64,000 nt of DNA from Dehalococcoidia bacterium (GTDB lineage: Bacteria > Chloroflexota > Dehalococcoidia > UBA2979): positions 1,664,001 through 1,728,000 of the forward strand of contig OZ253555.1 of NCBI GenBank assembly GCA_965262725.1, written 5' to 3'. Shown in pieces: positions 1-64,000 of the stretch; position 1 is the first letter of the stretch; every line of letters starts with the position of its first letter. A program made the position numbers and the translations under genes. The notes under the pieces are model-generated. The model did not search any database. It worked only from the letters and a program-made list of their open reading frames with translations, and was not told the DNA's origin.

Positions 1-150
1 TGCCGGCGCCGCGGCCACGGGCACCGCCCCGGTGGCCGCCCCCGCGTGCTGCTCGCCGTCGCCTCCGCCTGCGGCGAGCAGCACGGCCGCGAGCGCCGCG
101 GCCACGACCACGGCCGAGGCGAGCACCGCGAAGCGGCCCTCCCCGGTCAC
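1..150 (-). CDS. Secreted/membrane-anchored protein downstream of the tad operon (runs off the window)
   Basis: GTG at 150 overlaps the stop of the upstream TadG-like gene; reads MTGEGRFAVLASAVVVAAALAAVLLAAGG..., a hydrophobic signal/TM segment. Confidence 0.55.
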   Translation of the reverse strand, partial: MTGEGRFAVLASAVVVAAALAAVLLAAGGGDGEQHAGAATGAVPVAAAPA

Positions 151-620
151 GCCGCCGCCGCCTCGCCCGGTGCCCCACCACCCACCGTCCGCACGACCCC
201 GTGCCGCGGTTCGGCCGAGGCGCGGGCGCGGATGCTCACGTGGCCTAAGCCGATCACGCGCAGGAAGGCCGTCGGGGCCCGGCGCTCGACCTCGACCGCG
301 ACCCGCGCCTCGCCGGCCGTCACCGTGTAGGCGAGCCCGTCCTCCGCCGCCAGGTAGCCGGAGGCCGCCGCGTGCGCCGCGGCCTCATCGAGTACGACCT
401 CCGACCCGCCGGAGGCGCGGTAGCGGGTTTCGTCGAGCTGCATCGCGCCGGCCGCGGCCGCCGCGTCGGCGACGTTCTGCAGCGCGCGGCGCTGCGCCAG
501 CAGCATCCCGCCGTCGACGACGAGCCCGGCGACGGTGACCAGAGCCACCAGCCAGAGCGCCACCAGCACCATCGCCGCCCCGCGCTCGTCTTCGTGGAGG
601 CGCCGCCGGCTCCCGCTCAC
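147..620 (-). CDS. tadG: TadG/TadE-like pseudopilin
   Basis: C-terminal part of ORF 147..1055; EDERG-AAMVLVALW leader, LVVDGG and RALQNVADAAAAAGA Tad motif; GTG at 620 overlaps the upstream stop. Confidence 0.85.
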   Translation of the reverse strand: MSGSRRRLHEDERGAAMVLVALWLVALVTVAGLVVDGGMLLAQRRALQNVADAAAAAGAMQLDETRYRASGGSEVVLDEAAAHAAASGYLAAEDGLAYTVTAGEARVAVEVERRAPTAFLRVIGLGHVSIRARASAEPRHGVVRTVGGGAPGEAAAA

Positions 621-1069
621 GGTCGCACCGCCGCCCGGCTGCGGTAGAGCTCGACGCGCTCCGCGTGCGCACTCCGGACCGTCACCCCGAGCCGGCCGAG
701 CATCGGCAGGTCGCCGAGCGCGACGCGGTAGGAGGCGATGGCGCGCACCGTGCCGCCGCGGCGGAAGGTCCCCGCCTCCAGCACGAGGTCGAGCTCCGCC
801 GCCTGAAGCCCGTGCCCGTCCGCCACGGCCAGCGCGCGCGAGCGGGCGCTGGCGAGCCCGTCCTGAGCGGACGGCGCCCGGGCGAGCGTGCGCCCCGCCT
901 CGCGCGCCACGGCCGCCACGCCGATCTGCGCGTGGACGATGCGCCCCGCCATCAGGACGCCGAAGGCCACCAGCAGGACCACCGGGACCACCAGCGCGGC
1001 CTCGATGAGCACGCCGCCGGATTCGCCCGCGGCCGGCCGGAGCAGCGCCCGACACGCTCTACGGACCAC
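617..1069 (-). CDS. tadE: TadE-family pseudopilin
   Basis: GESG-GVLIEAALVVP prepilin motif, AAVAREAGR. Confidence 0.85.
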   Translation of the reverse strand: MVRRACRALLRPAAGESGGVLIEAALVVPVVLLVAFGVLMAGRIVHAQIGVAAVAREAGRTLARAPSAQDGLASARSRALAVADGHGLQAAELDLVLEAGTFRRGGTVRAIASYRVALGDLPMLGRLGVTVRSAHAERVELYRSRAAVRP

Positions 1070-1475
1070 TGCGGAGTCCCTCCTTGCGGACCTCGGATCG
1101 CGACTCGATCGCGACGGCGAGGTCGCTCACCCACGGGATGAAGAGCCGGTACTGCCCGCTCGCCTCGGTCACCACCGTCCCGCCCTGGTCCTCCGCCCGG
1201 ACGGAGAAGGCCGCACCGGCCGCACCGAGCCCGGACGCGAGCACCTCCCGCGTGCGTTCCGCGCCCTCGAGCAGCGTGTGACCCTCGGCGGCGCCGAGCC
1301 GCGCTCCCTCCGCCGCCGCGGTGTCGGCGACGTTCCGTGCGTGCTGGATGAGCGCGAACTGCACCGCGCCCACCAGCACGACCAGGAGCGCCGGCAGCAC
1401 GAGCGCCAGCTCGAGCGTGCTCTGCCCCGACTCGCCTTCGTGCACGCGGACCGGCCTAGATCCCGTCCAGCGCAT
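1059..1475 (-). CDS. tadE: TadE-family pseudopilin (true start probably ~1445)
   Basis: GESG-QSTLELALVLP, AAAEGAR motif. Confidence 0.85.
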   Translation of the reverse strand: MRWTGSRPVRVHEGESGQSTLELALVLPALLVVLVGAVQFALIQHARNVADTAAAEGARLGAAEGHTLLEGAERTREVLASGLGAAGAAFSVRAEDQGGTVVTEASGQYRLFIPWVSDLAVAIESRSEVRKEGLRSGP

Positions 1476-1644
1476 CGGCGATGTCCTCGAAGACGCCGAC
1501 CACGCTGGTGCCGATCGCCTGCGCCGCGGTCAGCGCCACGACCGCGATCACGGCGGTGACGATCGCGTACTCGACCATCGCCGCACCGCGCTCGTCCTCG
1601 TGCAGCCTCCGCACCACCCCATGGATCCTCGTCAGCATCACCAC
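1456..1644 (-). CDS. flp: Flp/Fap type IVb pilin
   Basis: 62 aa; DERG-AAMVEYAIV Flp motif followed by a hydrophobic helix. Confidence 0.92.
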   Translation of the reverse strand: MVMLTRIHGVVRRLHEDERGAAMVEYAIVTAVIAVVALTAAQAIGTSVVGVFEDIADALDGI

Positions 1645-1672
1645 ACCCCCTTCCGGTCCATGACCAGCCGTC

Positions 1673-2617
1673 TCACTTGCCCAGGCCGAGCAGCTCCACC
1701 CCGGCGGGGTAGAGCAGGACGACCAGGAACACCGGGAAGATGAAAATCGTGACCGGGAACAGCATCCGGACGGCCGCCTTGCCGCCCTCCTCCAGCAGCT
1801 GCGCCCTTCTGCGGTCGCGCACGGTCTCCGCGAGCGAGAGGATCGCCGGCGCCAGCGGCAGGCCCTGCGTGTGCGAGAGCTGCCAGGCGCCGGCGAGCGA
1901 GCGCAGCTCGGCGATGCCCTCGCGGTCGGCGAGTAGCTGCAGCCCCTCGGCGCCCTCGACCGTGCCGAGCCCGGCCTCGCGCACCACCTCGCGCAGCGCC
2001 TCCCCCAGCACGCCGTCCAGCTGGCGGCCGGCCTCGACCAGCGCCTGCTCCGGGGAGAGCCCGGCCGACGCCGCGATCACGAAGAGGTCGAGCGCCACCG
2101 GCAGCTCGGCGTGGATCGCGCGGCGCCTTCTCGTGAGCCGGCCCGCGAGCTGCCAGCTCGGGGCGGCGAAGCCGATTGCGAACGCCCCCACCCAGAGCCA
2201 GACCGGCCACGCCCCGAAGGGGTGCACGCCCAGGACGTTCAGCGCGGGGAGAACCAGCGCCGACACGGCGCCGGTCGCGAGCTGCTGCCCGCGGAACTGC
2301 GGAGCGCTCATCCCCGGCCAGCCGAGCGCGAGCCGTGCGTCCAGGTCCCCCGCCTCGAGGCCGAGGCGCCTGAGCAGCCCCGAGGCCGCGCCGCCGGCGT
2401 CCTCCAGCAGCGGCCGCAGCAGCCGCTCGAGGAGCGCCCAGCGGAACATCGGCGCGCCGGGAGCGCCGGCGCGCTCCTCCTGGGCCATCCGCTCCTGCAC
2501 CGAGAGCCGCCGGAGCCGGGCCCCGAGCTCGGGGCGAGGCCGCCCCACGGGCTGCCCCATCAGCATCAGCCAGAGCCCGGCGCCGAGCGCGCAGCTGAGG
2601 GCGAGCGCGGCGCTCAC
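1673..2617 (-). CDS. tadC: TadC (T2SS-F family) inner-membrane platform protein
   Basis: ELPVALDLFVIAASAGLS and MLFPVTIFIFP motifs; GTG start at 2617 overlaps the tadB stop. Confidence 0.88.
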   Translation of the reverse strand: MSAALALSCALGAGLWLMLMGQPVGRPRPELGARLRRLSVQERMAQEERAGAPGAPMFRWALLERLLRPLLEDAGGAASGLLRRLGLEAGDLDARLALGWPGMSAPQFRGQQLATGAVSALVLPALNVLGVHPFGAWPVWLWVGAFAIGFAAPSWQLAGRLTRRRRAIHAELPVALDLFVIAASAGLSPEQALVEAGRQLDGVLGEALREVVREAGLGTVEGAEGLQLLADREGIAELRSLAGAWQLSHTQGLPLAPAILSLAETVRDRRRAQLLEEGGKAAVRMLFPVTIFIFPVFLVVLLYPAGVELLGLGK

Positions 2618-3492
2618 CTCAGCACCCGCTCCTGGCCCGGCAGCGCCGCCTGCCGGAGCATCACCGTGTAGCCGACGGTGATGCTGAGCAGGCAGCACGC
2701 GAGCACCGCCTGCCCCACGGGCTGCGAGAAGGCGGCCAGGTAGTTCGGGTTGGAGCCGCGGATGACCAGGATCAGCAGCAGCGGCAGCGCCGCGATCACC
2801 CGCGCCGACAGCACGTTCTGGGCCTGGTTCGCCCGCACCTCGCGGCGCACCTGCACGCTGCCGCGCACCGAGGCGCTGAGCCCGTCGAGCACCGCCGCGA
2901 GATTGCGGCCGCCGATCCGGTAGGCGGTGAGGAGCGCCACCGCCAGCGTGTCGAAGAGCGGCTCCGCCAGCCGCTCGCGCGCCCGCTCCAGCGCCTCCTC
3001 GAAGCCGGCCAGCCGGAGGTCGCGCTCCACCTGGCTGAAGACCGGCCGCAGCGCCTGGGGACCGGTCACGGCGAGCGCGCGCAGCGCCTCCTCGACGCCG
3101 AGCCCGATGCGCACGGCGTCGCGCAGCGTCTCGACCGCCTCGCCGACCGCCTCCTCGATCTCGCCGCGGCGCCTCTGGGCGCGCTGCCGGTAGTACCACG
3201 TCGGAAGCAGCAGCCCGGCGCCCGCGGCCGCGAGCGTCACCACCGGCCAGCCGAAGAAGAGCTGGGAGAGGAGCGCGCTCGCCGCACCCGCGGCCGCGCT
3301 CGCCGGCGCCAGCTCGCGGAGGCCCACCCCGTCCGCGCCGGGCGAGGCGAGGCGCCGCGCGATCCAGCCCGCACGCCCGGCGGGCGGCTCGTTCGGGTCC
3401 TCGTCGGGGCGCGCCTCGGCCTGCCCGCCGGCGAGCCAGCGGAATATGAGGTAGAGGCCGAGCCCGAAGGCGAGGCTCAGCACGACGTGCAC
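2614..3492 (-). CDS. tadB: TadB (T2SS-F family) membrane protein
   Basis: TM segments; GGRNLAAVLD; SARVIAALP. Confidence 0.88.
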   Translation of the reverse strand: MHVVLSLAFGLGLYLIFRWLAGGQAEARPDEDPNEPPAGRAGWIARRLASPGADGVGLRELAPASAAAGAASALLSQLFFGWPVVTLAAAGAGLLLPTWYYRQRAQRRRGEIEEAVGEAVETLRDAVRIGLGVEEALRALAVTGPQALRPVFSQVERDLRLAGFEEALERARERLAEPLFDTLAVALLTAYRIGGRNLAAVLDGLSASVRGSVQVRREVRANQAQNVLSARVIAALPLLLILVIRGSNPNYLAAFSQPVGQAVLACCLLSITVGYTVMLRQAALPGQERVLR

Positions 3493-3514
3493 GGGAGGCT
3501 CCTCCCCGGCGCCG

Positions 3515-4786
3515 TCACGGGGCGCTCGCGCCGGGTCCGGGGTAGCCGGCCTCGAGCATCCGCGCCGCCCGCCGGGGGCGGATGCCGGTCCACGCGAGCC
3601 GGCCGGCGCCGCGCGCGAAGAGCTCGCTCCCGGCGACCTGGTCGCCCTCCAGACCCGTGACCTCGTAGATGCTCGAGACGAGGCGGCGGCCCGACGGGTC
3701 CATGCGCAGGTGCACGACGAGCTGTATGGCCTCGGCGATCATCTCGGTGACGGCCTGCGCCGGGAGCGCCTCCTCCGCCATCAGCGCGTAGGTGCGGAGC
3801 TTGGTCAGCGCCTCGCGCGGGCCGTTGGCGTGGATCGTGCACATCGAGCCGTCGTGGCCCGAGTTCATGGCGGTGAGCATGTCGAGCGCCTCGGCGCCGC
3901 GGACCTCGCCCACCACGATCCGCGTCGGCCGCATGCGCAGCGCGTTCTTGACCAGCGAGCGGATCGAGACGCCGCCGGCGCCCTCGGCGTTGGGCTGACG
4001 CGCCTGCAGCGCGACGCAGTCCGGCAGCACCGGCTCGAGCTGGAGTTCCGCCGTCTCCTCGATGGTGACGACCCGCTCCGTCAGCCCCGAGACCGACGAC
4101 CCGAGCGCGTTCAGGCAGGTCGTCTTGCCCGAGCCGGTGCCCCCGGCGATCAGCATGTTCAGGCCGCAGCGCACCGCCGCCTCCAGGAACGCGGCGGCCT
4201 CGGGCGTGAGCGCCTCGAGTGAGACGAGGTCCTCGAGCGTGCGCGCCCGCAGCAGGAACTTGCGGATCGTGGCGTGCGTGCCGCCGGAGGCGAGCGGCGG
4301 CATCACGGCGTTGAGCCGCGAGCCGTCTGAGAGGCGGGCGTCGACCATCGGGGAGGTCTCGTCGAGCCGCCGCCCGAGCGGACCGAGCGCGCGGCGCAGC
4401 AGCGCCAGCAGCTGCTCGTCGTCCTCGAACACGACGTCGGTCAGCCGCTTGCTGCCGCCGGCTATGGCGAAGATGCGCTGCGGGCCGTTGACGATGATCT
4501 CCTCGACCTCGGGGTCATCCAGCAGGGGCTGCAGCGGCCCGAGGCCGAGGAGATCATCGAGGATGCGGCGCGCGAGCCGCTCCGGCTCGACGAGCGCCGG
4601 CTCGCCGAGCGTCGCCGAGCGCCGGTTGGCGGCAGCGATGCGCTCGGAGACGAGCCGCTCCACCTGCTCATGCTCCGCCGGCCCCGGCTGAAGCAGCGCC
4701 TCGGCGTCCAGCAGCGTCCGGAGCTCGTCGCGCACCTCGCTCCTGATCGCGCGCTCGCGCTCGCCCCCGACGGCCGGCGCCACCAT
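3515..4786 (-). CDS. cpaF: TadA/CpaF pilus assembly ATPase
   Basis: [17 protein letters not shown], Walker [31 protein letters not shown]. Confidence 0.96.
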
Positions 4787-4787
4787 C

Positions 4788-6017
4788 TCAGTACCCCTCG
4801 GCCAGACCGAACGTCAGCCAGTCGGCGCCCTGGAGCGCCGCGGCGGGCGCCGCCGCTGCCGGTGCCGCGGGGGCAAGCGCCCCTGCGAGCGCGCGGAGGT
4901 CGAGCGTCACCTTCCCGCCCGCGGCGGAGAGCGGGATCTGCCTCGACACCGCCCGGCGCGCGCTCTCGCGCTCCTCCCGCACCACGCCCAGGACCGCCAT
5001 GCCGAGCGCCCGCCCGACCTCGCCGGCGGGGTAGTGCTCCCGGCCCTCGCGGCGGTTCACGACCGCGCGGGGCAGTGCGGAGCCCGTGTCCTCCCGGATC
5101 GCGGGGAGCGCGGTGCGCGCGTTCCAGATCGAGACCAGATCGGGGCCCGTCACCAGCAGCAACTCGTCGGCCGCCCGCAGCAGCCCCGCATCAGGCGGCG
5201 CGCCGAGGTCCACCACCACCGTCTCGAAGCGCTCGCGCAGCGCCGCCAGCACGCCGCTCAGCGCCCCGCCCGCCAGCCCCGCCGCGAGCTCGGGGCGCTC
5301 CACGCCCGCGAGCACGGAGCAGCCCGGCCCCTCCTGCAGCTCGCGGTCGAGCCGCCCGCCCGCCGCCGCCAGTCCCACCAGCCCGCGCCGCGGGTCGAGA
5401 TCCAGGTAGGGCGCGACGTTGCCGCCGCGGAGGTCCGCGTCCAGCAGCACGACGTCCGTGCCGCTCTCACCCAGCAGCGCCGCCAGCGAGATCGCGATCG
5501 TCGTCTTCCCCGGCGCGCCCTTGCCGCTGGTGACGGCCACGACGCGGCCGCCGGGACGCTGCGCGCGAGGGGCCGGGACGTCCCGCTCCGCCGCGGGAGG
5601 GAGCGCGGCGGGCGGGGCGCCGGCTGAGCCGGCGGCGTCCACGGGGCCCGCAGGCCGCGCGCCGGACGCCGCGGCCTGCCGGAGGGCTGCCGCGACGATG
5701 GCGCCGGGCGATGCGGCGGGAAGCACCCGCCCGAGTCCCGCGAGCCTCGCCGCGTCGGCGGCGTCCGCCGCCAGCAGCACCACCGGCAGCCCACGCTCGC
5801 GCAGCGCGGCGAGCACGCCGTCCGAGAGCCGGTGCAGCTCCGCCGCCGCCAGCACGACATCGAAGCCGGGCTGAGAGGCCCGCTCCAGCAGGCTCGGCCC
5901 GTCCAGGCAGCGCCCGCCGATGGCGATCCCGGCCTGGGCCAGCTCCCTGCTCAGCCGCCGCTCCAGCTCGCGGCTTCCGGCCGCGAGCAGCACCCGCGGG
6001 TCGCTCTGCATCGTCAC
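4788..6017 (-). CDS. cpaE: CpaE/TadZ: receiver-like N-terminus plus MinD/ParA ATPase
   Basis: SGKGAPGKTT deviant Walker A, LLDADL; position in tad operon. Confidence 0.85.
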   Translation of the reverse strand: MTMQSDPRVLLAAGSRELERRLSRELAQAGIAIGGRCLDGPSLLERASQPGFDVVLAAAELHRLSDGVLAALRERGLPVVLLAADAADAARLAGLGRVLPAASPGAIVAAALRQAAASGARPAGPVDAAGSAGAPPAALPPAAERDVPAPRAQRPGGRVVAVTSGKGAPGKTTIAISLAALLGESGTDVVLLDADLRGGNVAPYLDLDPRRGLVGLAAAGGRLDRELQEGPGCSVLAGVERPELAAGLAGGALSGVLAALRERFETVVVDLGAPPDAGLLRAADELLLVTGPDLVSIWNARTALPAIREDTGSALPRAVVNRREGREHYPAGEVGRALGMAVLGVVREERESARRAVSRQIPLSAAGGKVTLDLRALAGALAPAAPAAAAPAAALQGADWLTFGLAEGY

Positions 6018-6784
6018 GGACGGCCTCCCTCACCTCCTGCGGGCCGGACGGCGGGCCCGGAGCCGGGCTCCGGCTGAAGCAGCAGCAGCGTCAGCTCGGC
6101 GTTGACGAGGGCGTGCGCGACCGCCTCCGCCCGCTCCCTGGGGATCACCAGCGTCACGTTGGCGGGGCGGCCGTCCTCCGAGGCGTCGCCCGACCCGCCG
6201 AGGGAGACCCGCGTCGACTCCAGCGCCACCGCGTAGACCACCGCCCGCTCCAGGAGCGCCACCGTCCGGCTCTCCGGCCGGCCCGGCTCGCTCGTCGCCA
6301 TCACCGTCACCACGGCGCCGCGGCGCAGCCGCCCGAAGACGGCGTCGTCTTCGACCGGGATCGTCACGGCGAGCTCACCGGGGCCGATCACCGGGCCGCT
6401 CCCCAGGTCGGGACGCACCACGAGCTCGCCGGCATGGATCGCGCCGGTCGCCGTACGGCCGACGGCGGCAGCGAGCTCCGCCTCGGGCAGCGCGAGCGCG
6501 GCGAGCGGCCCCTCGAGCCGCGCCTCGGCCAGCGCCAGGTCGTCCGGCTCGATCACGGCCCCGGAGCCGATGTCGCGTGCGGCGACCACCACCGCTGTCG
6601 TGGTCCGCGCCGCGCTCCACAGCGTCAGGCCGCCCACCACGGAGACGGCGACGAGGGCGAGGCCGGCCAAAAGCCGCATGTCGACGCGGGGCAGCGCCAC
6701 CGCTCGTCCGCGTTGCTCCGCGCTCTCGGCCGCCATCGCCCCGCCCCCGCCCGTCTCGCCGACCCGGCGCCGCTCCGAAGCCAC
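6014..6784 (-). CDS. cpaB: CpaB/RcpC-like SAF-domain pilus assembly protein
   Basis: TM followed by VVVAARDIGSGAVI..DL SAF motif, VTLVIP..AEAVA. Confidence 0.8.
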   Translation of the reverse strand: MASERRRVGETGGGGAMAAESAEQRGRAVALPRVDMRLLAGLALVAVSVVGGLTLWSAARTTTAVVVAARDIGSGAVIEPDDLALAEARLEGPLAALALPEAELAAAVGRTATGAIHAGELVVRPDLGSGPVIGPGELAVTIPVEDDAVFGRLRRGAVVTVMATSEPGRPESRTVALLERAVVYAVALESTRVSLGGSGDASEDGRPANVTLVIPRERAEAVAHALVNAELTLLLLQPEPGSGPAVRPAGGEGGRP

Positions 6785-7020
6785 TCGACCTGGACGCCGG
6801 CGCTCGGCGAAACGGCCAACACCCTACGACGGGCACCGTTCCCATTTGCGCGGCAGATCCGCGCCCCGGGGACGGATATGGGCCCACCGGCGCCCCCATC
6901 GCGCACGCCATGGCCCCGAAACAGGTTCAGAACAGGCGGATATCGGGGATCGCGTTTTGGTACGCCACTTGGAACGGTCTGTTCCACGGAATAGAACATC
7001 GAGTCACCCGAAACAGGTGG

Positions 7021-7827
7021 ATGGCGGCGGGAGAGGAGGAACGGAGGCATGTGATGCGCGTGGATGACCCCGCCGGAGGAACGCGCCCGCCGGTCCGCCG
7101 GACCCGCGGGCGCGTTCCCCGGGAGCTCCGCGTCTCCCTGCTGGGCACGTCCGCGGTCACCGCGGACGGCGTCGAATGCGAACTGCCGAAGGGCGCCCGG
7201 CGCCTCGTCGCCCTGCTCGCCCTCAACCCGCGCGGCCTGCACAGGAGCGACGCCGCCCGCCGGCTCACCCCCCTCCTGGAGACCGAGAGCGCACGGGCGA
7301 GCCTGCGCAAGGCGCTCACCCGCCTGCGGGCCACGCGCCTTCCGCTGATCGAAGCGGACGGCGCCACGCTGCGCCTCCACCCCCGCGTGACGGTCGACGT
7401 GCGGGAGGCGGAGGCGCTGGCCGCCCGCATCGCGGATCCCTCGCAGCCCCTGCCCGGGGACGGTCGCCACGAGATCCTCATGCTGGAGCCGCTGGCCGGC
7501 TGGGACGACGAGTGGGCCGACCGCGCCCGCACGGGGCTCAGCGGCCGGTTCCTGCGCGCCCTGGACGGATACGCGCGCCGGCTCGCCTCGCGCGGCGATG
7601 TGGACGAGGCGCTGGCCGTCGCCCAGCAGACATGGGACAGCGATCCGCTGCACGAGAGCACCGCCGGCGTGCTGATCGAGATCCACATCGACGACGGGAA
7701 CGCCGACCAGGCGCTGCGCGTCTACCACGCCCTCGAGCGGCACATCGCGGTGGCGCGCGGGCGCGAACCCTCGCGGAAGCTGCAGGCGCTGGTCGCGCCG
7801 CTGCTCGACGGACGGCCGCGATCCTGA
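7021..7827 (+). CDS. SARP/BTAD-family transcriptional activator, divergent from tad operon
   Basis: VSLLG..., RRLVALLAL, ARASLRKALTRLR, VDV, DPLHE, ALRVY..L, G.EPS motifs typical of AfsR/SARP wHTH+BTAD; start 7021 or 7054. Confidence 0.85.
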   Translation: MAAGEEERRHVMRVDDPAGGTRPPVRRTRGRVPRELRVSLLGTSAVTADGVECELPKGARRLVALLALNPRGLHRSDAARRLTPLLETESARASLRKALTRLRATRLPLIEADGATLRLHPRVTVDVREAEALAARIADPSQPLPGDGRHEILMLEPLAGWDDEWADRARTGLSGRFLRALDGYARRLASRGDVDEALAVAQQTWDSDPLHESTAGVLIEIHIDDGNADQALRVYHALERHIAVARGREPSRKLQALVAPLLDGRPRS

Positions 7828-8010
7828 CGGGGGCCCGGGTGCGGAGCACGGGCGCCGTGATGCGTCGACACGCGCGTGGCTGGCCGCCGGCCACCGACGT
7901 ATGCAGTCCCCGCGCTCTGGTTCGGCAGAGCGTCCAGTGGGAAAATGAGCGCTCGGTCCGGCGTGCCGTGTCTCCGATGAGTCGCGTGCGGCGGTGGGAG
8001 CGAGGGGCGG

Positions 8011-8931
8011 GTGAGCGACGTCGCCATTCGGACCGATGGCCTGACCAAGCGGTACGGCAGGAATGTCGCCGTCGACGGGCTCTCGATCGAGGTGGCGCGA
8101 GGGCACGTCTACGGCCTTCTCGGCCCGAACGGATCGGGCAAGACGACGACGATCGGCATGCTGCTCGGGCTGCTCCGACCGACGTCGGGTACCTTCAGCC
8201 TCCTGGGCTCGGCTGAGAGACACCGGGACGCCCTGCGTCGAGTCGGCGCCGTCGTGGAGACTCCCTCCTTCTACCCGTACCTCTCGGGGCGCCGGAACCT
8301 CGCCTACTTCCAGGGGATCTCGGGCCGGGGCTCTCCCGCGGACGTCGACGCGCTGCTCGACAGGGTCGGGCTCCTGCCCCGCGCGGACGGCCGCTTCCAC
8401 ACCTACTCCCTCGGCATGAAGCAGCGCCTGGGCATCGCGTACGCCTTGCTGGGGGACCCGGAGCTCCTGTTTCTGGATGAGCCGACCAACGGGATGGACC
8501 CGGAGGGCATGGCCGAGATCCGGGAGCTGATTCGGAGCCTGGGAACAGACGGCCGGACCGTGCTCCTCTCGAGCCATCTCCTCAACGAGGTCGAGCAGGT
8601 CTGCGACAGCGTGACGATCCTGTCGAAGGGACAGCTGGTGGCGCAGGGCCGGGTCGCCGAGCTGTTAGGGGGCCGGGGCCGACCGCAGATGCGGATGCGG
8701 ACCACCGACGACGCGGCGGCCCACGGGATCCTCTCGGCCCTGGACTGGGTCGACGAGGTGCGTCCGGCGGACGGCTCCCTCATGGTGTCGGCCCCGCACG
8801 AGCGATCCTGGGAGCTGACGGCCGCCCTGGGTCACGCCGGTGTGTACGTCTCCGAGCTCACGCCCGTCCAGACCTCACTCGAGGCGTACTTCCTCGAGGT
8901 CACGGGCGACGGCGAGGCGGAGAGCGCATGA
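8011..8931 (+). CDS. ABC transporter ATP-binding protein (ABC-2 exporter type)
   Basis: GPNGSGKTT, YSLGMKQR, LFLDEPT. Confidence 0.95.
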   Translation: MSDVAIRTDGLTKRYGRNVAVDGLSIEVARGHVYGLLGPNGSGKTTTIGMLLGLLRPTSGTFSLLGSAERHRDALRRVGAVVETPSFYPYLSGRRNLAYFQGISGRGSPADVDALLDRVGLLPRADGRFHTYSLGMKQRLGIAYALLGDPELLFLDEPTNGMDPEGMAEIRELIRSLGTDGRTVLLSSHLLNEVEQVCDSVTILSKGQLVAQGRVAELLGGRGRPQMRMRTTDDAAAHGILSALDWVDEVRPADGSLMVSAPHERSWELTAALGHAGVYVSELTPVQTSLEAYFLEVTGDGEAESA

Positions 8932-9929
8932 TCGCGCACGTCCTGCGCCTCACGTACTGGGAGTGGTTCAAGCTGCGGCGGCGCTGGATGCCCTGGATCC
9001 TGCTGGCCGTCGCCGTCGTCCTCGCGCAGATCGGCGTGTGGGCCAGCTACGCCCTGTTCCACAACGAGTCCCTGCAGGACGCTCTTTCGGGAGGGAGCTT
9101 CTCGACGACCTACGTCAACGACGGCCGGACCATCACGGTGACGGCGACGTGCGCGGACCTCGTGAACGAGCGACCGCCCGACGGCCTCGAGCTGCTCTCC
9201 GATGCGCAGCGGCGGGACTTCCTGGCCGACGCCGAGCGCTTCCGCGACGAGAGCTGTTCCGGCGCTCCGGCACGCGAGAACATGCGCGAGGGATTCGCGC
9301 TGCCGAGCGCCATTCCGAGGGCCGTGGCGGGCGTGTTCGGCATCGCCGCGCTGCTCGTCCTGATCCTGACCGCATCGGCCCTCGGAAACGAGTACGGCTG
9401 GGGAACTCTCAGGCCGGCGGTCTCCGGGGGGGCCGGACGCTGGCCGCTGCTGCTGTCGAGGCTCGTCCTGCTGATGCTCCTGGGCGCGGGGGGACTCGTC
9501 GTCGTGGGCGCCTCCGCGGCCGTCTCCAGCGTCCTCGCCTCAGTCGTCCCGCCGGCCGAATCCGGAGGGCTCACGGGATCCGGCGAGTGGACCGACGCCG
9601 CGATGACGATGGGCAGGGCCGCCTACGGGCTCGCCCCCTACGTCGCGCTCGCCGCCCTCCTGACCGTGCTGACCCGCTCCGCGAACGCGGCTATGGGCAT
9701 CAGCCTGGGGTACTTCGTCGTCGAGCTCATCTTCGTCCCCCTGCTTCGGAGCTTCGACTGGGGCGAGAGCGTCTCGGCGGCGCTCATCGGCACGAACGTG
9801 GGCATATGGATGGACGGCTCGGATGCGCTCCGGGCGTTCCTCGTGCTGCTGGCGTATACGGTGGCGTCCGCGGGGGGCGCCCTCTGGATCTTCGAGCGCC
9901 GGGACATCACGGGCGCGACGGGCAGCTAG
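8928..9929 (+). CDS. ABC-2 type permease
   Basis: Multiple TMs; EYGWGTLR; C-terminal FERRDI; overlaps ATPase stop. Confidence 0.9.
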   Translation: MIAHVLRLTYWEWFKLRRRWMPWILLAVAVVLAQIGVWASYALFHNESLQDALSGGSFSTTYVNDGRTITVTATCADLVNERPPDGLELLSDAQRRDFLADAERFRDESCSGAPARENMREGFALPSAIPRAVAGVFGIAALLVLILTASALGNEYGWGTLRPAVSGGAGRWPLLLSRLVLLMLLGAGGLVVVGASAAVSSVLASVVPPAESGGLTGSGEWTDAAMTMGRAAYGLAPYVALAALLTVLTRSANAAMGISLGYFVVELIFVPLLRSFDWGESVSAALIGTNVGIWMDGSDALRAFLVLLAYTVASAGGALWIFERRDITGATGS

Positions 9930-10574
9930 CCGGAATCCCCGGACCGGGGCGGCGCCACTTCTGGCAGCAGGTCGGGGCGCAGTTCGGGCAGACCGCGCGT
10001 CACGGCGATCGGTCCTCACGCGGTCGCCCGCCCAGTGCGGGCTCGGCGCAGGGGCGAGCACCCGACGTTCGAGACCCTCTGCTTCGAACCGGCGCTGCAG
10101 TGCGAAGCCAGTCGGGACGGCTACCTGGCACGCCACGAGCGAGCCAGCCGTCCCGTGGCGCGGGCGCACGCCTGCTGCGCTTCACGCCGCGGGTCGTGTG
10201 GTCGCTCCGCCGCACGGGACTCTCGCCATCGCGCCTCGACCCGGACCGTCTCCCGTCCGAGTCGCCTGTCGGGTACCGGTCTTCCTGGTGTCTCCCCGGA
10301 TCCGCAGGCAACGGGGCCCCGACTCACTGGCTGCCCCGGATGTGCACGCGGACATGCGCGGGATCGGGGGGCGGGTGGAGGAGTCGCCACTCGCCGCGAT
10401 CACGGTGTAGCGGTGATGCGAGCCGGGGCCGTCCCGCCCGGGCCGCGAGGCGTTGGCGGCGCAGCAGGTGGAGACGGCCGCCGACCCCGGCGATCCGCAT
10501 CCGAGCGCCCGCGCAGCGGGCCGGGCGAGCGCCCGCGCGGCGGGGTATGCTCGCGCGACGACGATGAGCACGGC

Positions 10575-10850
10575 AGACAACCTGCGAGCCACGCAGCCTC
10601 CTCCTGCTTCTTGTCGTACGACAGCAGCGTCCACATGCCATCCGGCGCGAACAGGAGCGTTGATGGAGCGTGCCGCAGTAGCAGGTGGACACACTCGTGC
10701 GTCAGATCGCTGAAGCGCCGAGGGGAAGAGTTCTGCGGGTTTGCAACAACGAGGATTCCGGCGGGCGCGGAGACCGTGAGCGCAGACCAGTCATCCGACT
10801 CATCCTCCAAGGTGCCGAGCGAGGCCGCCGAAATACCGAGTGCTTGAAGT
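10575..10850 (-). pseudogene. ImmA/IrrE (DUF955) metallopeptidase remnant
   Basis: WSALTV...RRFSDLTHECVHLLLRH...QEEAAWLAGCL (HExxH plus downstream E); truncated at both ends. Confidence 0.7.
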
Positions 10851-10922
10851 TGACGACACCGACTCTCGGCTGATGAACTACACAGCCGTGGACGCTGTCC
10901 GCCCGTCGCAGGCCCGGCTCGC

Positions 10923-13610
10923 TTGGAGGATGCCCTGATCGCCCCGCTAACTCGTCTAAGGGTGGCCGAGGAACTGCTCAAGGCAGTTCGTGTTGGTTCG
11001 CTTCAGGCCGCCGCGCGTGCTCGCCCGGGTTGGGCCGAGTATGCGTTCCGCGGCTTCCGCCCCACCACCATCTCGAGATCGACTGCTCTCTCCAGAACGA
11101 GATGGTTCGCATCCGATCCGAAGTATCTCAGCGAACTCCTCGACATTTATCTCGATGACCTATCAATTCCAGGAGCGTTCAATGACCGACTCGTGACGGC
11201 AGTTGGCAACGCCAGGATACCCACTACTCTCAGAGAAGTGTTCGCCGAGATCGGATCGTTGAGCGATCCTCTGGCTCTTCCGTCCGGAATCGACGTTCGT
11301 GACCAGACAGTAGAGGCGAGTATTTCTCAACACCATCAGGCCGACGCTGGCGAGGTAACCGCTGGAGCGAATGCGGCTGGAGTTCACTCACCGAGCGAAA
11401 CCACTACGCAGAAAAGAAAAGTCTTCGAACGCGTAGACTTCGAATGGGAGTCTCCGACAGACGATGCCAGCGTCGTTCAGGATGCCGTGACCTTATTCGA
11501 AAGGAGCCTCAGCGCCTTCGTCGAGCACGGCCTCCGCCGCATACACGGAGATGCTTGGTTGCGAAGGGGCTGCGGTTCTTACAATGCCCGATGGCGGGAT
11601 CGAGCCAAGAAGGCAACAGCTTCGCCTCCCCTTTCGCAGCTGGGATATGCGGAACTGGCAGAACTTGACGAGATCATACGAGCAAAGCAGAATTGGCCTG
11701 TGTTCAAGCCGTATTTCGCCAGTAAGGAATGGGTTGCCAACCAGTTCGCCAGCATTGTTCCGCTTCGCGTGGAGGGTTTCCATCCGGGAGCTCGGCACAT
11801 GTTCGTACCCGAGGAGGCAGCCGGCTTCGCTGCTATGGCTCGCTTAGCGAGCTGCTACCATGCCTCGACCGGCGATGCCATCGACCTACTGTGGGCGTCT
11901 GAAGAGACTGGGCAACCGGATCCCCCAGACGAAGTCGTCCTGACTTCAAACTTGATTCTCAAGAATTTCGAGAACCTCCCTCCTCACCCACGTGTCTTCG
12001 GAAGAGACACGCAGCTTCGAGCACTTCACAGTTTCTGGAACAGCGAATTTGAGCGGTGCATTGCAATCACGGGCCGAGGCGGGCTTGGAAAGACTGCCCT
12101 CGTCTATGAATTCTTGGATGACCTTCTCCGCGTCCCAGTAGAGCCAGGAATGCGTCCGGAAGTGGATCTTGTCGTGTTCCTCACTGCCAAGCAGATTTGG
12201 GCTGAACACGATGACCAGCAGCAACTTCCAGGTGAACAACGCTTCGGAACGTTGCGCGAGGCTCTCGAGACTACCCTAGGGATCCTCGGCGTGAGCGCAC
12301 CAAGGGATCGCGACATTTCAGAACTCCGTACGGACGTCCTTGAGCTTTCTCGAGACCAACGATGCCTTTTTGTCTTCGACAACCTCGAAACCCTCGACGA
12401 TGAAGAAATTCGAGCCGTAGCGTCGTTCTGCCAGCAGTTGCCGAGTCCGTCGAAATCGATCGTGACAGACAGAGAACGACGCGGAGTCGGCATCGGAACG
12501 TCCATGATCCTACCCGGTCTTTCTCATAGTGCATCCACCGGTTTGATCGACGATCGACTCGAGCGAGCAGGCACAAGGCTCCCCGACCGGAGCAGAAGCA
12601 CGCTCGCTCAAGTCGTCGACTGGCTTGGCGGTGTGCCCCTTTACTTGCACTATCTTGCTAACCTGCTAACGCAAGGGCATACACCCACAGAAGCACTGCA
12701 TAAGATCCGGGGTGAAGACACACTGGGATTGTTGAGGTTTTCGTTCGAGAGTTCGCTGGTACGTCTACCGGAGTCTGCCGTTCAATTGCTCTACTACATG
12801 TCTCTAAAGCGAGAACCGGCTACCCGAAAGGAACTGCTCAGGCTCAGTGATGACCGGACCGACCTCGGAGAAGATATCGACGCTCTCAAGAGCGCCCACT
12901 TCCTTGAGTTGGTGCCGGGACGTAATGCAATTATGTTCCGCGTTGCCGACCGCACACTCGGAGAGTACGTGCGCCTTCAGGCACCAACGCAACTGGAGGC
13001 CGGAGTCGTATCCCGGCTACAGCAGAAGGCCGGTGTGCGCAGCGAGTTCGAGCGCCAGCCGAACGTCGAACAAGCCATTCGCCAGAGTCTTGACGAGGCG
13101 TCCGAGCTCGCTGGTCGTGCTTGGTCGGATGGCATCAGATATCTCGAAGACAAGCGTCTTGAATTCGGTGACGCCCCGCCAATCCTGGGCCGACTTGGAC
13201 ACTTCTATTTCCGGAATCACGACCTTATGGCAGCCCGGCCCCTTCTTGAGAGAGCACTTGCGAGTGAATGGGAAGATTCTGCGACACTCAGGACTTTGGG
13301 GCTCATCAATTTTTGGGAACGACAATTTGAAGAGGCGCAAAACAATGCCGAGGCCGCACTGAGTCTTCAACCCGAGAGTGACCAAACGAAGATGTTGCTA
13401 GGCGAAGTCCTCATGGCTCGGGTAGAGCGATCCCGGCTCACGCTTGATGGCAGGCGCCGTCTCGAGATAGCGAGAAGGGCACTGCGACTGATCGAGGATT
13501 CGCTTATCGAGGACGACTACGCGCATTGGCAACGAAGACACAATGAGCGACGCGATCGACTGCTAGGTAGGTGCGAACTAGTTGTTGCCGAGGCGCGTCG
13601 CGACATCTAG
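10923..13610 (+). CDS. Swt1-like HEPN / STAND (NB-ARC) NTPase / TPR protein, bacterial NLR-like
   Basis: FERSL...LGYAEL..L...NWPVFKPYF...RVEGFH (Rx4H); Walker A GRGGLGKT; Walker B LFVFDNLE; GGVPL; C-terminal TPR-like helices; lower GC than flanks. Confidence 0.8.
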   Translation: MEDALIAPLTRLRVAEELLKAVRVGSLQAAARARPGWAEYAFRGFRPTTISRSTALSRTRWFASDPKYLSELLDIYLDDLSIPGAFNDRLVTAVGNARIPTTLREVFAEIGSLSDPLALPSGIDVRDQTVEASISQHHQADAGEVTAGANAAGVHSPSETTTQKRKVFERVDFEWESPTDDASVVQDAVTLFERSLSAFVEHGLRRIHGDAWLRRGCGSYNARWRDRAKKATASPPLSQLGYAELAELDEIIRAKQNWPVFKPYFASKEWVANQFASIVPLRVEGFHPGARHMFVPEEAAGFAAMARLASCYHASTGDAIDLLWASEETGQPDPPDEVVLTSNLILKNFENLPPHPRVFGRDTQLRALHSFWNSEFERCIAITGRGGLGKTALVYEFLDDLLRVPVEPGMRPEVDLVVFLTAKQIWAEHDDQQQLPGEQRFGTLREALETTLGILGVSAPRDRDISELRTDVLELSRDQRCLFVFDNLETLDDEEIRAVASFCQQLPSPSKSIVTDRERRGVGIGTSMILPGLSHSASTGLIDDRLERAGTRLPDRSRSTLAQVVDWLGGVPLYLHYLANLLTQGHTPTEALHKIRGEDTLGLLRFSFESSLVRLPESAVQLLYYMSLKREPATRKELLRLSDDRTDLGEDIDALKSAHFLELVPGRNAIMFRVADRTLGEYVRLQAPTQLEAGVVSRLQQKAGVRSEFERQPNVEQAIRQSLDEASELAGRAWSDGIRYLEDKRLEFGDAPPILGRLGHFYFRNHDLMAARPLLERALASEWEDSATLRTLGLINFWERQFEEAQNNAEAALSLQPESDQTKMLLGEVLMARVERSRLTLDGRRRLEIARRALRLIEDSLIEDDYAHWQRRHNERRDRLLGRCELVVAEARRDI

Positions 13611-13660
13611 CGTGTGCCATCTCCGAATGGCGGCGACAGTTCGGGCAATTGGGGGGCCAG

Positions 13661-13685
13661 GGTTCGAATCCTCGCCGGCGCGCCA
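13661..13685 (+). other. Isolated tRNA 3' end (Arg-like), relic att site
   Basis: GGTTCGAATCCTCGCCGGCGCGCCA = T-loop, acceptor strand and GCCA; no 5' tRNA half upstream. Confidence 0.6.
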
Positions 13686-13718
13686 CCCTTCGACCCCTCG
13701 ACCTTCTCCAAGAACCGC

Positions 13719-13773
13719 TGACCCGACCCCCTGAGACGGAACCGCTGTTGAAGAGAGTCCCATAGCCCGCGAG
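13719..13773 (+). mobile_element. Solo IS3-family left end
   Basis: TGACCCGACCCCCTGAGACGGAACCGCTGTTGAAGAGAGTCC is near-identical to the IS3 IRL at 43749. Confidence 0.8.
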
Positions 13774-14098
13774 AGCCTCGGCGCGCTCGCGCGGGATCAC
13801 GAGCGTGACGTTGGCGGGGCGGCCGTCCTCCGAGGCGTCCCCGCTCCCGCCGAGGGAGACCCGCGTCGACTCCAGCGCCACCGCGTAGATCACGGCCCGC
13901 TCCAGGAGCGCCACCGTCCGGCTCTCCCGGCCGGCCCGGATCGCTCGTCGCCATCACCGCCACCACGTCGCCGCGGCGCAGCCGCCTGAAGACGCCGTCG
14001 TCCGGGACGGGGATCGTCACGGCGAGCTCGCCCTGACCGATCGCCGGACCGCTCCCCAGGTCGGGCCGCACCACGAGTTCGCCGGCATGGATCGCACG
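13774..14098 (-). pseudogene. Frameshifted partial second copy of cpaB
   Basis: AIHAGELVVRPDLGSGP...ALESTRVSLGGSGDASEDGRPANVTLVIPRERAEA, near-identical to ~6124-6445. Confidence 0.85.
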
Positions 14099-14109
14099 CC
14101 CCGCGCAGA

Positions 14110-14265
14110 CCGTCACATTGGACTCGAGAACGGTGTGCGATGCCGTCTGTCGGCGCGGCATGCAAGTCCTCCGCGAGTCCGGCGCGACACGATGCACTTC
14201 GCAACGATCACCGAACTCGCCCTCAGCGAGAGCGGCGAAACGAACTCCTCGGGGCTCACCTACAA
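14110..14265 (+). pseudogene. HARE-HTH (restriction-associated wHTH) remnant
   Basis: QVLRESGA-(frameshift)-MHFATITELAL...SGLT resembles the HARE-HTH consensus. Confidence 0.4.
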
Positions 14266-14348
14266 GGAAGGACAACGTAAGCGCGGTGGTGCCGGCGCCA
14301 AGTTCGCCCTCTGACCGGCCGACAGTGGATGGGTCGACGACGTTGCCC

Positions 14349-15707
14349 CTACTGAAACCGCCAAAGACTCCGGATGTCCTCAACGTACTTCCTATACTGC
14401 GACAACCAGGGTTCCCTACCGTCGTCGGCCTCGGCGACCGACCTCATGTAGGCATCGTACAGACCCCGGCGCTCCAGCCCGGGAACGCCTAGCCACAGGA
14501 GTGCGGTCTTGGGGACAGTTCTCCGTTTGCGAGCGAGTCTTTCGAAGAGAAACTCCTCGAGCCGGTCGCTTGAGTCGAGGGCTTGACGTGCCTCCCGCTC
14601 CGAGGGCCGATATCCGTGATGCACAACCCGGTGGCGACATTCCTCAACCGCGTCTCGCCATCCGCCGACCGGTGCATCTGTGAGCGTCACATCCCATTGC
14701 CCGCCTAAGCTCGAGGAGTATCTGGTCTTGATGCGTCCGATGAGACCGCGATCGAACCACTGTGCAGCTTCGTTCGCCGGAACACCTTGTTCCCAAGCGA
14801 TCATCAACAGCAATCCATCCAGTAGTGTTTCGCCCCGGGCGTATAGCCATGTCAGACAAGCCTGATAGTCAGCGTCGACATGATATGCGCGCTGAGCGCG
14901 CCGGAGATGTTCTAACGCAGTGGCTACGGGGTCGCCCGACTCACCCGCGAAGGTTCGACGTGTCAGCAATACCATCATGCGGTGAATGCGTTCTTCGTCC
15001 ATAGTGGGGATCGACACGGCAAGGCTGGTTGCTCCTTCATGTGTTTGGAACATGCCCAACCCACCAAGTCCCGTGCGAGGCTCGGATGTGGTCCACGGAA
15101 TTGTGGCAGCGATTGACCTCCGCGTCGGAATCTCGACACGCCAATCATTCTCAGCCGTGATGTAGGCGCGATACAGTCTCTGTAGAGACTCAAGGCATCT
15201 ATCAAAGGCATCGGAGACGGTTGATTCTATGTCGATCTCGTCTTTAACGATCGTTGGAATCAACGGAGTGACGACCTCGAATACTGTCGCTTCCGAATCC
15301 ACACCTAGCTCCTGCAAGAGGGGCGGCGAAAAATCACCACGATCTTCCCCATCCGGGTCCATCATCCATCGGTAGGCGCGAAACGCACGCCTAATCAGGC
15401 TCGTCTCTAAGGTCATTCTCTCCGCAAGTCGCCAGACCTTGATCGATACGAATCCTCCCCTTTCCTCTTCCGGATCCACATACCGTGGCTGGACCCAGGG
15501 GACGGGCGCGATTGCGACGCCTTGGAGCCAGGGCACCTCTTCCTCACGAGCGAATCTGAAAGTTGATTCGTGTGGTATCGCAAGGGGCACGGAGGCAGGA
15601 ATAAAGAAGACGACGAAGCGCGGTTCCCCCGCCCAATGCGGAGGCAGGGGCGGATCTTCACCTTCGGGCGTCACGATTTCAGGATTCCAGTCTCCCTTCG
15701 GCGTCAC
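14349..15707 (-). CDS. Hypothetical protein with C-terminal HEPN-like domain
   Basis: 452 aa, lower GC; helix with conserved E (YARGETLLD) and RHRVVH (Rx4H). Confidence 0.6.
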   Translation of the reverse strand: MTPKGDWNPEIVTPEGEDPPLPPHWAGEPRFVVFFIPASVPLAIPHESTFRFAREEEVPWLQGVAIAPVPWVQPRYVDPEEERGGFVSIKVWRLAERMTLETSLIRRAFRAYRWMMDPDGEDRGDFSPPLLQELGVDSEATVFEVVTPLIPTIVKDEIDIESTVSDAFDRCLESLQRLYRAYITAENDWRVEIPTRRSIAATIPWTTSEPRTGLGGLGMFQTHEGATSLAVSIPTMDEERIHRMMVLLTRRTFAGESGDPVATALEHLRRAQRAYHVDADYQACLTWLYARGETLLDGLLLMIAWEQGVPANEAAQWFDRGLIGRIKTRYSSSLGGQWDVTLTDAPVGGWRDAVEECRHRVVHHGYRPSEREARQALDSSDRLEEFLFERLARKRRTVPKTALLWLGVPGLERRGLYDAYMRSVAEADDGREPWLSQYRKYVEDIRSLWRFQ

Positions 15708-16185
15708 CCCGCAGGGAGTGCCCGTATCTCGGAGATCCCGCTCGTGAGACCCGCGACCAGCCGCTCGACCTCACCGACTGCGGCAGCATAGTCTATCGAC
15801 CCTGCCCGGACGCCCTTGCTGGACGCATCGGCGAACGGATCATGCTCGAACTGCACCGCAGCACGCCCCCCGTGTCGCACCTCGCGCTGGTCGGGCTCGG
15901 CGAGGCCCTGAGCGACGCAGGTGAGGACGAGGGAGACGAATGACCACCTTGCGGGTCTGCGTCCCGCCGAGGAGAGCGCGGCCACCGGGCTCCGCCCCGT
16001 GCCCACGCCGGACGGGCATCGCGTCCCGATCGACGACCAGGATGGGGAGTTACCAAGGCAGGGATGCGGGACCGGCGATACAAGCACCCGATCGGCCCTT
16101 CCCCGGTGTGAGCGAGGCCGCTTGAGCGGCGTGATCGATCGTCGCGAGTAGCTGCGCGGTCGGTGTTGGACTGACGAAATCGCGA

Positions 16186-17040
16186 GTGCGGGAAGGGCAG
16201 ATTCGCCTGGCGACCGTCAAGATCGTCTCCTGGAACGTCGCGCGCCGCCGGAAGCCTTGGCGCGTCCTCAGCGATATGGATGTCGATGTCGCGTTGCTCC
16301 AGGAGGCGAGCCGCCCGCCGCAGGATGTCGCCACCCGCATCGAGCTGGACCCTGCACCCTGGCCGAAGCCAGGTGCGCGCGCATCGGGACGCTGGCGAAC
16401 GGCGATCGCCAGACTCTCCGAGCGCGTCAGCCTGGAGTGGATCGAGGCGAAGTCGCTCGAGGATGCGGTCGGCGGGGAGCTGGCCGTCAGCCACGCCGGC
16501 ACACTCGCCGCTGCACGCGTCTCCGCCCCCGACATCGAGCCCTTCCTCGTCGTCTCCATGTACGCGCCGTGGAGGAGGCCGCACGTAATGACCGGCAGCA
16601 GGCGGATCGTCTCGGATGCATCGGCCCACCGGGTCGTCTCCGACCTCTCCGCGCTCGTCGGCCGCGAGTCCGGCCACCGCATTCTGGCCGCCGGTGACCT
16701 CAACATCCTCCTTGGCCATGGAGAGCACGGCAGCTCGTATTGGGCCTCGCGCTACGGAACCGTGTTCGACAGGATGGAGGCGCTGGGACTCCCCTTCGTC
16801 GGCCCGCAGGCTCCACACGGACGCCAGGCCGATCCATGGCCGCGCGAGCTCCCGAGGGAGAGCAGGAACGTCCCGACGTACCACTCGAACCGCCAGACGC
16901 CGGACACGGCAAGGCGCCAGCTGGACTTCGTCTTCGCCTCGAGAGAGCTGGCAGGCTCCGTGCGGGTACGGGCGCTCAACGAGCCGCACCGGTGGGGCCC
17001 CAGCGACCACTGCCGTCTGAAGATCGAAGTCTCCCACTGA
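16186..17040 (+). CDS. Endonuclease/exonuclease/phosphatase (EEP) family protein
   Basis: IVSWNV, ALLQEA, AGDLN, LDFVF, SDHC motifs. Confidence 0.88.
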   Translation: MREGQIRLATVKIVSWNVARRRKPWRVLSDMDVDVALLQEASRPPQDVATRIELDPAPWPKPGARASGRWRTAIARLSERVSLEWIEAKSLEDAVGGELAVSHAGTLAAARVSAPDIEPFLVVSMYAPWRRPHVMTGSRRIVSDASAHRVVSDLSALVGRESGHRILAAGDLNILLGHGEHGSSYWASRYGTVFDRMEALGLPFVGPQAPHGRQADPWPRELPRESRNVPTYHSNRQTPDTARRQLDFVFASRELAGSVRVRALNEPHRWGPSDHCRLKIEVSH

Positions 17041-17544
17041 GGCGTGGGCGTGAGAGCACCGGCGGACGCGCCGACGCGAGGCCGCCATCGCACGCCTCAG
17101 GGCGGGGCGGTCCCGCCGGGCGCGTCGCGACGGCTGACGCCGGTTCGACACCGTGCGCACGGGCGTGGGGTTGCCGGGAGTCCTCATCCCGAGCACCAAG
17201 GGCGATGTCCTAGTCTCGCTGCCCGCGCACTCACAGCGCGATCCACACGCCCGGATCCTGTCTCTCGGACCACAGCGCCCAGTAGTGGCAGCCCGCGCTC
17301 CATTCGTCATTCGACGGCGGGAACAGCGGCTGCGTGGCCTGCGCACCTAGGCGAGACCGAATCTCATCCGACCACCTGCCACGCCCGAACTCCCTTTCGC
17401 GCGCCCTCGCAGGATTCGTGCCGGCTCCCGATAGACGGTGTAGCCGATCATGAACATCGCGGACTGGAGAGCCCGCTGGCGTTCGGAATCGAGCTCCGCG
17501 AACGGCGACTGCCGCGACAGGACGTCAAGCACACGCGGCCATAA

Positions 17545-17866
17545 CGTCCGACTTTGCGCAGCGCCGCGGCGTCCAGAGTAGACTCTCGTGCTCCCACAGC
17601 AGCTCGGCGAGGTGTGTGTGGTTCGCTCCCGGGTAGCGGGTGGCAGCGAGACGCACCACAGCCGAGGCGACCTCGGCCGGGACGGTGTTGTGCGGAAGGC
17701 GCCCGCGGTCGCCGTGGGCGAGCGCCGCGGCTCCGCGCGCCCGGTAGGCGGCGAGCAGTCTCCACGCGTGGCGCTGGCTGACACCCAGGATCTCGGCGGC
17801 CTGGACGAGCTGCAGATCTCCGGCGATCACCCGGTCGAGTACGTAGCGTCGTGCCTCTTCGAACTG
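17545..17866 (-). pseudogene. N-terminal HTH fragment of an ISNCY/IS481-like transposase
   Basis: AAEILGVSQRHAWRLLAAYRARGAAALAHGDRGRLPHN; truncated. Confidence 0.7.
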
Positions 17867-17990
17867 CTTCTGTGAGGGTCGTCTGATCCGCAAGGCCGAC
17901 GTGGCGGCCTTCTGCGCCGTTCTACCGATCGCGCCTCCCGTCCGCAGCCCTCTGTGGTGGTCGTCGGTGCCGATGCGAGTGGTGCCGCCG
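17867..17990 (-). mobile_element. Right-end remnant of an IS1111-type element
   Basis: CT core followed by GTGAGGGTCGTCTGATCCGCAAGGCCGACGTGGCGG..., aligns with 43869-43990. Confidence 0.85.
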
Positions 17991-18456
17991 CCGGCACGGC
18001 GCTCGACGCCCTGTAGTAAGTCGACTCCGGGTGTGCGGCGACGTTCGCGAGCGGAGCGCTGGGCGCTCGATCTCCGTATGCGCGCTCGTCTGTGACGGCG
18101 GCGTCAGCTTCGAGTTGCTTGCTCATCGCATCTGGTGACGTGATGAGCGGCGGAGTGCCGCCTCCGCCTGGCGTACCCATCACATACCAGCCGATGTCGG
18201 CCGTCGCCGGCAGCGTGGAGATCCGGTTGTCGCCGGTGTCGTATGCGTCCACGTCGAGCCGCACGCGGCCGCCCGCCGCGACCGCGACGGTCGCGCTCCC
18301 GCGCGGCTCGATCCTTCCGACCGTGGTGGTCTGTGTGGTTGCGCCGGTGGGGAGGGTGTAGATCAGCGCGCTGGCCGCGAAGCCGACGCCGACGAGCAGC
18401 AGCAGCGGCGCCGCCGCGCGCAGCTGCCCGGCGAACGGAGGACGCGGGGAGGTCAC
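17991..18456 (-). pseudogene. 5' fragment of a secreted protein gene
   Basis: GTG at 18456; hydrophobic LLLLVGVGFAASALIY then a beta-rich segment; abuts the IS remnant. Confidence 0.4.
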
Positions 18457-18473
18457 TGGGTACGCTCTCGATG

Positions 18474-20632
18474 GTGCGCCGCGAGTGTCGTCTCGGATGC
18501 GGGACGGTCGAACCTCTCCGGCCTCCTGGTACCGCTCGCTGGTCGTGGGGGATCGCTGCCCTCGCCGCTTCGCTGACGGCACAGGCGGCGACCACGCAGG
18601 GATGGATAGCGCGGCAGTGTCCACACCATCGCGACGGTGATGGTCGGACGCGCGGCTGCTCCCCAGGGTGGGAATGACAACCGATTCTGGCCCCACCTTG
18701 ATCCTCGAAACTGGGAGCGCCAGGCGAACTGGTGCGTGGGCAGGAGGTGCAAGTCCTCTGCGGCGAAGGAGCAAGCCACTCCACGCCGCTCCGCGAGCCG
18801 TGCGCGGGTCATCGCGAGGTGGCCCGCGAAGCGTCGGTAGCGGGGTATGCGGGCGGAGCTATTGAGCATCGAAAGGACAATCTGGAGCGTCGAGGCCCTC
18901 CATTTGGTCGAAGGCAACACCGGCGACGGCGGTACGGGCGAGTCGTCGTCGGGCTCCACGGTGTCGAAGAACTCAGGCACGCATACACGTCCATCACCGG
19001 GACCTGGGAGGGCTCCGTGTCGTCCCGGCGGGTCGTACGCCGGGACCGCATCGGGAAGGGAGGCAACCGTAGCCGATGATGCACGACTCGGAGCAGTCTG
19101 ATGGGGCCGTACGAGCTACGAAGGCGGCGAACAAGGGGGCGCGAGCCTCGGCGGAGTCGCTGGAGCAAAGGGCCCCAGCCAAGAGGAATCTTCGAAGCAC
19201 CGGCACGGTCCGGACGCAGAGTCGGGTGGCCGTGTCACCCGGAGCGGAGAGGATACGGCAGTTTGTGGAGAGGAAGCCGGGAGAGAAACTCACCACGCTC
19301 CTGCACCACATCACGCCGGAAGCGCTGAGGGAGGCGTACCTCGCCTTGAAGCGAGACGCGGCTCCGGGCGTGGACGGGGTGACGTGGCGGGAGTACGGGG
19401 ACGAACTGGACGAGCGATTGCTCGACCTGCACGGCCGCGTGCACCGGGGAGCGTATCGGGCGAAGCCTGTGCGGCGGGTAGAGATACCAAAGCCGGACGG
19501 GGGAGTACGGCCGCTCGGTATCGTCTCGCTGGAGGACAAGATCGTTCAGCGGGCAGTGGTGGACAATCTCCTGAACCCGGTCTTCGAGCCGGGCTTCTAC
19601 GGCTTCTCGTATGGCTTCAGGCCGGGACGCTCGGCGCATGACGCGCTGGACGCACTGGCCTACGCGGTGGACCGGCGCAAGGTCAGCTGGATTGTCGAGG
19701 TCGATATCCGGGGGTTCTTCGACAGCATCGACCGGGAGCAGCTGATGCTGTTCTTGGAGAAGCGCATCGGGGACCAGCGGGTGTTGCACCTGATACGAAA
19801 GTGGCTGAACGCCGGCGTCATAGACGCGGGACTGGAAGTCGATTTCGTACGGGGGACGCCGCAGGGAGCGCCGATATCGCCGCTGCTTGCGAACGTGTAC
19901 CTCCATAACGTGCTCGACGACTGGTTCGCGCGCGAGTGGCGACCGCGGGAGGCCCGGGGCGAGGCGTACATCGTGCGGTATGCCGATGACTTCGTCCTGG
20001 GATTCCAGTACCGCAGCGATGCGGTGCGGTTCATGGAGGCACTCCGGGAGCGGTTCGCGGCCTACGGGCTGGAGCTACACCCGGAGAAGACGCGCCTCGT
20101 GGAGTTCGGCAGGTACGCGATTGCGAACCGGCGTGAGCGCGGGGAGAGTCGGCCGGAGACGTTCGACTATCTTGGGTTTACGCACTACTGCCGGACGACG
20201 CGCAAGGGGCGTTTCGGGCTAGGGCGCAAGCCCTCAGCGAAGCGGATGCGGCGCACACTCAAGGCCATCAAGGTCGAGTTGCGGCGGCGCATGCATGACA
20301 ACCCCGTGAAGACGGGGCGGTGGCTGGGAAGCGTGCTGCGTGGATGGCTTGGCTACTACGCGGTGCCGACCAGTGTCGCGGCGCTGACACGGTTCGCTCA
20401 TTTCGTGAGGCGGCTCTGGCTGCGACGTCTCCGTCGGAGGTCGCAGCGGGACTACTTCACATGGGAGCGTCTCCACGCCCTGTGTCGCCGACTGTGGCCC
20501 CGCATCGCCATCCTGCACCCGTGGCCAGTGGAGCGATTTGCCGTCAGAACTCAAGGCGGGAGCCGGATGCGTTAGCGCGCTCGTCCGGATCCGTGCGGGG
20601 GGCGCCGGGTAACCGGCGTCCCTACCGCGAAC
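18474..20632 (+). mobile_element. Group II intron (IIB-like, no endonuclease domain)
   Basis: 5' GTGCG at 18474; domain V GAGCCGGATGCG...CGTCCGGATC and domain VI ...CCCTACCGCGAAC at 20560-20632; encloses RT ORF; ends approximate. Confidence 0.85.
19076..20575 (+). CDS. ltrA: Group II intron reverse transcriptase/maturase
   Basis: APGVDG, IPKPDGGVRPLGI, SYGFRPGRSAHDAL, GTPQG, RYADDF, FDYLGF, thumb/X domain; no HNH. Confidence 0.96.
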   Translation: MMHDSEQSDGAVRATKAANKGARASAESLEQRAPAKRNLRSTGTVRTQSRVAVSPGAERIRQFVERKPGEKLTTLLHHITPEALREAYLALKRDAAPGVDGVTWREYGDELDERLLDLHGRVHRGAYRAKPVRRVEIPKPDGGVRPLGIVSLEDKIVQRAVVDNLLNPVFEPGFYGFSYGFRPGRSAHDALDALAYAVDRRKVSWIVEVDIRGFFDSIDREQLMLFLEKRIGDQRVLHLIRKWLNAGVIDAGLEVDFVRGTPQGAPISPLLANVYLHNVLDDWFAREWRPREARGEAYIVRYADDFVLGFQYRSDAVRFMEALRERFAAYGLELHPEKTRLVEFGRYAIANRRERGESRPETFDYLGFTHYCRTTRKGRFGLGRKPSAKRMRRTLKAIKVELRRRMHDNPVKTGRWLGSVLRGWLGYYAVPTSVAALTRFAHFVRRLWLRRLRRRSQRDYFTWERLHALCRRLWPRIAILHPWPVERFAVRTQGGSRMR

Positions 20633-20651
20633 CCCACCCCCGGGGCCGTGA

Positions 20652-21435
20652 TCAAGTGGTTGGTGCACCTCCCTTCGGGGCGGAAGTGACCCGCAGGCGG
20701 TAGGATTCTCTGCCGGTCTCGATGATGTGTGCGCGGAAGGTGAGCCGGTCGACGACGGCGGCGGCGAGCCGGGGGGTCGGCGAAGGTCTGGCCCCACTCC
20801 GAGAACGGGGCGTTGGAGGCGACCGCCACCGAGGCCCGCTCCTCCCGCTCCGTCAGCACCTGGAAGAGCAGTTCCGCCCCCCGGCGATCGAGCTGCAGGT
20901 AGCCCAGCTCGTCCAGGCACAGCAGGTCGAGCCGCCCGTAGCGGGCGACCAGGCGCGAGAGCACGCGCTCGTCCGAGGCCTCGGCGAGCTCGTTCACCAG
21001 CTGTGCCGCCGTCGTGTAGCGCACGCGCAGCCCACGCTGGCAGGCGGCCAGGCCGAGGCCGATCAGCAAGTGCGACTTGCCGGTGCCGCTGTCGCCGAGC
21101 AGCACCACGGGCTCGCCCCGCTCCACCCACTCGCAGCGCTCGAGCGCGGCGAGCAGCGCCGGGTCGACCGTCGGCGCCGCCGCCAGGTCGAAGTCCGCCA
21201 GGTGCTTGAGCCGGGGGAAGCGCGCCTCGGCGGTGCGGCGCTCGCGGCGGCGCGCCTCGCGGTCCTCGAGCTCGGCCGAGAGCAGCTCGCCGAGGTAGGC
21301 GAGATGGCTCAGGCGGTCGCGCAGCACCGCCTCGGCGAGGGGACCCGCCTGCTCGCGCACGGTCGGGAGGCGCAGCGCACGGCTCGTCGCCTCGACCGCC
21401 AGCGCCGCCGCCTGTTCGGTGACCGAAGCCCTCAT
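20652..21435 (-). pseudogene. istB: IS21-family IstB ATPase, frameshifted near 20770
   Basis: GDSGTGKSH, LLCLDELGY; AAVVDRLTFRAHII continues in another frame. Confidence 0.88.
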
Positions 21436-22262
21436 CGCGTGCTCCCGGCGAGCAGCGCGTCGTAGCCGGCGAGGCTCGGGGCCGGGCGGTCGAAGCGCCG
21501 GAGCGCCGGCCGCTCCACGACGGCGGCCGTCCGGCGGCCGTCGGCGATGCGCCGTGCCTCGATGGCGACCAGCGCCGGGTCGACCGAGCCGATGCGCTCC
21601 ACCGCGTCCAGCGCGGCGTGCACCGGGATGAAGGGCAGGCGGCGGTGCAGCAGCAGCACCTCGATCAGCGAGCGCGACCGCGCCGGGGAGCGCACCCGGC
21701 TTGCGCGAGAGCACCTCCAGGTAGTGGTCGAGCACGAGGACCTCGGCGCCCTTGCGCGTGCTGCGCTCGTGGCGGGCGATCTCGCGGCCCTCGGCGTGCA
21801 CGGTGAGCATCGCGCCGCCGAGGCGCACGTCCACGCTGCGGCCGGCGCAGGCCGCGGGGACCGAGTAGCGCGAGCCGCGCACCGAGATGCGCGCCTTGCG
21901 GTCGGCCTTCGCGCGCAGCGGGACCGCGGAGTCGAACGGCTCGGCGGGGAGCGGCCGCAGCGAGGGCCGCTCGGCCTCCGCCGCCTGGCCGACGGTCGCG
22001 AGCCGGCCGGTGATGTGGCGTGCGTCGTCTGCACGGTCGGCGGCCTCGAGCAGCGCGTTGAGCTCGGCCAGGCTGCCCACGTGCGGGACCGGCACGAGGT
22101 GGCGGCGGCGGAAGCGGCCGACCTCGCCCTCCACGCCGCCCTTCTCGTGGGCGCCGCCCGGCCCGGGCTCGCAGTAGAAGGCGTCGAAGCCGTAGTGCGA
22201 GCGCAGCGCCGTGAAACGGTCGCTCTCCACGCGGTCGCGGCCGCGCAGCACGCGCACCACGG
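21432..22262 (-). pseudogene. istA: IS21-family IstA transposase, 5'-truncated with internal deletion
   Basis: HYGFDAFYCEPG..GAHEKGGVEGEVGRFRR, LDHYLEVL.RKPGAL; frame break at ~21670. Confidence 0.85.
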
Positions 22263-23203
22263 CCGCCTTCAGACGTCCAGCCGGCCTCGCGGATGTGCGC
22301 CGCGGCCTCGTTGATCAGGTCGTGGAAGTCCCTCTCCCCTCCCAGGAGCCCCTCGTAGCGCGACCGGACCTGCTCGAACACGTCGAGGAACGCCGCGCTG
22401 CGCTCGCGAGCGCCCGAGTCGCGCGCACGAGCGCGCAGCAGGTCGGGGGGGAGGCGGTTGGTCTTGACGTGGTGGAGGAAGGTGGCCGCCAGCCGCGCCA
22501 GCCCCGAGGTCACCCAGCTGCCGAGGCTCGCGAGAAGCGTCTCCACCGGCACGGGCGCGAGCGTCACGCCCGCCTCCTCGAGCTGCTTGCGCAGAGTCTC
22601 CTCGAGCACGCCCTCGCGCCGCTGCCAGCTGTATGTCTCGATCAGCCACGTCTCGTTCTCCTCATGGATGCGGCGCTTCCACGCGGCGCCCTCGGCGTAG
22701 CCCTGCCACCCCGCCGGCGGCCTTCCCAGCCCGTCCAGCGCGAAATGCTCGATGTATATGCCGTGGTCCGGGAGGTAGAAGTCCGGCCGATACTGTTGGT
22801 ACTGCGGCGTCGCGGTGTCGATCTCGTAGGGCGCCTCGTACAGGAAGTTGACGCCGTTGAGCGCGAGGAAGTTCGCGATCTCGAGCTCCTCGAAGCTCTT
22901 GACCAGATCGCCGCTCAACGCGCGCCGGTCGAAGCGACGGACGTAGTCCGCGTACTCGCCCGGCGTCTCGAAGTCGAACTGCGAGCGGTAGTCCACGCGG
23001 TGGCGGGCGATGAAGGTCGCGACCGTGTCGCTCTGCTCGGGATCGGCGAGCAGGTCGAGGAGGATCCGGTCGATCGCCGCGACGAGCCGCGCGTCATCCT
23101 CCGCCAGCTTCGACACCGTCGGGGCCACGCCGACATCGGCGATGACGCGTCGCCCGAAGGAGTGGAAGGTGTGGACGTGCCCCGACGGGGATGCCGGCGT
23201 CAT
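22263..23203 (-). pseudogene. UvrD/helicase IV-like fragment with inserted PD-(D/E)XK domain
   Basis: HTFHSFG, VKSFEELEIANFL, YRPDFYL...YIEHF, DFHDLI; lacks Walker A and C-terminus. Confidence 0.75.
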
Positions 23204-23934
23204 TCCCGAGGCGGATCACGTCGCCGTCGAGCGAGACGCGGGAGCTGCGAGTCACTCACCGGGCTGGGAGTCCCGAACTTCAGGGGACTCCGCTCCAGGT
23301 AGAAGCGCGTCCAGCCCGCGGGCAGCGGCGCCGCCGTCACCACCGTCAGCTGCTGCCCGCGCGCCACGCGGTAGCGCCCGGTCGCGTCGGGCTCGAGCAG
23401 CACGTCCGCGGGGATGTCCACCACCTGCGCGTAGTCGCCGGGCGCTCCCCGGTACACGGCACGGATGCAGTCGGAGGCGGCCGGGGCCGCGCAGCGGCTC
23501 GCCGGCAGCTCCGTGAACGTCGCCGTGACGCTCCGGGGCGCGTCCATCGTCAGCACGCACTGAGAGCTCAGCGCCCCGCTGCAGTCCCCGCCCCAGCTGA
23601 ACTCGTGCGTCGCGTCGTTCCAGCTCGCCCGAAGCGTGACCTCGACTCCGTCCTCGTGCGTCGTCGTCCCGTCGGGCGTCACCGTGCCCTCACCCGTCGC
23701 CGACACCGTCAGGGTGCGCGTGATGCGCTCGAGCGCGGTGCTCGCCGCCTCCGTCGGCGCTGTAGGCGGGGCGGCGGTGGACCGTGGCTCCGCCGGCCCG
23801 CGTGACGCCGCCGGGGACGGGGATCCCGTCGCGGCCTGCGGCGAGGCCGGAGCCCCTGCGCCGGAGCACGCCCCGGCCAGCATGAGCGCGAGCGCCAGGG
23901 ACGCCGCGAGCAGGCGACCGCCCATCGTCCTCAT
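23200..23934 (-). CDS. Lipoprotein with InlB-B/Flg_new-like repeat, 3' truncated
   Basis: Lipobox LAGAC; LTVSATGEGTV...F.WGGDCSG...CVLTMD...VTATF. Confidence 0.7.
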   Translation of the reverse strand: MRTMGGRLLAASLALALMLAGACSGAGAPASPQAATGSPSPAASRGPAEPRSTAAPPTAPTEAASTALERITRTLTVSATGEGTVTPDGTTTHEDGVEVTLRASWNDATHEFSWGGDCSGALSSQCVLTMDAPRSVTATFTELPASRCAAPAASDCIRAVYRGAPGDYAQVVDIPADVLLEPDATGRYRVARGQQLTVVTAAPLPAGWTRFYLERSPLKFGTPSPVSDSQLPRLARRRRDPPRE

Positions 23935-24718
23935 GCTGCCACGACCGACGATGCGGGCCGCGCCGTCCGAGGCTTGGAGATCGCAGTGGTGCGGTGGCGT
24001 CCCGCGGGGAGGCCGGGGGCGTGGGCGCAACGCCGCCGCCCGTGCACGCGAGCGCCGCCCCGACCGCCGCCAGCAGCAACACCGAGCCGAGCGTTGCGAG
24101 CAAGACCGGCCCCACCGGATCCGGGCGGGAGTTCCGTGTCGCGGCGTTGCCGGTAGTTCCACGTCACGCCCGACGTCCCGTCCCATTGAGGCACGATGCC
24201 GCAACCGTCCTGCGCATCATGTCACCGGTGCGCAGGGAAGCCCGCGACGCCGCACGGCGACGACGCCCGGGCGGCGGTACTGCGCGCGTCTCGAGGCGAC
24301 GCCGCCCGCCACGGCGGGAGAGGCCGACCATGACCTCGCCCACCGCACCGCTCACGTGGCCGCGGCGGCACCCGCCGCCAGGGCGGCCGCTAAGGCTCCA
24401 GACGAACTCGTCCCGGCGCAGACCGCTGTCTACGCAAGATGCCCCCGGCATCAAGCCGGCCGGCACACGGATCGAAGGCGATGGCCCCGACGGTCCAGGA
24501 GATGCTCCGTGCGCCGCTCGCCTGCTCGGGGGAGGCGCTCGATGCCCCGGGGATAAGCGGAAGCGTTGACTTCGGCGCAGCCCCGGGAACCCCACCGTCG
24601 GTAGGCTCGGGAGCCCGCCGATCACCGAGACCGGAAACTGCAGAGGGAAGGTTCACCGCCACCGTCCGAATATCGGAGGCCCGGTTCCAGGAGGCGCGAC
24701 CCACGCGAGATGCACGGG

Positions 24719-24976
24719 CTAGCGCGTGCCGACCTTCTTCCACACCAGCATGCGCTGCTGGCTGTCCGTCCACGAGCAGCGGATGCGGACGTTCGACTGG
24801 CGTGCCGCTTCCTGGAGCAGCCGCTTCACGGTCGCCGGCTTCTCGCCGCGCTCAAGCTCCACGCTCCCCGCGTCGCCCGCGTTCAGCGCCTCGATGTAGG
24901 GCTTCCGCCTCTCCGCACCGGCGCGCCCGCGCCCGACGGCAACATCATCAGGGTTCACCTTCGTGAATGTGGGCAT
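24719..24976 (-). CDS. Small basic hypothetical protein (85 aa), paralog of 49403-49654
   Basis: RBS GGAGG; MPTFTKVNPDDVAVGRGRA...VKRLLQEAAR..LVWKK. Confidence 0.75.
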   Translation of the reverse strand: MPTFTKVNPDDVAVGRGRAGAERRKPYIEALNAGDAGSVELERGEKPATVKRLLQEAARQSNVRIRCSWTDSQQRMLVWKKVGTR

Positions 24977-25591
24977 CAGATCCTCCGTTCCCCATCTCCA
25001 GCAATGCGGTCCCGCGGCGCTCCCGCCCCGGTGTGGCCGGCGACCCGCCGCTCCCGGCGGTCGGCGGCGGCAGGGGCGGAAGGCCGTCAGACTCCATTGT
25101 CCCAGAATCGGCGAGGCACCTCTGTGCATCTCCCCGCACCCACGGCGGTCAGGGCCGTCGGTGGAGCCGTGCCGGGCAGGTGCTGCCGGCGGCGGCCCGG
25201 GGCGACGAGGATGGCATTCGCCGTGCGAACGGGTCCCCGTGCGGGGGAGCAGGCCGGCGTCGCGCACACCTGCGGAGCCTTCGGTCGTCGTGCTGCTCGG
25301 CCGGCCGTACCACGACGTCGTGGATGCGCGCGGGCAGCACGACGAGGGTCGTCGCCTCTCCTCGCATCTCGCCCGTGCGTGACCGGCAGTCGCCATGCGA
25401 CCGACCGGTACCGACTCCAGCAGTGAACTCGTCCAGCACCCGTGAGTTCGCAAGAAGCCGCACGTCCGCTGAGGCGGGATCATTACCGCTGAGGACAGAG
25501 CCGACGGCCGGGACGTGCTGCTCGCTGTGGGGATGCACGGATCGTCCGTGAGCGAGCCGGAACGCGACCTGCACACCCCGTTCAAGAAAAC

Positions 25592-25643
25592 AAAATACAA
25601 AGATCCGCTCCTAATTTGTTCCGGATTTGTTCACAGGGCGTTC
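25592..25643 (-). promoter_or_regulatory. Leftward GAAC-N7 repeat array plus putative -10
   Basis: Plus-strand GCTC/GTTC at 25607, 25618, 25629, 25640 (11-bp period); TATTTT on minus strand at 25597-25592. Confidence 0.6.
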
Positions 25644-26001
25644 CTGCGACCCGAAGGCGGAGTCGCCTGCCCGGGCGAAGCCGCGGGCCCGTGGCCGGCC
25701 CGTGCGCGGGCGCCCGAGCGGGCCCGCACGGCCCTGACCGGACGGCGTGGGCCACAGGCAGGGGCCCCTGGAGAGGTTCCGAGGGTCGTGTGGCCAGATT
25801 CAATCCATGCGCTGCTGAGGTAGCTGGCCGTCGGCACGCGGCTGATCGCTCGTGCGACCAGCCTGGACCGGGGTCGAGCCGCGTCCACGGCCGTGCGGCC
25901 GGCGCCGTGCCCATCGTTCCGGGTCATTCCCGCAGCCCGGGAGTCGCGGCGCCCTCCGGGACGGGGCTGGCGGCGCCAATCGGCCCCGCACGGCGGAAAA
26001 G

Positions 26002-26084
26002 GAACAAATCCGGAAGAAATCCGGAACGTTGTGAACTCTCATGGAACGCAGCCGGAACTTTCTGTGAACGTCTGGGCGTAGCCT
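26002..26084 (+). promoter_or_regulatory. Rightward GAAC-N7 repeat array plus putative -10
   Basis: GAAC/GAAG at 26002, 26013, 26024 and 26033, 26044, 26055, 26066; TAGCCT at 26079. Confidence 0.6.
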
Positions 26085-26480
26085 TCTCCTCGTCAGCAGT
26101 GCGTTTCGCCGGTACCGCCAACTCCAGGGAGAAGAGAAACCGGCACGGATCGCTCATCCGGGACGCAGGCACGGATCACCCTCACCCGAGGCAACGAGCA
26201 GAGCTCTCCGCGGCAGGCATCGAATCGAGCAGACAGGGCAACCCGGGGACGAGTGACGGTAGGGGAGGTGCACGAGCGGCAGGGAAGGCAGCGAGACAGC
26301 GACGCGGCGGACCGAGAGGTTCGACAGACGGAGGAGGACAACCGAGGAAGACGAATGAAGCGGACCGGCCCCGGTTCGCATAGAGGCGACCACGAGCGAC
26401 GACTGAGACCCGAGGCCTCGCAGAGGCGAGCTGCGGCATCGCCCCGCGCGTGCCGCGGGTCGGGTGTCGGCGGCGAAGCG

Positions 26481-26513
26481 GCCCCGTACGGCTCCCGTGC
26501 CACGGGGCTTTTC
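26481..26513 (+). terminator. Intrinsic terminator/attenuator in the leader of the primase operon
   Basis: GCCCCGT...ACGGGGC stem followed by TTTT. Confidence 0.55.
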
Positions 26514-26597
26514 TGTGCCGGGGAGAAGAGGGGCGATCGGATTCAGGACCGTCCGGCCGCGATGGGCCGGGACGGAGCAGCAGGAAGGGAGAATCGA

Positions 26598-27221
26598 ATG
26601 GCAGGCAGGAAGAAGAGCCGGAGGGGCCGGGCCGCGGGGCCGGTGGCCCGCATGCGGAGCTGGTGCGGCCGGCGGTTCACGGCGATGCGGAGCGCGTGTG
26701 CCGCACGCAGGCGGCCGTGGCGCCCGACGGTCGAGGCGGACGTGGACGGAAGACAGGGGCGACGCCTCAGGCGTGCGATCACGCGCGTGACGCGGGATCA
26801 CCTCCGCGGACTCGGCGTGGCGCCGCCCGGGCACCTGCTCGTGGTGGTGCAGCGCACGGTCACGCTCGAGGAGCGTCCGCTGGAGTCGCTGCTGCAGGTG
26901 TTCGAGGACGCAGAGGGCCACAGGCGGCACGTGCTCTTCCTCGCGCTGACGGCATCAGGCCGGGACGTGGACGACGAGGAGCTGCTGGCGACGCTCAGGC
27001 AGCAGCTCCAGCGCGTCGTGGCCCCGCAGCTCGGAACGCCCGTCAGCATGCCGCGGGAGCCGGAGCGGGTTCGGCCCGAGCAGGAGCCGGCGCCGGAGCC
27101 GGCACCGGCGGAACCGACCCCGTGGGTGGGCCCGTTCGAGAAGGAAGCATCGCCCCTGGAGGCGTTCGAGGGCCGCAACGGCGCATTCGCCGCAGCGGCG
27201 GGAAGGAGTGATGGAAGGTGA
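26598..27221 (+). CDS. Hypothetical protein, first gene of backbone operon
   Basis: RBS GGAAGGGAG before ATG 26598; coupled to next gene. Confidence 0.65.
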   Translation: MAGRKKSRRGRAAGPVARMRSWCGRRFTAMRSACAARRRPWRPTVEADVDGRQGRRLRRAITRVTRDHLRGLGVAPPGHLLVVVQRTVTLEERPLESLLQVFEDAEGHRRHVLFLALTASGRDVDDEELLATLRQQLQRVVAPQLGTPVSMPREPERVRPEQEPAPEPAPAEPTPWVGPFEKEASPLEAFEGRNGAFAAAAGRSDGR

Positions 27222-28204
27222 CGCAGGAAATCGTGCTGACGAGTCTGGGTGAGCTGGCAGGGGTCCGCGGGTTGTTCGCGGAGGTGGGGCCGGTCCCCGG
27301 GACGCGGGCGCTCGTGCCCGTGATCCGGCGCAGCGGACCGGAGGAGATCGAGGCGCTCACGCGGGCGGCGCGGCGGGCGCTGGACGAGCTGCAGGTGCTG
27401 CTCGCCCGTGACGGCGAGCGCCGCCGGGAGGCGGAGCAGGGTCTCGGCCGCCTCAGGGCGCTCCAGGGCGAGGCCGCACGGCTGCGGGGGGTCGCCTCGG
27501 AGCTGGCCGAGGCCGCGGGCCGTGCCGGCGCACTCGCGCGGTCGGCCTTCGAGCCCGCCGCCGGGCAGCGCGCGGAGGGCGTCGCGGGGGCGGCTCAGCG
27601 GCTCGTGAACCAGGCCGAGGCGCACGCCGCCGTGCTGGAACGAGAGGCCGCGGCGCTCGCCGGGAGTGAGGACATCGCCCGACTGCTGGCGGAGGAGCAG
27701 GCGCAGGAAGAGGAGGTGAGGATGCGAAACGAGCTGGAGCTGGCCGGGGACCACCTGGACGGCGGAAGGATTGGTGAGGCCCGGCGGCTGCTGGTTTCCG
27801 TCGAAAAGAACATCAGCAGCGTGCCGGACCTCGAACTAACGTTCGCAACGCTACGGCGGCGCGAACAGGACGTCAAGACCAGGGCCGCGGAGGCGGCGCT
27901 CCGCGAGGCGCGGCGCCTGTACCGGCGCGAGCCGGCCCGGGCGATCGAGCTGCTCGAATCCGCCGAACTGGACGGGCTGCCGGACGAGCTGGCACGCCAC
28001 CTCTACGGCTGCTGGCTCACCGCCTGCCGCCGCCTGGAGCTGCTGGCCGCGATCCACTACCGCGCCGGCTTCGGCCGCGGGGCCGTGCTGATCCCCACCG
28101 CGGACGGCGGCTGGGAGGTCGTCTCGGCGCTCGGCCTCAGGCGCTGGGAGCGCGGCCGCCGCTTCGCCCCGCAGGCGCTCCGGGGTGCACGCCCGCTCGC
28201 CTGA
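27218..28204 (+). CDS. Hypothetical coiled-coil protein
   Basis: 328-aa ORF, Ala/Glu/Arg-rich helices, host-like codon usage. Confidence 0.7.
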   Translation: MTQEIVLTSLGELAGVRGLFAEVGPVPGTRALVPVIRRSGPEEIEALTRAARRALDELQVLLARDGERRREAEQGLGRLRALQGEAARLRGVASELAEAAGRAGALARSAFEPAAGQRAEGVAGAAQRLVNQAEAHAAVLEREAAALAGSEDIARLLAEEQAQEEEVRMRNELELAGDHLDGGRIGEARRLLVSVEKNISSVPDLELTFATLRRREQDVKTRAAEAALREARRLYRREPARAIELLESAELDGLPDELARHLYGCWLTACRRLELLAAIHYRAGFGRGAVLIPTADGGWEVVSALGLRRWERGRRFAPQALRGARPLA

Positions 28205-28355
28205 CCCCCTCGTAGCCACCGGCACCGCCGTCATCTTCGGGGCCGCCTTCGGGCGGCCCCGATGTCGTCGTGTCCATGCGTGGGCGAGATGCGTCCGCCC
28301 GCGGGCGCGAAGCGATCGGCTGGTGTCCAGCGAGTGTCCGAGGAAGGAGTGCGAC

Positions 28356-28658
28356 ATGCAGAGGGAGAATCGCTTCCGGCAGGCGGTGCGAGCCGTCTGG
28401 GAACGCAGCTACGAGCAGTACCTCGGGTGGCCCGAGGAGCGACGCGAGGCGGCGAAGCCCGCCGTCTCGGCACTGCTCGCCCGGCTGGGCGAGTGCGACA
28501 GCGTGGCGGAGCTTCATCTCCGCTACTGGGAGTCCGGTGACCCGCCGGGGGTGCTGCTCGGGCGGCACCTGCCGGGCGGATGGGGCGCCGGCGCGAGGCT
28601 CACGCTCGAGGAGGCCTGCTTCCGGCGGCGCCTGCTCGAGCTCACCCGCGGTGGCTGA
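28356..28658 (+). CDS. Hypothetical protein
   Basis: RBS AAGGAG; overlaps primase start. Confidence 0.65.
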   Translation: MQRENRFRQAVRAVWERSYEQYLGWPEERREAAKPAVSALLARLGECDSVAELHLRYWESGDPPGVLLGRHLPGGWGAGARLTLEEACFRRRLLELTRGG

Positions 28659-29739
28659 GCTCTACGACATCGAGGCGATCCGGGCTCAACACCCGATCGC
28701 GCACGCGGTCTCGGGCGCCGGAGTGGAGCTCCGGCGCTCGGGCCGCCGCCTCGTCGGGCTCTGCCCGTTCCACGAGGACCGCACCCCGAGCCTCGTGGTC
28801 TACGAGGAGTCGGGCAGCTACTTCTGCTTCGGCTGCGACGCGGGCGGCGATGTCTTCGACTTCGTCGGCCGCCTGCAGGGAATCGGGTTCCGGGAGACGG
28901 CCGCCCTGCTCGCAGGAAGCGCCGCTGGGGGTCACCCGCCGCCCGCCGCCGACCTGCGATCCCCGCTGCGGCGAGCGGTCCGGGCGGTGGCCGCGGACGA
29001 GGCGGCGGTCATCGAGGCCGCCGCCTCCCTCTACGCCGGGCAGTACGGGCGCAGCCGCGAGGCCCGCTCGTACGTCCGCGGCCGCGGTATCGACGACGGC
29101 GTGGCTTCCGGGCTGCGCGTCGGCTTCGCGAGCGGCGGGCTCGCCCGTCACCTGGAGCGCTCGAGGCTCGGGCTCGACACGGCCCGGGGGCTCGGGCTCC
29201 TGAGCGGCGATCGCGACGCGCTCGCCGGGCGGATCGTCGTCCCGGACCTGGACGCCCGGGGCCTGGCGACCTGGCTCACCGCGCGGTCGCTCGACGGCCG
29301 GGAGCCGCGCTACCTCAACCTGCGCCTGCCGTCGCCGCTGCTCGGCCTGGAGCAGGTACGCCGGGCCGGGGCCGCGGCCGCCGTCGTGACCGAGGGTCCC
29401 TTCGACTGGCTGACCCTCTGCGCGTGGCGGCTGCCGGCCGTCGCGCTGCTCGGCACCCACGTCTCGCGGGAGGCGCTCGCCGCCCTCCGCTCGCTCGGGC
29501 GCGTCTACCTCGCGCTCGACGCCGACCACCCCGGCCGTCAGGCCGCCGACCGCCTCATCTCCGCGCTCGCGGAGCGGGCGACCGTCGTGCCGCTCCCCGG
29601 TGGGGCGCACGACCTCAGCGAACTGGGACGGCGCCGCGATGGACGCGCGGCGTTCCTGCGTTCGCTCCACGAAGCACGCGAAGGAGAGAAGGAATCATGG
29701 CTGAAGTCAGACGCAGGGCGACGCGCACGCGCCGCCTGA
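28651..29739 (+). CDS. DnaG-like primase (CHC2 zinc finger plus Toprim), mobile-element type
   Basis: CPFHEDRTPS...FCFGC; VVTEGPFD; LALDAD; no DnaB-binding C-terminus. Confidence 0.9.
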   Translation: MAELYDIEAIRAQHPIAHAVSGAGVELRRSGRRLVGLCPFHEDRTPSLVVYEESGSYFCFGCDAGGDVFDFVGRLQGIGFRETAALLAGSAAGGHPPPAADLRSPLRRAVRAVAADEAAVIEAAASLYAGQYGRSREARSYVRGRGIDDGVASGLRVGFASGGLARHLERSRLGLDTARGLGLLSGDRDALAGRIVVPDLDARGLATWLTARSLDGREPRYLNLRLPSPLLGLEQVRRAGAAAAVVTEGPFDWLTLCAWRLPAVALLGTHVSREALAALRSLGRVYLALDADHPGRQAADRLISALAERATVVPLPGGAHDLSELGRRRDGRAAFLRSLHEAREGEKESWLKSDAGRRARAA

Positions 29740-30371
29740 GCCGGGCTGCGCTTGAGCAGCTGGCACATCCGCTCGACCCGGCACTCGTGTCGGAGCGCAT
29801 CACCGAGGACGGAGAGATACTCCGCTACGTCGAGGGCTGGCGTGCCATCGAGCAGGCCAACGCGGTCTTCGGACACGACGGCTGGGGGGCCGAGGTCGTG
29901 GGCGAGGTCGCCTACCGACCGCTGCCCGCGGACGACCGTGGCGACAACGCTCCTGCCGGCATCTACACGGCGACCGTCCGGGTCGCCGCCCGGGGCTGCC
30001 CGCCGCACAGCGACGTGGGCACGGCCGCCGCCCGGAACCAGTCGGCACAGGAACACGCGGCCGCCTCCAAGGCCGCCGTCACCGACGGGCTGAAGCGCGC
30101 GCTGCGGCACTTCGGGGCGCGCTTCGGCAACGGGCTCGGCGCCGAGCCGGCCGGGGCGGCATCGCTCGCGGCCGGTACGCGGCCCGATGAACTCCGGCGC
30201 CGCGTGATCGAGATCGCGGCGAGCGCGGGATCCGACGAGACCCGCACCCAGAGCTGGGTCGAGCAGCGCTACGGGCGCCCGCTCGCAGAGCTCGACGCGT
30301 CCTCGCTCCTCACCTGCGTGGACGCGCTCACGCGCGGACTCCACCGCCGCAACGGGGCGCGGGCGGCCTGA
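29697..30371 (+). CDS. Rad52/Rad22 (Sak/DdrA-like) single-strand annealing protein
   Basis: YVEGWRAIEQANAVFGHDGW, KAAVTDGLKRALRHFG..FGNGL. Confidence 0.9.
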   Translation: MAEVRRRATRTRRLSRAALEQLAHPLDPALVSERITEDGEILRYVEGWRAIEQANAVFGHDGWGAEVVGEVAYRPLPADDRGDNAPAGIYTATVRVAARGCPPHSDVGTAAARNQSAQEHAAASKAAVTDGLKRALRHFGARFGNGLGAEPAGAASLAAGTRPDELRRRVIEIAASAGSDETRTQSWVEQRYGRPLAELDASSLLTCVDALTRGLHRRNGARAA

Positions 30372-30375
30372 ACCG

Positions 30376-30585
30376 ATGGCCTACCGCCCCAGCCGCGTCA
30401 TCGAGACGCGCCACGGACGCTACGACGTCGCCTGGATCCCGCTGCCCGAGTGCCCGATCCCGGGCTTCCGGGCCTGCCTCATCCAGGCCGTCGACGCCGA
30501 TCGCCCGCCGACACGGGCGATCCGACTCACGCTCTACGAGCGTCTGGGCCCACCCCGCGACGGGGACGACCCCGGTGCGGCGTAG
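30376..30585 (+). CDS. Small hypothetical protein
   Basis: 69-aa ORF filling the operon gap. Confidence 0.55.
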   Translation: MAYRPSRVIETRHGRYDVAWIPLPECPIPGFRACLIQAVDADRPPTRAIRLTLYERLGPPRDGDDPGAA

Positions 30586-31477
30586 ACAGCCGGGCGGCCG
30601 GACCGACCCCTACCAGGAGATCACCGGCCGCATCATCTCCGCGCTTGAGCGCGGCACCGTGCCGTGGCGCACGCCGTGGCGCGTACGCGGGCATCGCAAC
30701 GCCCGCTCCAACCGCCCCTACCGCGGCATCAACACGCTGGTCCTCCAGATGACCGCGCTCGAGCGCGGCTGGAGCGACCCGCGCTGGCTCACCTACCGCC
30801 AGGCCGAGGCCGCGGGCGGACACGTCCGCCGCGGCGAGCACGGCACCCGCGTCGTGCTCTGGAAATGGATCGAGCGGAGGGACCCGGAGGACCCCGAGCG
30901 GGTGGAGCGTTTCCCGCTCATCCGCCTCTACGCCGTCTTCAACGTCGACCAGTGCGAGGGCGTGACGTTGCCCGCACGGGTGGACGGCGGCTGCACGGAT
31001 CCGCTGGAACGCGCGGAGGCGGTGATCGCGGGCTACCAGGACCCACCGACGCTCCACTGGGACGCCGAGGGCGCCTACTACGTCCCCGAGCACGACGAGG
31101 TGCACGTGCCGCCGCGCGCAGCCTTCTCGGATGCGCACGGCTACTACGCGACGCTCTTCCACGAGCTCGCCCACTCCACCGGTCACCCGAGCCGACTCGC
31201 GCGCGAGGGCTACCGGACGGCCGCCCGCTTCGGCTCCGAGCGCTACTCGCAGGAGGAGCTTGTGGCGGAGTTCGCGGCCGCCTTCCTCGGGAGCGAGGCC
31301 GGGATCGACCCCTCGAGGGTCGATCAGTCCGCGGCCTACATCGCCTCGTGGCTGCGCGTGCTCGACGACGACCGACGCCTGGTCGTGGTCGCCGCCGCGC
31401 AGGGGCAGCGCGCCGCCGATCACATCCTCGGGCGAAGTCCCGGGACGCCGGGGGAGGCGGCGGCAGAGACAACGTGA
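30575..31477 (+). CDS. ardC: ArdC-family antirestriction ssDNA-binding / zincin protein
   Basis: PW..PW, YRGIN, WLTYRQA, GEHG, VFNVDQ, HELAH, EELVAE, YIASW. Confidence 0.92.
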   Translation: MRRRQPGGRTDPYQEITGRIISALERGTVPWRTPWRVRGHRNARSNRPYRGINTLVLQMTALERGWSDPRWLTYRQAEAAGGHVRRGEHGTRVVLWKWIERRDPEDPERVERFPLIRLYAVFNVDQCEGVTLPARVDGGCTDPLERAEAVIAGYQDPPTLHWDAEGAYYVPEHDEVHVPPRAAFSDAHGYYATLFHELAHSTGHPSRLAREGYRTAARFGSERYSQEELVAEFAAAFLGSEAGIDPSRVDQSAAYIASWLRVLDDDRRLVVVAAAQGQRAADHILGRSPGTPGEAAAETT

Positions 31478-31644
31478 CCCGGTCGAGAGCGGAGATGCGC
31501 GGCGGAGCGGGGTGGCGCTCGGAGCGATCGATGTCGCCGGGGACCTCCGCCCGCCGCGCGCCGCGCACCGCGGGATCACGCCGGACCGGACGCCCCGCTC
31601 CGGCCCCACCACCCATGACAGCACCGAGAGAGAAGGAGAACCTG

Positions 31645-31962
31645 ATGCCACGACGGATCATCTGCTGGGAGATCACCGACGCGTTCTCGAAGTTCGGCTT
31701 CGACGACGGCGATGGTCCCAACTTCACCGACGAGGTTGTCGCCGCCATCGAGGCGGCTGGCCCCTACCGCTGCCGCACCCAGATCTGGGGGCTCCACAAC
31801 TACGGGATCGAAGCGATCGAGGAGGAGGTCTCGCCGGAGGAGTGGGTGCCCGTCGCCGAGTTCGACGGCTACGAGCTGCCACCCTGGGAGAACCTCCCGG
31901 AACCGGTGCGCGACGCGCTCGTCGCCCTCAACGACGGCGAGCCGTTCGCGTGGCGGCTCTGA
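31645..31962 (+). CDS. Hypothetical acidic protein
   Basis: RBS AAGGAG; WEITDAFSKFGFDDGDG. Confidence 0.7.
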   Translation: MPRRIICWEITDAFSKFGFDDGDGPNFTDEVVAAIEAAGPYRCRTQIWGLHNYGIEAIEEEVSPEEWVPVAEFDGYELPPWENLPEPVRDALVALNDGEPFAWRL

Positions 31963-32322
31963 GCGGGTCGCTCGCGACAGCGGCCGGACAGGCAGAACCT
32001 GTCCGGCCACTCCGACCGCACACCCTCCAGTGCGCCGTAGCTTCCGGTCGGACACCGAGCCGGCAGCGAACGGGGTCCGGTCAAAGCCACCTTCCCGTGA
32101 CCTCGCGGGCCATGGGAGAGCATCGAGGCCGCGAGCACGCGTCACCACTCACAGCGGAAGGCCCGCCGCGTTGCCCTGTGTTGCGATCGCAGCGGACGTG
32201 GAGCCTGACGAGTCCCACGGCGGGGGTGATCCCTCGGCCCGCATCCCGTCCACGAGGTCAGGGTCGGGCTGACCCAGTAGCCGGTCGCAGCGCGTCCGCA
32301 TGAGTGCCACTCGCGCCCGTGG

Positions 32323-32931
32323 CTAGCGGATTCTTCGTCCCTGAGAGATGAGCGAGGCGACCTCGTGGCGCTCGTAGATCCGACCGTTCGTCACGTCTTC
32401 GAAGAAGACCGGAATGCCGGTTTCGATGTCGAAGTGCATCTCCAAACGGATGTCATCACGTACCACGACCACCACAAGGTCACGCCCGACGGTCTCGGTC
32501 AAGAGCATGCTGCCGGGAGAGGCGCTGGCGCGCCTGACGAACCCCTGCTCGTCGAGAAACCACGGTCCGGGAATGGGATACCCACGCCGGGACTCCGCGT
32601 TCGGGTGACCGACGAGCCTGCCGTCCCGCACTTCTTGGCCGGTTCCGACAGGACTCGATTCCCTCGTGCTGCTGACGAGGGTCGCCTTCCAGTTTCGGTA
32701 GTCCGAATAGACGAGATGGAGAACGTTGGTTTCGAAGTCTCCTCTCGTCACCGTACGCGTCATCTCGAATGGGGGGAACCGCTCGGCAAGCCGAGACTCC
32801 CCAGTGGTCTGCTTCTCACCCGCACCGGTTCGCCAGGAGAGAGGCGAACGGAGATCCCCGAGGAGCGCGATGCCGACCACGACTGCCAGCGCAACCACGC
32901 TGACGCTCGCGATGGCCGCTCTCGTGCTCAC
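32323..32931 (-). CDS. Hypothetical membrane-anchored protein
   Basis: N-terminal TM; RBS GAGG; 202 aa. Confidence 0.6.
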   Translation of the reverse strand: MSTRAAIASVSVVALAVVVGIALLGDLRSPLSWRTGAGEKQTTGESRLAERFPPFEMTRTVTRGDFETNVLHLVYSDYRNWKATLVSSTRESSPVGTGQEVRDGRLVGHPNAESRRGYPIPGPWFLDEQGFVRRASASPGSMLLTETVGRDLVVVVVRDDIRLEMHFDIETGIPVFFEDVTNGRIYERHEVASLISQGRRIR

Positions 32932-32978
32932 GTCGTCCTCGCTGGCGACCGCAGCGTCCTGCGTGCGTGCGCCGCTGC

Positions 32979-33104
32979 GGTCCCCGCTTCACCGACGATG
33001 TCGCCGCCGCCATCGAGGCGACCGGCCCCTACCGCTGCCGTACCCAGATCCGGGGGCTCCACAACTACGGCGTCGAAATCATCGAGGAGGAGGTCGCCCC
33101 GGAG
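32979..33104 (+). repeat. Diverged partial copy of 31714-31839
   Basis: ~125-bp imperfect direct repeat (FTD.V.AAIEA.GPYRCRTQI.GLHNYG.E.IEEEV). Confidence 0.85.
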
Positions 33105-33208
33105 CAGCGAGCGAAGGAGGGCGTGTGAATCGGGCAGTCATTTCCTTGATCGCGCGACCGTCGTGGCTGGCGTCACGGGCGCCCGCACGGAAGGGGCAGG
33201 GTTCTTCG

Positions 33209-33305
33209 GGGTCACGTCCCACAAGGTGGTGTCGCAGTTCACCATCCTTATTAACTGTCAGCCGGTGGTCCGCAGCAGCACGTCCCTACCTGACGTGACC
33301 TCTTC
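33209..33305 (-). mobile_element. Solo IS256-family right end
   Basis: Reverse complement aligns with 52880-52974 (ATAAGGATGGTG...GACACCAC...GGGACGTGACCC). Confidence 0.8.
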
Positions 33306-33538
33306 TCGGTGAGGCCGGCGCGGACGCGGGCCTCGCGGATGCGCGCTCCGAGCGCCTTCCAGCGATAGCCGTCGTCGCTCACAGCGGTGCTCCTCGACGT
33401 TCCAGGCTGCTACCAGCATAGAACTCCCGTTTTGCGGCATGCATCGAGTCGGTGGCGGCGGGAACTTCCGCTGCGGTCGCACGTCGCGTGCACGGGAACC
33501 CCGCCGGCGATGCGGCGCAGCGCCGGGCGCTCGTGCTC

Positions 33539-34177
33539 TCAGCGCTCGGGCCACTGGCGCTTCAATGCCTCGTGTGCGCGGTCACACGGCCATGTGCAGC
33601 TCCGGGCCTGGATCGCGTAGCCATGCAACGGGGGCAGGTCGCCGGGGCCGGGGGCCGAGCCGACGTACCGTCCAGACGCGAGGCGGCCGTCGTCGTCCTC
33701 GACGGTGGAATACGCGAGCTGGCGGTTGAAGTCGCTTCCCGCTGAACGGTAGAACGCGTCCACTGCCTCGCGCAGGGCGTGATCCTCAGCTGTGTGAGCC
33801 CCGGGTTCGGGCGGGGCGAAGCCGGGCTCGATGACCCAATCCGCCGGCGCGGGCACGACGAAGAGCGGGATGTCACGCTCGCGGGCGGCAATGAGCGAGC
33901 GCTCCGGCGGATGCGTGTGCTCGACCTCGAGCAGCGCCGTTAGCTCGCCGCGCGCGTCGAGCATGGTGATGTCGGGTATGCAGTAGCTCCCGTCCGCCAG
34001 CGGCAGGCGCCGCTCGGCAACGGCGCGGACGGCTCCCTCAAGTAGATCGAGGAGGTGGTCGTGTCCGTGTGGATCACACGTCCACACGATGAACTGGGCG
34101 GTGCGCGGAGGCGTCAGTCCCCGCAGGAGCAGGTCCAGGAGGGCGTCTTTCCACTGCTCATGCTGCCTGGATTCCAT
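33539..34177 (-). CDS. Hypothetical protein with PD-(D/E)XK-like motif
   Basis: IPDITML...LLEVEHTH. Confidence 0.55.
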   Translation of the reverse strand: MESRQHEQWKDALLDLLLRGLTPPRTAQFIVWTCDPHGHDHLLDLLEGAVRAVAERRLPLADGSYCIPDITMLDARGELTALLEVEHTHPPERSLIAARERDIPLFVVPAPADWVIEPGFAPPEPGAHTAEDHALREAVDAFYRSAGSDFNRQLAYSTVEDDDGRLASGRYVGSAPGPGDLPPLHGYAIQARSCTWPCDRAHEALKRQWPER

Positions 34178-34288
34178 GTGAGCGAGTCTACGTGATCGGG
34201 TTGCGAAGGCAGTGTTGGCGAATTGCCGGGTGCAGGCTACACGGAATCATCTCAGTCCTGAGCAAGTCCCGCCCACGAGGAGGAGACC

Positions 34289-34435
34289 ATGCCTGACTCC
34301 AACGAGATCCACCACCGGTGGGAGAGTGAGGGCGAGCTGTTGAACGCGCTGTCGACGAACTCTCGCGACGTTGTCCAGCGCGCTGGCATCCAGTCAATGA
34401 TCAACCGCTTCGACGGCGCGGACACCGTCGCATAA
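34289..34435 (+). CDS. Possible 48-aa peptide
   Basis: Strong RBS AGGAGGAG then MPDSNEIHHRWESE...; below the ORF-track cutoff. Confidence 0.3.
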   Translation: MPDSNEIHHRWESEGELLNALSTNSRDVVQRAGIQSMINRFDGADTVA

Positions 34436-34607
34436 GAGTGGTCGCTCTGCGACGGAGGCTCCGCTCCGCTACCCGCTCCGGTCGCGCGCATACGACCGCT
34501 CCCGAGGAGATCGCGGACGGCGCGCCCCGAGCGCCTCGGACGAGGGGCACTCCGCGCGCACATGGTCCATCAGCATGCATCTGGTTCAGCGATGCCGACG
34601 CGAACCG

Positions 34608-34970
34608 CTATCCGTCCTTCGCGTAGGTGAAGGGGTTGTCGACACTTCCCCAGCCGAACACGTAGACCTCTCCCTCACGCCTGCGGTCCCACTTTCTGTA
34701 GCCCTCACTAGGACGGCCGGTGGTCGCGCTGACGACCAGCCGCGTGAGCGGAGGGAGTCCGTTTCGATGGCAGTAGCCTCCGATCAGGTCGAGCATGCAA
34801 CCCAAGTTCCGTCGGGTGGCGCCGTAGCCAAGCTCGTCGGCGAGGTCGGTGTACGTGATGGTGCCCCCATCGCCGCGCGCGGCTAACTCCGTCAAAATCG
34901 GCCACGCCTGGAACGCGCGCCACTCCTCACTCACGATCACAAGGACTTCCCCTCCGGCATCGAATCGCAC
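34608..34970 (-). CDS. Small winged-helix-like protein
   Basis: TITYTDLA..LG...LGCMLDLI..YC..NGLPPLT.LVVS..TG.P. Confidence 0.6.
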   Translation of the reverse strand: MRFDAGGEVLVIVSEEWRAFQAWPILTELAARGDGGTITYTDLADELGYGATRRNLGCMLDLIGGYCHRNGLPPLTRLVVSATTGRPSEGYRKWDRRREGEVYVFGWGSVDNPFTYAKDG

Positions 34971-35044
34971 ACCAAGTTAGCACTGCGGGGCGGAGTAGGC
35001 TCCGCGAGTCGCGCCGTCGCGGGACGCAGCGAGAACGATGAGGA

Positions 35045-35758
35045 TCAACGAGCGTCGATCCTCATCGTTCCTCCGAGGAGCCCTTCTCCCTTTACCGCAC
35101 TGGCCTCGATCGGAAAGGCGATATCGCTAATGTCGCCGATGTCAAGCGTGAGTGGGTCCTCCCCTGATGTGTGGGTGTCTATCGCGATTCTGAACTCACG
35201 CTGGAAACTGAACTCCGTCTGCTTCCAGAACACCGCTTCGAGGCCCTCGAAGTTGCCGTGGAATGTGTCGGGATCGTAGTAGTTCACGAGTCTGCTCGCC
35301 GCCCGGTAGCCGTTATCTGTACAGGCGCCTTTGAGTCGATCCATGAAGGCAGCCACATCACAGATCACCACTGCATATGGTCCCAGGGAAAGGCAGGCAT
35401 CATCTACGCGGAGGGCTTCTCGCAGCACTTCGATGTTGTCGTGTGAGATTGTCTCCAAGTCGACGTCCCCGCTATGGACGGCATGTATGCAGAACAGGTG
35501 GAATTCGGAAAGAAAGTCCAACTGGATTTGGAGCGTTATGAGCCCTTCGCTGAGGTCCATACCATTGAGGACCAAGGTCAGGTTCGCCCCTTGTAGCCAG
35601 CTCGTAGTTCCTTCGTCACGGTCGATCCGGGCAGTCGTGTCCTCCCCTTCAGCCCTTCTGAATGCGGAGAGCCTGTTGGCAAACACCTTCCCCTGGAGGA
35701 AAGCTTCAGCGTATTCCTGCTTGTCAAAGAACTTGATGAAGAGAAAGATCCTCCTCAT
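35045..35758 (-). CDS. Hypothetical protein, DUF2971-like
   Basis: Lower GC; LFC, VNYYD, FWKQTEFSFQREFR motif. Confidence 0.6.
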   Translation of the reverse strand: MRRIFLFIKFFDKQEYAEAFLQGKVFANRLSAFRRAEGEDTTARIDRDEGTTSWLQGANLTLVLNGMDLSEGLITLQIQLDFLSEFHLFCIHAVHSGDVDLETISHDNIEVLREALRVDDACLSLGPYAVVICDVAAFMDRLKGACTDNGYRAASRLVNYYDPDTFHGNFEGLEAVFWKQTEFSFQREFRIAIDTHTSGEDPLTLDIGDISDIAFPIEASAVKGEGLLGGTMRIDAR

Positions 35759-35872
35759 GGCCCTGCCTTACTAACGCTTTGCCGTCACCTTACACGGACG
35801 ACCAGTGGTGCGTGTGGTTCGAGGGCAAGCCGGAGTCCACCACTTCAAGGGCCGCCGAGCGATGACCGGCAT

Positions 35873-36645
35873 TCACCACCTGCGTGTCTGGATTGCGGTC
35901 GGGGCGCGAGACACGCTCCGAGAGGCCCACCCCAACCGAAACAGACAAGCCGGTGGGCCGCCTGCTGGGGCGCGCCAGATCGAGCCGAACGGCCTACTCG
36001 CCACGGTGAGCGCGCGGTACGAGACCCGCAGCGGCAGGTCGACGCGGGCGCGCTTCATCTCCGCGCCCGCCACTCGCAGGAAGTGGTCCGCCCCGACGTG
36101 GTCGTCGGTGGGCCGCTGCGAGGCATAGTAGCGCAGGTAGGGGGCGAGACGGGCGGCCATCGTCGAGCGCCTGACGGCGCGGCGCTCCCACTCGAGGAAG
36201 AACGCCCACGGCGGCCCCTCGCGGCGCAGGAGGCCGAAGGCGTCGGGGTGGACGGAGTGGAGGCGGTCGTGGTGGCGGAAGTACCTGGACGCGCGGTGCG
36301 GTGGGTCGAGCAGCTCGACCTCCCACCTCTCGTCGCGCGCCTGCCGGGCCAGCGCCCCCGCGAAGCCGTGCACGGCGGCGGTGTGGTCGATGGTGCGCAG
36401 GAGCTGGCGGCTGCGCCTGCCGGCGACGTTGCGCCACGCGAGCGGTGCGACCGGGTCCAGCGAGCGGGCGCTCCATCGCCTGCGGGCGAGGTTGGCGGCG
36501 GCGCGGTCGCGGCGCGCGAGCAGCGCCAGCGCGCGGTCCGAGAGCACGAGCCGGCCCCCGACGCGCGTGACAAGCGACGCCTCCCGGAGCGGCTGCAGGA
36601 GCTGTGAGACGCGCCGGGCGGAGACTCCCAGCAGCGCCGGGCAGG
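35873..36645 (-). pseudogene. Replication-relaxation (Replic_Relax) family protein, C-terminal fragment
   Basis: HTAAVHGF, VHPDAFG, FFLEWER, RLAPYLRYY; 5' end missing. Confidence 0.7.
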
Positions 36646-36713
36646 GCGCCTGAGTGCACGACTCGCGCCGGTGCTATCTTCTACGGGTGACCCACCACCG
36701 GGAGGAGGCCAGC

Positions 36714-36983
36714 ATGGCTACTCGCCGACCCACCGAGGAAATCGCTCGCCTCGGCCACGAGATCTACGAGCGCGACATACGGCGGGAAGTCGAAACCGAC
36801 CACCGTGGCGAGGTCGTCGCCATCGACATCGACAGCCATTGCTGGGCAATCGGCGACACGGTGAACGCCGCGCGGGACCGCCTGCGAGTGGAGCGCCCGG
36901 ATGCGATCAACGTGCTGTTCGAGCGTGTGGGATACCGCGCGATCGACCGCTTCGGGGCGGGCTTCCTACGGAGGGCCGGTTGA
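36714..36983 (+). CDS. DUF5678-like small protein
   Basis: EIARLGHEIYERDIR...GEVVAIDIDS..WAIGD; RBS GGAGG. Confidence 0.7.
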   Translation: MATRRPTEEIARLGHEIYERDIRREVETDHRGEVVAIDIDSHCWAIGDTVNAARDRLRVERPDAINVLFERVGYRAIDRFGAGFLRRAG

Positions 36984-37348
36984 TCCAGGGGGCGGTCAAT
37001 GCAGCCCTCGAGGCCGTCCTGCCCCTGACGGTGCAGGGTACCGCCGGGCACGCGCAAGAGCTCGAGGCCGTCATCGACACCGGCTTCAGCGGGTTCCTGA
37101 CGCTCCCGTCGGCGCTGGTGGCAGGGTTGGGACTCGCGTTCAGCGGCGTCGGCTGGGCTGTTCTCGCCGACGGGACCGAGGCGAGATTCGATGTGTACGA
37201 CGCCACGCTGCTCTGGGATGGCCGGCAAAGGCGCGTCTACGTCTACGCGGCTGAGACGGCACCGCTCGCAGGCATGCGCCTGCTCGAAGGCCACGACTTG
37301 CATGTCGAGGTCGAGAGTGGCGGGCGCGTCGTCATCGAGGCCCGCTGA
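36980..37348 (+). CDS. Clan AA (retropepsin-like) aspartic protease
   Basis: AVIDTGFSGFLTLP, LADG, PLAGMRLL; TTG overlaps upstream stop. Confidence 0.85.
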   Translation: MIQGAVNAALEAVLPLTVQGTAGHAQELEAVIDTGFSGFLTLPSALVAGLGLAFSGVGWAVLADGTEARFDVYDATLLWDGRQRRVYVYAAETAPLAGMRLLEGHDLHVEVESGGRVVIEAR

Positions 37349-37349
37349 G

Positions 37350-37953
37350 CAGACGAACCCGATCCCGTGGCTCCCGATGATCGTCTGGGCTGAGACGGAT
37401 TACAGCGTCTACACGATGCGGCAGGCGTCACGGCGCTCCTGGCGCAATCGGCCAGACCCGGTCCGTCCAGGTCGTCTTCATAGCCTACCGGAACACCCTG
37501 CAGGCGGACGCCCTCCAGCTCGTGGCGCAGAAGCTCCATTCGTCGCTGGCGGTGGAGGGCGAGTTGCCCGAGGACGGCCTCGCCGCCTACGGGGACGACG
37601 GCGACGACCTCATGCTCGCCCTGGCGAGGAAGATCATCGCGGGCGAGGAGGGCGACGGCTCGGTCGAGTCGGTCTTCGAGCAGGCCCGGCAGGTCGCGGC
37701 CGGGGCCGAGGCGCTGCTGGTCGACGAGGACTGGCACGCGCCCGAGCCCGTGGTTGTCGGGGCCGGGGTGGCAGCCGATCCGCCCGTGGACGACGACGCT
37801 CCCGAGCCGCAGCGGACGCTGTTCTCGTGGGCGGAGTTCATGGCCGGGGAGCCGGAGGAGCCGCCGCGCAAACGCCGGGACGAGGCTCCGACGCTCTCGC
37901 TCTTCGAGTGGGCGCTGGAGCAGGAAAGGGTACTGGCCGAAGCCGCCGGGTAG
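37350..37953 (+). pseudogene. C-terminal fragment of an SF2 helicase (methyltransferase-helicase type of integrative elements)
   Basis: YSVYTMRQASRRSWR-(frameshift)-IGQTRSV, SSLAVEG; ends LSLFEWALEQE. Confidence 0.65.
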
Positions 37954-38050
37954 GACTGCACGCAGGGAGGACGCCGCCGATGTGGCGGTGTCCTCCCTGC
38001 CCACCCGTGTATACAGTGCCTTCTTGGTGTAGCCGCGCCGCGCCTCCGCG

Positions 38051-38875
38051 ATGATAGCGAGTCAACGTGCACGCCCGGAGGTGATAGGAGTGTGGAAAAG
38101 CCTTGCCGAGAAGGGTCGGGTCAACGCAGAGTTCGTGTTGGCGGCGATCCTTGGGCTGGATGTAGAGAAGCCAGCAATCATCCTGCTACAACCGGCCTAC
38201 CAGCTCGCCGTCGAGGGCCTAGAACTGGTCCTGAAGGCCATGATGCTGAAGCAGGGGGCAGACCCTCATCCGACGCACCAGCTGGAGACTCTCTACGAGC
38301 AGCTGACGCAAGCCGACAAGTCGGTGGTTGACGATGCCGTCCGCTCCGCCATTGATGAATCGGCGACGGGGCCGGTCCCTTTCAACCTGCAGAACGTGGC
38401 TGGGGTTCAACTCCTGAAGGACTTCACGCTTGGGGTCGATACAGCTGAAGAGGATCACACGTCTGGCTATGCACACATGGAACCCGTCGAGTTCCTCCGG
38501 ATGCTCGACACAGAGTGGGGGACCGACATCAGCCAGTACGTGGGGGTCACCCGATCGTTCAGTATCGAGAAACAGACAATAAGGGTGGACACGCGAATAC
38601 TGGCTGGATCCATCCGGGTACTCCTCACGCTGGCAGAACACCTCCTTGGTCCGGTTGTCCCGGCCCCTGAACGAAGGTCGGCGAGTCGGTTGGCCGGTTG
38701 GATCAACTCAGACGGAACATGGACCGGTGTCCCCGCAGACCACGCCGTAGAGAAAGACGGGGTTCTGGAGATCTACCTAGAGGGGGAATTGGTGATCGCC
38801 GTTCCCTTGGGTGAAAAACTCGGTTGGCAATGGAGGGATGCAACGGGGCGTGCTGTCGCGGGCGAGGAGGCGTAG
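38051..38875 (+). CDS. HEPN-domain protein
   Basis: EGLELVLKAM...G...THQLETLY; the second (RY) motif appears degenerate. Confidence 0.65.
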   Translation: MIASQRARPEVIGVWKSLAEKGRVNAEFVLAAILGLDVEKPAIILLQPAYQLAVEGLELVLKAMMLKQGADPHPTHQLETLYEQLTQADKSVVDDAVRSAIDESATGPVPFNLQNVAGVQLLKDFTLGVDTAEEDHTSGYAHMEPVEFLRMLDTEWGTDISQYVGVTRSFSIEKQTIRVDTRILAGSIRVLLTLAEHLLGPVVPAPERRSASRLAGWINSDGTWTGVPADHAVEKDGVLEIYLEGELVIAVPLGEKLGWQWRDATGRAVAGEEA

Positions 38876-38968
38876 TCGTCATCAATGTAAGCAACACCTA
38901 CAGGTTTGTTTGCCTATGGGACGCGAGGCGGAAGACGGGACCGGCGGCCGGGACCGCCTCCAGGGCGT

Positions 38969-39028
38969 CTGTCGCTCTTCGAGTGGGCGGTGGAAAGGGA
39001 GCGTGAAAGAGTGCTGGCCGCTGGCTGA
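38969..39028 (+). repeat. Second copy of the helicase 3' end
   Basis: TCGCTCTTCGAGTGGGCG at 38972-38989 identical to 37897-37914; reads LSLFEWAVERERERVLAAG*. Confidence 0.7.
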
Positions 39029-39729
39029 CGGGCCACGGAGTCGCGCAAGGGGCGTCGCCACGTGGGCGGCGCCCCATCGCCCCCTGTGCGGCCTTCCGTA
39101 CGTTACGGCCCGCCCGTCGCTGCAGGGCTGCCGCCTACTGAGGAGCGCGTGCTGCTCTCCTCTAGATGGACACGGAGGCCGACGCCGGGGGCTCTCGCAG
39201 CGCAGCGACTATGACGAGCTGCTCGGGACGCTGCGGGCGGCGCTCGCCGATGCGCTCTCGAAGGGATCGAGGCGGCTGACCTACTCACCGCGGCAGGAGA
39301 GCGCCGGTTCGCCTCCGCCGATCCGGGCCGCGCGCCTGCCCCGCGCCCATTCCGGCGGGCGCAGGGTCTCGGCGATTGGCGGATGGGTTGAGCGTCGGAC
39401 GGCGCTGACGACCAGCCGAGAGGCCGCGCGATGTCGTGTGGCCGCCTCGGTGAGGGGCCTTGCTCAGGGGATGCTATGCCAAGCCCGCTCTCGACGACCC
39501 CGCCTTTCGAGGCTAGCCTCGCACTTGCAACACCAGACTGCCTCCCTGGCGGGCTCGACCCTGTGGAGCGCCCCAACGAAGGATAGTGTCGCGTGCCAGA
39601 CTCTTCGGAAGCGTGCCACCGACAAGCGTATACGCCGCACCACACGTGCAGCGGTCGTCACATCAAGGCGATCGAGGTGCCCCGATATGCTACCCGTGAC
39701 GACTTGCGCTCGTGCTGGACTCGGTCGTC

Positions 39730-41694
39730 ATGACAACTAGGAACCGCCGCCGCGGACGAGCAGGCGGTTCGGCTTCGACTACCGCCCGCAGACTCCAAAT
39801 GCAGTATGCCGGGGGGATGATCCGTCACCTAGGCTTGCAGATGTACGGCGGCGCCGTGCCCGCGATAGCTGAACTGATAGCGAACTCTTGGGATGCCGAC
39901 GCGACGCGTGTCGACATCACCATCCCGTTCGGCGAGCCCATCGCTAACAGGATGCAGATCGAGGTCTTAGACGACGGAGTCGGGATGTCGTTCGAGGATG
40001 TCAACAACGCCTATCTGGTTCTGGGTCTCGATCGCCGCGAGAAGGGGCGCGGCAGATCGGCGAACCGCCGGCTCGTAATGGGACGGAAGGGCATAGGTAA
40101 ACTTGCCGGTTTCGGAATCGCCAAGATCGTCCGGGTCGAGACGAAGAAGGATGGGCACCTCACAATATTCGAGATGGACTTCGACCAGATGACCCGGACC
40201 GACGCCTTCTCCGAACAGTACGAACCGCAGCTCCTTCACGACGGTCCCGACGAGGACGATGTTATCCCGCATAACAACGGAACCCGCGTGACCCTCAAGG
40301 AACTCCAGATCCGAAATGCAATCAGCGAGGACCGTTTTCGACTCAGTATGTCGCGGCGGTTCTCCGCCTTGGGCGCACAATTCGCTGTGGCGATCAATGA
40401 CCGGGAGCTCGAACGCGAGGAGATGCCGCTGGAATTCCGTTTTCCGGAGTCGGGCCTGACGACCGAGCGCGTTCCTGGGTTCGGACGCGTTGAGTGGTGG
40501 ATGGGCTTTACTGAGAAGCCGATCTCGCAGGAAGAAGCCCGCGGTATCGTCGTGCTCGTACGCGGCAAGCTCGCCCAAGCCCCGTTCTTCTTCGACCAGA
40601 CCCGCGGAACCGTTGGCCAACTCGGGCTCCAATATATGACCGGAGAGGTCCACGCTGACGACATAGATGATGTAGAAGACTTGATCTCGACCGACCGCGC
40701 GTCGATCCGCTGGGAACATGAGCGATCTCAGGTGCTACTCGCGTGGGGACAGGCCAAAGTGCGCGAGTCGCTCCAGCGGTGGGCAACGTCGCGACGCGAA
40801 CGCAACAAGGGGCGCGCCGAGAAGCGCCTACAGGCGAGTATTCCGCATCTGGACCGGATACGACGATTCCCTGACGCGCAGCAACGCGAGCTACTTGCAG
40901 CGGTCGAGCAACTCGCGTCCGTCGAGACGATCGAGCGGGACCGGCTTGAGGCGCTCGTGGATTTCCTCCTGCGAGCATACGAAAATGACCACCTCCTAGA
41001 ATTGATCAGGCAAATCAGTGAGGCCAACGCGGAGTCGTTGACCAAGCTCGAAGAGGTTGTCGCCGAGTGGGACATTCTTGAGGCAGTTGCGGTGGCTCAG
41101 GTGGTTCGCGGACGCATCGCGATGATCGACAAGTTTCGGGAGCTGATCGATTTGGGCGCACGCGAAGTGCCGGAGATGCATGAATTCATCGAGAAACACC
41201 CGTGGGCGCTCCGTCCGGAATGGGCTCCTCTGGTGCGGGAGCGCTCGCTCGAGCGGGCGCTGCGAGACAATATCAATCCCTCGACGAAGCGACCGCGCCG
41301 ATCCGGGAAGCGCGGGCAGCGCCGGGTAGACATGCTCTGTCTCGGGAGCCCCGGGATGGTCATCGTCGTGGAGCTCAAGAGGCCGGGCAAATGGGTTGGA
41401 CGTGCCGAGCTGCGTCAACTGGAGGACTACGTAGATTTCCTTAGAGGCGAGCAGAGCGGAGTCACTACACCGGGGGAGCGGCGCCAGGTAGTCGGCTTCC
41501 TCGTGTACGGCCGGATGCGGCCAGGGAATGATGAACTCATCTCACGGATGACGAACGCGGGAATCTTCATCGAGCCGTGGGAGAAGCTTTGGGAGGATGC
41601 GGAGCGTCTCCACCGCGACTACTTCGACGTGATGCGCTCCCGGGCGGACACCGAGGACAGCCGGATGGCGCGTCTCGACCTCCTGGATGCGTGA
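39730..41694 (+). CDS. GHKL/MORC-like ATPase fused to C-terminal PD-(D/E)XK nuclease
   Basis: ELIANSWDADA, DDGVGM, GRKGIGKLA, GTRV; RVDML...VVELKRP...QLEDY. Confidence 0.85.
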   Translation: MTTRNRRRGRAGGSASTTARRLQMQYAGGMIRHLGLQMYGGAVPAIAELIANSWDADATRVDITIPFGEPIANRMQIEVLDDGVGMSFEDVNNAYLVLGLDRREKGRGRSANRRLVMGRKGIGKLAGFGIAKIVRVETKKDGHLTIFEMDFDQMTRTDAFSEQYEPQLLHDGPDEDDVIPHNNGTRVTLKELQIRNAISEDRFRLSMSRRFSALGAQFAVAINDRELEREEMPLEFRFPESGLTTERVPGFGRVEWWMGFTEKPISQEEARGIVVLVRGKLAQAPFFFDQTRGTVGQLGLQYMTGEVHADDIDDVEDLISTDRASIRWEHERSQVLLAWGQAKVRESLQRWATSRRERNKGRAEKRLQASIPHLDRIRRFPDAQQRELLAAVEQLASVETIERDRLEALVDFLLRAYENDHLLELIRQISEANAESLTKLEEVVAEWDILEAVAVAQVVRGRIAMIDKFRELIDLGAREVPEMHEFIEKHPWALRPEWAPLVRERSLERALRDNINPSTKRPRRSGKRGQRRVDMLCLGSPGMVIVVELKRPGKWVGRAELRQLEDYVDFLRGEQSGVTTPGERRQVVGFLVYGRMRPGNDELISRMTNAGIFIEPWEKLWEDAERLHRDYFDVMRSRADTEDSRMARLDLLDA

Positions 41695-41841
41695 CTGTGC
41701 AGTGAAGCCTGGTGTCAGAGTGGATCCGCGCGGCGCCCCACTAACCGATGTCGACGGAGCGATGCCACTCCCTGCTGTGCGGCAGGCCGCAGTGCGGCTG
41801 CTCGAAGCACGTCACCCCAGGCTCGTATAATCGGGCGCGCA

Positions 41842-42915
41842 ATGGAATCCCGCACATCCTTCTGCCTTCCGCCGCCACGCTCGGCAATCGACCTTTTTGC
41901 CGGAGCGGGTGGTTCGGTGCAGGGCCTGTCGCAAGCAGGATTTTCCATGCTAGCTGCGGTCGAAGAAGACGCGGAAGCCGCAGCGACACTCAAGGCCAAC
42001 CACCCACAGATGAGGGTACTGAGGCGCGACGTGAGCCTAGTCTCGCCGCGAAAGCTGCGCGAGTGCCTTGGACTAGCGCGCGGTGACCTTGGACTGCTCA
42101 CCGCGTGCCCACCCTGCCAGGGGTTTTCGACGTTAGGAACGCTGGACCCATCGGACGAGCGCAACGATCTCGTCGCACAGGTATGGAAGTACGCGCGGGA
42201 GTTCCGACCAGCCGGGGTCCTCCTCGAGAACGTCCCCGGACTCTCACGCGATCCTCGTTGCGACCGCCTGTTCAGACAGCTTCGAGCTGCTGGATACGGT
42301 CTCCGGACCTGGATCGTGGACGCAGCGGACTTCGGTGTACCACAGCGACGACGCAGGCTCATCGCAATCGCCGCACGCGGCGTCCAGAAGGATGAGATGC
42401 CACTTGATCTCCGCGATGCCTTGCCCGCTGACTTCAGCCTGCGGCCGCAATTTGCGGACGAAGCAATCTCGCTCGCAGGGCGGCTGGATGGCACCGCCGA
42501 CTCGTTGCATCGCGCCCGCCAATTGTCACCGAGGGTGCTCGAGCGGATCCGCGCGATACCACGAGGGGGAAGCCACCGGGACCTACCGGACGCGCTTCGA
42601 CTCGCCTGTCATGTACGGCTCGCGGAACGGGGAAAGAAGGGTGCTACCGCACCATACGGACGGATCCGCATTGGGGAACCCGCACCGACGATCACCACGC
42701 GATGTACTACTGTTTCCTGCGGGCGCTTCGTCCACCCGACTGAAGACCGCGGCATCAGCCTGCGCGAGGCTGCGCTTTTGCAGACGTTCCCGTTCGAGTA
42801 CTCGTTCATTGGCTCGCACGGCGCAGTCGAGCGCCAGATCGGTAACGCTGTGCCTGTTCGACTCGCGGAGGCGCTAGGACTTGCAGTAAGGCGGATACTC
42901 CTGCAGGTCGGCTAA
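41842..42915 (+). CDS. dcm: C5 DNA cytosine methyltransferase
   Basis: DLFAGAGG, PPCQGFS, ENV, PQRRRR, REAALLQTFP, QIGNAVP. Confidence 0.95.
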   Translation: MESRTSFCLPPPRSAIDLFAGAGGSVQGLSQAGFSMLAAVEEDAEAAATLKANHPQMRVLRRDVSLVSPRKLRECLGLARGDLGLLTACPPCQGFSTLGTLDPSDERNDLVAQVWKYAREFRPAGVLLENVPGLSRDPRCDRLFRQLRAAGYGLRTWIVDAADFGVPQRRRRLIAIAARGVQKDEMPLDLRDALPADFSLRPQFADEAISLAGRLDGTADSLHRARQLSPRVLERIRAIPRGGSHRDLPDALRLACHVRLAERGKKGATAPYGRIRIGEPAPTITTRCTTVSCGRFVHPTEDRGISLREAALLQTFPFEYSFIGSHGAVERQIGNAVPVRLAEALGLAVRRILLQVG

Positions 42916-43019
42916 CGTTGGGCCTGGGCGGGAATTCGTGAGGACGATCGGAGAGGCTAGCATTACGCTCGCAGTCTCCCCCGACGGGAACCCAGCGTGG
43001 CTGGATCACACGACCTGAC

Positions 43020-43162
43020 GCAAGCACTGGAGAAGCGATCCGCAATCGCCCGGGACTTGACTCGGTGGGGTCGCCGCAACGCGCGGGAGTACCCGTGGCG
43101 CGAGGAATTGCCTCTGTGGCAGGCGCTGATCGCCGAAGTAATGCTGCAGCGCACGCGTGCTG
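43020..43162 (+). pseudogene. HhH-GPD (MutY/Mig-like) glycosylase N-terminal fragment
   Basis: W..RNAREYPWRE...WQALIAEVMLQRTRA, then similarity breaks off. Confidence 0.7.
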
Positions 43163-43238
43163 TCGGAGCACCATACGACGGTGAGACGCGTCGGAAGCGC
43201 TGGCTCCGCGAGCTGGCGGAGGCGAAAGGCTCGTAACG

Positions 43239-43730
43239 ATGCCGTACCATTCCGCCCTGCACGACAGCGACAACGTTGACCACGCCGAGCACGGTTGCCC
43301 GCGCGCGGCCCGCATTCTAGACCGTTGCGACTGTGAGGAGCGGCGCCCGGCGGCGCGGTGCAGTTGGTGCTACACCGGTCGTATAGAGCGCGACCCCGCC
43401 CAATTGGATCATGAACGGCACTACGCCACCCTTGCGATGGAGCCTCCTGCGTGGCGCGCGAGCGTTGTATGCGGCTCCGGCGCCGATGTGGACGTCAGCC
43501 AGGCTCTGGGGGCGTTCACCGGGAGCATTGAGGAGATCGACGGGGCGGTGCGCTTCGACCCAGCGAAGGGCCCGCTCTTCATCGAGTGCTCCAAGCACGG
43601 GATGTACCTTGGCTACTGGCGGCTTCTTCCTCGAGCCGGCGGCGCGGCCTTCAAGCCTCTCTCAATCCCTCTTCTGCTGATACCGCTCCGGGACGTGGAG
43701 CACGTCATTCCGCTGTATCAATCTCCCTGA
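43239..43730 (+). CDS. Hypothetical protein
   Basis: 163-aa ORF with Cys/His-rich N-terminus. Confidence 0.45.
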   Translation: MPYHSALHDSDNVDHAEHGCPRAARILDRCDCEERRPAARCSWCYTGRIERDPAQLDHERHYATLAMEPPAWRASVVCGSGADVDVSQALGAFTGSIEEIDGAVRFDPAKGPLFIECSKHGMYLGYWRLLPRAGGAAFKPLSIPLLLIPLRDVEHVIPLYQSP

Positions 43731-43989
43731 CCATCAAGCGAGACCAATTGACCCGACCCCCTGAAACGGGACCGCTGTTGATGAGAGTCCTTTGGCCCGC
43801 GAGGGTGGGCGGAGGAGGACATCACGGTGAAACGACGCAGGCATACGGCTGAGCAGATCGTGCGGAAGCTTCCATGAGGGTCGTCTGATCCGCAAGGCCG
43901 ACGTGGCGGTCTTCTGCGCCGTCTACCGATCGCGCCTCCCATCCGCAGCCCTGTTGTGGTTGTCGGTACAGATACGAGTGGTGTCGTCG

Positions 43990-44150
43990 TGTCGTCCCCG
44001 GGAAGTCGTGGTGGCCATGCTTCCATTCGCACTCGTCGAGGGGCCTCTCCGGGCCCGGTGCATGATGGTCAACCTGTCTCCAGGGTGTGGGCGCTGCCAT
44101 CTGAGGGCCGTCCTCGTTGGGACCAGCTTCCGTCGCAGTCGCCCGAACGT
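43990..44150 (-). ncRNA. Predicted bridge RNA (seekRNA) of the IS1111 element
   Basis: Target loop CGGAAGCTG (44132-44124) / hairpin / CCCTCAG (44107-44101) closed by a GGGCG-CTGC stem; donor loop CCATC (44068-64) / hairpin / ATGGAAG (44026-20); RNA ends approximate. Confidence 0.75.
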
Positions 44151-44219
44151 CGGCATCCCTCGCATCCTCCGGAGCCCACCGGCCGCCCGGTCGCCTCGCT
44201 CCTCGCATGCTGCCCGCTG

Positions 44220-44742
44220 CTACGCCGCCTCGGCCGCGTGCGCGTGGCGCAACGGCTCGTAGACCTCGCCGCTCTTCCAGAGTGCAAGCATCAGCACCGC
44301 CAGTCGCCTCGCGACCGCGACGACGGCACGCTTCTTCGCATTGCCGGCCCCCGACTCCGCGTACCGCAGCCCCCACCTGCGGAGGTCGCTGTCGGGGCCG
44401 AAGGGGCCCAGGATGTAGTGCGCGGCCTGGTTCAGCACCCGGCGCAGCGCCACGTCCCCTTCCTTCGTGATCCGCAGCTGGGGCTGCCGGTCACCGGAAT
44501 CGCGGCTCCGGGGCACCAGCCCGAGGTAGGGCCCCACCTCCCTGTTCTTCGGGAAGCGGTTCGGGTCCTCGATGGTGAGGACGAAGGTGAGCGAGGTGAT
44601 CGGGCCAACGCCCACGATCTGCTGGAGCACGCCGGTCTCGGGGTAGCGCTCGCACATCGCGGCGAGTTGCTTGTCGGCCTGGCGTATCTCCCCGGTCAGG
44701 TGCTCGATCTGGTGGAGCATCGGCAGCAACGCCGGGCCCAGC
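44220..44742 (-). pseudogene. IS1111 recombinase, C-terminal half
   Basis: GVGPITS, YLGLVP..RDSG (catalytic Ser), ITKEGD..LR, AVARRLA. Confidence 0.92.
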
Positions 44743-44838
44743 TGTCGATCGCCAGGGTCATTGATCCACGCGTCGCCACGGTCATTAGACCACCCGGGAC
44801 GCCGGTAGGCGGCTTGATATCAGTGAGCGTCTAGCGCG

Positions 44839-45612
44839 TCAATCACCTCCCGTCTGCGCCTCGAGCAGGGCGCGGTGCGGCGAGAGCCGCTGGCGGTAGC
44901 TATCGCCCTCGATCACGATCTGGTAGCTGGCGTTGGCGAGCCGGTCGAGGGCGCTGTTGCCGAGGATCGGGTCGTCGAAGAGACCCAGCCATTCCTCCAC
45001 GGCGCGGTTCGAGGTGATGACGAAGCTGGAGCTGCGGTGGCGCCCGATGACCAGCTCGTAGAGGTCGATGGACTGCTGCGCGCTGAGGCGATGGAGCCCG
45101 AGGTCGTCGAGGATGAGCAGGTCGGGCGCGAGGAAGCTTCGGAAGACCTTCTCGGCCGAGTGGTCGACGCGGGCCTGCGCCATCTCGCGGAAGTAGTGGT
45201 CGGCCGGGGCGAAGCGCACGGTGCGTCCGGAGCGGACGGCTGAGTAGCCGAGCGCCTGGGCCAGGAAGCTCTTGCCGACGCCGACGGGGCCGACGAGCAG
45301 GACGTGCTCGCGGCGATCGAGGAAGTGCAGCGAGAAGGCGGCGTCGAGCAGGCGGCGGTCGAGCCGGATGGCGGCCGCCCAGTCGAAGTCCTCGAGGCGG
45401 CAGAGCTGCTCGAAGCCGGCCTGGCGCAGGCGCAGCTCCAACCGCCCGTGGTCGCGGCGGCTCACCTCGTCGACGAGCAGGATCTGCAGGAAGTCCGCGT
45501 AGTCGAGGTGGTCGCGCCGCGCGAGGGCGATGCGCTCGGGCAGGGTGTCGAGCATACGGCCGAGCTTGAGGCGCTTGAGCAGCGGACGGAGGTCTGAGGT
45601 GGTGGCGGTCAT
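44839..45612 (-). CDS. istB: IS21 IstB ATPase
   Basis: GPVGVGKS, LILDDLG, ITSNR, ALDRL. Confidence 0.95.
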   Translation of the reverse strand: MTATTSDLRPLLKRLKLGRMLDTLPERIALARRDHLDYADFLQILLVDEVSRRDHGRLELRLRQAGFEQLCRLEDFDWAAAIRLDRRLLDAAFSLHFLDRREHVLLVGPVGVGKSFLAQALGYSAVRSGRTVRFAPADHYFREMAQARVDHSAEKVFRSFLAPDLLILDDLGLHRLSAQQSIDLYELVIGRHRSSSFVITSNRAVEEWLGLFDDPILGNSALDRLANASYQIVIEGDSYRQRLSPHRALLEAQTGGD

Positions 45613-47189
45613 CGTGGTGCTCCTGTCGGGGTCTGCGTGCGGGACTGTGCGAAGACGGAGCCCGAGTGGGCGAAGCGCCCCGGAGGTGGCGGCAGCTCGG
45701 GCTGGTCTGGGGTGCTCTCCTGGTCGAGGGCCTCGACGAGGATGCGCTCGAGGCGGCGCACGTCGATGAGGTCGACCTCGAGCGCGCGGCGGCAGGCGGC
45801 GTCGAGGCGGTCGGGGGAGTAGCGCTCGGCGAGCCGGAGGAGCTTGTGGCCCTGCCGCAGCTTCGCCCAGGGCAGGGAGCCCTCGAAGAGACGCTCGGCG
45901 TAGGCGCCCACGGCCTCCCCCAGCTCGGCGGCGCGGCGCTGTATCCAGTCGGGCGCCCGCCTGGTGTAGGGGGTGAGCTCGGCCGGGTAGTCGTTCGGGT
46001 CGGTGGCCCGGCCGCCCCGGCGCTGGCGCGGGTGGACCTTGATGAGCTGACCGCGGTGGTAGATGCGCACCAGCTTCGAGCCGAGCTGCACCTCGACCTT
46101 CTGGCGGGGCGGGCAGGCCGTGGACGGCACCGAGTACAGCGCGTACTGGCAGGCGATGTGGTGGTCGGGATGGACCGTGGCGGTCCGCCAGTCGGGGACC
46201 TCGTAGGGCTCGCCGTCCCACGGAGCGAGCAGAGGGAGCTCCTCCTCCCGGAAGACCTCGAGCGGCCGGCGGCGGGTCGTGCCGTGGATGCGCTGCCCCG
46301 CCACCTCGAGGCACCAGCTGCGGGCGGCGGAGCGCAGGTCGACGATGTCCCGGAAGTCGCCGCCCTTGAAGAGGCGCTCGCGCACGTAGGGGATGCTGCG
46401 CTCGACGCGCGGCTTGTCGCGGGGATGACGTACGCGCGCCGGGTCGGTGATGAAGCCTCTGTGGCGGGCGTACTCGAGGAAGCCCCGGGTGAGGCGCGGG
46501 TGGAGCGCGTCGGCCCCGGCCACGGCGGCCGGGAAGTTATCGATGACGAGGTAGCGGGGCACGCCCCCGAAGAAGGACCAGGCCTCCTCCAGGCCCTCGA
46601 TCACGGCGTCCAGCGTCTGGCTGGTGGTGGGCCACACAAAGCAGTGGCGTGAGTAGCGCCAGACGACGACCAGCGCCCACACCGCGCGCCGGCGGCCGCT
46701 CTCGGGGTCCCGGATGAAGCCGAGGCGGCCGAAGTCCATCTCCGCCACCTCGCCCGGCGGCCCGTCGTCCATGCGCACGGTCGACGGCAGCCGGTGGCGC
46801 CAGCCGCGGCGCCGGATGAAACGCCGCAGCGTGGTGTAGGAGACCTCGCAGCCTCGTCCGGCGAGGAGCTCCTGGATGCGCGTCAGTTGCAGGCGGTCGG
46901 TCTCAAGCCAGCGCTCGATCTGCTCCGCCCAGGGCGAGAGCAGCTCCTCGCTCGGCGCCTCGACCTGCCGCGGGCCGGAGAGGCTCAGCGTCGCCAGCGC
47001 GGCGAGCTGCTCCTCACTCGGCTCGGGACCGCCCGGCGTGAGGCCGGCCGCCTCGGCCGCCTCGACGTAGCGGCGCACCGTCACGCGCGATAGCCCCGTG
47101 CCGCTGGCGATGCGGCGCTGGCTGAGCCCCGCCTGCCAGCGTCGAATGATCTCCTGGATCTCCACCCCGTGTACCTCCCGGTAGGCCAT
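45609..47189 (-). CDS. istA: IS21 IstA DDE transposase
   Basis: HTH N-terminus; AEMDFG, IDN, PRDKPRVE, HGTT. Confidence 0.95.
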   Translation of the reverse strand: MAYREVHGVEIQEIIRRWQAGLSQRRIASGTGLSRVTVRRYVEAAEAAGLTPGGPEPSEEQLAALATLSLSGPRQVEAPSEELLSPWAEQIERWLETDRLQLTRIQELLAGRGCEVSYTTLRRFIRRRGWRHRLPSTVRMDDGPPGEVAEMDFGRLGFIRDPESGRRRAVWALVVVWRYSRHCFVWPTTSQTLDAVIEGLEEAWSFFGGVPRYLVIDNFPAAVAGADALHPRLTRGFLEYARHRGFITDPARVRHPRDKPRVERSIPYVRERLFKGGDFRDIVDLRSAARSWCLEVAGQRIHGTTRRRPLEVFREEELPLLAPWDGEPYEVPDWRTATVHPDHHIACQYALYSVPSTACPPRQKVEVQLGSKLVRIYHRGQLIKVHPRQRRGGRATDPNDYPAELTPYTRRAPDWIQRRAAELGEAVGAYAERLFEGSLPWAKLRQGHKLLRLAERYSPDRLDAACRRALEVDLIDVRRLERILVEALDQESTPDQPELPPPPGRFAHSGSVFAQSRTQTPTGAPR

Positions 47190-47346
47190 CGCTGCTCCCT
47201 CCGCTGGGGATGCAGGCGATGGTGGCCGTACCGGCGACCCGGGCGGGCAGGAGTCCCTGACGGGGTGGATCAATGACCCTGGCGAAGTGGATCAATGACC
47301 CTGGCGATCTGGCGATTTCGTGGTCTATAGACCTTGGCGATTCACA

Positions 47347-47920
47347 GCAGCTCCTCGGGGATGTGCCCGATGACCGCGCGGTGGAAGACCGGCGCCGTGC
47401 AGCTCGGAAGCGCCGCGCCCCACGCCTTCACCGCGCCCCGGACGTGGTTGATCAACATCGTGCGCGCCCGGACCAGCGCCTCGCGGCTGCGGAGCACCTG
47501 GAGGTCCGCCTGCGCCATGGCGCTTCGGTGCCGGATGGGGAAGAGGAGCGCCGGGTCGAATCGGCCGAGCCGTGCGAGGTGCTCGGCATCGGAGCGGTCG
47601 GTCTTGCGCTGGCTGCGCGCGATCAGCCTGACCTGCCTCGGGTTGGCGACGATGACGTCGTGCCCGAGCTCCGAGAGCATCCGGCTCAGCCACGGGGACC
47701 GCGGCCCCACCTCCATCACCACCCGCGCGCCCGTCATCCCGGCGAGCGCCCGCGTGAGCGCCGCGGTCGTGGTGCGGACTCGCTCCTCCCGCACGATCTC
47801 CCCCTCGCCACCGAGGACGCAGAGGTGGCTGTAGCGGTCGCTGACGTCGATGCCGACAGTCACGAGCTCCGCATCCCCCACCTTCCTGCTCTCTGTGACA
47901 TCTGATGTACCCTCTGCCAC
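47347..47920 (-). pseudogene. IS1111 recombinase, N-terminal DEDD half
   Basis: GIDVS, VVMEVG, KTDRSDA; joins the C-half as IPEEL(R)PALLPML; start approximate. Confidence 0.92.
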
Positions 47921-48264
47921 GGTCGGTCTCCTACCTCTCGGCTCGCCTGAGCCGTTCTCCTGGGCCACCACGTGAGCCCGTGCCTGGAGGGGAAGTATCC
48001 CCTCTGAGGAGGGGACCGACCCTCATGCCATCTGAGGGAGGCGGAGCGGCTGCTCGGCGAAGGGCAGACGATCGCCGAGGCGGCGAAGCAGGTCGAGATC
48101 TCGGAGCAGACCTACCACCGCTGGCGCAACCAGTACGGCGGGATGAAGGCCGACGACGCCAGGCGGCTGCGCGAGCTGGAGCGCGAGAACGCGCGTCTGA
48201 AGCGGATCGTCGCCGACAAGGAACTCGAGATCGACGCGCTCAAGGAGATCGCGCGGGGAAATTG

Positions 48265-49098
48265 GTAAGCCCGTCGCGCCGGCGTGAGGCGGTCTGCATG
48301 TTGCAGGACCGCCTCGAGTTGTCGGAACGACGGGCATGCCGGGTCACCGGCCAGCACCGCTCCACGCAGCGCCGCCTCCTGGCACGCGGCCGCGGCGACG
48401 ACGCGCTGCGGACGGAGTTGCACGCCTTCTCGCGTGGCCATTCCCGCTGGGGGTACCGCCGGGCCTGGGCGACCTTGTGCGAGGAGGGCTGGGGTGTGAA
48501 TCGCAAGCGGGTGCAACGCGTCCCGGTGAAACGACGCAAGCGTCAGCGCCTGGGGGACTCGGCAGTGCCCGCCGTGCGGCTGCGGGCTGAGCGGCCGAAC
48601 CACGTCTGGGCGCTGGACTTCCAGTTCGACCAGACCGCGGACGGGCGGGTCCTGAAGCTGCTCAACATCGTTGACGAGCACACACGGGAGGCGCTGGCGA
48701 TCGTGGCCGCCAGGAGCATCACCGCCGACGCTACCGCCGCCACGCTCGACCGGATCGTCGCCGGGCGCGGAACGGCGCCTGGGTACATCCGGTGTGACAA
48801 CGGTCCCGAGCTCACGGCCAACGCCCTGCGCGACTGGTGCCGGTTCTCCGGCACGGGCAGCAGCTACATCGAGCCCGGTGCGCCGTGGGAGAACCCGTAC
48901 GTGGAGTCGTTCAACGGCCGGTTGCGCGATGAGTTCCTGGCCGTCGAGCAGTTCGACAGCTTGCTCGAGGCGCAGGTGCTGATCGAGGACTGGCGGATCG
49001 AGTACAACACGAAGCGCCCGCACAGCAGCCTCGGCTGGCTCGCCCCGGCTGCCTACGCCGAGCAACGCAGGGCGGAACAACTGGTTGGACTCTCATAA
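48265..49098 (+). CDS. IS3 OrfB DDE transposase (likely short in-frame deletion near NRKRVQR)
   Basis: WGYRR, WALDF, DNGPE, PWENPYVESFN, YN..RPHSSL; -1 overlap with orfA. Confidence 0.9.
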   Translation, partial: VSPSRRREAVCMLQDRLELSERRACRVTGQHRSTQRRLLARGRGDDALRTELHAFSRGHSRWGYRRAWATLCEEGWGVNRKRVQRVPVKRRKRQRLGDSAVPAVRLRAERPNHVWALDFQFDQTADGRVLKLLNIVDEHTREALAIVAARSITADATAATLDRIVAGRGTAPGYIRCDNGPELTANALRDWCRFSGTGSSYIEPGAPWENPYVESFNGRLRDEFLAVEQFDSLLEAQVLIEDWRIEYNTKRPHSSLGWLAPAAYAEQRRAEQLVGLS

Positions 49099-49402
49099 GC
49101 GGTGGTCTCGCGAAGGGGGTCCGGTCACACCCGCAGCCCGCGCCGACTCGAACTCCTCCAGCGCCTGCCTCCGCTGCTCGATACGCAGGACCGCGTCGCG
49201 AGCGCGCTGCTCCTGCTCCGCTGCGCTCAGCCCGCGTCCGTCGCGGTGTCGATACGAGCGAGCGGGATAGCTGGTGGTGCACCGGGACCAGGATGTGCAA
49301 GCGGGCGCGGCAACGAAGAAGTCGGCCCGACCAGCGGGGCCGTCGGCGGTCAGGGCGTGCGGTATCCTGCTGCGTCGGATCGCATCGAGCGAAGGAGAAC
49401 CT

Positions 49403-49654
49403 GTGCCGAAGTTCGAGAAGTTGGACCCGAAGGATGTCGCCGTCGGCCGCAGCCGGGCGGCCGCTGCCGCACGCGAGCCTTACATCCAGGCCCTGAAGGC
49501 GGGAGCCGCCGGGCGCATCGAGCTTGAGCGTGGCGAGACGCAGGCGGTCGTGAAGCGGCGCCTCCAGGAGGCGGCCCGCGAGAGCGGTATCAAGCTCCGC
49601 TCCTCGTGCGAGAGCCCGCGCTCGCTGGTGTGGAAGCGGACCGGGCAGGTGTGA
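49403..49654 (+). CDS. Small basic hypothetical protein, paralog of 24719-24976
   Basis: RBS AAGGAG; MPKFEKLDPKDVAVGRSRA...VKRRLQEAAR..LVWKR. Confidence 0.75.
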   Translation: MPKFEKLDPKDVAVGRSRAAAAAREPYIQALKAGAAGRIELERGETQAVVKRRLQEAARESGIKLRSSCESPRSLVWKRTGQV

Positions 49655-50622
49655 CGGTGGATGTGGGTGTCTGGAGCGTCGAGGACGACGTCCCGCGGCG
49701 CGTGAGTCGCGGGGGCGTCGGACTGGAGAGGCGGCTCGAAGACTGGATCGCTCGCGACGCGAGCCTGCTGGCCGACGGCCTCACGATCGTCGGTCGCCAG
49801 GTGCATCTCGACGGCGGCTTTCTCGACCTGCTCGCCATCGACTGGCGAGACCGCTGGGTGGTCATCGAACTGAAGCGCGGGCGGCTGTACCGGGACGCGC
49901 TGGCTCAAGCCCTCGACTACGCATCCTCGATCGCGCGGATCGGAGCCGCCGAGCTTGAGGAACTGCTTCGTCCCGGCATCGAAGGGCTGGGCGACGCCGA
50001 GGAGCTGGCCCGGGCGGTGCGGCGGCAACTCGACGGCGAAGACGGCGACCGCGAGGTGGCGGTCCTGCTCGCCGGCGTCGGCGTGGACGCAGGCCTGCAG
50101 CGCATCGTGGCTCACCTCGGTGGCTACGGCGTGCCGATCACGATCGTGAACTTCGAGGTGTTCGAGCCTGGCGAGGGCTCCCGGCTGCTGATGCGCGAGG
50201 TCACCGAGGAGGAGTCCCGTCCTCCGCGCCGGGAGGCGAGACGCCACACCGTCGAGGCGATCCGGCACCGCGCCCGGGAGGAGGGCGTCGGCGTGCCGTT
50301 CGACCGCTTCCTCGACATGGCGAAGGAGGCCGGGCTCGTGGTTCGGCCGTACTCGCGTGCCGTCATGATCGCGCCGCCGGCCAATCGCAGCCGCTTCCTG
50401 ATGTACGCGCGACCCGATTCGAGCCGCATCGTTCTGAGTGCGGGGCCGGCTCAGTTCGCGGAGTTCTTCCCGCCCCTGACCGAAGAGGAAGCGACCACCG
50501 CGATTGGTCCGTATGAGCGCGGAGGCGCTCCGCATTTGGCCGGTGCCGAGCTGGAGGCGCGCCTCGACCAGCTCGAGACATTCCTGCGGTCGTTGCCCCG
50601 TGCGGAGGACGATGTCGGGTAG
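49651..50622 (+). CDS. NucS/DUF91-like PD-(D/E)XK endonuclease
   Basis: LERRLEDWI, GRQV, LDLLAID, VIELKRG, AQALDYA. Confidence 0.82.
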   Translation: MTVDVGVWSVEDDVPRRVSRGGVGLERRLEDWIARDASLLADGLTIVGRQVHLDGGFLDLLAIDWRDRWVVIELKRGRLYRDALAQALDYASSIARIGAAELEELLRPGIEGLGDAEELARAVRRQLDGEDGDREVAVLLAGVGVDAGLQRIVAHLGGYGVPITIVNFEVFEPGEGSRLLMREVTEEESRPPRREARRHTVEAIRHRAREEGVGVPFDRFLDMAKEAGLVVRPYSRAVMIAPPANRSRFLMYARPDSSRIVLSAGPAQFAEFFPPLTEEEATTAIGPYERGGAPHLAGAELEARLDQLETFLRSLPRAEDDVG

Positions 50623-50703
50623 CGTGGCCCCGCTCGCCATTGCCTGGTGGCGGACAGTCGGCGCAAGGCAACTACAGCTTCAAGCCAGACTCGGAGGTGG
50701 AGG

Positions 50704-51084
50704 ATGACGAGGCGCATCTTTGCCGTGGTGGCCGTCATCGCCATGCTGCTTGCGGCCGCATGCGCGGCCTCGACCACCGCCCCGTCCACCCCGCCGGCAG
50801 TGACAACGCCAGCCGACTCGCATCTTGGGCCCAACGAGATGGTTATCCTCGCGAAGAGCACCGATGATCTGGCGGGGAGCCTCCATAGTTTGGGAAAGTC
50901 GTATCCGTGCGCGCACGATCCTCGCATGGCGTGTTGGGACGGTCGCCCGGTGGGCCCGCCACCGCCCCTTGACTACTACGTCACGGTGCAGTTATTCGGC
51001 GAGACCCGCCAGATGCAGGTGTCCCAAGCGTGCTGGGAACGCTACCGAATCGGCGACGTCCTCCCGAGAGAGTGCCGCCCATGA
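50704..51084 (+). CDS. Small lipoprotein
   Basis: Signal peptide with LAAAC lipobox; four further Cys. Confidence 0.65.
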   Translation: MTRRIFAVVAVIAMLLAAACAASTTAPSTPPAVTTPADSHLGPNEMVILAKSTDDLAGSLHSLGKSYPCAHDPRMACWDGRPVGPPPPLDYYVTVQLFGETRQMQVSQACWERYRIGDVLPRECRP

Positions 51085-51100
51085 TCCGGGCGGCGATTGA

Positions 51101-51439
51101 GTGATGGCAGACTGGTCCGCGTGGCGACAGTTCCCCGATTTCAAAGTAGACGGATATCCCGAGGCCTCGGTTGGCCCCGGAGTCTACGAGCTGCGGCATC
51201 ACTCAACCGGTAAACGCATCCTCGTCGGCGAAAGCAAGACGCTGGCCAAGCGGATGAAGTCGCTGCTGCCGAAATCTCACGGCGGACGCGGGACGCGCAA
51301 GAACTCGAACAAGCGGGAGTACGTCGCCGCGCACCTGCGGGACGTTGAGTACCGCACGCATGATTGTGCGACCAAGGCTGAAGCCAGGGAACTGGAACGT
51401 CAGTTGTTCGACAAGCACACGTACATTTTCCCGACCTAA
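51101..51439 (+). CDS. Stand-alone GIY-YIG-like nuclease
   Basis: PGVYEL...LVGES..L.KRM...ARELE. Confidence 0.65.
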   Translation: MMADWSAWRQFPDFKVDGYPEASVGPGVYELRHHSTGKRILVGESKTLAKRMKSLLPKSHGGRGTRKNSNKREYVAAHLRDVEYRTHDCATKAEARELERQLFDKHTYIFPT

Positions 51440-51555
51440 CCTCAACGGACGGGTGAATGTTGCGACAACTACCAACTGAACCTACCGAACTTTGTCGGAC
51501 ACTGGAGAGCCGGATGTCCGGTTCGGAGGGGGGCCGACGGAAGGGTGCTCCATGC

Positions 51556-52974
51556 TAGTAGCGTCCCGAGAAGTGGTGTCACAGGCGGGGAGACGGTCTC
51601 CACAGGGGGACCTACTACCGACACGGTCCCCATGCAGGTGGACGTAAGAGACTGACCGGACCCCCTTCACGAAGTTATGACGAACGTGGAGGAGGACGAC
51701 GGTGGTCAGAGAGAGCGTGGACGTGTTGGAACTGCTCCGCAAGCAGGCATCGGGAGCTGACCTCGATTTCCTGCGCGAAGCGGTGGCTGTGCTCGCCGAG
51801 GCGGTCATGGACCACGAGGTCTCGGCGCAGGTCGGCGCCGGCTACGGCGAGCGCAGCGAGATGCGCACCACCCGGCGCAACGGCTACAGGCAAAGACGCT
51901 GGGACACGCGGGTGGGCAGCATCGACCTGCAGATCCCGAAGCTCCGCCAGGGGTCCTACTTCCCGGCGCTGCTCGAGCCCCGGCGCCGCTCAGAGCGCGC
52001 CCTGCTAGCCGTCGTCCAGCAGGCGTACGTGGAGGGCGTCTCCACTCGCCGCGTCGACGACCTCGTGCGCTCGCTCGGCTGCGAGGGCATCTCGAAGAGC
52101 CAGGTCTCGCGTATCTGCTCGGAGCTCGATACGGTCGTCACGAGTTTCCTCGGCCGGCCCCTCGACTCCGGCCCCTACCGATACCTCTGGCTCGACGCGC
52201 TCACCCAGCGCGTACGCGAGGAGGGCCGCATCGCCCAGGTGAGCGTCGTCGTCGCCACCGCGGTGAACGCCGAGGGGAAGCGCGAGGTGCTGGGCATCGA
52301 CGTCGGGACCAGCGAGGACGGGGCCTTCTGGCTGGCGTTTCTGCGCGGCCTCGTAGCACGAGGGCTCTCCGGCGTGGAGCTGGTGACCTCCGACGCCCAC
52401 CATGGCCTGAGGGGAGCGATCGCGACCGTCTTCGGCGGCGCCTCCTGGCAGCGCTGCCGTACCCACTTCATGCGAAACCTGCTCACGCGCGTGCCGAAGA
52501 GCGCCGAGGCGCTGGTGGCGACGACCGTGCGCACCATCTACCAGCAGCCCTCGGCCTCCGAGGTGCACGCCCAGCACACGCGGGTCGTGGAGCAGCTCGG
52601 TGCGCGCTTCCCGCAGGCCGCGGCAATGCTCGCCGATGCCGCCGAGGAGATCCTGGCGTTCACGGCCTTCCCGGTGGCGCACTGGCGTCAGGTCTGGTCG
52701 AACAACCCCCAGGAGCGCCTCAACAAGGAGATCCGCCGGCGCACCAACGTCGTCGGCATCTTCCCCAACCGCTCAGCGGTCATCCGGCTCATCGGTGCGG
52801 TGCTCTCCGAGCAGCACGACGAGTGGGCCGTGGGGCGGCGCTACATGACGATGATGACGCTGCTCTCCCCGCCGGGGAGTGAGCTCACGCCGGGCAAGGA
52901 GGTGCTGCTGCAGGCTGCCGGCTAAGAAATGATAAGGATGGTGCGCAGTGACACCACTTGCCGGGACGTGACCC
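51556..52974 (+). mobile_element. IS256-family element
   Basis: IRs ..CGTCCCGAGAAGTGGTGTCAC / GTGACACCACTTGCCGGGACG..; no TSD found. Confidence 0.88.
51702..52925 (+). CDS. IS256 (Mutator) transposase
   Basis: RNGYR, IPKLRQGSYFP, WLDA, SDAH, WQRCRTHF, NPQERLNKEIRRR. Confidence 0.96.
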   Translation: MVRESVDVLELLRKQASGADLDFLREAVAVLAEAVMDHEVSAQVGAGYGERSEMRTTRRNGYRQRRWDTRVGSIDLQIPKLRQGSYFPALLEPRRRSERALLAVVQQAYVEGVSTRRVDDLVRSLGCEGISKSQVSRICSELDTVVTSFLGRPLDSGPYRYLWLDALTQRVREEGRIAQVSVVVATAVNAEGKREVLGIDVGTSEDGAFWLAFLRGLVARGLSGVELVTSDAHHGLRGAIATVFGGASWQRCRTHFMRNLLTRVPKSAEALVATTVRTIYQQPSASEVHAQHTRVVEQLGARFPQAAAMLADAAEEILAFTAFPVAHWRQVWSNNPQERLNKEIRRRTNVVGIFPNRSAVIRLIGAVLSEQHDEWAVGRRYMTMMTLLSPPGSELTPGKEVLLQAAG

Positions 52975-53144
52975 AAACGCCTGGGCTTCGCAACGTGCGC
53001 TGCCGCATGCCCCTCCGTCTCAGCTGCAGACGAGCGCCCGGGGATCTGACCGCGTTGACGCGTTGAAAGGCGCCGGCCCGTGGGGCCCCTGTCAATCACG
53101 TCCCCGCTCTCCTGCGAGGCCCCATGGAACACGGCGACCTCGGC

Positions 53145-53245
53145 GCAGGCTGCTCTCGGCCGAGCACTTCACGGTCGAGGGGACGCTGCTCGAGGCGTGG
53201 GCCGCGCTCAAGAGCTACCGCTCGCACGATGAGCAGGGCCCATCT
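53145..53245 (+). pseudogene. IS5-family transposase fragment
   Basis: LLSAEHFTVEGTLLEAWAALKSY. Confidence 0.65.
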
Positions 53246-53812
53246 CCTTCGCGAGGCGCCACCCGAGAGTGGACTTTCGACTGGGCCGACGTCGCGGGCG
53301 CGCGGAGCGGATCGAGGCGCCATGTGTCTTGATCGCTTGGGGCCATCTTGGGGCCATGTTCGGTGGGACGGCGTGGGACCAGAGGGCACGAGCCGTCGCA
53401 TAGAGTGCCCGAATCCCTCGGCGACAGGTACGAAACGGCTCCTGACGTGACGGGCTGCGACGGGCCGGGATCGACCTGAGTACCCTGTCACCGTGGAGAT
53501 CGTCGATTCGCATCCGCTCGGGGTCGCCACAATTGCCATGCGGAAACCGGCGCTGCGGCTGAGGGAGGGTGCTGGTCAGCCTGAGCCCGGTCTTCCCGGG
53601 ACTGAGCAGACACCGGTCGAGTCACCCTCCTAGCGCCTGCAACTCCCGGCCCGTGTACGCCGCCCCTGCACTTCCCGCAGGCACCATCCGCGGCTGCCCG
53701 CGTTCCGCGCACCATCTGCGTTCCCTTCTCAACGTCGGCGCAACCAACCGACGCTCCGACGTGCTCTTCTCGCCGCCCCGGCCGACGATAACGAGAACGC
53801 GTGGCGTGACCA

Positions 53813-54826
53813 TCATCTGCTGGTCTGCGCCCTCGTCCCGGCGATCCGGTCCATTGGCGAGAACTTTCGGTGCTGGACGGCCACGTGCGCGGAGGCGAGG
53901 TTCACGTAGCGACGCACCATCTCCAGCGTCGAGTGGCCGAGGATCTGCTGGAGGCTGAAGACATCACCCCCGTTGATCAGGTAGCGCGTCGCGAAGGTGT
54001 GGCGGCAGAGGTGAGGATGCAGACGCGTCACCCCCGAGCGCATCGCGGCGCGCTTGATCGCCTGCGTGAGCGCGCTACGCCCCAGGGGGCGCCCGTCGAG
54101 CGTCAGGAAGACGTAGACGTCCGGGCCCAGCGGTTCCGGCCGGTAGTGGTGCTGGTAGCGCCAGAGTGCTCGCTGCGTGGCGGTGCCGAAGGGCACGATG
54201 CGCTCCTTGCCTCCCTTGCCCAGAACCTTGAGCCATCCGGCGTCAAGTTCGAGGTCCGCCGTCCGCAGCCCGGCCACCTCGCTGATGCGCAGGCCGGAGT
54301 CGAGCATGAGCGTGAGGATCGCGTAGGCGCGCGCTCCCCAGTCCGACTTCGTGTCGCAGGCGGCGAGCACCCGGCCTATCTCGGCCTCGGTCAGCACGTC
54401 GACGATCCGGCTGGGGACGCGGTAGTTGGCGAGATGCTCGAGGCGGTAGCTCTCCGTGTAGCCCTCGCGGTGCAGCCAGTTGAAGAAGGCCTTGAGGGCG
54501 CGGATGCGGTTCTGGATGCCGCCGGGCGAGAGTCCCTCCTCGGCCGTCGGGCAGAACTCGGTGTCGTCCCACTTCCGCTTCTGTTGCAGGTACGCGATGT
54601 AGGCCCGCACCTGCGGTTCGCCGGTCTCGGCGATGAGCGTCGATGAGCCCTCCCCGGCGAGGAAGCGCTCGAACTTCCCGAGTTCATAGTTGTACCAGCG
54701 GATCGTGTTGGGGGACTTGCCGTCGGTCCGGTTGTGGAACTCCCAGTAGCCGATGAGATCCCGCAGCGCCAGTTGCTCCATCCCGCTCCTCCATCGCTGC
54801 TCCGTGCGGCTCTTGCCTCGCGTCAT
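53813..54826 (-). CDS. Tyrosine recombinase/integrase of the island
   Basis: SGLRISE, GKGGKER, HLCRHTFA, LGHS, RRY; next to tRNA 3' end. Confidence 0.93.
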   Translation of the reverse strand: MTRGKSRTEQRWRSGMEQLALRDLIGYWEFHNRTDGKSPNTIRWYNYELGKFERFLAGEGSSTLIAETGEPQVRAYIAYLQQKRKWDDTEFCPTAEEGLSPGGIQNRIRALKAFFNWLHREGYTESYRLEHLANYRVPSRIVDVLTEAEIGRVLAACDTKSDWGARAYAILTLMLDSGLRISEVAGLRTADLELDAGWLKVLGKGGKERIVPFGTATQRALWRYQHHYRPEPLGPDVYVFLTLDGRPLGRSALTQAIKRAAMRSGVTRLHPHLCRHTFATRYLINGGDVFSLQQILGHSTLEMVRRYVNLASAHVAVQHRKFSPMDRIAGTRAQTSR

Positions 54827-54862
54827 GACCCTCTCCCCTCCGGTCCCGGGCGGTCAAAATCT

Positions 54863-54911
54863 CGTGACCGCGCCGTGATCCGTGCGTGAAGCGGACGTGA
54901 CCTGAGCGTGA
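54863..54911. repeat. Five CGTGA repeats at exact 11-bp period between integrase and tRNA
   Basis: CGTGA at 54863, 54874, 54885, 54896, 54907. Confidence 0.75.
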
Positions 54912-55048
54912 TCTGTGGCTCGACGAGGCAGGGGGTCGCGGCAGCAGTGAATAGCCGCACGGCGATGGCTCACCCGCCGCCGTTCAGGGGGCGGAATGGG
55001 GGATTCTGAACCTAAGAACGGGCTCTCACGCCGCGATGGCGAGAGATC

Positions 55049-55124
55049 TGGAGCGGGGGACGGGTCTCGAACCCGCGACCTTCTGCTTGGAAGGCAGACG
55101 CTCTGCCAGCTGAGCTACCCCCGC
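55049..55124 (-). tRNA. tRNA-Gly (TCC)
   Basis: GCGGGGGTAGCTCAGCTGGCAGAGCG TCTGC CTTCCAA GCAGA AGGTC GCGGGTTCGAGACCCGT CCCCCGC TCCA; full cloverleaf with CCA. Confidence 0.97.
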
Positions 55125-55323
55125 CCGACCACCGGTTGGCACCCGATCGCGTCGCAGCGCGGGCGCTCGCATAGAGTGTATCCGCGAGGGGCGTTGACCG
55201 GCGCCCACCCGGCGTGGTCCCGGACCGCAGCGATGCCGGCGGGCAGATGGGCCCGGGGCCGCGCCCGCGCTCCTTCGCGCCGGAGCGGGAGAGGCCCGAC
55301 CGGGCGCAGTGCGAGGGGGAACG

Positions 55324-56220
55324 GTGGCGGCGACGAGTCTGGATGTGACCCGAGGCTTCGTGAAGACGCCGCACGGGCACGTCGAGTACCGCGAGGCCGG
55401 CGAGGGGGAGCCCTTCGTCATGCTCCATACCACTCCGTCCACCTCCGAACAGTACCAGCCGCTCTTCGGCCATTTCTCCGGCCGCTACCGGGTCGTCGCG
55501 CCCACGACCATCGGCTACGGCCACTCCGACCGGCCGCCCGAGCCGTACACGAGCGTTCGCGAGTTCGCGCAGGCGCTCTCCTGGACCCTCGACGGACTCG
55601 GGCTCGACCGGGTTCATCTCTTCGGTGCGAAGACCGGTGCGCAGATCGCGATCGACCTCGCAGGCTGGCAGCCTGAGCGCGTGCGCTCGCTGGTTCTCGA
55701 CGAGCCTTTCGACTACTGCAACGAGGAGGGGCGGGCGCTCCACGGCCGCATCCATCGCTACTACCCCGAGCAGGCCGACGGCAGCCACCTGGTGGCGATC
55801 TGGAAGCGGGTCGGCGGCGATCGACCGGGGGCCGATGTGGCCGAGGCCAACCGTTCGCTGATGAACCTGCTGCACGTCAACGAGGGAGGCGACGACGTGC
55901 GAGCGATCTACGGCGACATGGGGTGGGAGGGTGCCGGTCCCTACGCGATCTGCCACTTCTCCACGTTCGATCACACGCCGATGATCCAGGCGCCGACCCT
56001 GGTGATGCACGGCTCGGAGAGCCGATTGCGCTCGCTCCACGCGCGCTTCCTCGAGACGATCCCGAACGTGCGCGGCGTGCTGATCGGCAACTCCGGCCTC
56101 GAGGAGTCCGTGACACGCCCGGCCCACCTCCGCGGCCAGTTCTTCGCGACGCAGGCCCCCGGGGAGTGGTCCGGGGCCATCCTCCGCTTCCTCGACGACG
56201 CGGAGCGGACGCCGGCCTGA
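55324..56220 (+). CDS. Alpha/beta hydrolase-fold protein lacking the canonical nucleophile Ser
   Basis: MLH, GYGHSD, elbow reads GAKTG, PERVRSLVL, PTLVMHG. Confidence 0.8.
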   Translation: MAATSLDVTRGFVKTPHGHVEYREAGEGEPFVMLHTTPSTSEQYQPLFGHFSGRYRVVAPTTIGYGHSDRPPEPYTSVREFAQALSWTLDGLGLDRVHLFGAKTGAQIAIDLAGWQPERVRSLVLDEPFDYCNEEGRALHGRIHRYYPEQADGSHLVAIWKRVGGDRPGADVAEANRSLMNLLHVNEGGDDVRAIYGDMGWEGAGPYAICHFSTFDHTPMIQAPTLVMHGSESRLRSLHARFLETIPNVRGVLIGNSGLEESVTRPAHLRGQFFATQAPGEWSGAILRFLDDAERTPA

Positions 56221-56276
56221 CACCGCCCGCGGATGTGGCGCGACGAGCGGAGCCCGGGGACGGCCTCCTGGCGCTG

Positions 56277-56960
56277 CTACTCACCCCGCCGCGCGTCTCG
56301 CAGCTCCCGCACGAGCGTGGCCGCCACGTGGTCGACGCGGGGCCCGGTCTCCTGCGCGACGATCACGGTCCCGCCCGTCGGCACGACGGCGATGAAGAGC
56401 TGCGTGCCGGAGGGCTCGACGGCAGTGCAGGTGAGGAGCCAGCCGCGCTCCCCCGCGAGTGGCGCCTCGGCCGCTGCACAGCGGTGTGACGGCGTGTCCC
56501 CGCCCGCCAGCAGGGCGGCCAGAGACCGGGCCACCGACTCGTCGCCCGCGTCGAGCAGCTCCACACCTCCCGCCGAGCCGGCCCCGGCCGTGGCGACGTA
56601 CGAGTCGACGAGCAGGTCCAGCGGGAGCCCCGCGCTCCGCGCATCCTCGAGCACGCCTGCGCGTTCGACGATCTCTCGCAGGAAGCGGTCGCGGGGCTGC
56701 CGGGAGACGACGGCTGTACGGCCGTAGGTCGCGACGACGGAGCGTGTGAGCGCCTCGAGCAGGAGCGAGGAGCGCCCTTCCCCCTCGGATAACGGAGAGA
56801 TGCTGCGCTCAGACTCGCTCCCGCCGGCCGCGCACGCCGGGCCAAGGATTGTGATCACGGCGAACAGCAGCATGACCCGGAGGCGGGCGGCGAAGGGGCC
56901 GCGGCCCGCGCCCGTACGGCTCGTGCGCGCGGCTGCGCTGTGTGCCACTACGGTGCTCAT
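56277..56960 (-). CDS. Hypothetical, possibly lipoprotein
   Basis: Hydrophobic stretch ending LGPAC; start uncertain. Confidence 0.5.
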   Translation of the reverse strand: MSTVVAHSAAARTSRTGAGRGPFAARLRVMLLFAVITILGPACAAGGSESERSISPLSEGEGRSSLLLEALTRSVVATYGRTAVVSRQPRDRFLREIVERAGVLEDARSAGLPLDLLVDSYVATAGAGSAGGVELLDAGDESVARSLAALLAGGDTPSHRCAAAEAPLAGERGWLLTCTAVEPSGTQLFIAVVPTGGTVIVAQETGPRVDHVAATLVRELRDARRGE

Positions 56961-57137
56961 CGTCGGCGCTCCTCGCGGTCATCCCGCTCCGAGGATGCGC
57001 GCGAGTCTATCGATAGCGGGCTCCGGTGACCCGCCGGCCGGAAGCGGCTACGATGCCCTCCCTCCGGCGCGGGCGCCCGCTCGCGCTGTCCCCGCATCGC
57101 TCTCGCGGGCGGTCGCGGTTGCCGGGAGGGGAGGCCG

Positions 57138-58007
57138 ATGGCCGGGATCGCGGAACGCTGGGAGCCTCTCGGGCGGCACGGCGCGACGGAGCTCGTGGCC
57201 GCGCGCGAGCAGCTGCATTGTGCGGCGCAGATCGTGGCATCCGTCCCGCGCGTGCTGGCAGTGCCGCTCCCCGACTGGAGTCACAGCGCCTACACCTGGG
57301 ACGACTCCGTCCGCGCGATGGTGAGCAGCGCGCTCCCCGGCCGGACGCCCTTCCGGGTCGCGCTCCGGCCAGCGGGTCTCCGCGTCCTGCTCCTCCCGCT
57401 GGCGGGTGGCGAGCCGATCGCCGAGTTTGCCGCCGGGGGCCGCACGACCGGCGATCTCTTCGCCTGGCTGGGCGAGCGCGCCGTCGAGCTGACCGGCGCG
57501 CCCCTCCCCGGGCCGCTTGAGGAGGCGGACGAGTACCCGCCGTCGCCGTGCACGCCCGACCAGCGCTTCGAGGCGGGCGACGCCACGGCGTTCGGCGAGC
57601 TGGAGCGCTACTACGTCGACGCGGCCGCGGCGCTCGGCTCCGTCGTCGGCTCCCGGTCCGACGCCTCGCCGCTGCGCCTCTGGCCGCATCACCTCGACAT
57701 CGCGACGCTCATCACCCTCGATTCCGGGGTCGATCCGGAGGAGGCGCGGAGCGTCGGAATCGGGATGCAGCCCGGAGACGATGGCTACCCGGAGCCGTAC
57801 TTCTACGTGACCCCGTGGCCCTACCCTGCGACGGGCTTGCTCCCCGGCCTGGAGGGCGGCGGCCGCTGGCACACCGAGGGCTGGACGGGTGCCCTCCTGC
57901 CGGGGAGCAAGCTCCAGGCGGCCGGGGCGGCGTCCGCGCAGGCCTCGATGCTGGAGGCCTTCCTTCGGTCGGCGGTCGGCACCGTCCTCGAGCTGCTCGA
58001 GCGGTAG
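57138..58007 (+). CDS. DUF5996-like hypothetical protein
   Basis: QLHCAAQ, LWPHHLD, G..PGD..YPEPYFYV.PWP, WHTEGW.GA.L. Confidence 0.7.
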   Translation: MAGIAERWEPLGRHGATELVAAREQLHCAAQIVASVPRVLAVPLPDWSHSAYTWDDSVRAMVSSALPGRTPFRVALRPAGLRVLLLPLAGGEPIAEFAAGGRTTGDLFAWLGERAVELTGAPLPGPLEEADEYPPSPCTPDQRFEAGDATAFGELERYYVDAAAALGSVVGSRSDASPLRLWPHHLDIATLITLDSGVDPEEARSVGIGMQPGDDGYPEPYFYVTPWPYPATGLLPGLEGGGRWHTEGWTGALLPGSKLQAAGAASAQASMLEAFLRSAVGTVLELLER

Positions 58008-58069
58008 CGGCGTCCGGCCCCCTTACCTTCTTTCTGCGGCCTGGGTAGCTTCCCGGGCCGGGAGTCCGG

Positions 58070-58200
58070 CCGTGCCGGCATGGCTCAGTGCCCCCTGTCG
58101 CTTGGCGGCCTGGGGGGTGTTGCCACCGGCACTGCTCGGTGCGTGAACCTCTGATAGGGACATGCGAGCTGATCGCTGATTCGTAAGGTGGATGACGGCG
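58070..58200 (+). ncRNA. Predicted bridge RNA of the IS110 element
   Basis: GATAGGGACA (58153-62) equals right end 59517-26; GTAAGG (58183-88) is the reverse complement of left end 58021-26; target loop GCCCCC / GGGGGG. Confidence 0.7.
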
Positions 58201-58253
58201 CGCGCACCTGCGGCCTTCCGGACGAGTGGACGAAGCACCCGAGAGGAGCCGCA

Positions 58254-59468
58254 GTGGGAACGCCCGATGACATCGACGTGTGGATCGGCCTCGACATCGG
58301 CAAGGCAGAACATTTCGCTGACGCGCTGGACGCCGCGGGCGAGTCGCTGTTCGCCGGCGCCGTGGCCAACGACGAGGCCGACATCGAGACGCTCCTCGGC
58401 CGTGCCCAGGCCCTGGGTGCCCCTGCCCTGGTCGTCGACCAGCCCGGCTCGCTCGCCAGCCTCGTGCTCGCCGTCGCTGCGCGCCTCGGTGTGCCGGTGG
58501 CGTACGTGCCCGGCCTGATAATGCGCCGCGCTGCCGACCTCTACCCGGGCGAGGCCAAGACCGACCGTCGCGACGCCTTCGTCCTCGCCGACACCGGCCG
58601 CATCCGGCGCCACCAGGTGCACTGGCTCGACGCCGGCAACGACGAGCTGCTCGCGCAGCTCCGCGTCCTGAACGGCTACGACGCCGACCTCGCCACGGAC
58701 GCCACACGGCTGTCGAACCGGCTCCGGGACGCGCTCACGGGCATCTCCCCGGCGCTGGAGCGCGTTCTGGGCCCGAGGCTGCACCATCCGGGCGTCCGGG
58801 ATCTCCTGGCACGCTACCCGGCTCCCCAGGCACTGGCGAAGGCCGGCCGCGGCCGCATCGAGAGCACGATCCGGAAGCGCTCGCCGCGGCTGGCGAAGGC
58901 CCTCACCGTCGCCGTGACGCAGGCGCTCGGAGCTCAGAGCGTCGTCGTGCCGGTCGAGGCCGTGATGGGGCGCGTGATCTCCGAGGTCGTTGTCGAACTC
59001 GACCGCACGCTGGAGCGACGGAAGCGGCTCGCGGCCGACATCGAGGAGCTCTTCGAGGCACACCCTTTCGGACGCATCCTCGGCACGCTCCCGGGCATCG
59101 GCCCCCGGGCCGGGTCGAGGATCCTCGCTGAGATCGGCGACGGCGCCCGGTTCGCGAACGGATCGAGGCTCGCGAGCTACGCCGGCCTCGCTCCGGTGAC
59201 CCGCCAGCCCGGGTCGAGTCTCCGCGGCGAAGCGCGCAGCCGGCGCGGGAACCACCGCCTCAAGAACGCGATGTTCCTGGCCGCCTTCGCCTCGCTGCGC
59301 GATCCCGCATCGAGGGCCTTCTACGACCGGAAGCGGGCCGAGGGGAAGAAACACAACGCCGCCGTCATCTGCCTCGCGCGCCGGCGCTGCGACGTCATCT
59401 TGGCCATGCTTCGCTTGCGCCAGCCCTACCGAGCCACGCAATCTCGCCACAACGCGGCAGCCGCCTGA
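58254..59468 (+). CDS. IS110 DEDD recombinase
   Basis: GLDIGK, VVDQ, KTDRRDA, PGIGPR, YAGLAPVTRQPGSS, ICLARRR. Confidence 0.95.
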   Translation: MGTPDDIDVWIGLDIGKAEHFADALDAAGESLFAGAVANDEADIETLLGRAQALGAPALVVDQPGSLASLVLAVAARLGVPVAYVPGLIMRRAADLYPGEAKTDRRDAFVLADTGRIRRHQVHWLDAGNDELLAQLRVLNGYDADLATDATRLSNRLRDALTGISPALERVLGPRLHHPGVRDLLARYPAPQALAKAGRGRIESTIRKRSPRLAKALTVAVTQALGAQSVVVPVEAVMGRVISEVVVELDRTLERRKRLAADIEELFEAHPFGRILGTLPGIGPRAGSRILAEIGDGARFANGSRLASYAGLAPVTRQPGSSLRGEARSRRGNHRLKNAMFLAAFASLRDPASRAFYDRKRAEGKKHNAAVICLARRRCDVILAMLRLRQPYRATQSRHNAAAA

Positions 59469-59628
59469 TGGCCTCCCGCCACCTCGACTCACAACCTCGA
59501 GGCCCTTGACAGAGAAGATAGGGACACCCCCCCGACGCCCCGGCGGTGTTTGGTGCCCGCGCCGCCGTGTGCGACACTTCGCCGGCCGGCGCGCGAGGGG
59601 CGCGACGACCGAGGGCGGGGGGCGCCGC

Positions 59629-61230
59629 GTGCCGCGCTGGGTGACCGTGATGGCTGCCGCCGAGCTGCCCCGCGATCGCCCCGTCACCGTGCGCGTCAAC
59701 GAGCGTGACCTCGCCCTCGCGGATTGCTCGCAGGAGGGCTGCGGGCCGCACCTTCTCGAGAATCGCTGCCCGCATCGCGGGGGCCAGCTCGGCGACGGGT
59801 CGGTGCGCGGCGACGACATTGTCTGCCCGCTGCACGGCTACGACTTCGACCTGCACACGGGCATCTCGCGCTACGACCCCGCGGAGCGCGTCGGGGTCTA
59901 CCCGGCGCGGATCCATGGCGGGGAGGTGCAGGTCGACGCCGACGAGGTTCCGGCGCTCCCACGGGATCACGACGCGGGATACCTGGAGCGCTGGGCTCGT
60001 CGCCACGACGGCAGCCTGCGCGCCTACGAGTACCTGCAGGGACTCGCATCGGGCCGGCCGCCCGTGTCGGCGATGGGAACCTCGCTTCGGCTCCGGCCCT
60101 CGTGGGAGGACGTGCTGCTGCTCCCCGCCCAGCTCGCGCGGCAGCCCCTGCTCGACTCGGAGGAGGTCAGGCTCACGACGACCATCGGTCGCCGCGCGGC
60201 GAGGCCGCTCGTCCTCTCGCTCCCGTTCTACATCTCGCACATGTCGTTCGGGGCGCTCTCGGCGCCGGCGAAGGCAGCGCTCGGCCGGCTCTCCGCGGAG
60301 CTCGACACGGCGATCGGCTCCGGCGAGGGTGGGATGCTGCCCGATGAGCGCGCGGCCGCGCGCCACTACATCTTCGAGATGGCCTCCGGCTACTTCGGGT
60401 GGGGCGAGGAGGTCGCGCGCAGCGCCGACGCCGTGGAGATCAAGTTCGGCCAGTCGGCGAAGGCGGGCTCCGGCGGGCTCCTGCCGGCCGAGAAGGTCAC
60501 GCCGCGCATCGCCGAGGTGCGCGGTCTCGCGCCCGGGGAGGCCGCTCACTCCCCGGCGCGCTTCGTCGACATACGCGGCGTCGCCGAGCTCCGCGCGCGC
60601 GTCGAGCAGATACGGGAGTGGCTCGACGGGGGCCCCGTCGGCATCAAGTTCGCCGCCGGGCGCGTCGAGGAGGACCTCGACGTGGCGATCGAGGCGGGCT
60701 GCGACTTCGTGACCATCGACGGGCGTGGCGGCGGCACCGGCGCCGCCCCCGAGGTCCTGAAGGACAACCTCACCATCCCCATCCAGTACGCGCTTCACCG
60801 GGCGCGCGTGCACCTCCGGCGCCGCGGCGCGGAATCGGTGGACCTGGTGGCGGCCGGCGGCTTCCGCAGCTCGGGCGACGTGGCGAAGGCGCTCGCTCTC
60901 GGCGCCTCCGCGGTCGCGCTCGCGACCGCCTCGATGATTGCGATCGGGTGCCAGCAATACCTCGCCTGCCACACCGGCAACTGCCCCGTCGGCATCGCGA
61001 CGCAGCGCGCCGACCTGGAGGCGCGCTTCGACGTCGCGCGCTCGGCGGCGCGTGGACTTGAGACCTACCGGGCCCTCGCCGAGGAGCTCCGGATGATCGC
61101 GCGCGCAGTGGGAGTAGGCGACGTGCACGCCCTGGCGTCCGGCGACCTCGCCACCCTCGACGCGGGACTGGCCGAGCACGCGGGGATCCGCCATGCGGGC
61201 GATGCGGTGCCGGCGGGCGACGATGCCTGA
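59629..61230 (+). CDS. Rieske domain fused to FMN-binding glutamate-synthase (GltB-like) domain
   Basis: CPHRGG...CPLHG; MSFGALS, SGEGG, EIKFGQSAK, DGRGGGTGAAP, CQQYLACHTGNCP. Confidence 0.9.
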   Translation: MPRWVTVMAAAELPRDRPVTVRVNERDLALADCSQEGCGPHLLENRCPHRGGQLGDGSVRGDDIVCPLHGYDFDLHTGISRYDPAERVGVYPARIHGGEVQVDADEVPALPRDHDAGYLERWARRHDGSLRAYEYLQGLASGRPPVSAMGTSLRLRPSWEDVLLLPAQLARQPLLDSEEVRLTTTIGRRAARPLVLSLPFYISHMSFGALSAPAKAALGRLSAELDTAIGSGEGGMLPDERAAARHYIFEMASGYFGWGEEVARSADAVEIKFGQSAKAGSGGLLPAEKVTPRIAEVRGLAPGEAAHSPARFVDIRGVAELRARVEQIREWLDGGPVGIKFAAGRVEEDLDVAIEAGCDFVTIDGRGGGTGAAPEVLKDNLTIPIQYALHRARVHLRRRGAESVDLVAAGGFRSSGDVAKALALGASAVALATASMIAIGCQQYLACHTGNCPVGIATQRADLEARFDVARSAARGLETYRALAEELRMIARAVGVGDVHALASGDLATLDAGLAEHAGIRHAGDAVPAGDDA

Positions 61231-63226
61231 GGCAGGCGTCCCGGGTCGCGGCGAGGGGGAGACGTTCGTCGACGCGGAGAGCGGGGAGCGGCTCGCCTGG
61301 TACCGCGTGCTCTCCGCCGAGGAGCTCCCGGAGGGGCGCGTGCGGACCGGTGCGGCGGGGACGCGCGCCGTGGCCCTGACGCACTTCGAGGACCGGTACG
61401 CGGCGCTCGACAACCGCTGCCCTCACCAGGGCGGACCGCTCGGGGAGGGGACGATCGAGCGGGGCCTCCTGCGCTGTCCGTGGCACGGCTACGACTATCA
61501 TCCGACCACCGGGGAGCCGCCGCCCGGCTTCACCGACTGCGTGCGGAGCTACCCCGTCGAGCTGCGTGGCGGCGAGATCTGGGTCGCCGTGCCGGCACCC
61601 GAGGCGCACGAGCCCACGGTCTCGGACGTGATGGTCGAGACGATGGTGAACTGGGGCGTCACCCACGTCTTCGGGATGGTCGGGCACAGCAACCTGGGCC
61701 TTGCCGACGCCTTCCGCCGCCAGGAGGAGCAGGGCCGCCTCACCTACATCGGGGTCCGGCACGAGGGCGCCGCCGCCTTCGCCGCCTCGGCCTACGCCAA
61801 GCTGACCGGGCGGCCCGCCGCCTGCTTCGGGATCGCGGGCCCCGGTGCCACCAACCTGCTCACCGGGCTCTGGGACGCGAAGATGGACCGGGCGCCGGTG
61901 CTCGCCCTCACCGGCCAGGTGGAATCGCAGGTGCTCGGGCCCGGGGCCTTCCAGGAGGTCGACCTCCAGTCGGCCTTCTCCTCGGTGGCGCGCTGGAGCC
62001 AGACGGTGCTCCCGGCGAGCCGACACGCCGAGCTCGTCAACCTCGCGCTGAAGCACGCGCTGCTCGAGCGCGACGTGGCGCACCTGATCGTCCCCAACGA
62101 GGTGCAGACGGTGCCCGCCGGCGAGGCCCCGGCGGGCTCGCCCTCGGGCCGTCTCCCGGATCTGAGGATCGGACCGTCGGCGGAGGCCGTGGGGCGAGCC
62201 GTCGATCTGATCCGCGGCGCGTCGCGCCCGGCGATCGTGGTGGGCCACGGGGCCCGCTTCGAGATGGCGCCGGTGATCGCGCTGGCCGAGCGCCTCGGCG
62301 CCCCGATCCTGACCACCTTCAAGGGGAAGGGGTTGATCGCCGACCACCATCCGCTTGCCACCGGCGTGCTCGGCCGCAGCGGCACGCCGGTCGCGAGCTG
62401 GGTGATGAACGAGTCCGACCTGCTCCTTGTCTTCGGGGCCTCGTTCTCCACGCACACCGGCATCGCCCCCTACAAGCCGACCATCCAGGTCGACTTCGAT
62501 CCGATGACGCTCGGCAAGTTCCACGGCGTGACCGTCCCGGTGCTCGGCGAGATCGGGCGCACCGCGGAGGAGCTGCGGGCGGCGCTCGAGGGTGCGTCGC
62601 TCCCGGCCGCCGACCAGCGCGCCGACATTGCCGTGCGCCGGGCGCTCTGGGCGGCCGAGAAGGAGCGCCGCGGCGCGGACGACAGGGGCCGGGGCGTCGC
62701 CGCCGCCGCCGTCTTCGCCGCGCTCACCCGCCACGCCCCTCGGAACGCCGTCCTCGCCGTCGACGTGGGGAACAACACCTACTCGTTCGGCCGCTACTTC
62801 GAGTGCTCGGGCGAGCAGTCGGTACTGATGTCCGGCTACCTCGGTTCCATCGGCTTCGGCTATCCGGCCGCGATCGGCGCCTGGGCGGCCGCGCCGGAGC
62901 GTCCGATCATCGCGGTAACCGGGGACGGCGGATTCGGACAGTACCTGGCGGAGCTCACCACGGCGGTCCGGCACGGCATGAACATCACCCACGTGCTCCT
63001 GAACAACGGCGAACTCGGGAAGATCTCGAAGGAGCAGCGCGCCGCCCGGCTACCCGTCTGGCAGACGGGGCTCACCAACCCCGACTTCTCGCGGTTCGCG
63101 GAACTCTGCGGCGCCCTCGGGATCCGCGTCGACCGCGCGGAGGAGCTCGACGGGGCGCTCGAACGCGCCCTCGCCCACGAGGGGCCGGCCCTGGTCGAAG
63201 TGATGCAGGATGTCGACCTGATCTAG
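61223..63226 (+). CDS. Rieske domain fused to ThDP enzyme (pyruvate oxidase/acetolactate synthase family)
   Basis: CPHQGG...CPWHG; RHEGAAAF, GPGATN, FQE, GDGG...LLNN. Confidence 0.9.
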   Translation: MPEAGVPGRGEGETFVDAESGERLAWYRVLSAEELPEGRVRTGAAGTRAVALTHFEDRYAALDNRCPHQGGPLGEGTIERGLLRCPWHGYDYHPTTGEPPPGFTDCVRSYPVELRGGEIWVAVPAPEAHEPTVSDVMVETMVNWGVTHVFGMVGHSNLGLADAFRRQEEQGRLTYIGVRHEGAAAFAASAYAKLTGRPAACFGIAGPGATNLLTGLWDAKMDRAPVLALTGQVESQVLGPGAFQEVDLQSAFSSVARWSQTVLPASRHAELVNLALKHALLERDVAHLIVPNEVQTVPAGEAPAGSPSGRLPDLRIGPSAEAVGRAVDLIRGASRPAIVVGHGARFEMAPVIALAERLGAPILTTFKGKGLIADHHPLATGVLGRSGTPVASWVMNESDLLLVFGASFSTHTGIAPYKPTIQVDFDPMTLGKFHGVTVPVLGEIGRTAEELRAALEGASLPAADQRADIAVRRALWAAEKERRGADDRGRGVAAAAVFAALTRHAPRNAVLAVDVGNNTYSFGRYFECSGEQSVLMSGYLGSIGFGYPAAIGAWAAAPERPIIAVTGDGGFGQYLAELTTAVRHGMNITHVLLNNGELGKISKEQRAARLPVWQTGLTNPDFSRFAELCGALGIRVDRAEELDGALERALAHEGPALVEVMQDVDLI

Positions 63227-63278
63227 CGGTCCGGGCCCGGGCGCAGCTGGCGCCCGCGCGGCTCGGCGGCGCCGGCCG

Positions 63279-63968
63279 TCAGCCGGCGGCGGCGATGAGG
63301 GTGCGCGCCCGCTCGATCACCGAGTCCAGCATCGGCTCCGTCAGGCGCCCGGTGAAGGTGTTCTGCTGGCTCGGATGGTAGGAGCAGATCACAGTGCGGC
63401 CTCCGGCGACTTCGACCTCGACGCCGTGGCCGAAGCGAGGTCGCGGCCTGATCCCCTCCAGCGCGGCGACTGCCCGGTAGGCGACGCCGCCGAGCGCGAT
63501 CAGGACCCGCGCGCGATCCAGCAGCCGCAGCTCCCTCTCCAGGTAGGGCTGACACGCCGCGGACTCCTCCGGCAGCGGGCGGTTGCCGGGGGGCGCGCAG
63601 CGCACGGCGGACGTGACATAAGCGTCGCTGAGGCGAAGGCCGTCATCGAGATCGGTCGCCGTCGGCTGGCTCGCGAAGCCGCCCCGGTGAAGCGCCCGGT
63701 AGAGCCAGTCGCCCGAGCGATCGCCCGTGAAGATCCGCCCGGTGCGATTGGCGCCGTGGGCGGCGGGCGCGAGCCCCACGAGCACGAGGCGAGCGCGCAC
63801 ATCGCCGAAGCCGGGGACGGGCCGGCCCCAGTACTCTTGATCGCGGAAGGCGGCGCGCCGTTCGCGGGCCACGCGCTCGCGCCACTCGACGAGCCGGCCG
63901 CAGAGGCGGCAGCCGACGATCTCGCCGTGGAGGCGCTCGATCCCGTTGCTCTGGCGTGCTTCGCTCAC
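63279..63968 (-). CDS. udgB: Family-5 uracil-DNA glycosylase
   Basis: C..C.RL, GLAPAAHGANRTGR.FTGD.SG, SYHPSQQNTFTG. Confidence 0.92.
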   Translation of the reverse strand: MSEARQSNGIERLHGEIVGCRLCGRLVEWRERVARERRAAFRDQEYWGRPVPGFGDVRARLVLVGLAPAAHGANRTGRIFTGDRSGDWLYRALHRGGFASQPTATDLDDGLRLSDAYVTSAVRCAPPGNRPLPEESAACQPYLERELRLLDRARVLIALGGVAYRAVAALEGIRPRPRFGHGVEVEVAGGRTVICSYHPSQQNTFTGRLTEPMLDSVIERARTLIAAAG

Positions 63969-64000
63969 GCCCCGAGCGTACTATCCCCCGCGCCCGGAGC

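Follow-up and report, generated by a model that had tools for sequence, protein, structure and literature searches.

Insertion sequences of the IS1111 group, IS4321/IS5075 and the IS1111-attC set, reportedly insert at fixed positions of other mobile elements, in Tn21-family terminal repeats and in integron attC sites. Experiments have demonstrated guide function in members of the IS1111 and IS110 types (PMC11187229, abstract and sections 9-10; PMC11208160). Elements of the IS1111 group carry sub-terminal inverted repeats with terminal extensions of 7 and 3 bases (PMC11187229, section 4), and their longer non-coding region sits downstream of the recombinase gene (section 6). In the seekRNAs of this group, the arm matching the top strand of the target precedes that matching the bottom strand (section 9). 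The arms of the IS621 guide include the core, according to the portion of PMC11208160 used, in section 12 of which donor arms lying in a multiloop are noted for many IS1111 members. IS110-family targeting of IS3 transposase codons is already in print: ISEc21, of the IS110 type, is RNA-guided and has its natural target in a conserved IS3-family coding stretch, as far as section 12 of PMC11187229 describes it.

The locus considered here lies in a stretch of 64 kb (the window) and is built of three layers, an IS3-family element containing an IS1111-type element, which itself contains an IS21. Such a nest had been proposed in an earlier note on this DNA, and each of its sequence statements was found again, apart from the corrections given below. 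The middle layer (43871-48033, minus strand; 4163 bp with the IS21 insert and ~1554 bp without) is very probably an IS1111-group, IS110-family RNA-guided DEDD recombinase element, in which a guide in the 349-nt downstream end specifies the IS3 orfA site. The mechanism is that of the published seekRNA or bridge RNA and, being known already, entails no discovery of principle.

The host element extends from 43749 to 49127 on the plus strand, with inverted repeats at these two positions. It displays the orfA/orfB arrangement, the terminal inverted repeats and the DDE (rve) transposase of the IS3 family. Its orfB (48298-49095) scores 204.5 bits against the NCBIfam IS3 family transposase model NF033516 (cut-off 160) and also matches Pfam rve, rve_3 and HTH_21. 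The sequence of orfA starts near 43827 on the plus strand and is interrupted after 43870; its 78-aa remainder has no match in Pfam or NCBIfam. The IS1111-type element is antisense to orfA. Its excision (43871-48033, 4163 bp) rejoins orfA as GTG CGG AAG CT-G AGG GAG, reproducing the restoration claimed earlier, and the CT core is present at both junctions, at 43869-43870 and at 48032-48033, the latter being the last two bases of the IS1111-type element. A short core at both junctions, without ordinary target duplication, is a property of the IS110 family and is seen in the window copy and in 4/4 sister copies described below.

The ends of the element have the anatomy of the IS1111 group. On the right, the sub-terminal inverted repeat (43874-43883, minus strand; CGACCCTCAT when read in IS orientation) lies 3 bases from the end; on the left, its counterpart (48017-48026, minus strand; ATGAGGGTCG in the same orientation) lies 7 bases from the end, core counted. 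The repeats are 10-11 bp long, and their extensions, AGATGGC on the left (7) and GGA on the right (3), give the asymmetric 7/3 pattern. The longer non-coding region is the downstream one, with 349 nt after the recombinase gene (43871-44219) as against ~62 nt before it (47972-48033). ISEc11, ISKpn4, ISPst6 and ISPa11 (Siddiquee et al. 2024, PMC11187229) are alike in their DEDD recombinase, 7/3 sub-terminal repeats and long downstream non-coding end. The window element differs from this set in its uncultured Dehalococcoidia host and its IS3 orfA target, and in being known from sequence alone.

The recombinase gene is present in two halves, with the N-terminal DEDD/RuvC-like domain and C-terminal Tnp domain of the IS110 family. 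The N-terminal half (47342-47971, minus strand) matches Pfam DEDD_Tnp_IS110 (PF01548, E 1.2e-20) and reaches a stop codon within the IS21, and the C-terminal half (44220-44729, minus strand) matches Transposase_20 (PF02371, E 6.3e-19). In the NCBIfam model 'IS110 family RNA-guided transposase', which has 343 positions, the two halves account for 1-156 and 189-342, and an intact sister recombinase scores 216.6 bits against NF033542 (cut-off 140). The intervening element (44743-47346, minus strand; 2604 bp, with istA at 45609-47273 and istB at 44839-45612) is of the IS21 family, as judged by 216 bits against NF033546 (cut-off 160), IstB_IS21 with E 5.3e-53, and repeated end motifs. It is flanked by CAGC at 44739-42 and 47348-51, or alternatively by an imperfect 5-bp repeat. 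A second copy of 2604 bp, 100% identical, resides elsewhere in the same genome, where 15 alignments of more than 2.5 kb are found, the window's copy counted in. The IS21 entered the recombinase gene later than the IS1111-type element entered orfA. The window's IS1111-type copy is dead, its recombinase gene being split by the IS21. The earlier statement that the IS21 is intact and that its removal restores the frame holds; the residue said to be restored, R, is instead G, since ...IPEEL in one half is continued by GPALLPML... in the other, with IPEELGPALLPVL in the intact sister. Rebuilding the recombinase and RNA in silico is possible, as had been claimed, albeit trivially, because removal of the IS21 restores the frame.

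The predicted seekRNA or bridge RNA core (44014-44158, minus strand), obtained from alignments and an RNAalifold consensus, would have a target loop and a donor multiloop besides a small hairpin and an outer stem. The internal loop predicted to carry the target arms on its two strands is closed by a conserved stem, GGGCG-CTGC / GCAG-CGCCC; the arms flank a distal hairpin, GTCC-CAACGA-GGAC (44110-44123, minus strand), while the donor arms fall in the multiloop. The GTCC/GGAC hairpin is kept in 10/10 aligned relatives, with all four pairs in at least 9/10. The consensus of these 10 relatives has 31 pairs and unites a conserved scaffold with hypervariable arms; its stems are nearly invariant, compensatory change being seen in only 2/31 pairs, and the structure is hence weakly tested. 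Folded singly, the sequence gains no stability over its shuffles (z = -0.08). Nothing in Rfam attains its gathering score here, and in this the scaffold differs from the IS1111 elements of PMC11187229. By analogy with ISEc11, ISKpn4 and IS621, the RNA is presumed to be transcribed and bound by the recombinase, and the element to pass through a circle and recombine at the core.

Target arms matching both strands of the insertion site had been proposed around the GTCC-N6-GGAC hairpin, and they were found there, with a CT core. The 5' target arm, CGGAAGCTG (44124-44132, minus strand), has the same letters as the plus strand of the IS3 site (CGGAAGCT plus G) and would pair with the top strand, in IS orientation, on the right-hand side of the core. 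The 3' target arm, CCCTCAG (44101-44107, minus strand), is the reverse complement of the IS3 site's CTGAGGG and would pair, on the left-hand side of the core, with the bottom strand. The two core bases, CT on the plus strand of the window, would belong to both arms; as in known seekRNAs and bridge RNAs, the two arms match opposite target strands and overlap at the core. The match to the top strand lies 5' of that to the bottom strand, as in published IS1111 seekRNAs. The fit amounts to 8 + 7 contiguous bases, cores included, or to 11/13 non-core positions, and falls on codons 12-17 of the IS3-family orfA, where the element sits. By comparison with ISEc21, as described in the part of PMC11187229 used, the window element is of IS1111 type and has a downstream guide aimed at orfA codons 12-17.

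The donor arms would pair with the element's own right and left ends, which would meet in the circle once the element is excised. The 5' donor arm, CCATC(A) (44063-44068, minus strand), matches the left end, GCCATCT on the plus strand at 48027-48033. The 3' donor arm, ATGGAAG (44020-44026, minus strand), matches the right end and core, CTTCCAT on the plus strand at 43869-43875, and between the two lies a second stem-loop (44028-44062, minus strand). The assignment of CCATC and ATGGAAG to the circle junction in the earlier note is borne out, with the qualification that the 5' arm has only 5 bases, its second core base being mismatched. The G/A state of the 3' donor arm is consistent with the right end in 18/18 elements tabulated. 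The 5' donor arm covaries between window and sister, and one relative, L011, breaks the pairing. The IS621 bridge RNA (Durrant et al. 2024, PMC11208160; Hiraizumi et al. 2024, PMC11208158) is alike in its separate recognition of target and donor, with two arms each for opposite strands and a CT core. It differs in the placement of the guide, which the window element has in its opposite end, in the order of the arms, which here runs the other way, and in the donor arms, which here occupy a predicted multiloop rather than a simple internal loop. An ATGG after CCCTCAG resembles the left end of the window element (AG-ATGG) and is reminiscent of the IS621 handshake guides. It may be such a guide beside the target arm; in the sister, however, ATGG does not track the element's own end, ATGA.

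Four intact sister copies of 1554 bp, 92-96% identical, occur in the same genome and define the same ends. Their site is domain IV of a group II intron that is itself multi-copy; the same junctions are seen in different copies of that intron, and contigs from two public runs skip the sister exactly (1554 bp), confirming its ends. The sister flanks read ...CCCCCT-IS-TGTTC... and its target arms are (A)CCCCCT and GAACAAG, as against CGGAAGCT and CCCTCAG in the window; (A)CCCCCT matches the sister's own flank, and GAACAAG is the reverse complement of its flank CTTGTTC. Where the window has the donor arms CCATC/ATGGAAG and the ends GCCAT/TCCAT, the sister has TCATC/ATAGAAG and GTCAT/TCTAT; the left end of the sister reads GTCATCT and matches TCATC. 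Window and sister differ in 12/13 guide columns and in 27/330 other non-coding columns (Fisher p = 1e-11). All four sister arms change together with the target and the ends, which is more than chance. The pair is a case of natural reprogramming, in which elements of 92-96% identity in one genome have four arms rewritten for two targets and two ends. For the IS1111 architecture, the less studied one, it provides independent confirmation of the rules of programmability, and it reveals the positions that nature changes. If it is true that such fast paired rewriting of arms has a dedicated mechanism, as opposed to selection on point mutations, this would be new biology.

A covariance model of the guide (R1) gave 99 matches in 9/99 genomes of the same family. 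Among relatives from other Dehalococcoidia, at least 12 contiguous matched bases were found in 12/25 unique element/flank combinations and in 2/574 non-cognate pairs, the medians being 11 for cognate and 4 for non-cognate; counted in a fixed register, the cognate mean is 8.4/13 versus 3.96 for 196 non-cognate pairs. Eight or fewer contiguous bases are matched in 9/25 combinations. L015, L017 and L079, with weak fits, do fit after a 1-base shift, but L012, L021, L024, L067, L071 and L092 do not. Arms that track their targets in the sister and in the relatives provide the guide/target covariation for which a check had been proposed; this natural covariation and the anatomy together support the original identification of an IS1111-type element with a bridge or seek RNA in its 3' non-coding end. 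The collection, ~100 guide RNAs that share a single invariant scaffold and bear at least 16 sets of arms, is material for a new orthologue for DNA insertion tools, whose scaffold, length of arms and tolerance of mismatches it could define.

In 12/16 guide classes, the site of best fit falls within a transposase gene or a group II intron, or no more than 151 nt upstream of one, the classes being related and not independent, and 36/94 of the R1 matches outside the own genome having been read. Judged by these sites, most guide classes of the wider lineage are aimed at other mobile elements, with six families as targets (IS3, IS21, IS110, IS1380, ISNCY and the group II intron); one relative, L018, targets the 3' end of an IS3 orfB. 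It is on the lineage, more than on the window copy, that the claim of an element parasitising other IS rests. Compared with IS4321/IS5075 and IS1111-attC, the lineage has its targets mostly within or just upstream of transposase genes, together with the group II intron. The balance tips slightly towards a Dehalococcoidia IS1111 lineage that is a specialised hyperparasite of mobile DNA, its guides changing much more quickly than the scaffold, re-aimed at least a dozen times, cross-guiding and itself targeted. The targets would be the transposase genes of IS3, IS21, ISNCY and IS1380, the upstream regions of IS110-family elements, and the group II intron. Relatives that share a genome would appear to direct one another's insertions in trans. 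The interest lies in a conflict among mobile elements, in which RNA-guided IS mostly enter other IS and introns, disabling them and sparing host genes, and seem to cross-guide.

The preference for mobile elements could alternatively be one of ascertainment, with guides that match multi-copy sequence multiplying and repeat-rich long-read MAGs inflating the pattern. This is unlikely, albeit deserving of some weight. Repeats of at least 300 bp do amount to 19% of the DNA of the own genome, the two classes richest in copies among those sampled in one genome, G080, target a short dispersed motif and not a mobile element, and the partial reading of outside matches and the kinship of the classes count on the same side. 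Set against this, 12/16 classes correspond to a binomial p of ~2e-6 at the 19% baseline and of 0.005 even at a 40% baseline, several targets, the window's IS3 among them, are present in few copies in their genomes, and the families targeted are six and different.

There is a slim chance that insertion into orfA was an off-target or near-cognate accident by a guide evolved for some other, perhaps host, site, such that nothing is learnt from it about IS targeting. The window guide variant represents one copy, one site and one insertion event, and relatives do occupy near-cognate host sites (L012 and L014, with guides as in L013, and L070, with guides as in L078). The own genome contains no second exact 13-base site, but it contains no better site either; the two-arm fit of 15 contiguous bases is among the best of the element set, and the 12/16 lineage classes again point to mobile-element genes. 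Related IS3 sites occur in 15/99 genomes of the family, with 36 matches versus 1 for a backwards control, and none of the 36 is exact over the 13 guided bases. The suggestion that the conserved 5' region of IS3 orfA is targeted is thus upheld for related sites and not for an exact one.

That the arms and flanks merely share copied or chance sequence, with the protein choosing the site, is scarcely credible: covariation supports the structure weakly, but the arms are set in an invariant scaffold, 150-260 nt into the element, and change pairwise with the flanks in at least 13 guide classes, and guide function is shown experimentally in IS1111 and IS110 members of the same layout (PMC11187229, PMC11208160).

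Three further observations concern the relatives of the guided element. Contigs from public RNA libraries cover only the right end and flank of one relative, and could stem from DNA or read-through. In G080, copies of class X are located at class Y sites. Finally, the lineage has itself been struck by another IS110-family element, in the donor arm of the guide RNA gene.

The outermost layer of the nest, at 43749-49127, is an element of the IS3 family bounded by terminal inverted repeats. It has a typical orfB (204.5 bits versus 160 on the NCBIfam model IS3 family transposase; Pfam rve, rve_3 and HTH_21), and its orfA is broken after GTG CGG AAG CT (43860-43870), to continue as G AGG GAG at 48034. 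The 4163 bp separating the orfA pieces (43871-48033) constitute a second element, of IS1111 type and on the minus strand. The two minus-strand pieces of its recombinase, 47342-47971 and 44220-44729, match the NCBIfam model 'IS110 family RNA-guided transposase' (343 positions) over 1-156 and 189-342, respectively, and enclose an IS21 (44743-47346). A 2604-bp copy identical (100%) to this IS21 is present at positions 524387-526990 of the genome, a single contig of 3.67 Mb in which 15 IS21 alignments longer than 2.5 kb are found, the window's own copy included. The frames flanking the IS21 read ...IPEEL and GPALLPML..., and an intact sister element reads IPEELGPALLPVL; excision of the IS21 together with one short flanking repeat thus restores the recombinase gene. 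The earlier note had proposed that removing the IS21 restores the frame with an R at the joint; the frame is indeed restored, but the residue is G. Immediately upstream of the nest, a 357-aa ORF at 41842-42915 (plus strand) carries motifs (FAGAGG, ENV and QRR) resembling those of cytosine-5 DNA methyltransferases.

The non-coding end of the IS1111-type element, 349 nt from the stop codon to the element end (43871-44219), has the minus-strand order ...GGGCGACTGCG-A-CGGAAGCTG-GTCC CAACGA GGAC-GG-CCCTCAG-ATGG-CAGCGCCC.... The plus strand of the IS3 site through the CT core, core included, is CGGAAGCT, and CCCTCAG corresponds to CT-GAGGG in reverse complement. Seen in the orientation of the element, the top strand right of the core is complementary to the 5' target arm, and the bottom strand left of the core to the 3' target arm. 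The same arm order is found in IS1111 seekRNAs (PMC11187229, section 9), whereas the LTG-RTG order of IS621 (PMC11208160, section 7) is the opposite. Downstream of the target arms, the donor arms CCATC(A) and ATGGAAG lie on either side of a second stem-loop, the former fitting the left end (plus strand GCCAT-CT) and the latter the right end (plus strand CT-TCCAT). Outside sub-terminal inverted repeats of 10-11 bp there are seven bases on the left, core counted, and three on the right; such 7/3 extensions are a hallmark of IS1111 elements (PMC11187229, section 4). An exact search for the sub-terminal repeats returned chiefly chance matches, and motif-anchored parsing was used instead. A scan of 43000-50000 yielded no Rfam family reaching its gathering score. 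The left end bears a hairpin, CCCCTC-TGAG-GAGGGG followed by GAC (47995-48043, plus strand), which is kept in the left ends of relatives; its sub-threshold resemblance to the Whalefall-1 RNA (25.9 bits versus 37) is taken as chance or unexplained.

The sister provides a natural control. Four intact 1554-bp copies, 92-96% identical, are present in the genome, all flanked by ...CGCGCCCCCT on one side and TGTTCGCC... on the other. [quoted passage not shown] The element ends differ at one mirrored position (TCT/GTC in the sister, TCC/GCC in the window), and the corresponding base is changed in both donor arms (TCATC and ATAGAAG versus CCATC and ATGGAAG). Overall, 12 of the 13 guide columns differ between the two elements, compared with 27 of the remaining 330 (Fisher p = 1e-11). 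The sister target is located in a group II intron, of which the genome contains 14 or more copies; the site is occupied in four copies and empty in 10. One occupied copy (c2) lies in a clearly diverged intron, so that the four insertions do not all stem from a single event propagated with the intron. The intron copy in the window (18750-20572) scores 169 bits on the Rfam D1-D4 model (RF02005) at 18750-18973, and its protein (ORF 19076-20572) 354 bits on a group II RT/maturase model. Here the sister site, at 19126-19142, is empty and lies upstream of the conserved part of the intron protein, which begins at residue 82 of the longest ORF. About 800 bp upstream of this intron copy there is a 112-bp fragment (17873-17984) that is 91% identical to the IS1111 right end.

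Among 24 public sequencing runs, at least part of the sister occurs in 20 and half its words or more in nine; contigs from two runs join precisely across the sister, skipping its 1554 bp. Two of the sister-containing runs are typed as RNA, with a 0.05 share. In the four runs compared (X19, X20, X1 and X2), contigs from RNA libraries are confined to a relative's final ~210 bases plus flanking sequence, with zero coverage of the recombinase gene and target loop, and thus provide no evidence either way on expression.

Relatives extend the comparison. A protein-based scan found 23 loci, mainly in other Dehalococcoidia MAGs, and an RNA covariance model (R1) gave 99 matches, distributed over 9 of the family's 99 genomes, with five matches in the genome of the window; 41 of the 99 were read, comprising 30 and a further six loci from the model-match lists and the five own-genome copies. 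In alignment the scaffold is invariant, with two hypervariable cassettes where the arms lie. A single-sequence fold paired the target arms together and was no more stable than shuffled sequences, and comparative structure was used instead. The RNAalifold consensus has four parts, namely an outer stem, a target-loop closing stem with a distal hairpin, a CCTG-GNRA-CAGG hairpin and a donor stem-loop, and places the donor arms in a multiloop at the last of these, as in many IS1111 members according to PMC11208160 (section 12). This structure is weakly tested, since the stems hardly vary and compensatory change is seen in just 2 of 31 pairs. The arms themselves covary with the flanks: contiguous matches of 12 or more bases across the two arms were found for 12 of 25 unique element/flank combinations versus 2 of 574 non-cognate pairs, with median matches of 11 and 4, respectively. 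Shifts were permitted for cognate and control pairs alike, fixed-register scoring having under-counted L015 and L017, which need a 1-base shift; a fit was obtained for L015/L065, L017 and L079 given such a shift or a core mismatch, and under the same scoring the arms of L012, L021, L024, L067, L071 and L092 had no fit to their flanks. One locus (L026), considered as a sister copy in the intron of another genome, proved to be a rearranged element with an interrupted guide and arms unfit to its flank, and was excluded from support. The earlier note's reading of the target arms as matching both strands of the IS3 orfA site, and of the donor arms as matching the element ends, is borne out by the sequence, the sister and the relatives, as is the guide/target covariation for which it proposed a test.

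The elements fall into 16 guide classes, window and sister included, for which the gene at the best-fitting site was named by Pfam and NCBIfam. Mobile elements are the target of 12. Beside IS3 orfA (window) and the group II intron (sister), these are the ISNCY transposase at three different sites (L011, L017, L078), IS21 istA in its C-terminal (L013) or N-terminal (L066/L082) part, sites 1-151 nt upstream of the recombinase gene of another IS110-family element (L016, L086, L093), the 3' end of orfB in an IS3 of the window's kind (L018) and the IS1380 transposase (L019). The L087 site, 110 nt from an IS21 istA, was left outside the 12. The other three classes have no recognisable mobile-element target: the L015 class site adjoins an 874-aa P-loop ORF, and the sites of classes X and Y of another genome (G080) have only a short motif in common. 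Repeated DNA (300 bp or longer, 85% identical or above) makes up 19% of the 3.67-Mb genome of the window, the IS21 and group II intron copies described above included, and the load of mobile DNA in this genome is unusually high for its size. Against this 19% baseline the excess has a binomial p of ~2e-6, and against a 40% baseline 0.005. That the lineage is specialised on other mobile elements is held to be moderately probable, as the classes are related, a single genome supplied the baseline and targets present in many copies are more readily detected. Copies with the same arms as those sited in IS21 or ISNCY are also found at near-cognate sites in host-like genes, encoding a large repeat protein, a vWA-like ORF (named by translation alone) and an InlB B-repeat ORF (Pfam) (L012/L073, L014/L081 and L070), indicating that off-target insertion occurs naturally.

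RNA-guided elements also appear to interact with one another. Class X has six copies in G080, with arms GCGACCTGCT and GGCAGAG, and class Y has 26. Comparison of L071, L085 and L092 with L094-L099 places two class X copies (L098, L099) at sites fitting their own arms and L079 at a near-cognate site, while L071, L085 and L092 occupy TTTTCAG|CAGCCTGCT sites, which fit the arms of class Y. These sequences suggest either guiding in trans by co-resident relatives or exchange of non-coding ends. Furthermore, a second IS110-family element with a 362-aa recombinase (Pfam DEDD_Tnp_IS110 and Transposase_20) interrupts the guide RNA gene at one identical point in three loci (L026, where it spans 3941-5029 on the minus strand, L080 and L088), directly after GAGTGCGG at the 3' donor arm. 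It appears to be an RNA-guided IS targeting the conserved scaffold of the IS1111 lineage.

The protein sequence encoded at the IS3 site is conserved (IVRKLRE), and close DNA relatives of the site occur in 15 of the 99 family genomes (36 hits versus 1 in a backwards control). None of these 36 sites carries the exact 13 guided bases, the usual variant having CGG in place of AGG, so that the proposal of a conserved orfA target holds for the protein and for related DNA sites but not for the exact site. In the genome of the window, neither the exact site nor the full IS3 occurs a second time; the window variant thus exists as one copy, now dead, and this genome offers it no other destination. In a partial second copy of the host IS3 (C1:2413941-2414213, outside the window) positions 33-124 are missing. 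On its left the deletion adjoins ATGAGAGTC, similar to the IS1111 sub-terminal repeat, and on its right it ends no more than two bases from the IS1111 insertion point; the deletion may have been left by an aberrant excision through a pseudo-end.

IS1111 members are reportedly aimed at Tn21-family terminal repeats and attC sites. The proposed mechanism is the one described in 2024 for seekRNAs and bridge RNAs. An IS110-family element with a target in an IS3 coding region, ISEc21, has already been published (PMC11187229, section 12). Within the part of the literature covered, neither group II intron targets for IS1111 elements nor a lineage-wide preference for mobile elements was found, and supplementary data may contain similar cases. 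The sequence observation of the earlier note is confirmed, and its interpretation as an IS parasitising other IS gains support from the sister and relatives, with the qualifications that the exact 13-base site is single and that targeting of IS by IS was already published. What is added is a natural reprogramming series, and a picture of mobile elements preying on each other.

In some relatives the right end is tandemly repeated. L017 (4438-4576) has three right-end copies ~60 bp apart, L019 (4495-4569) has two, and in L018 (4499-5249) the right end is present five times and the whole guide region twice. A preprint describes comparable local duplications at IS110 loci (10.64898/2026.08.14.744561).
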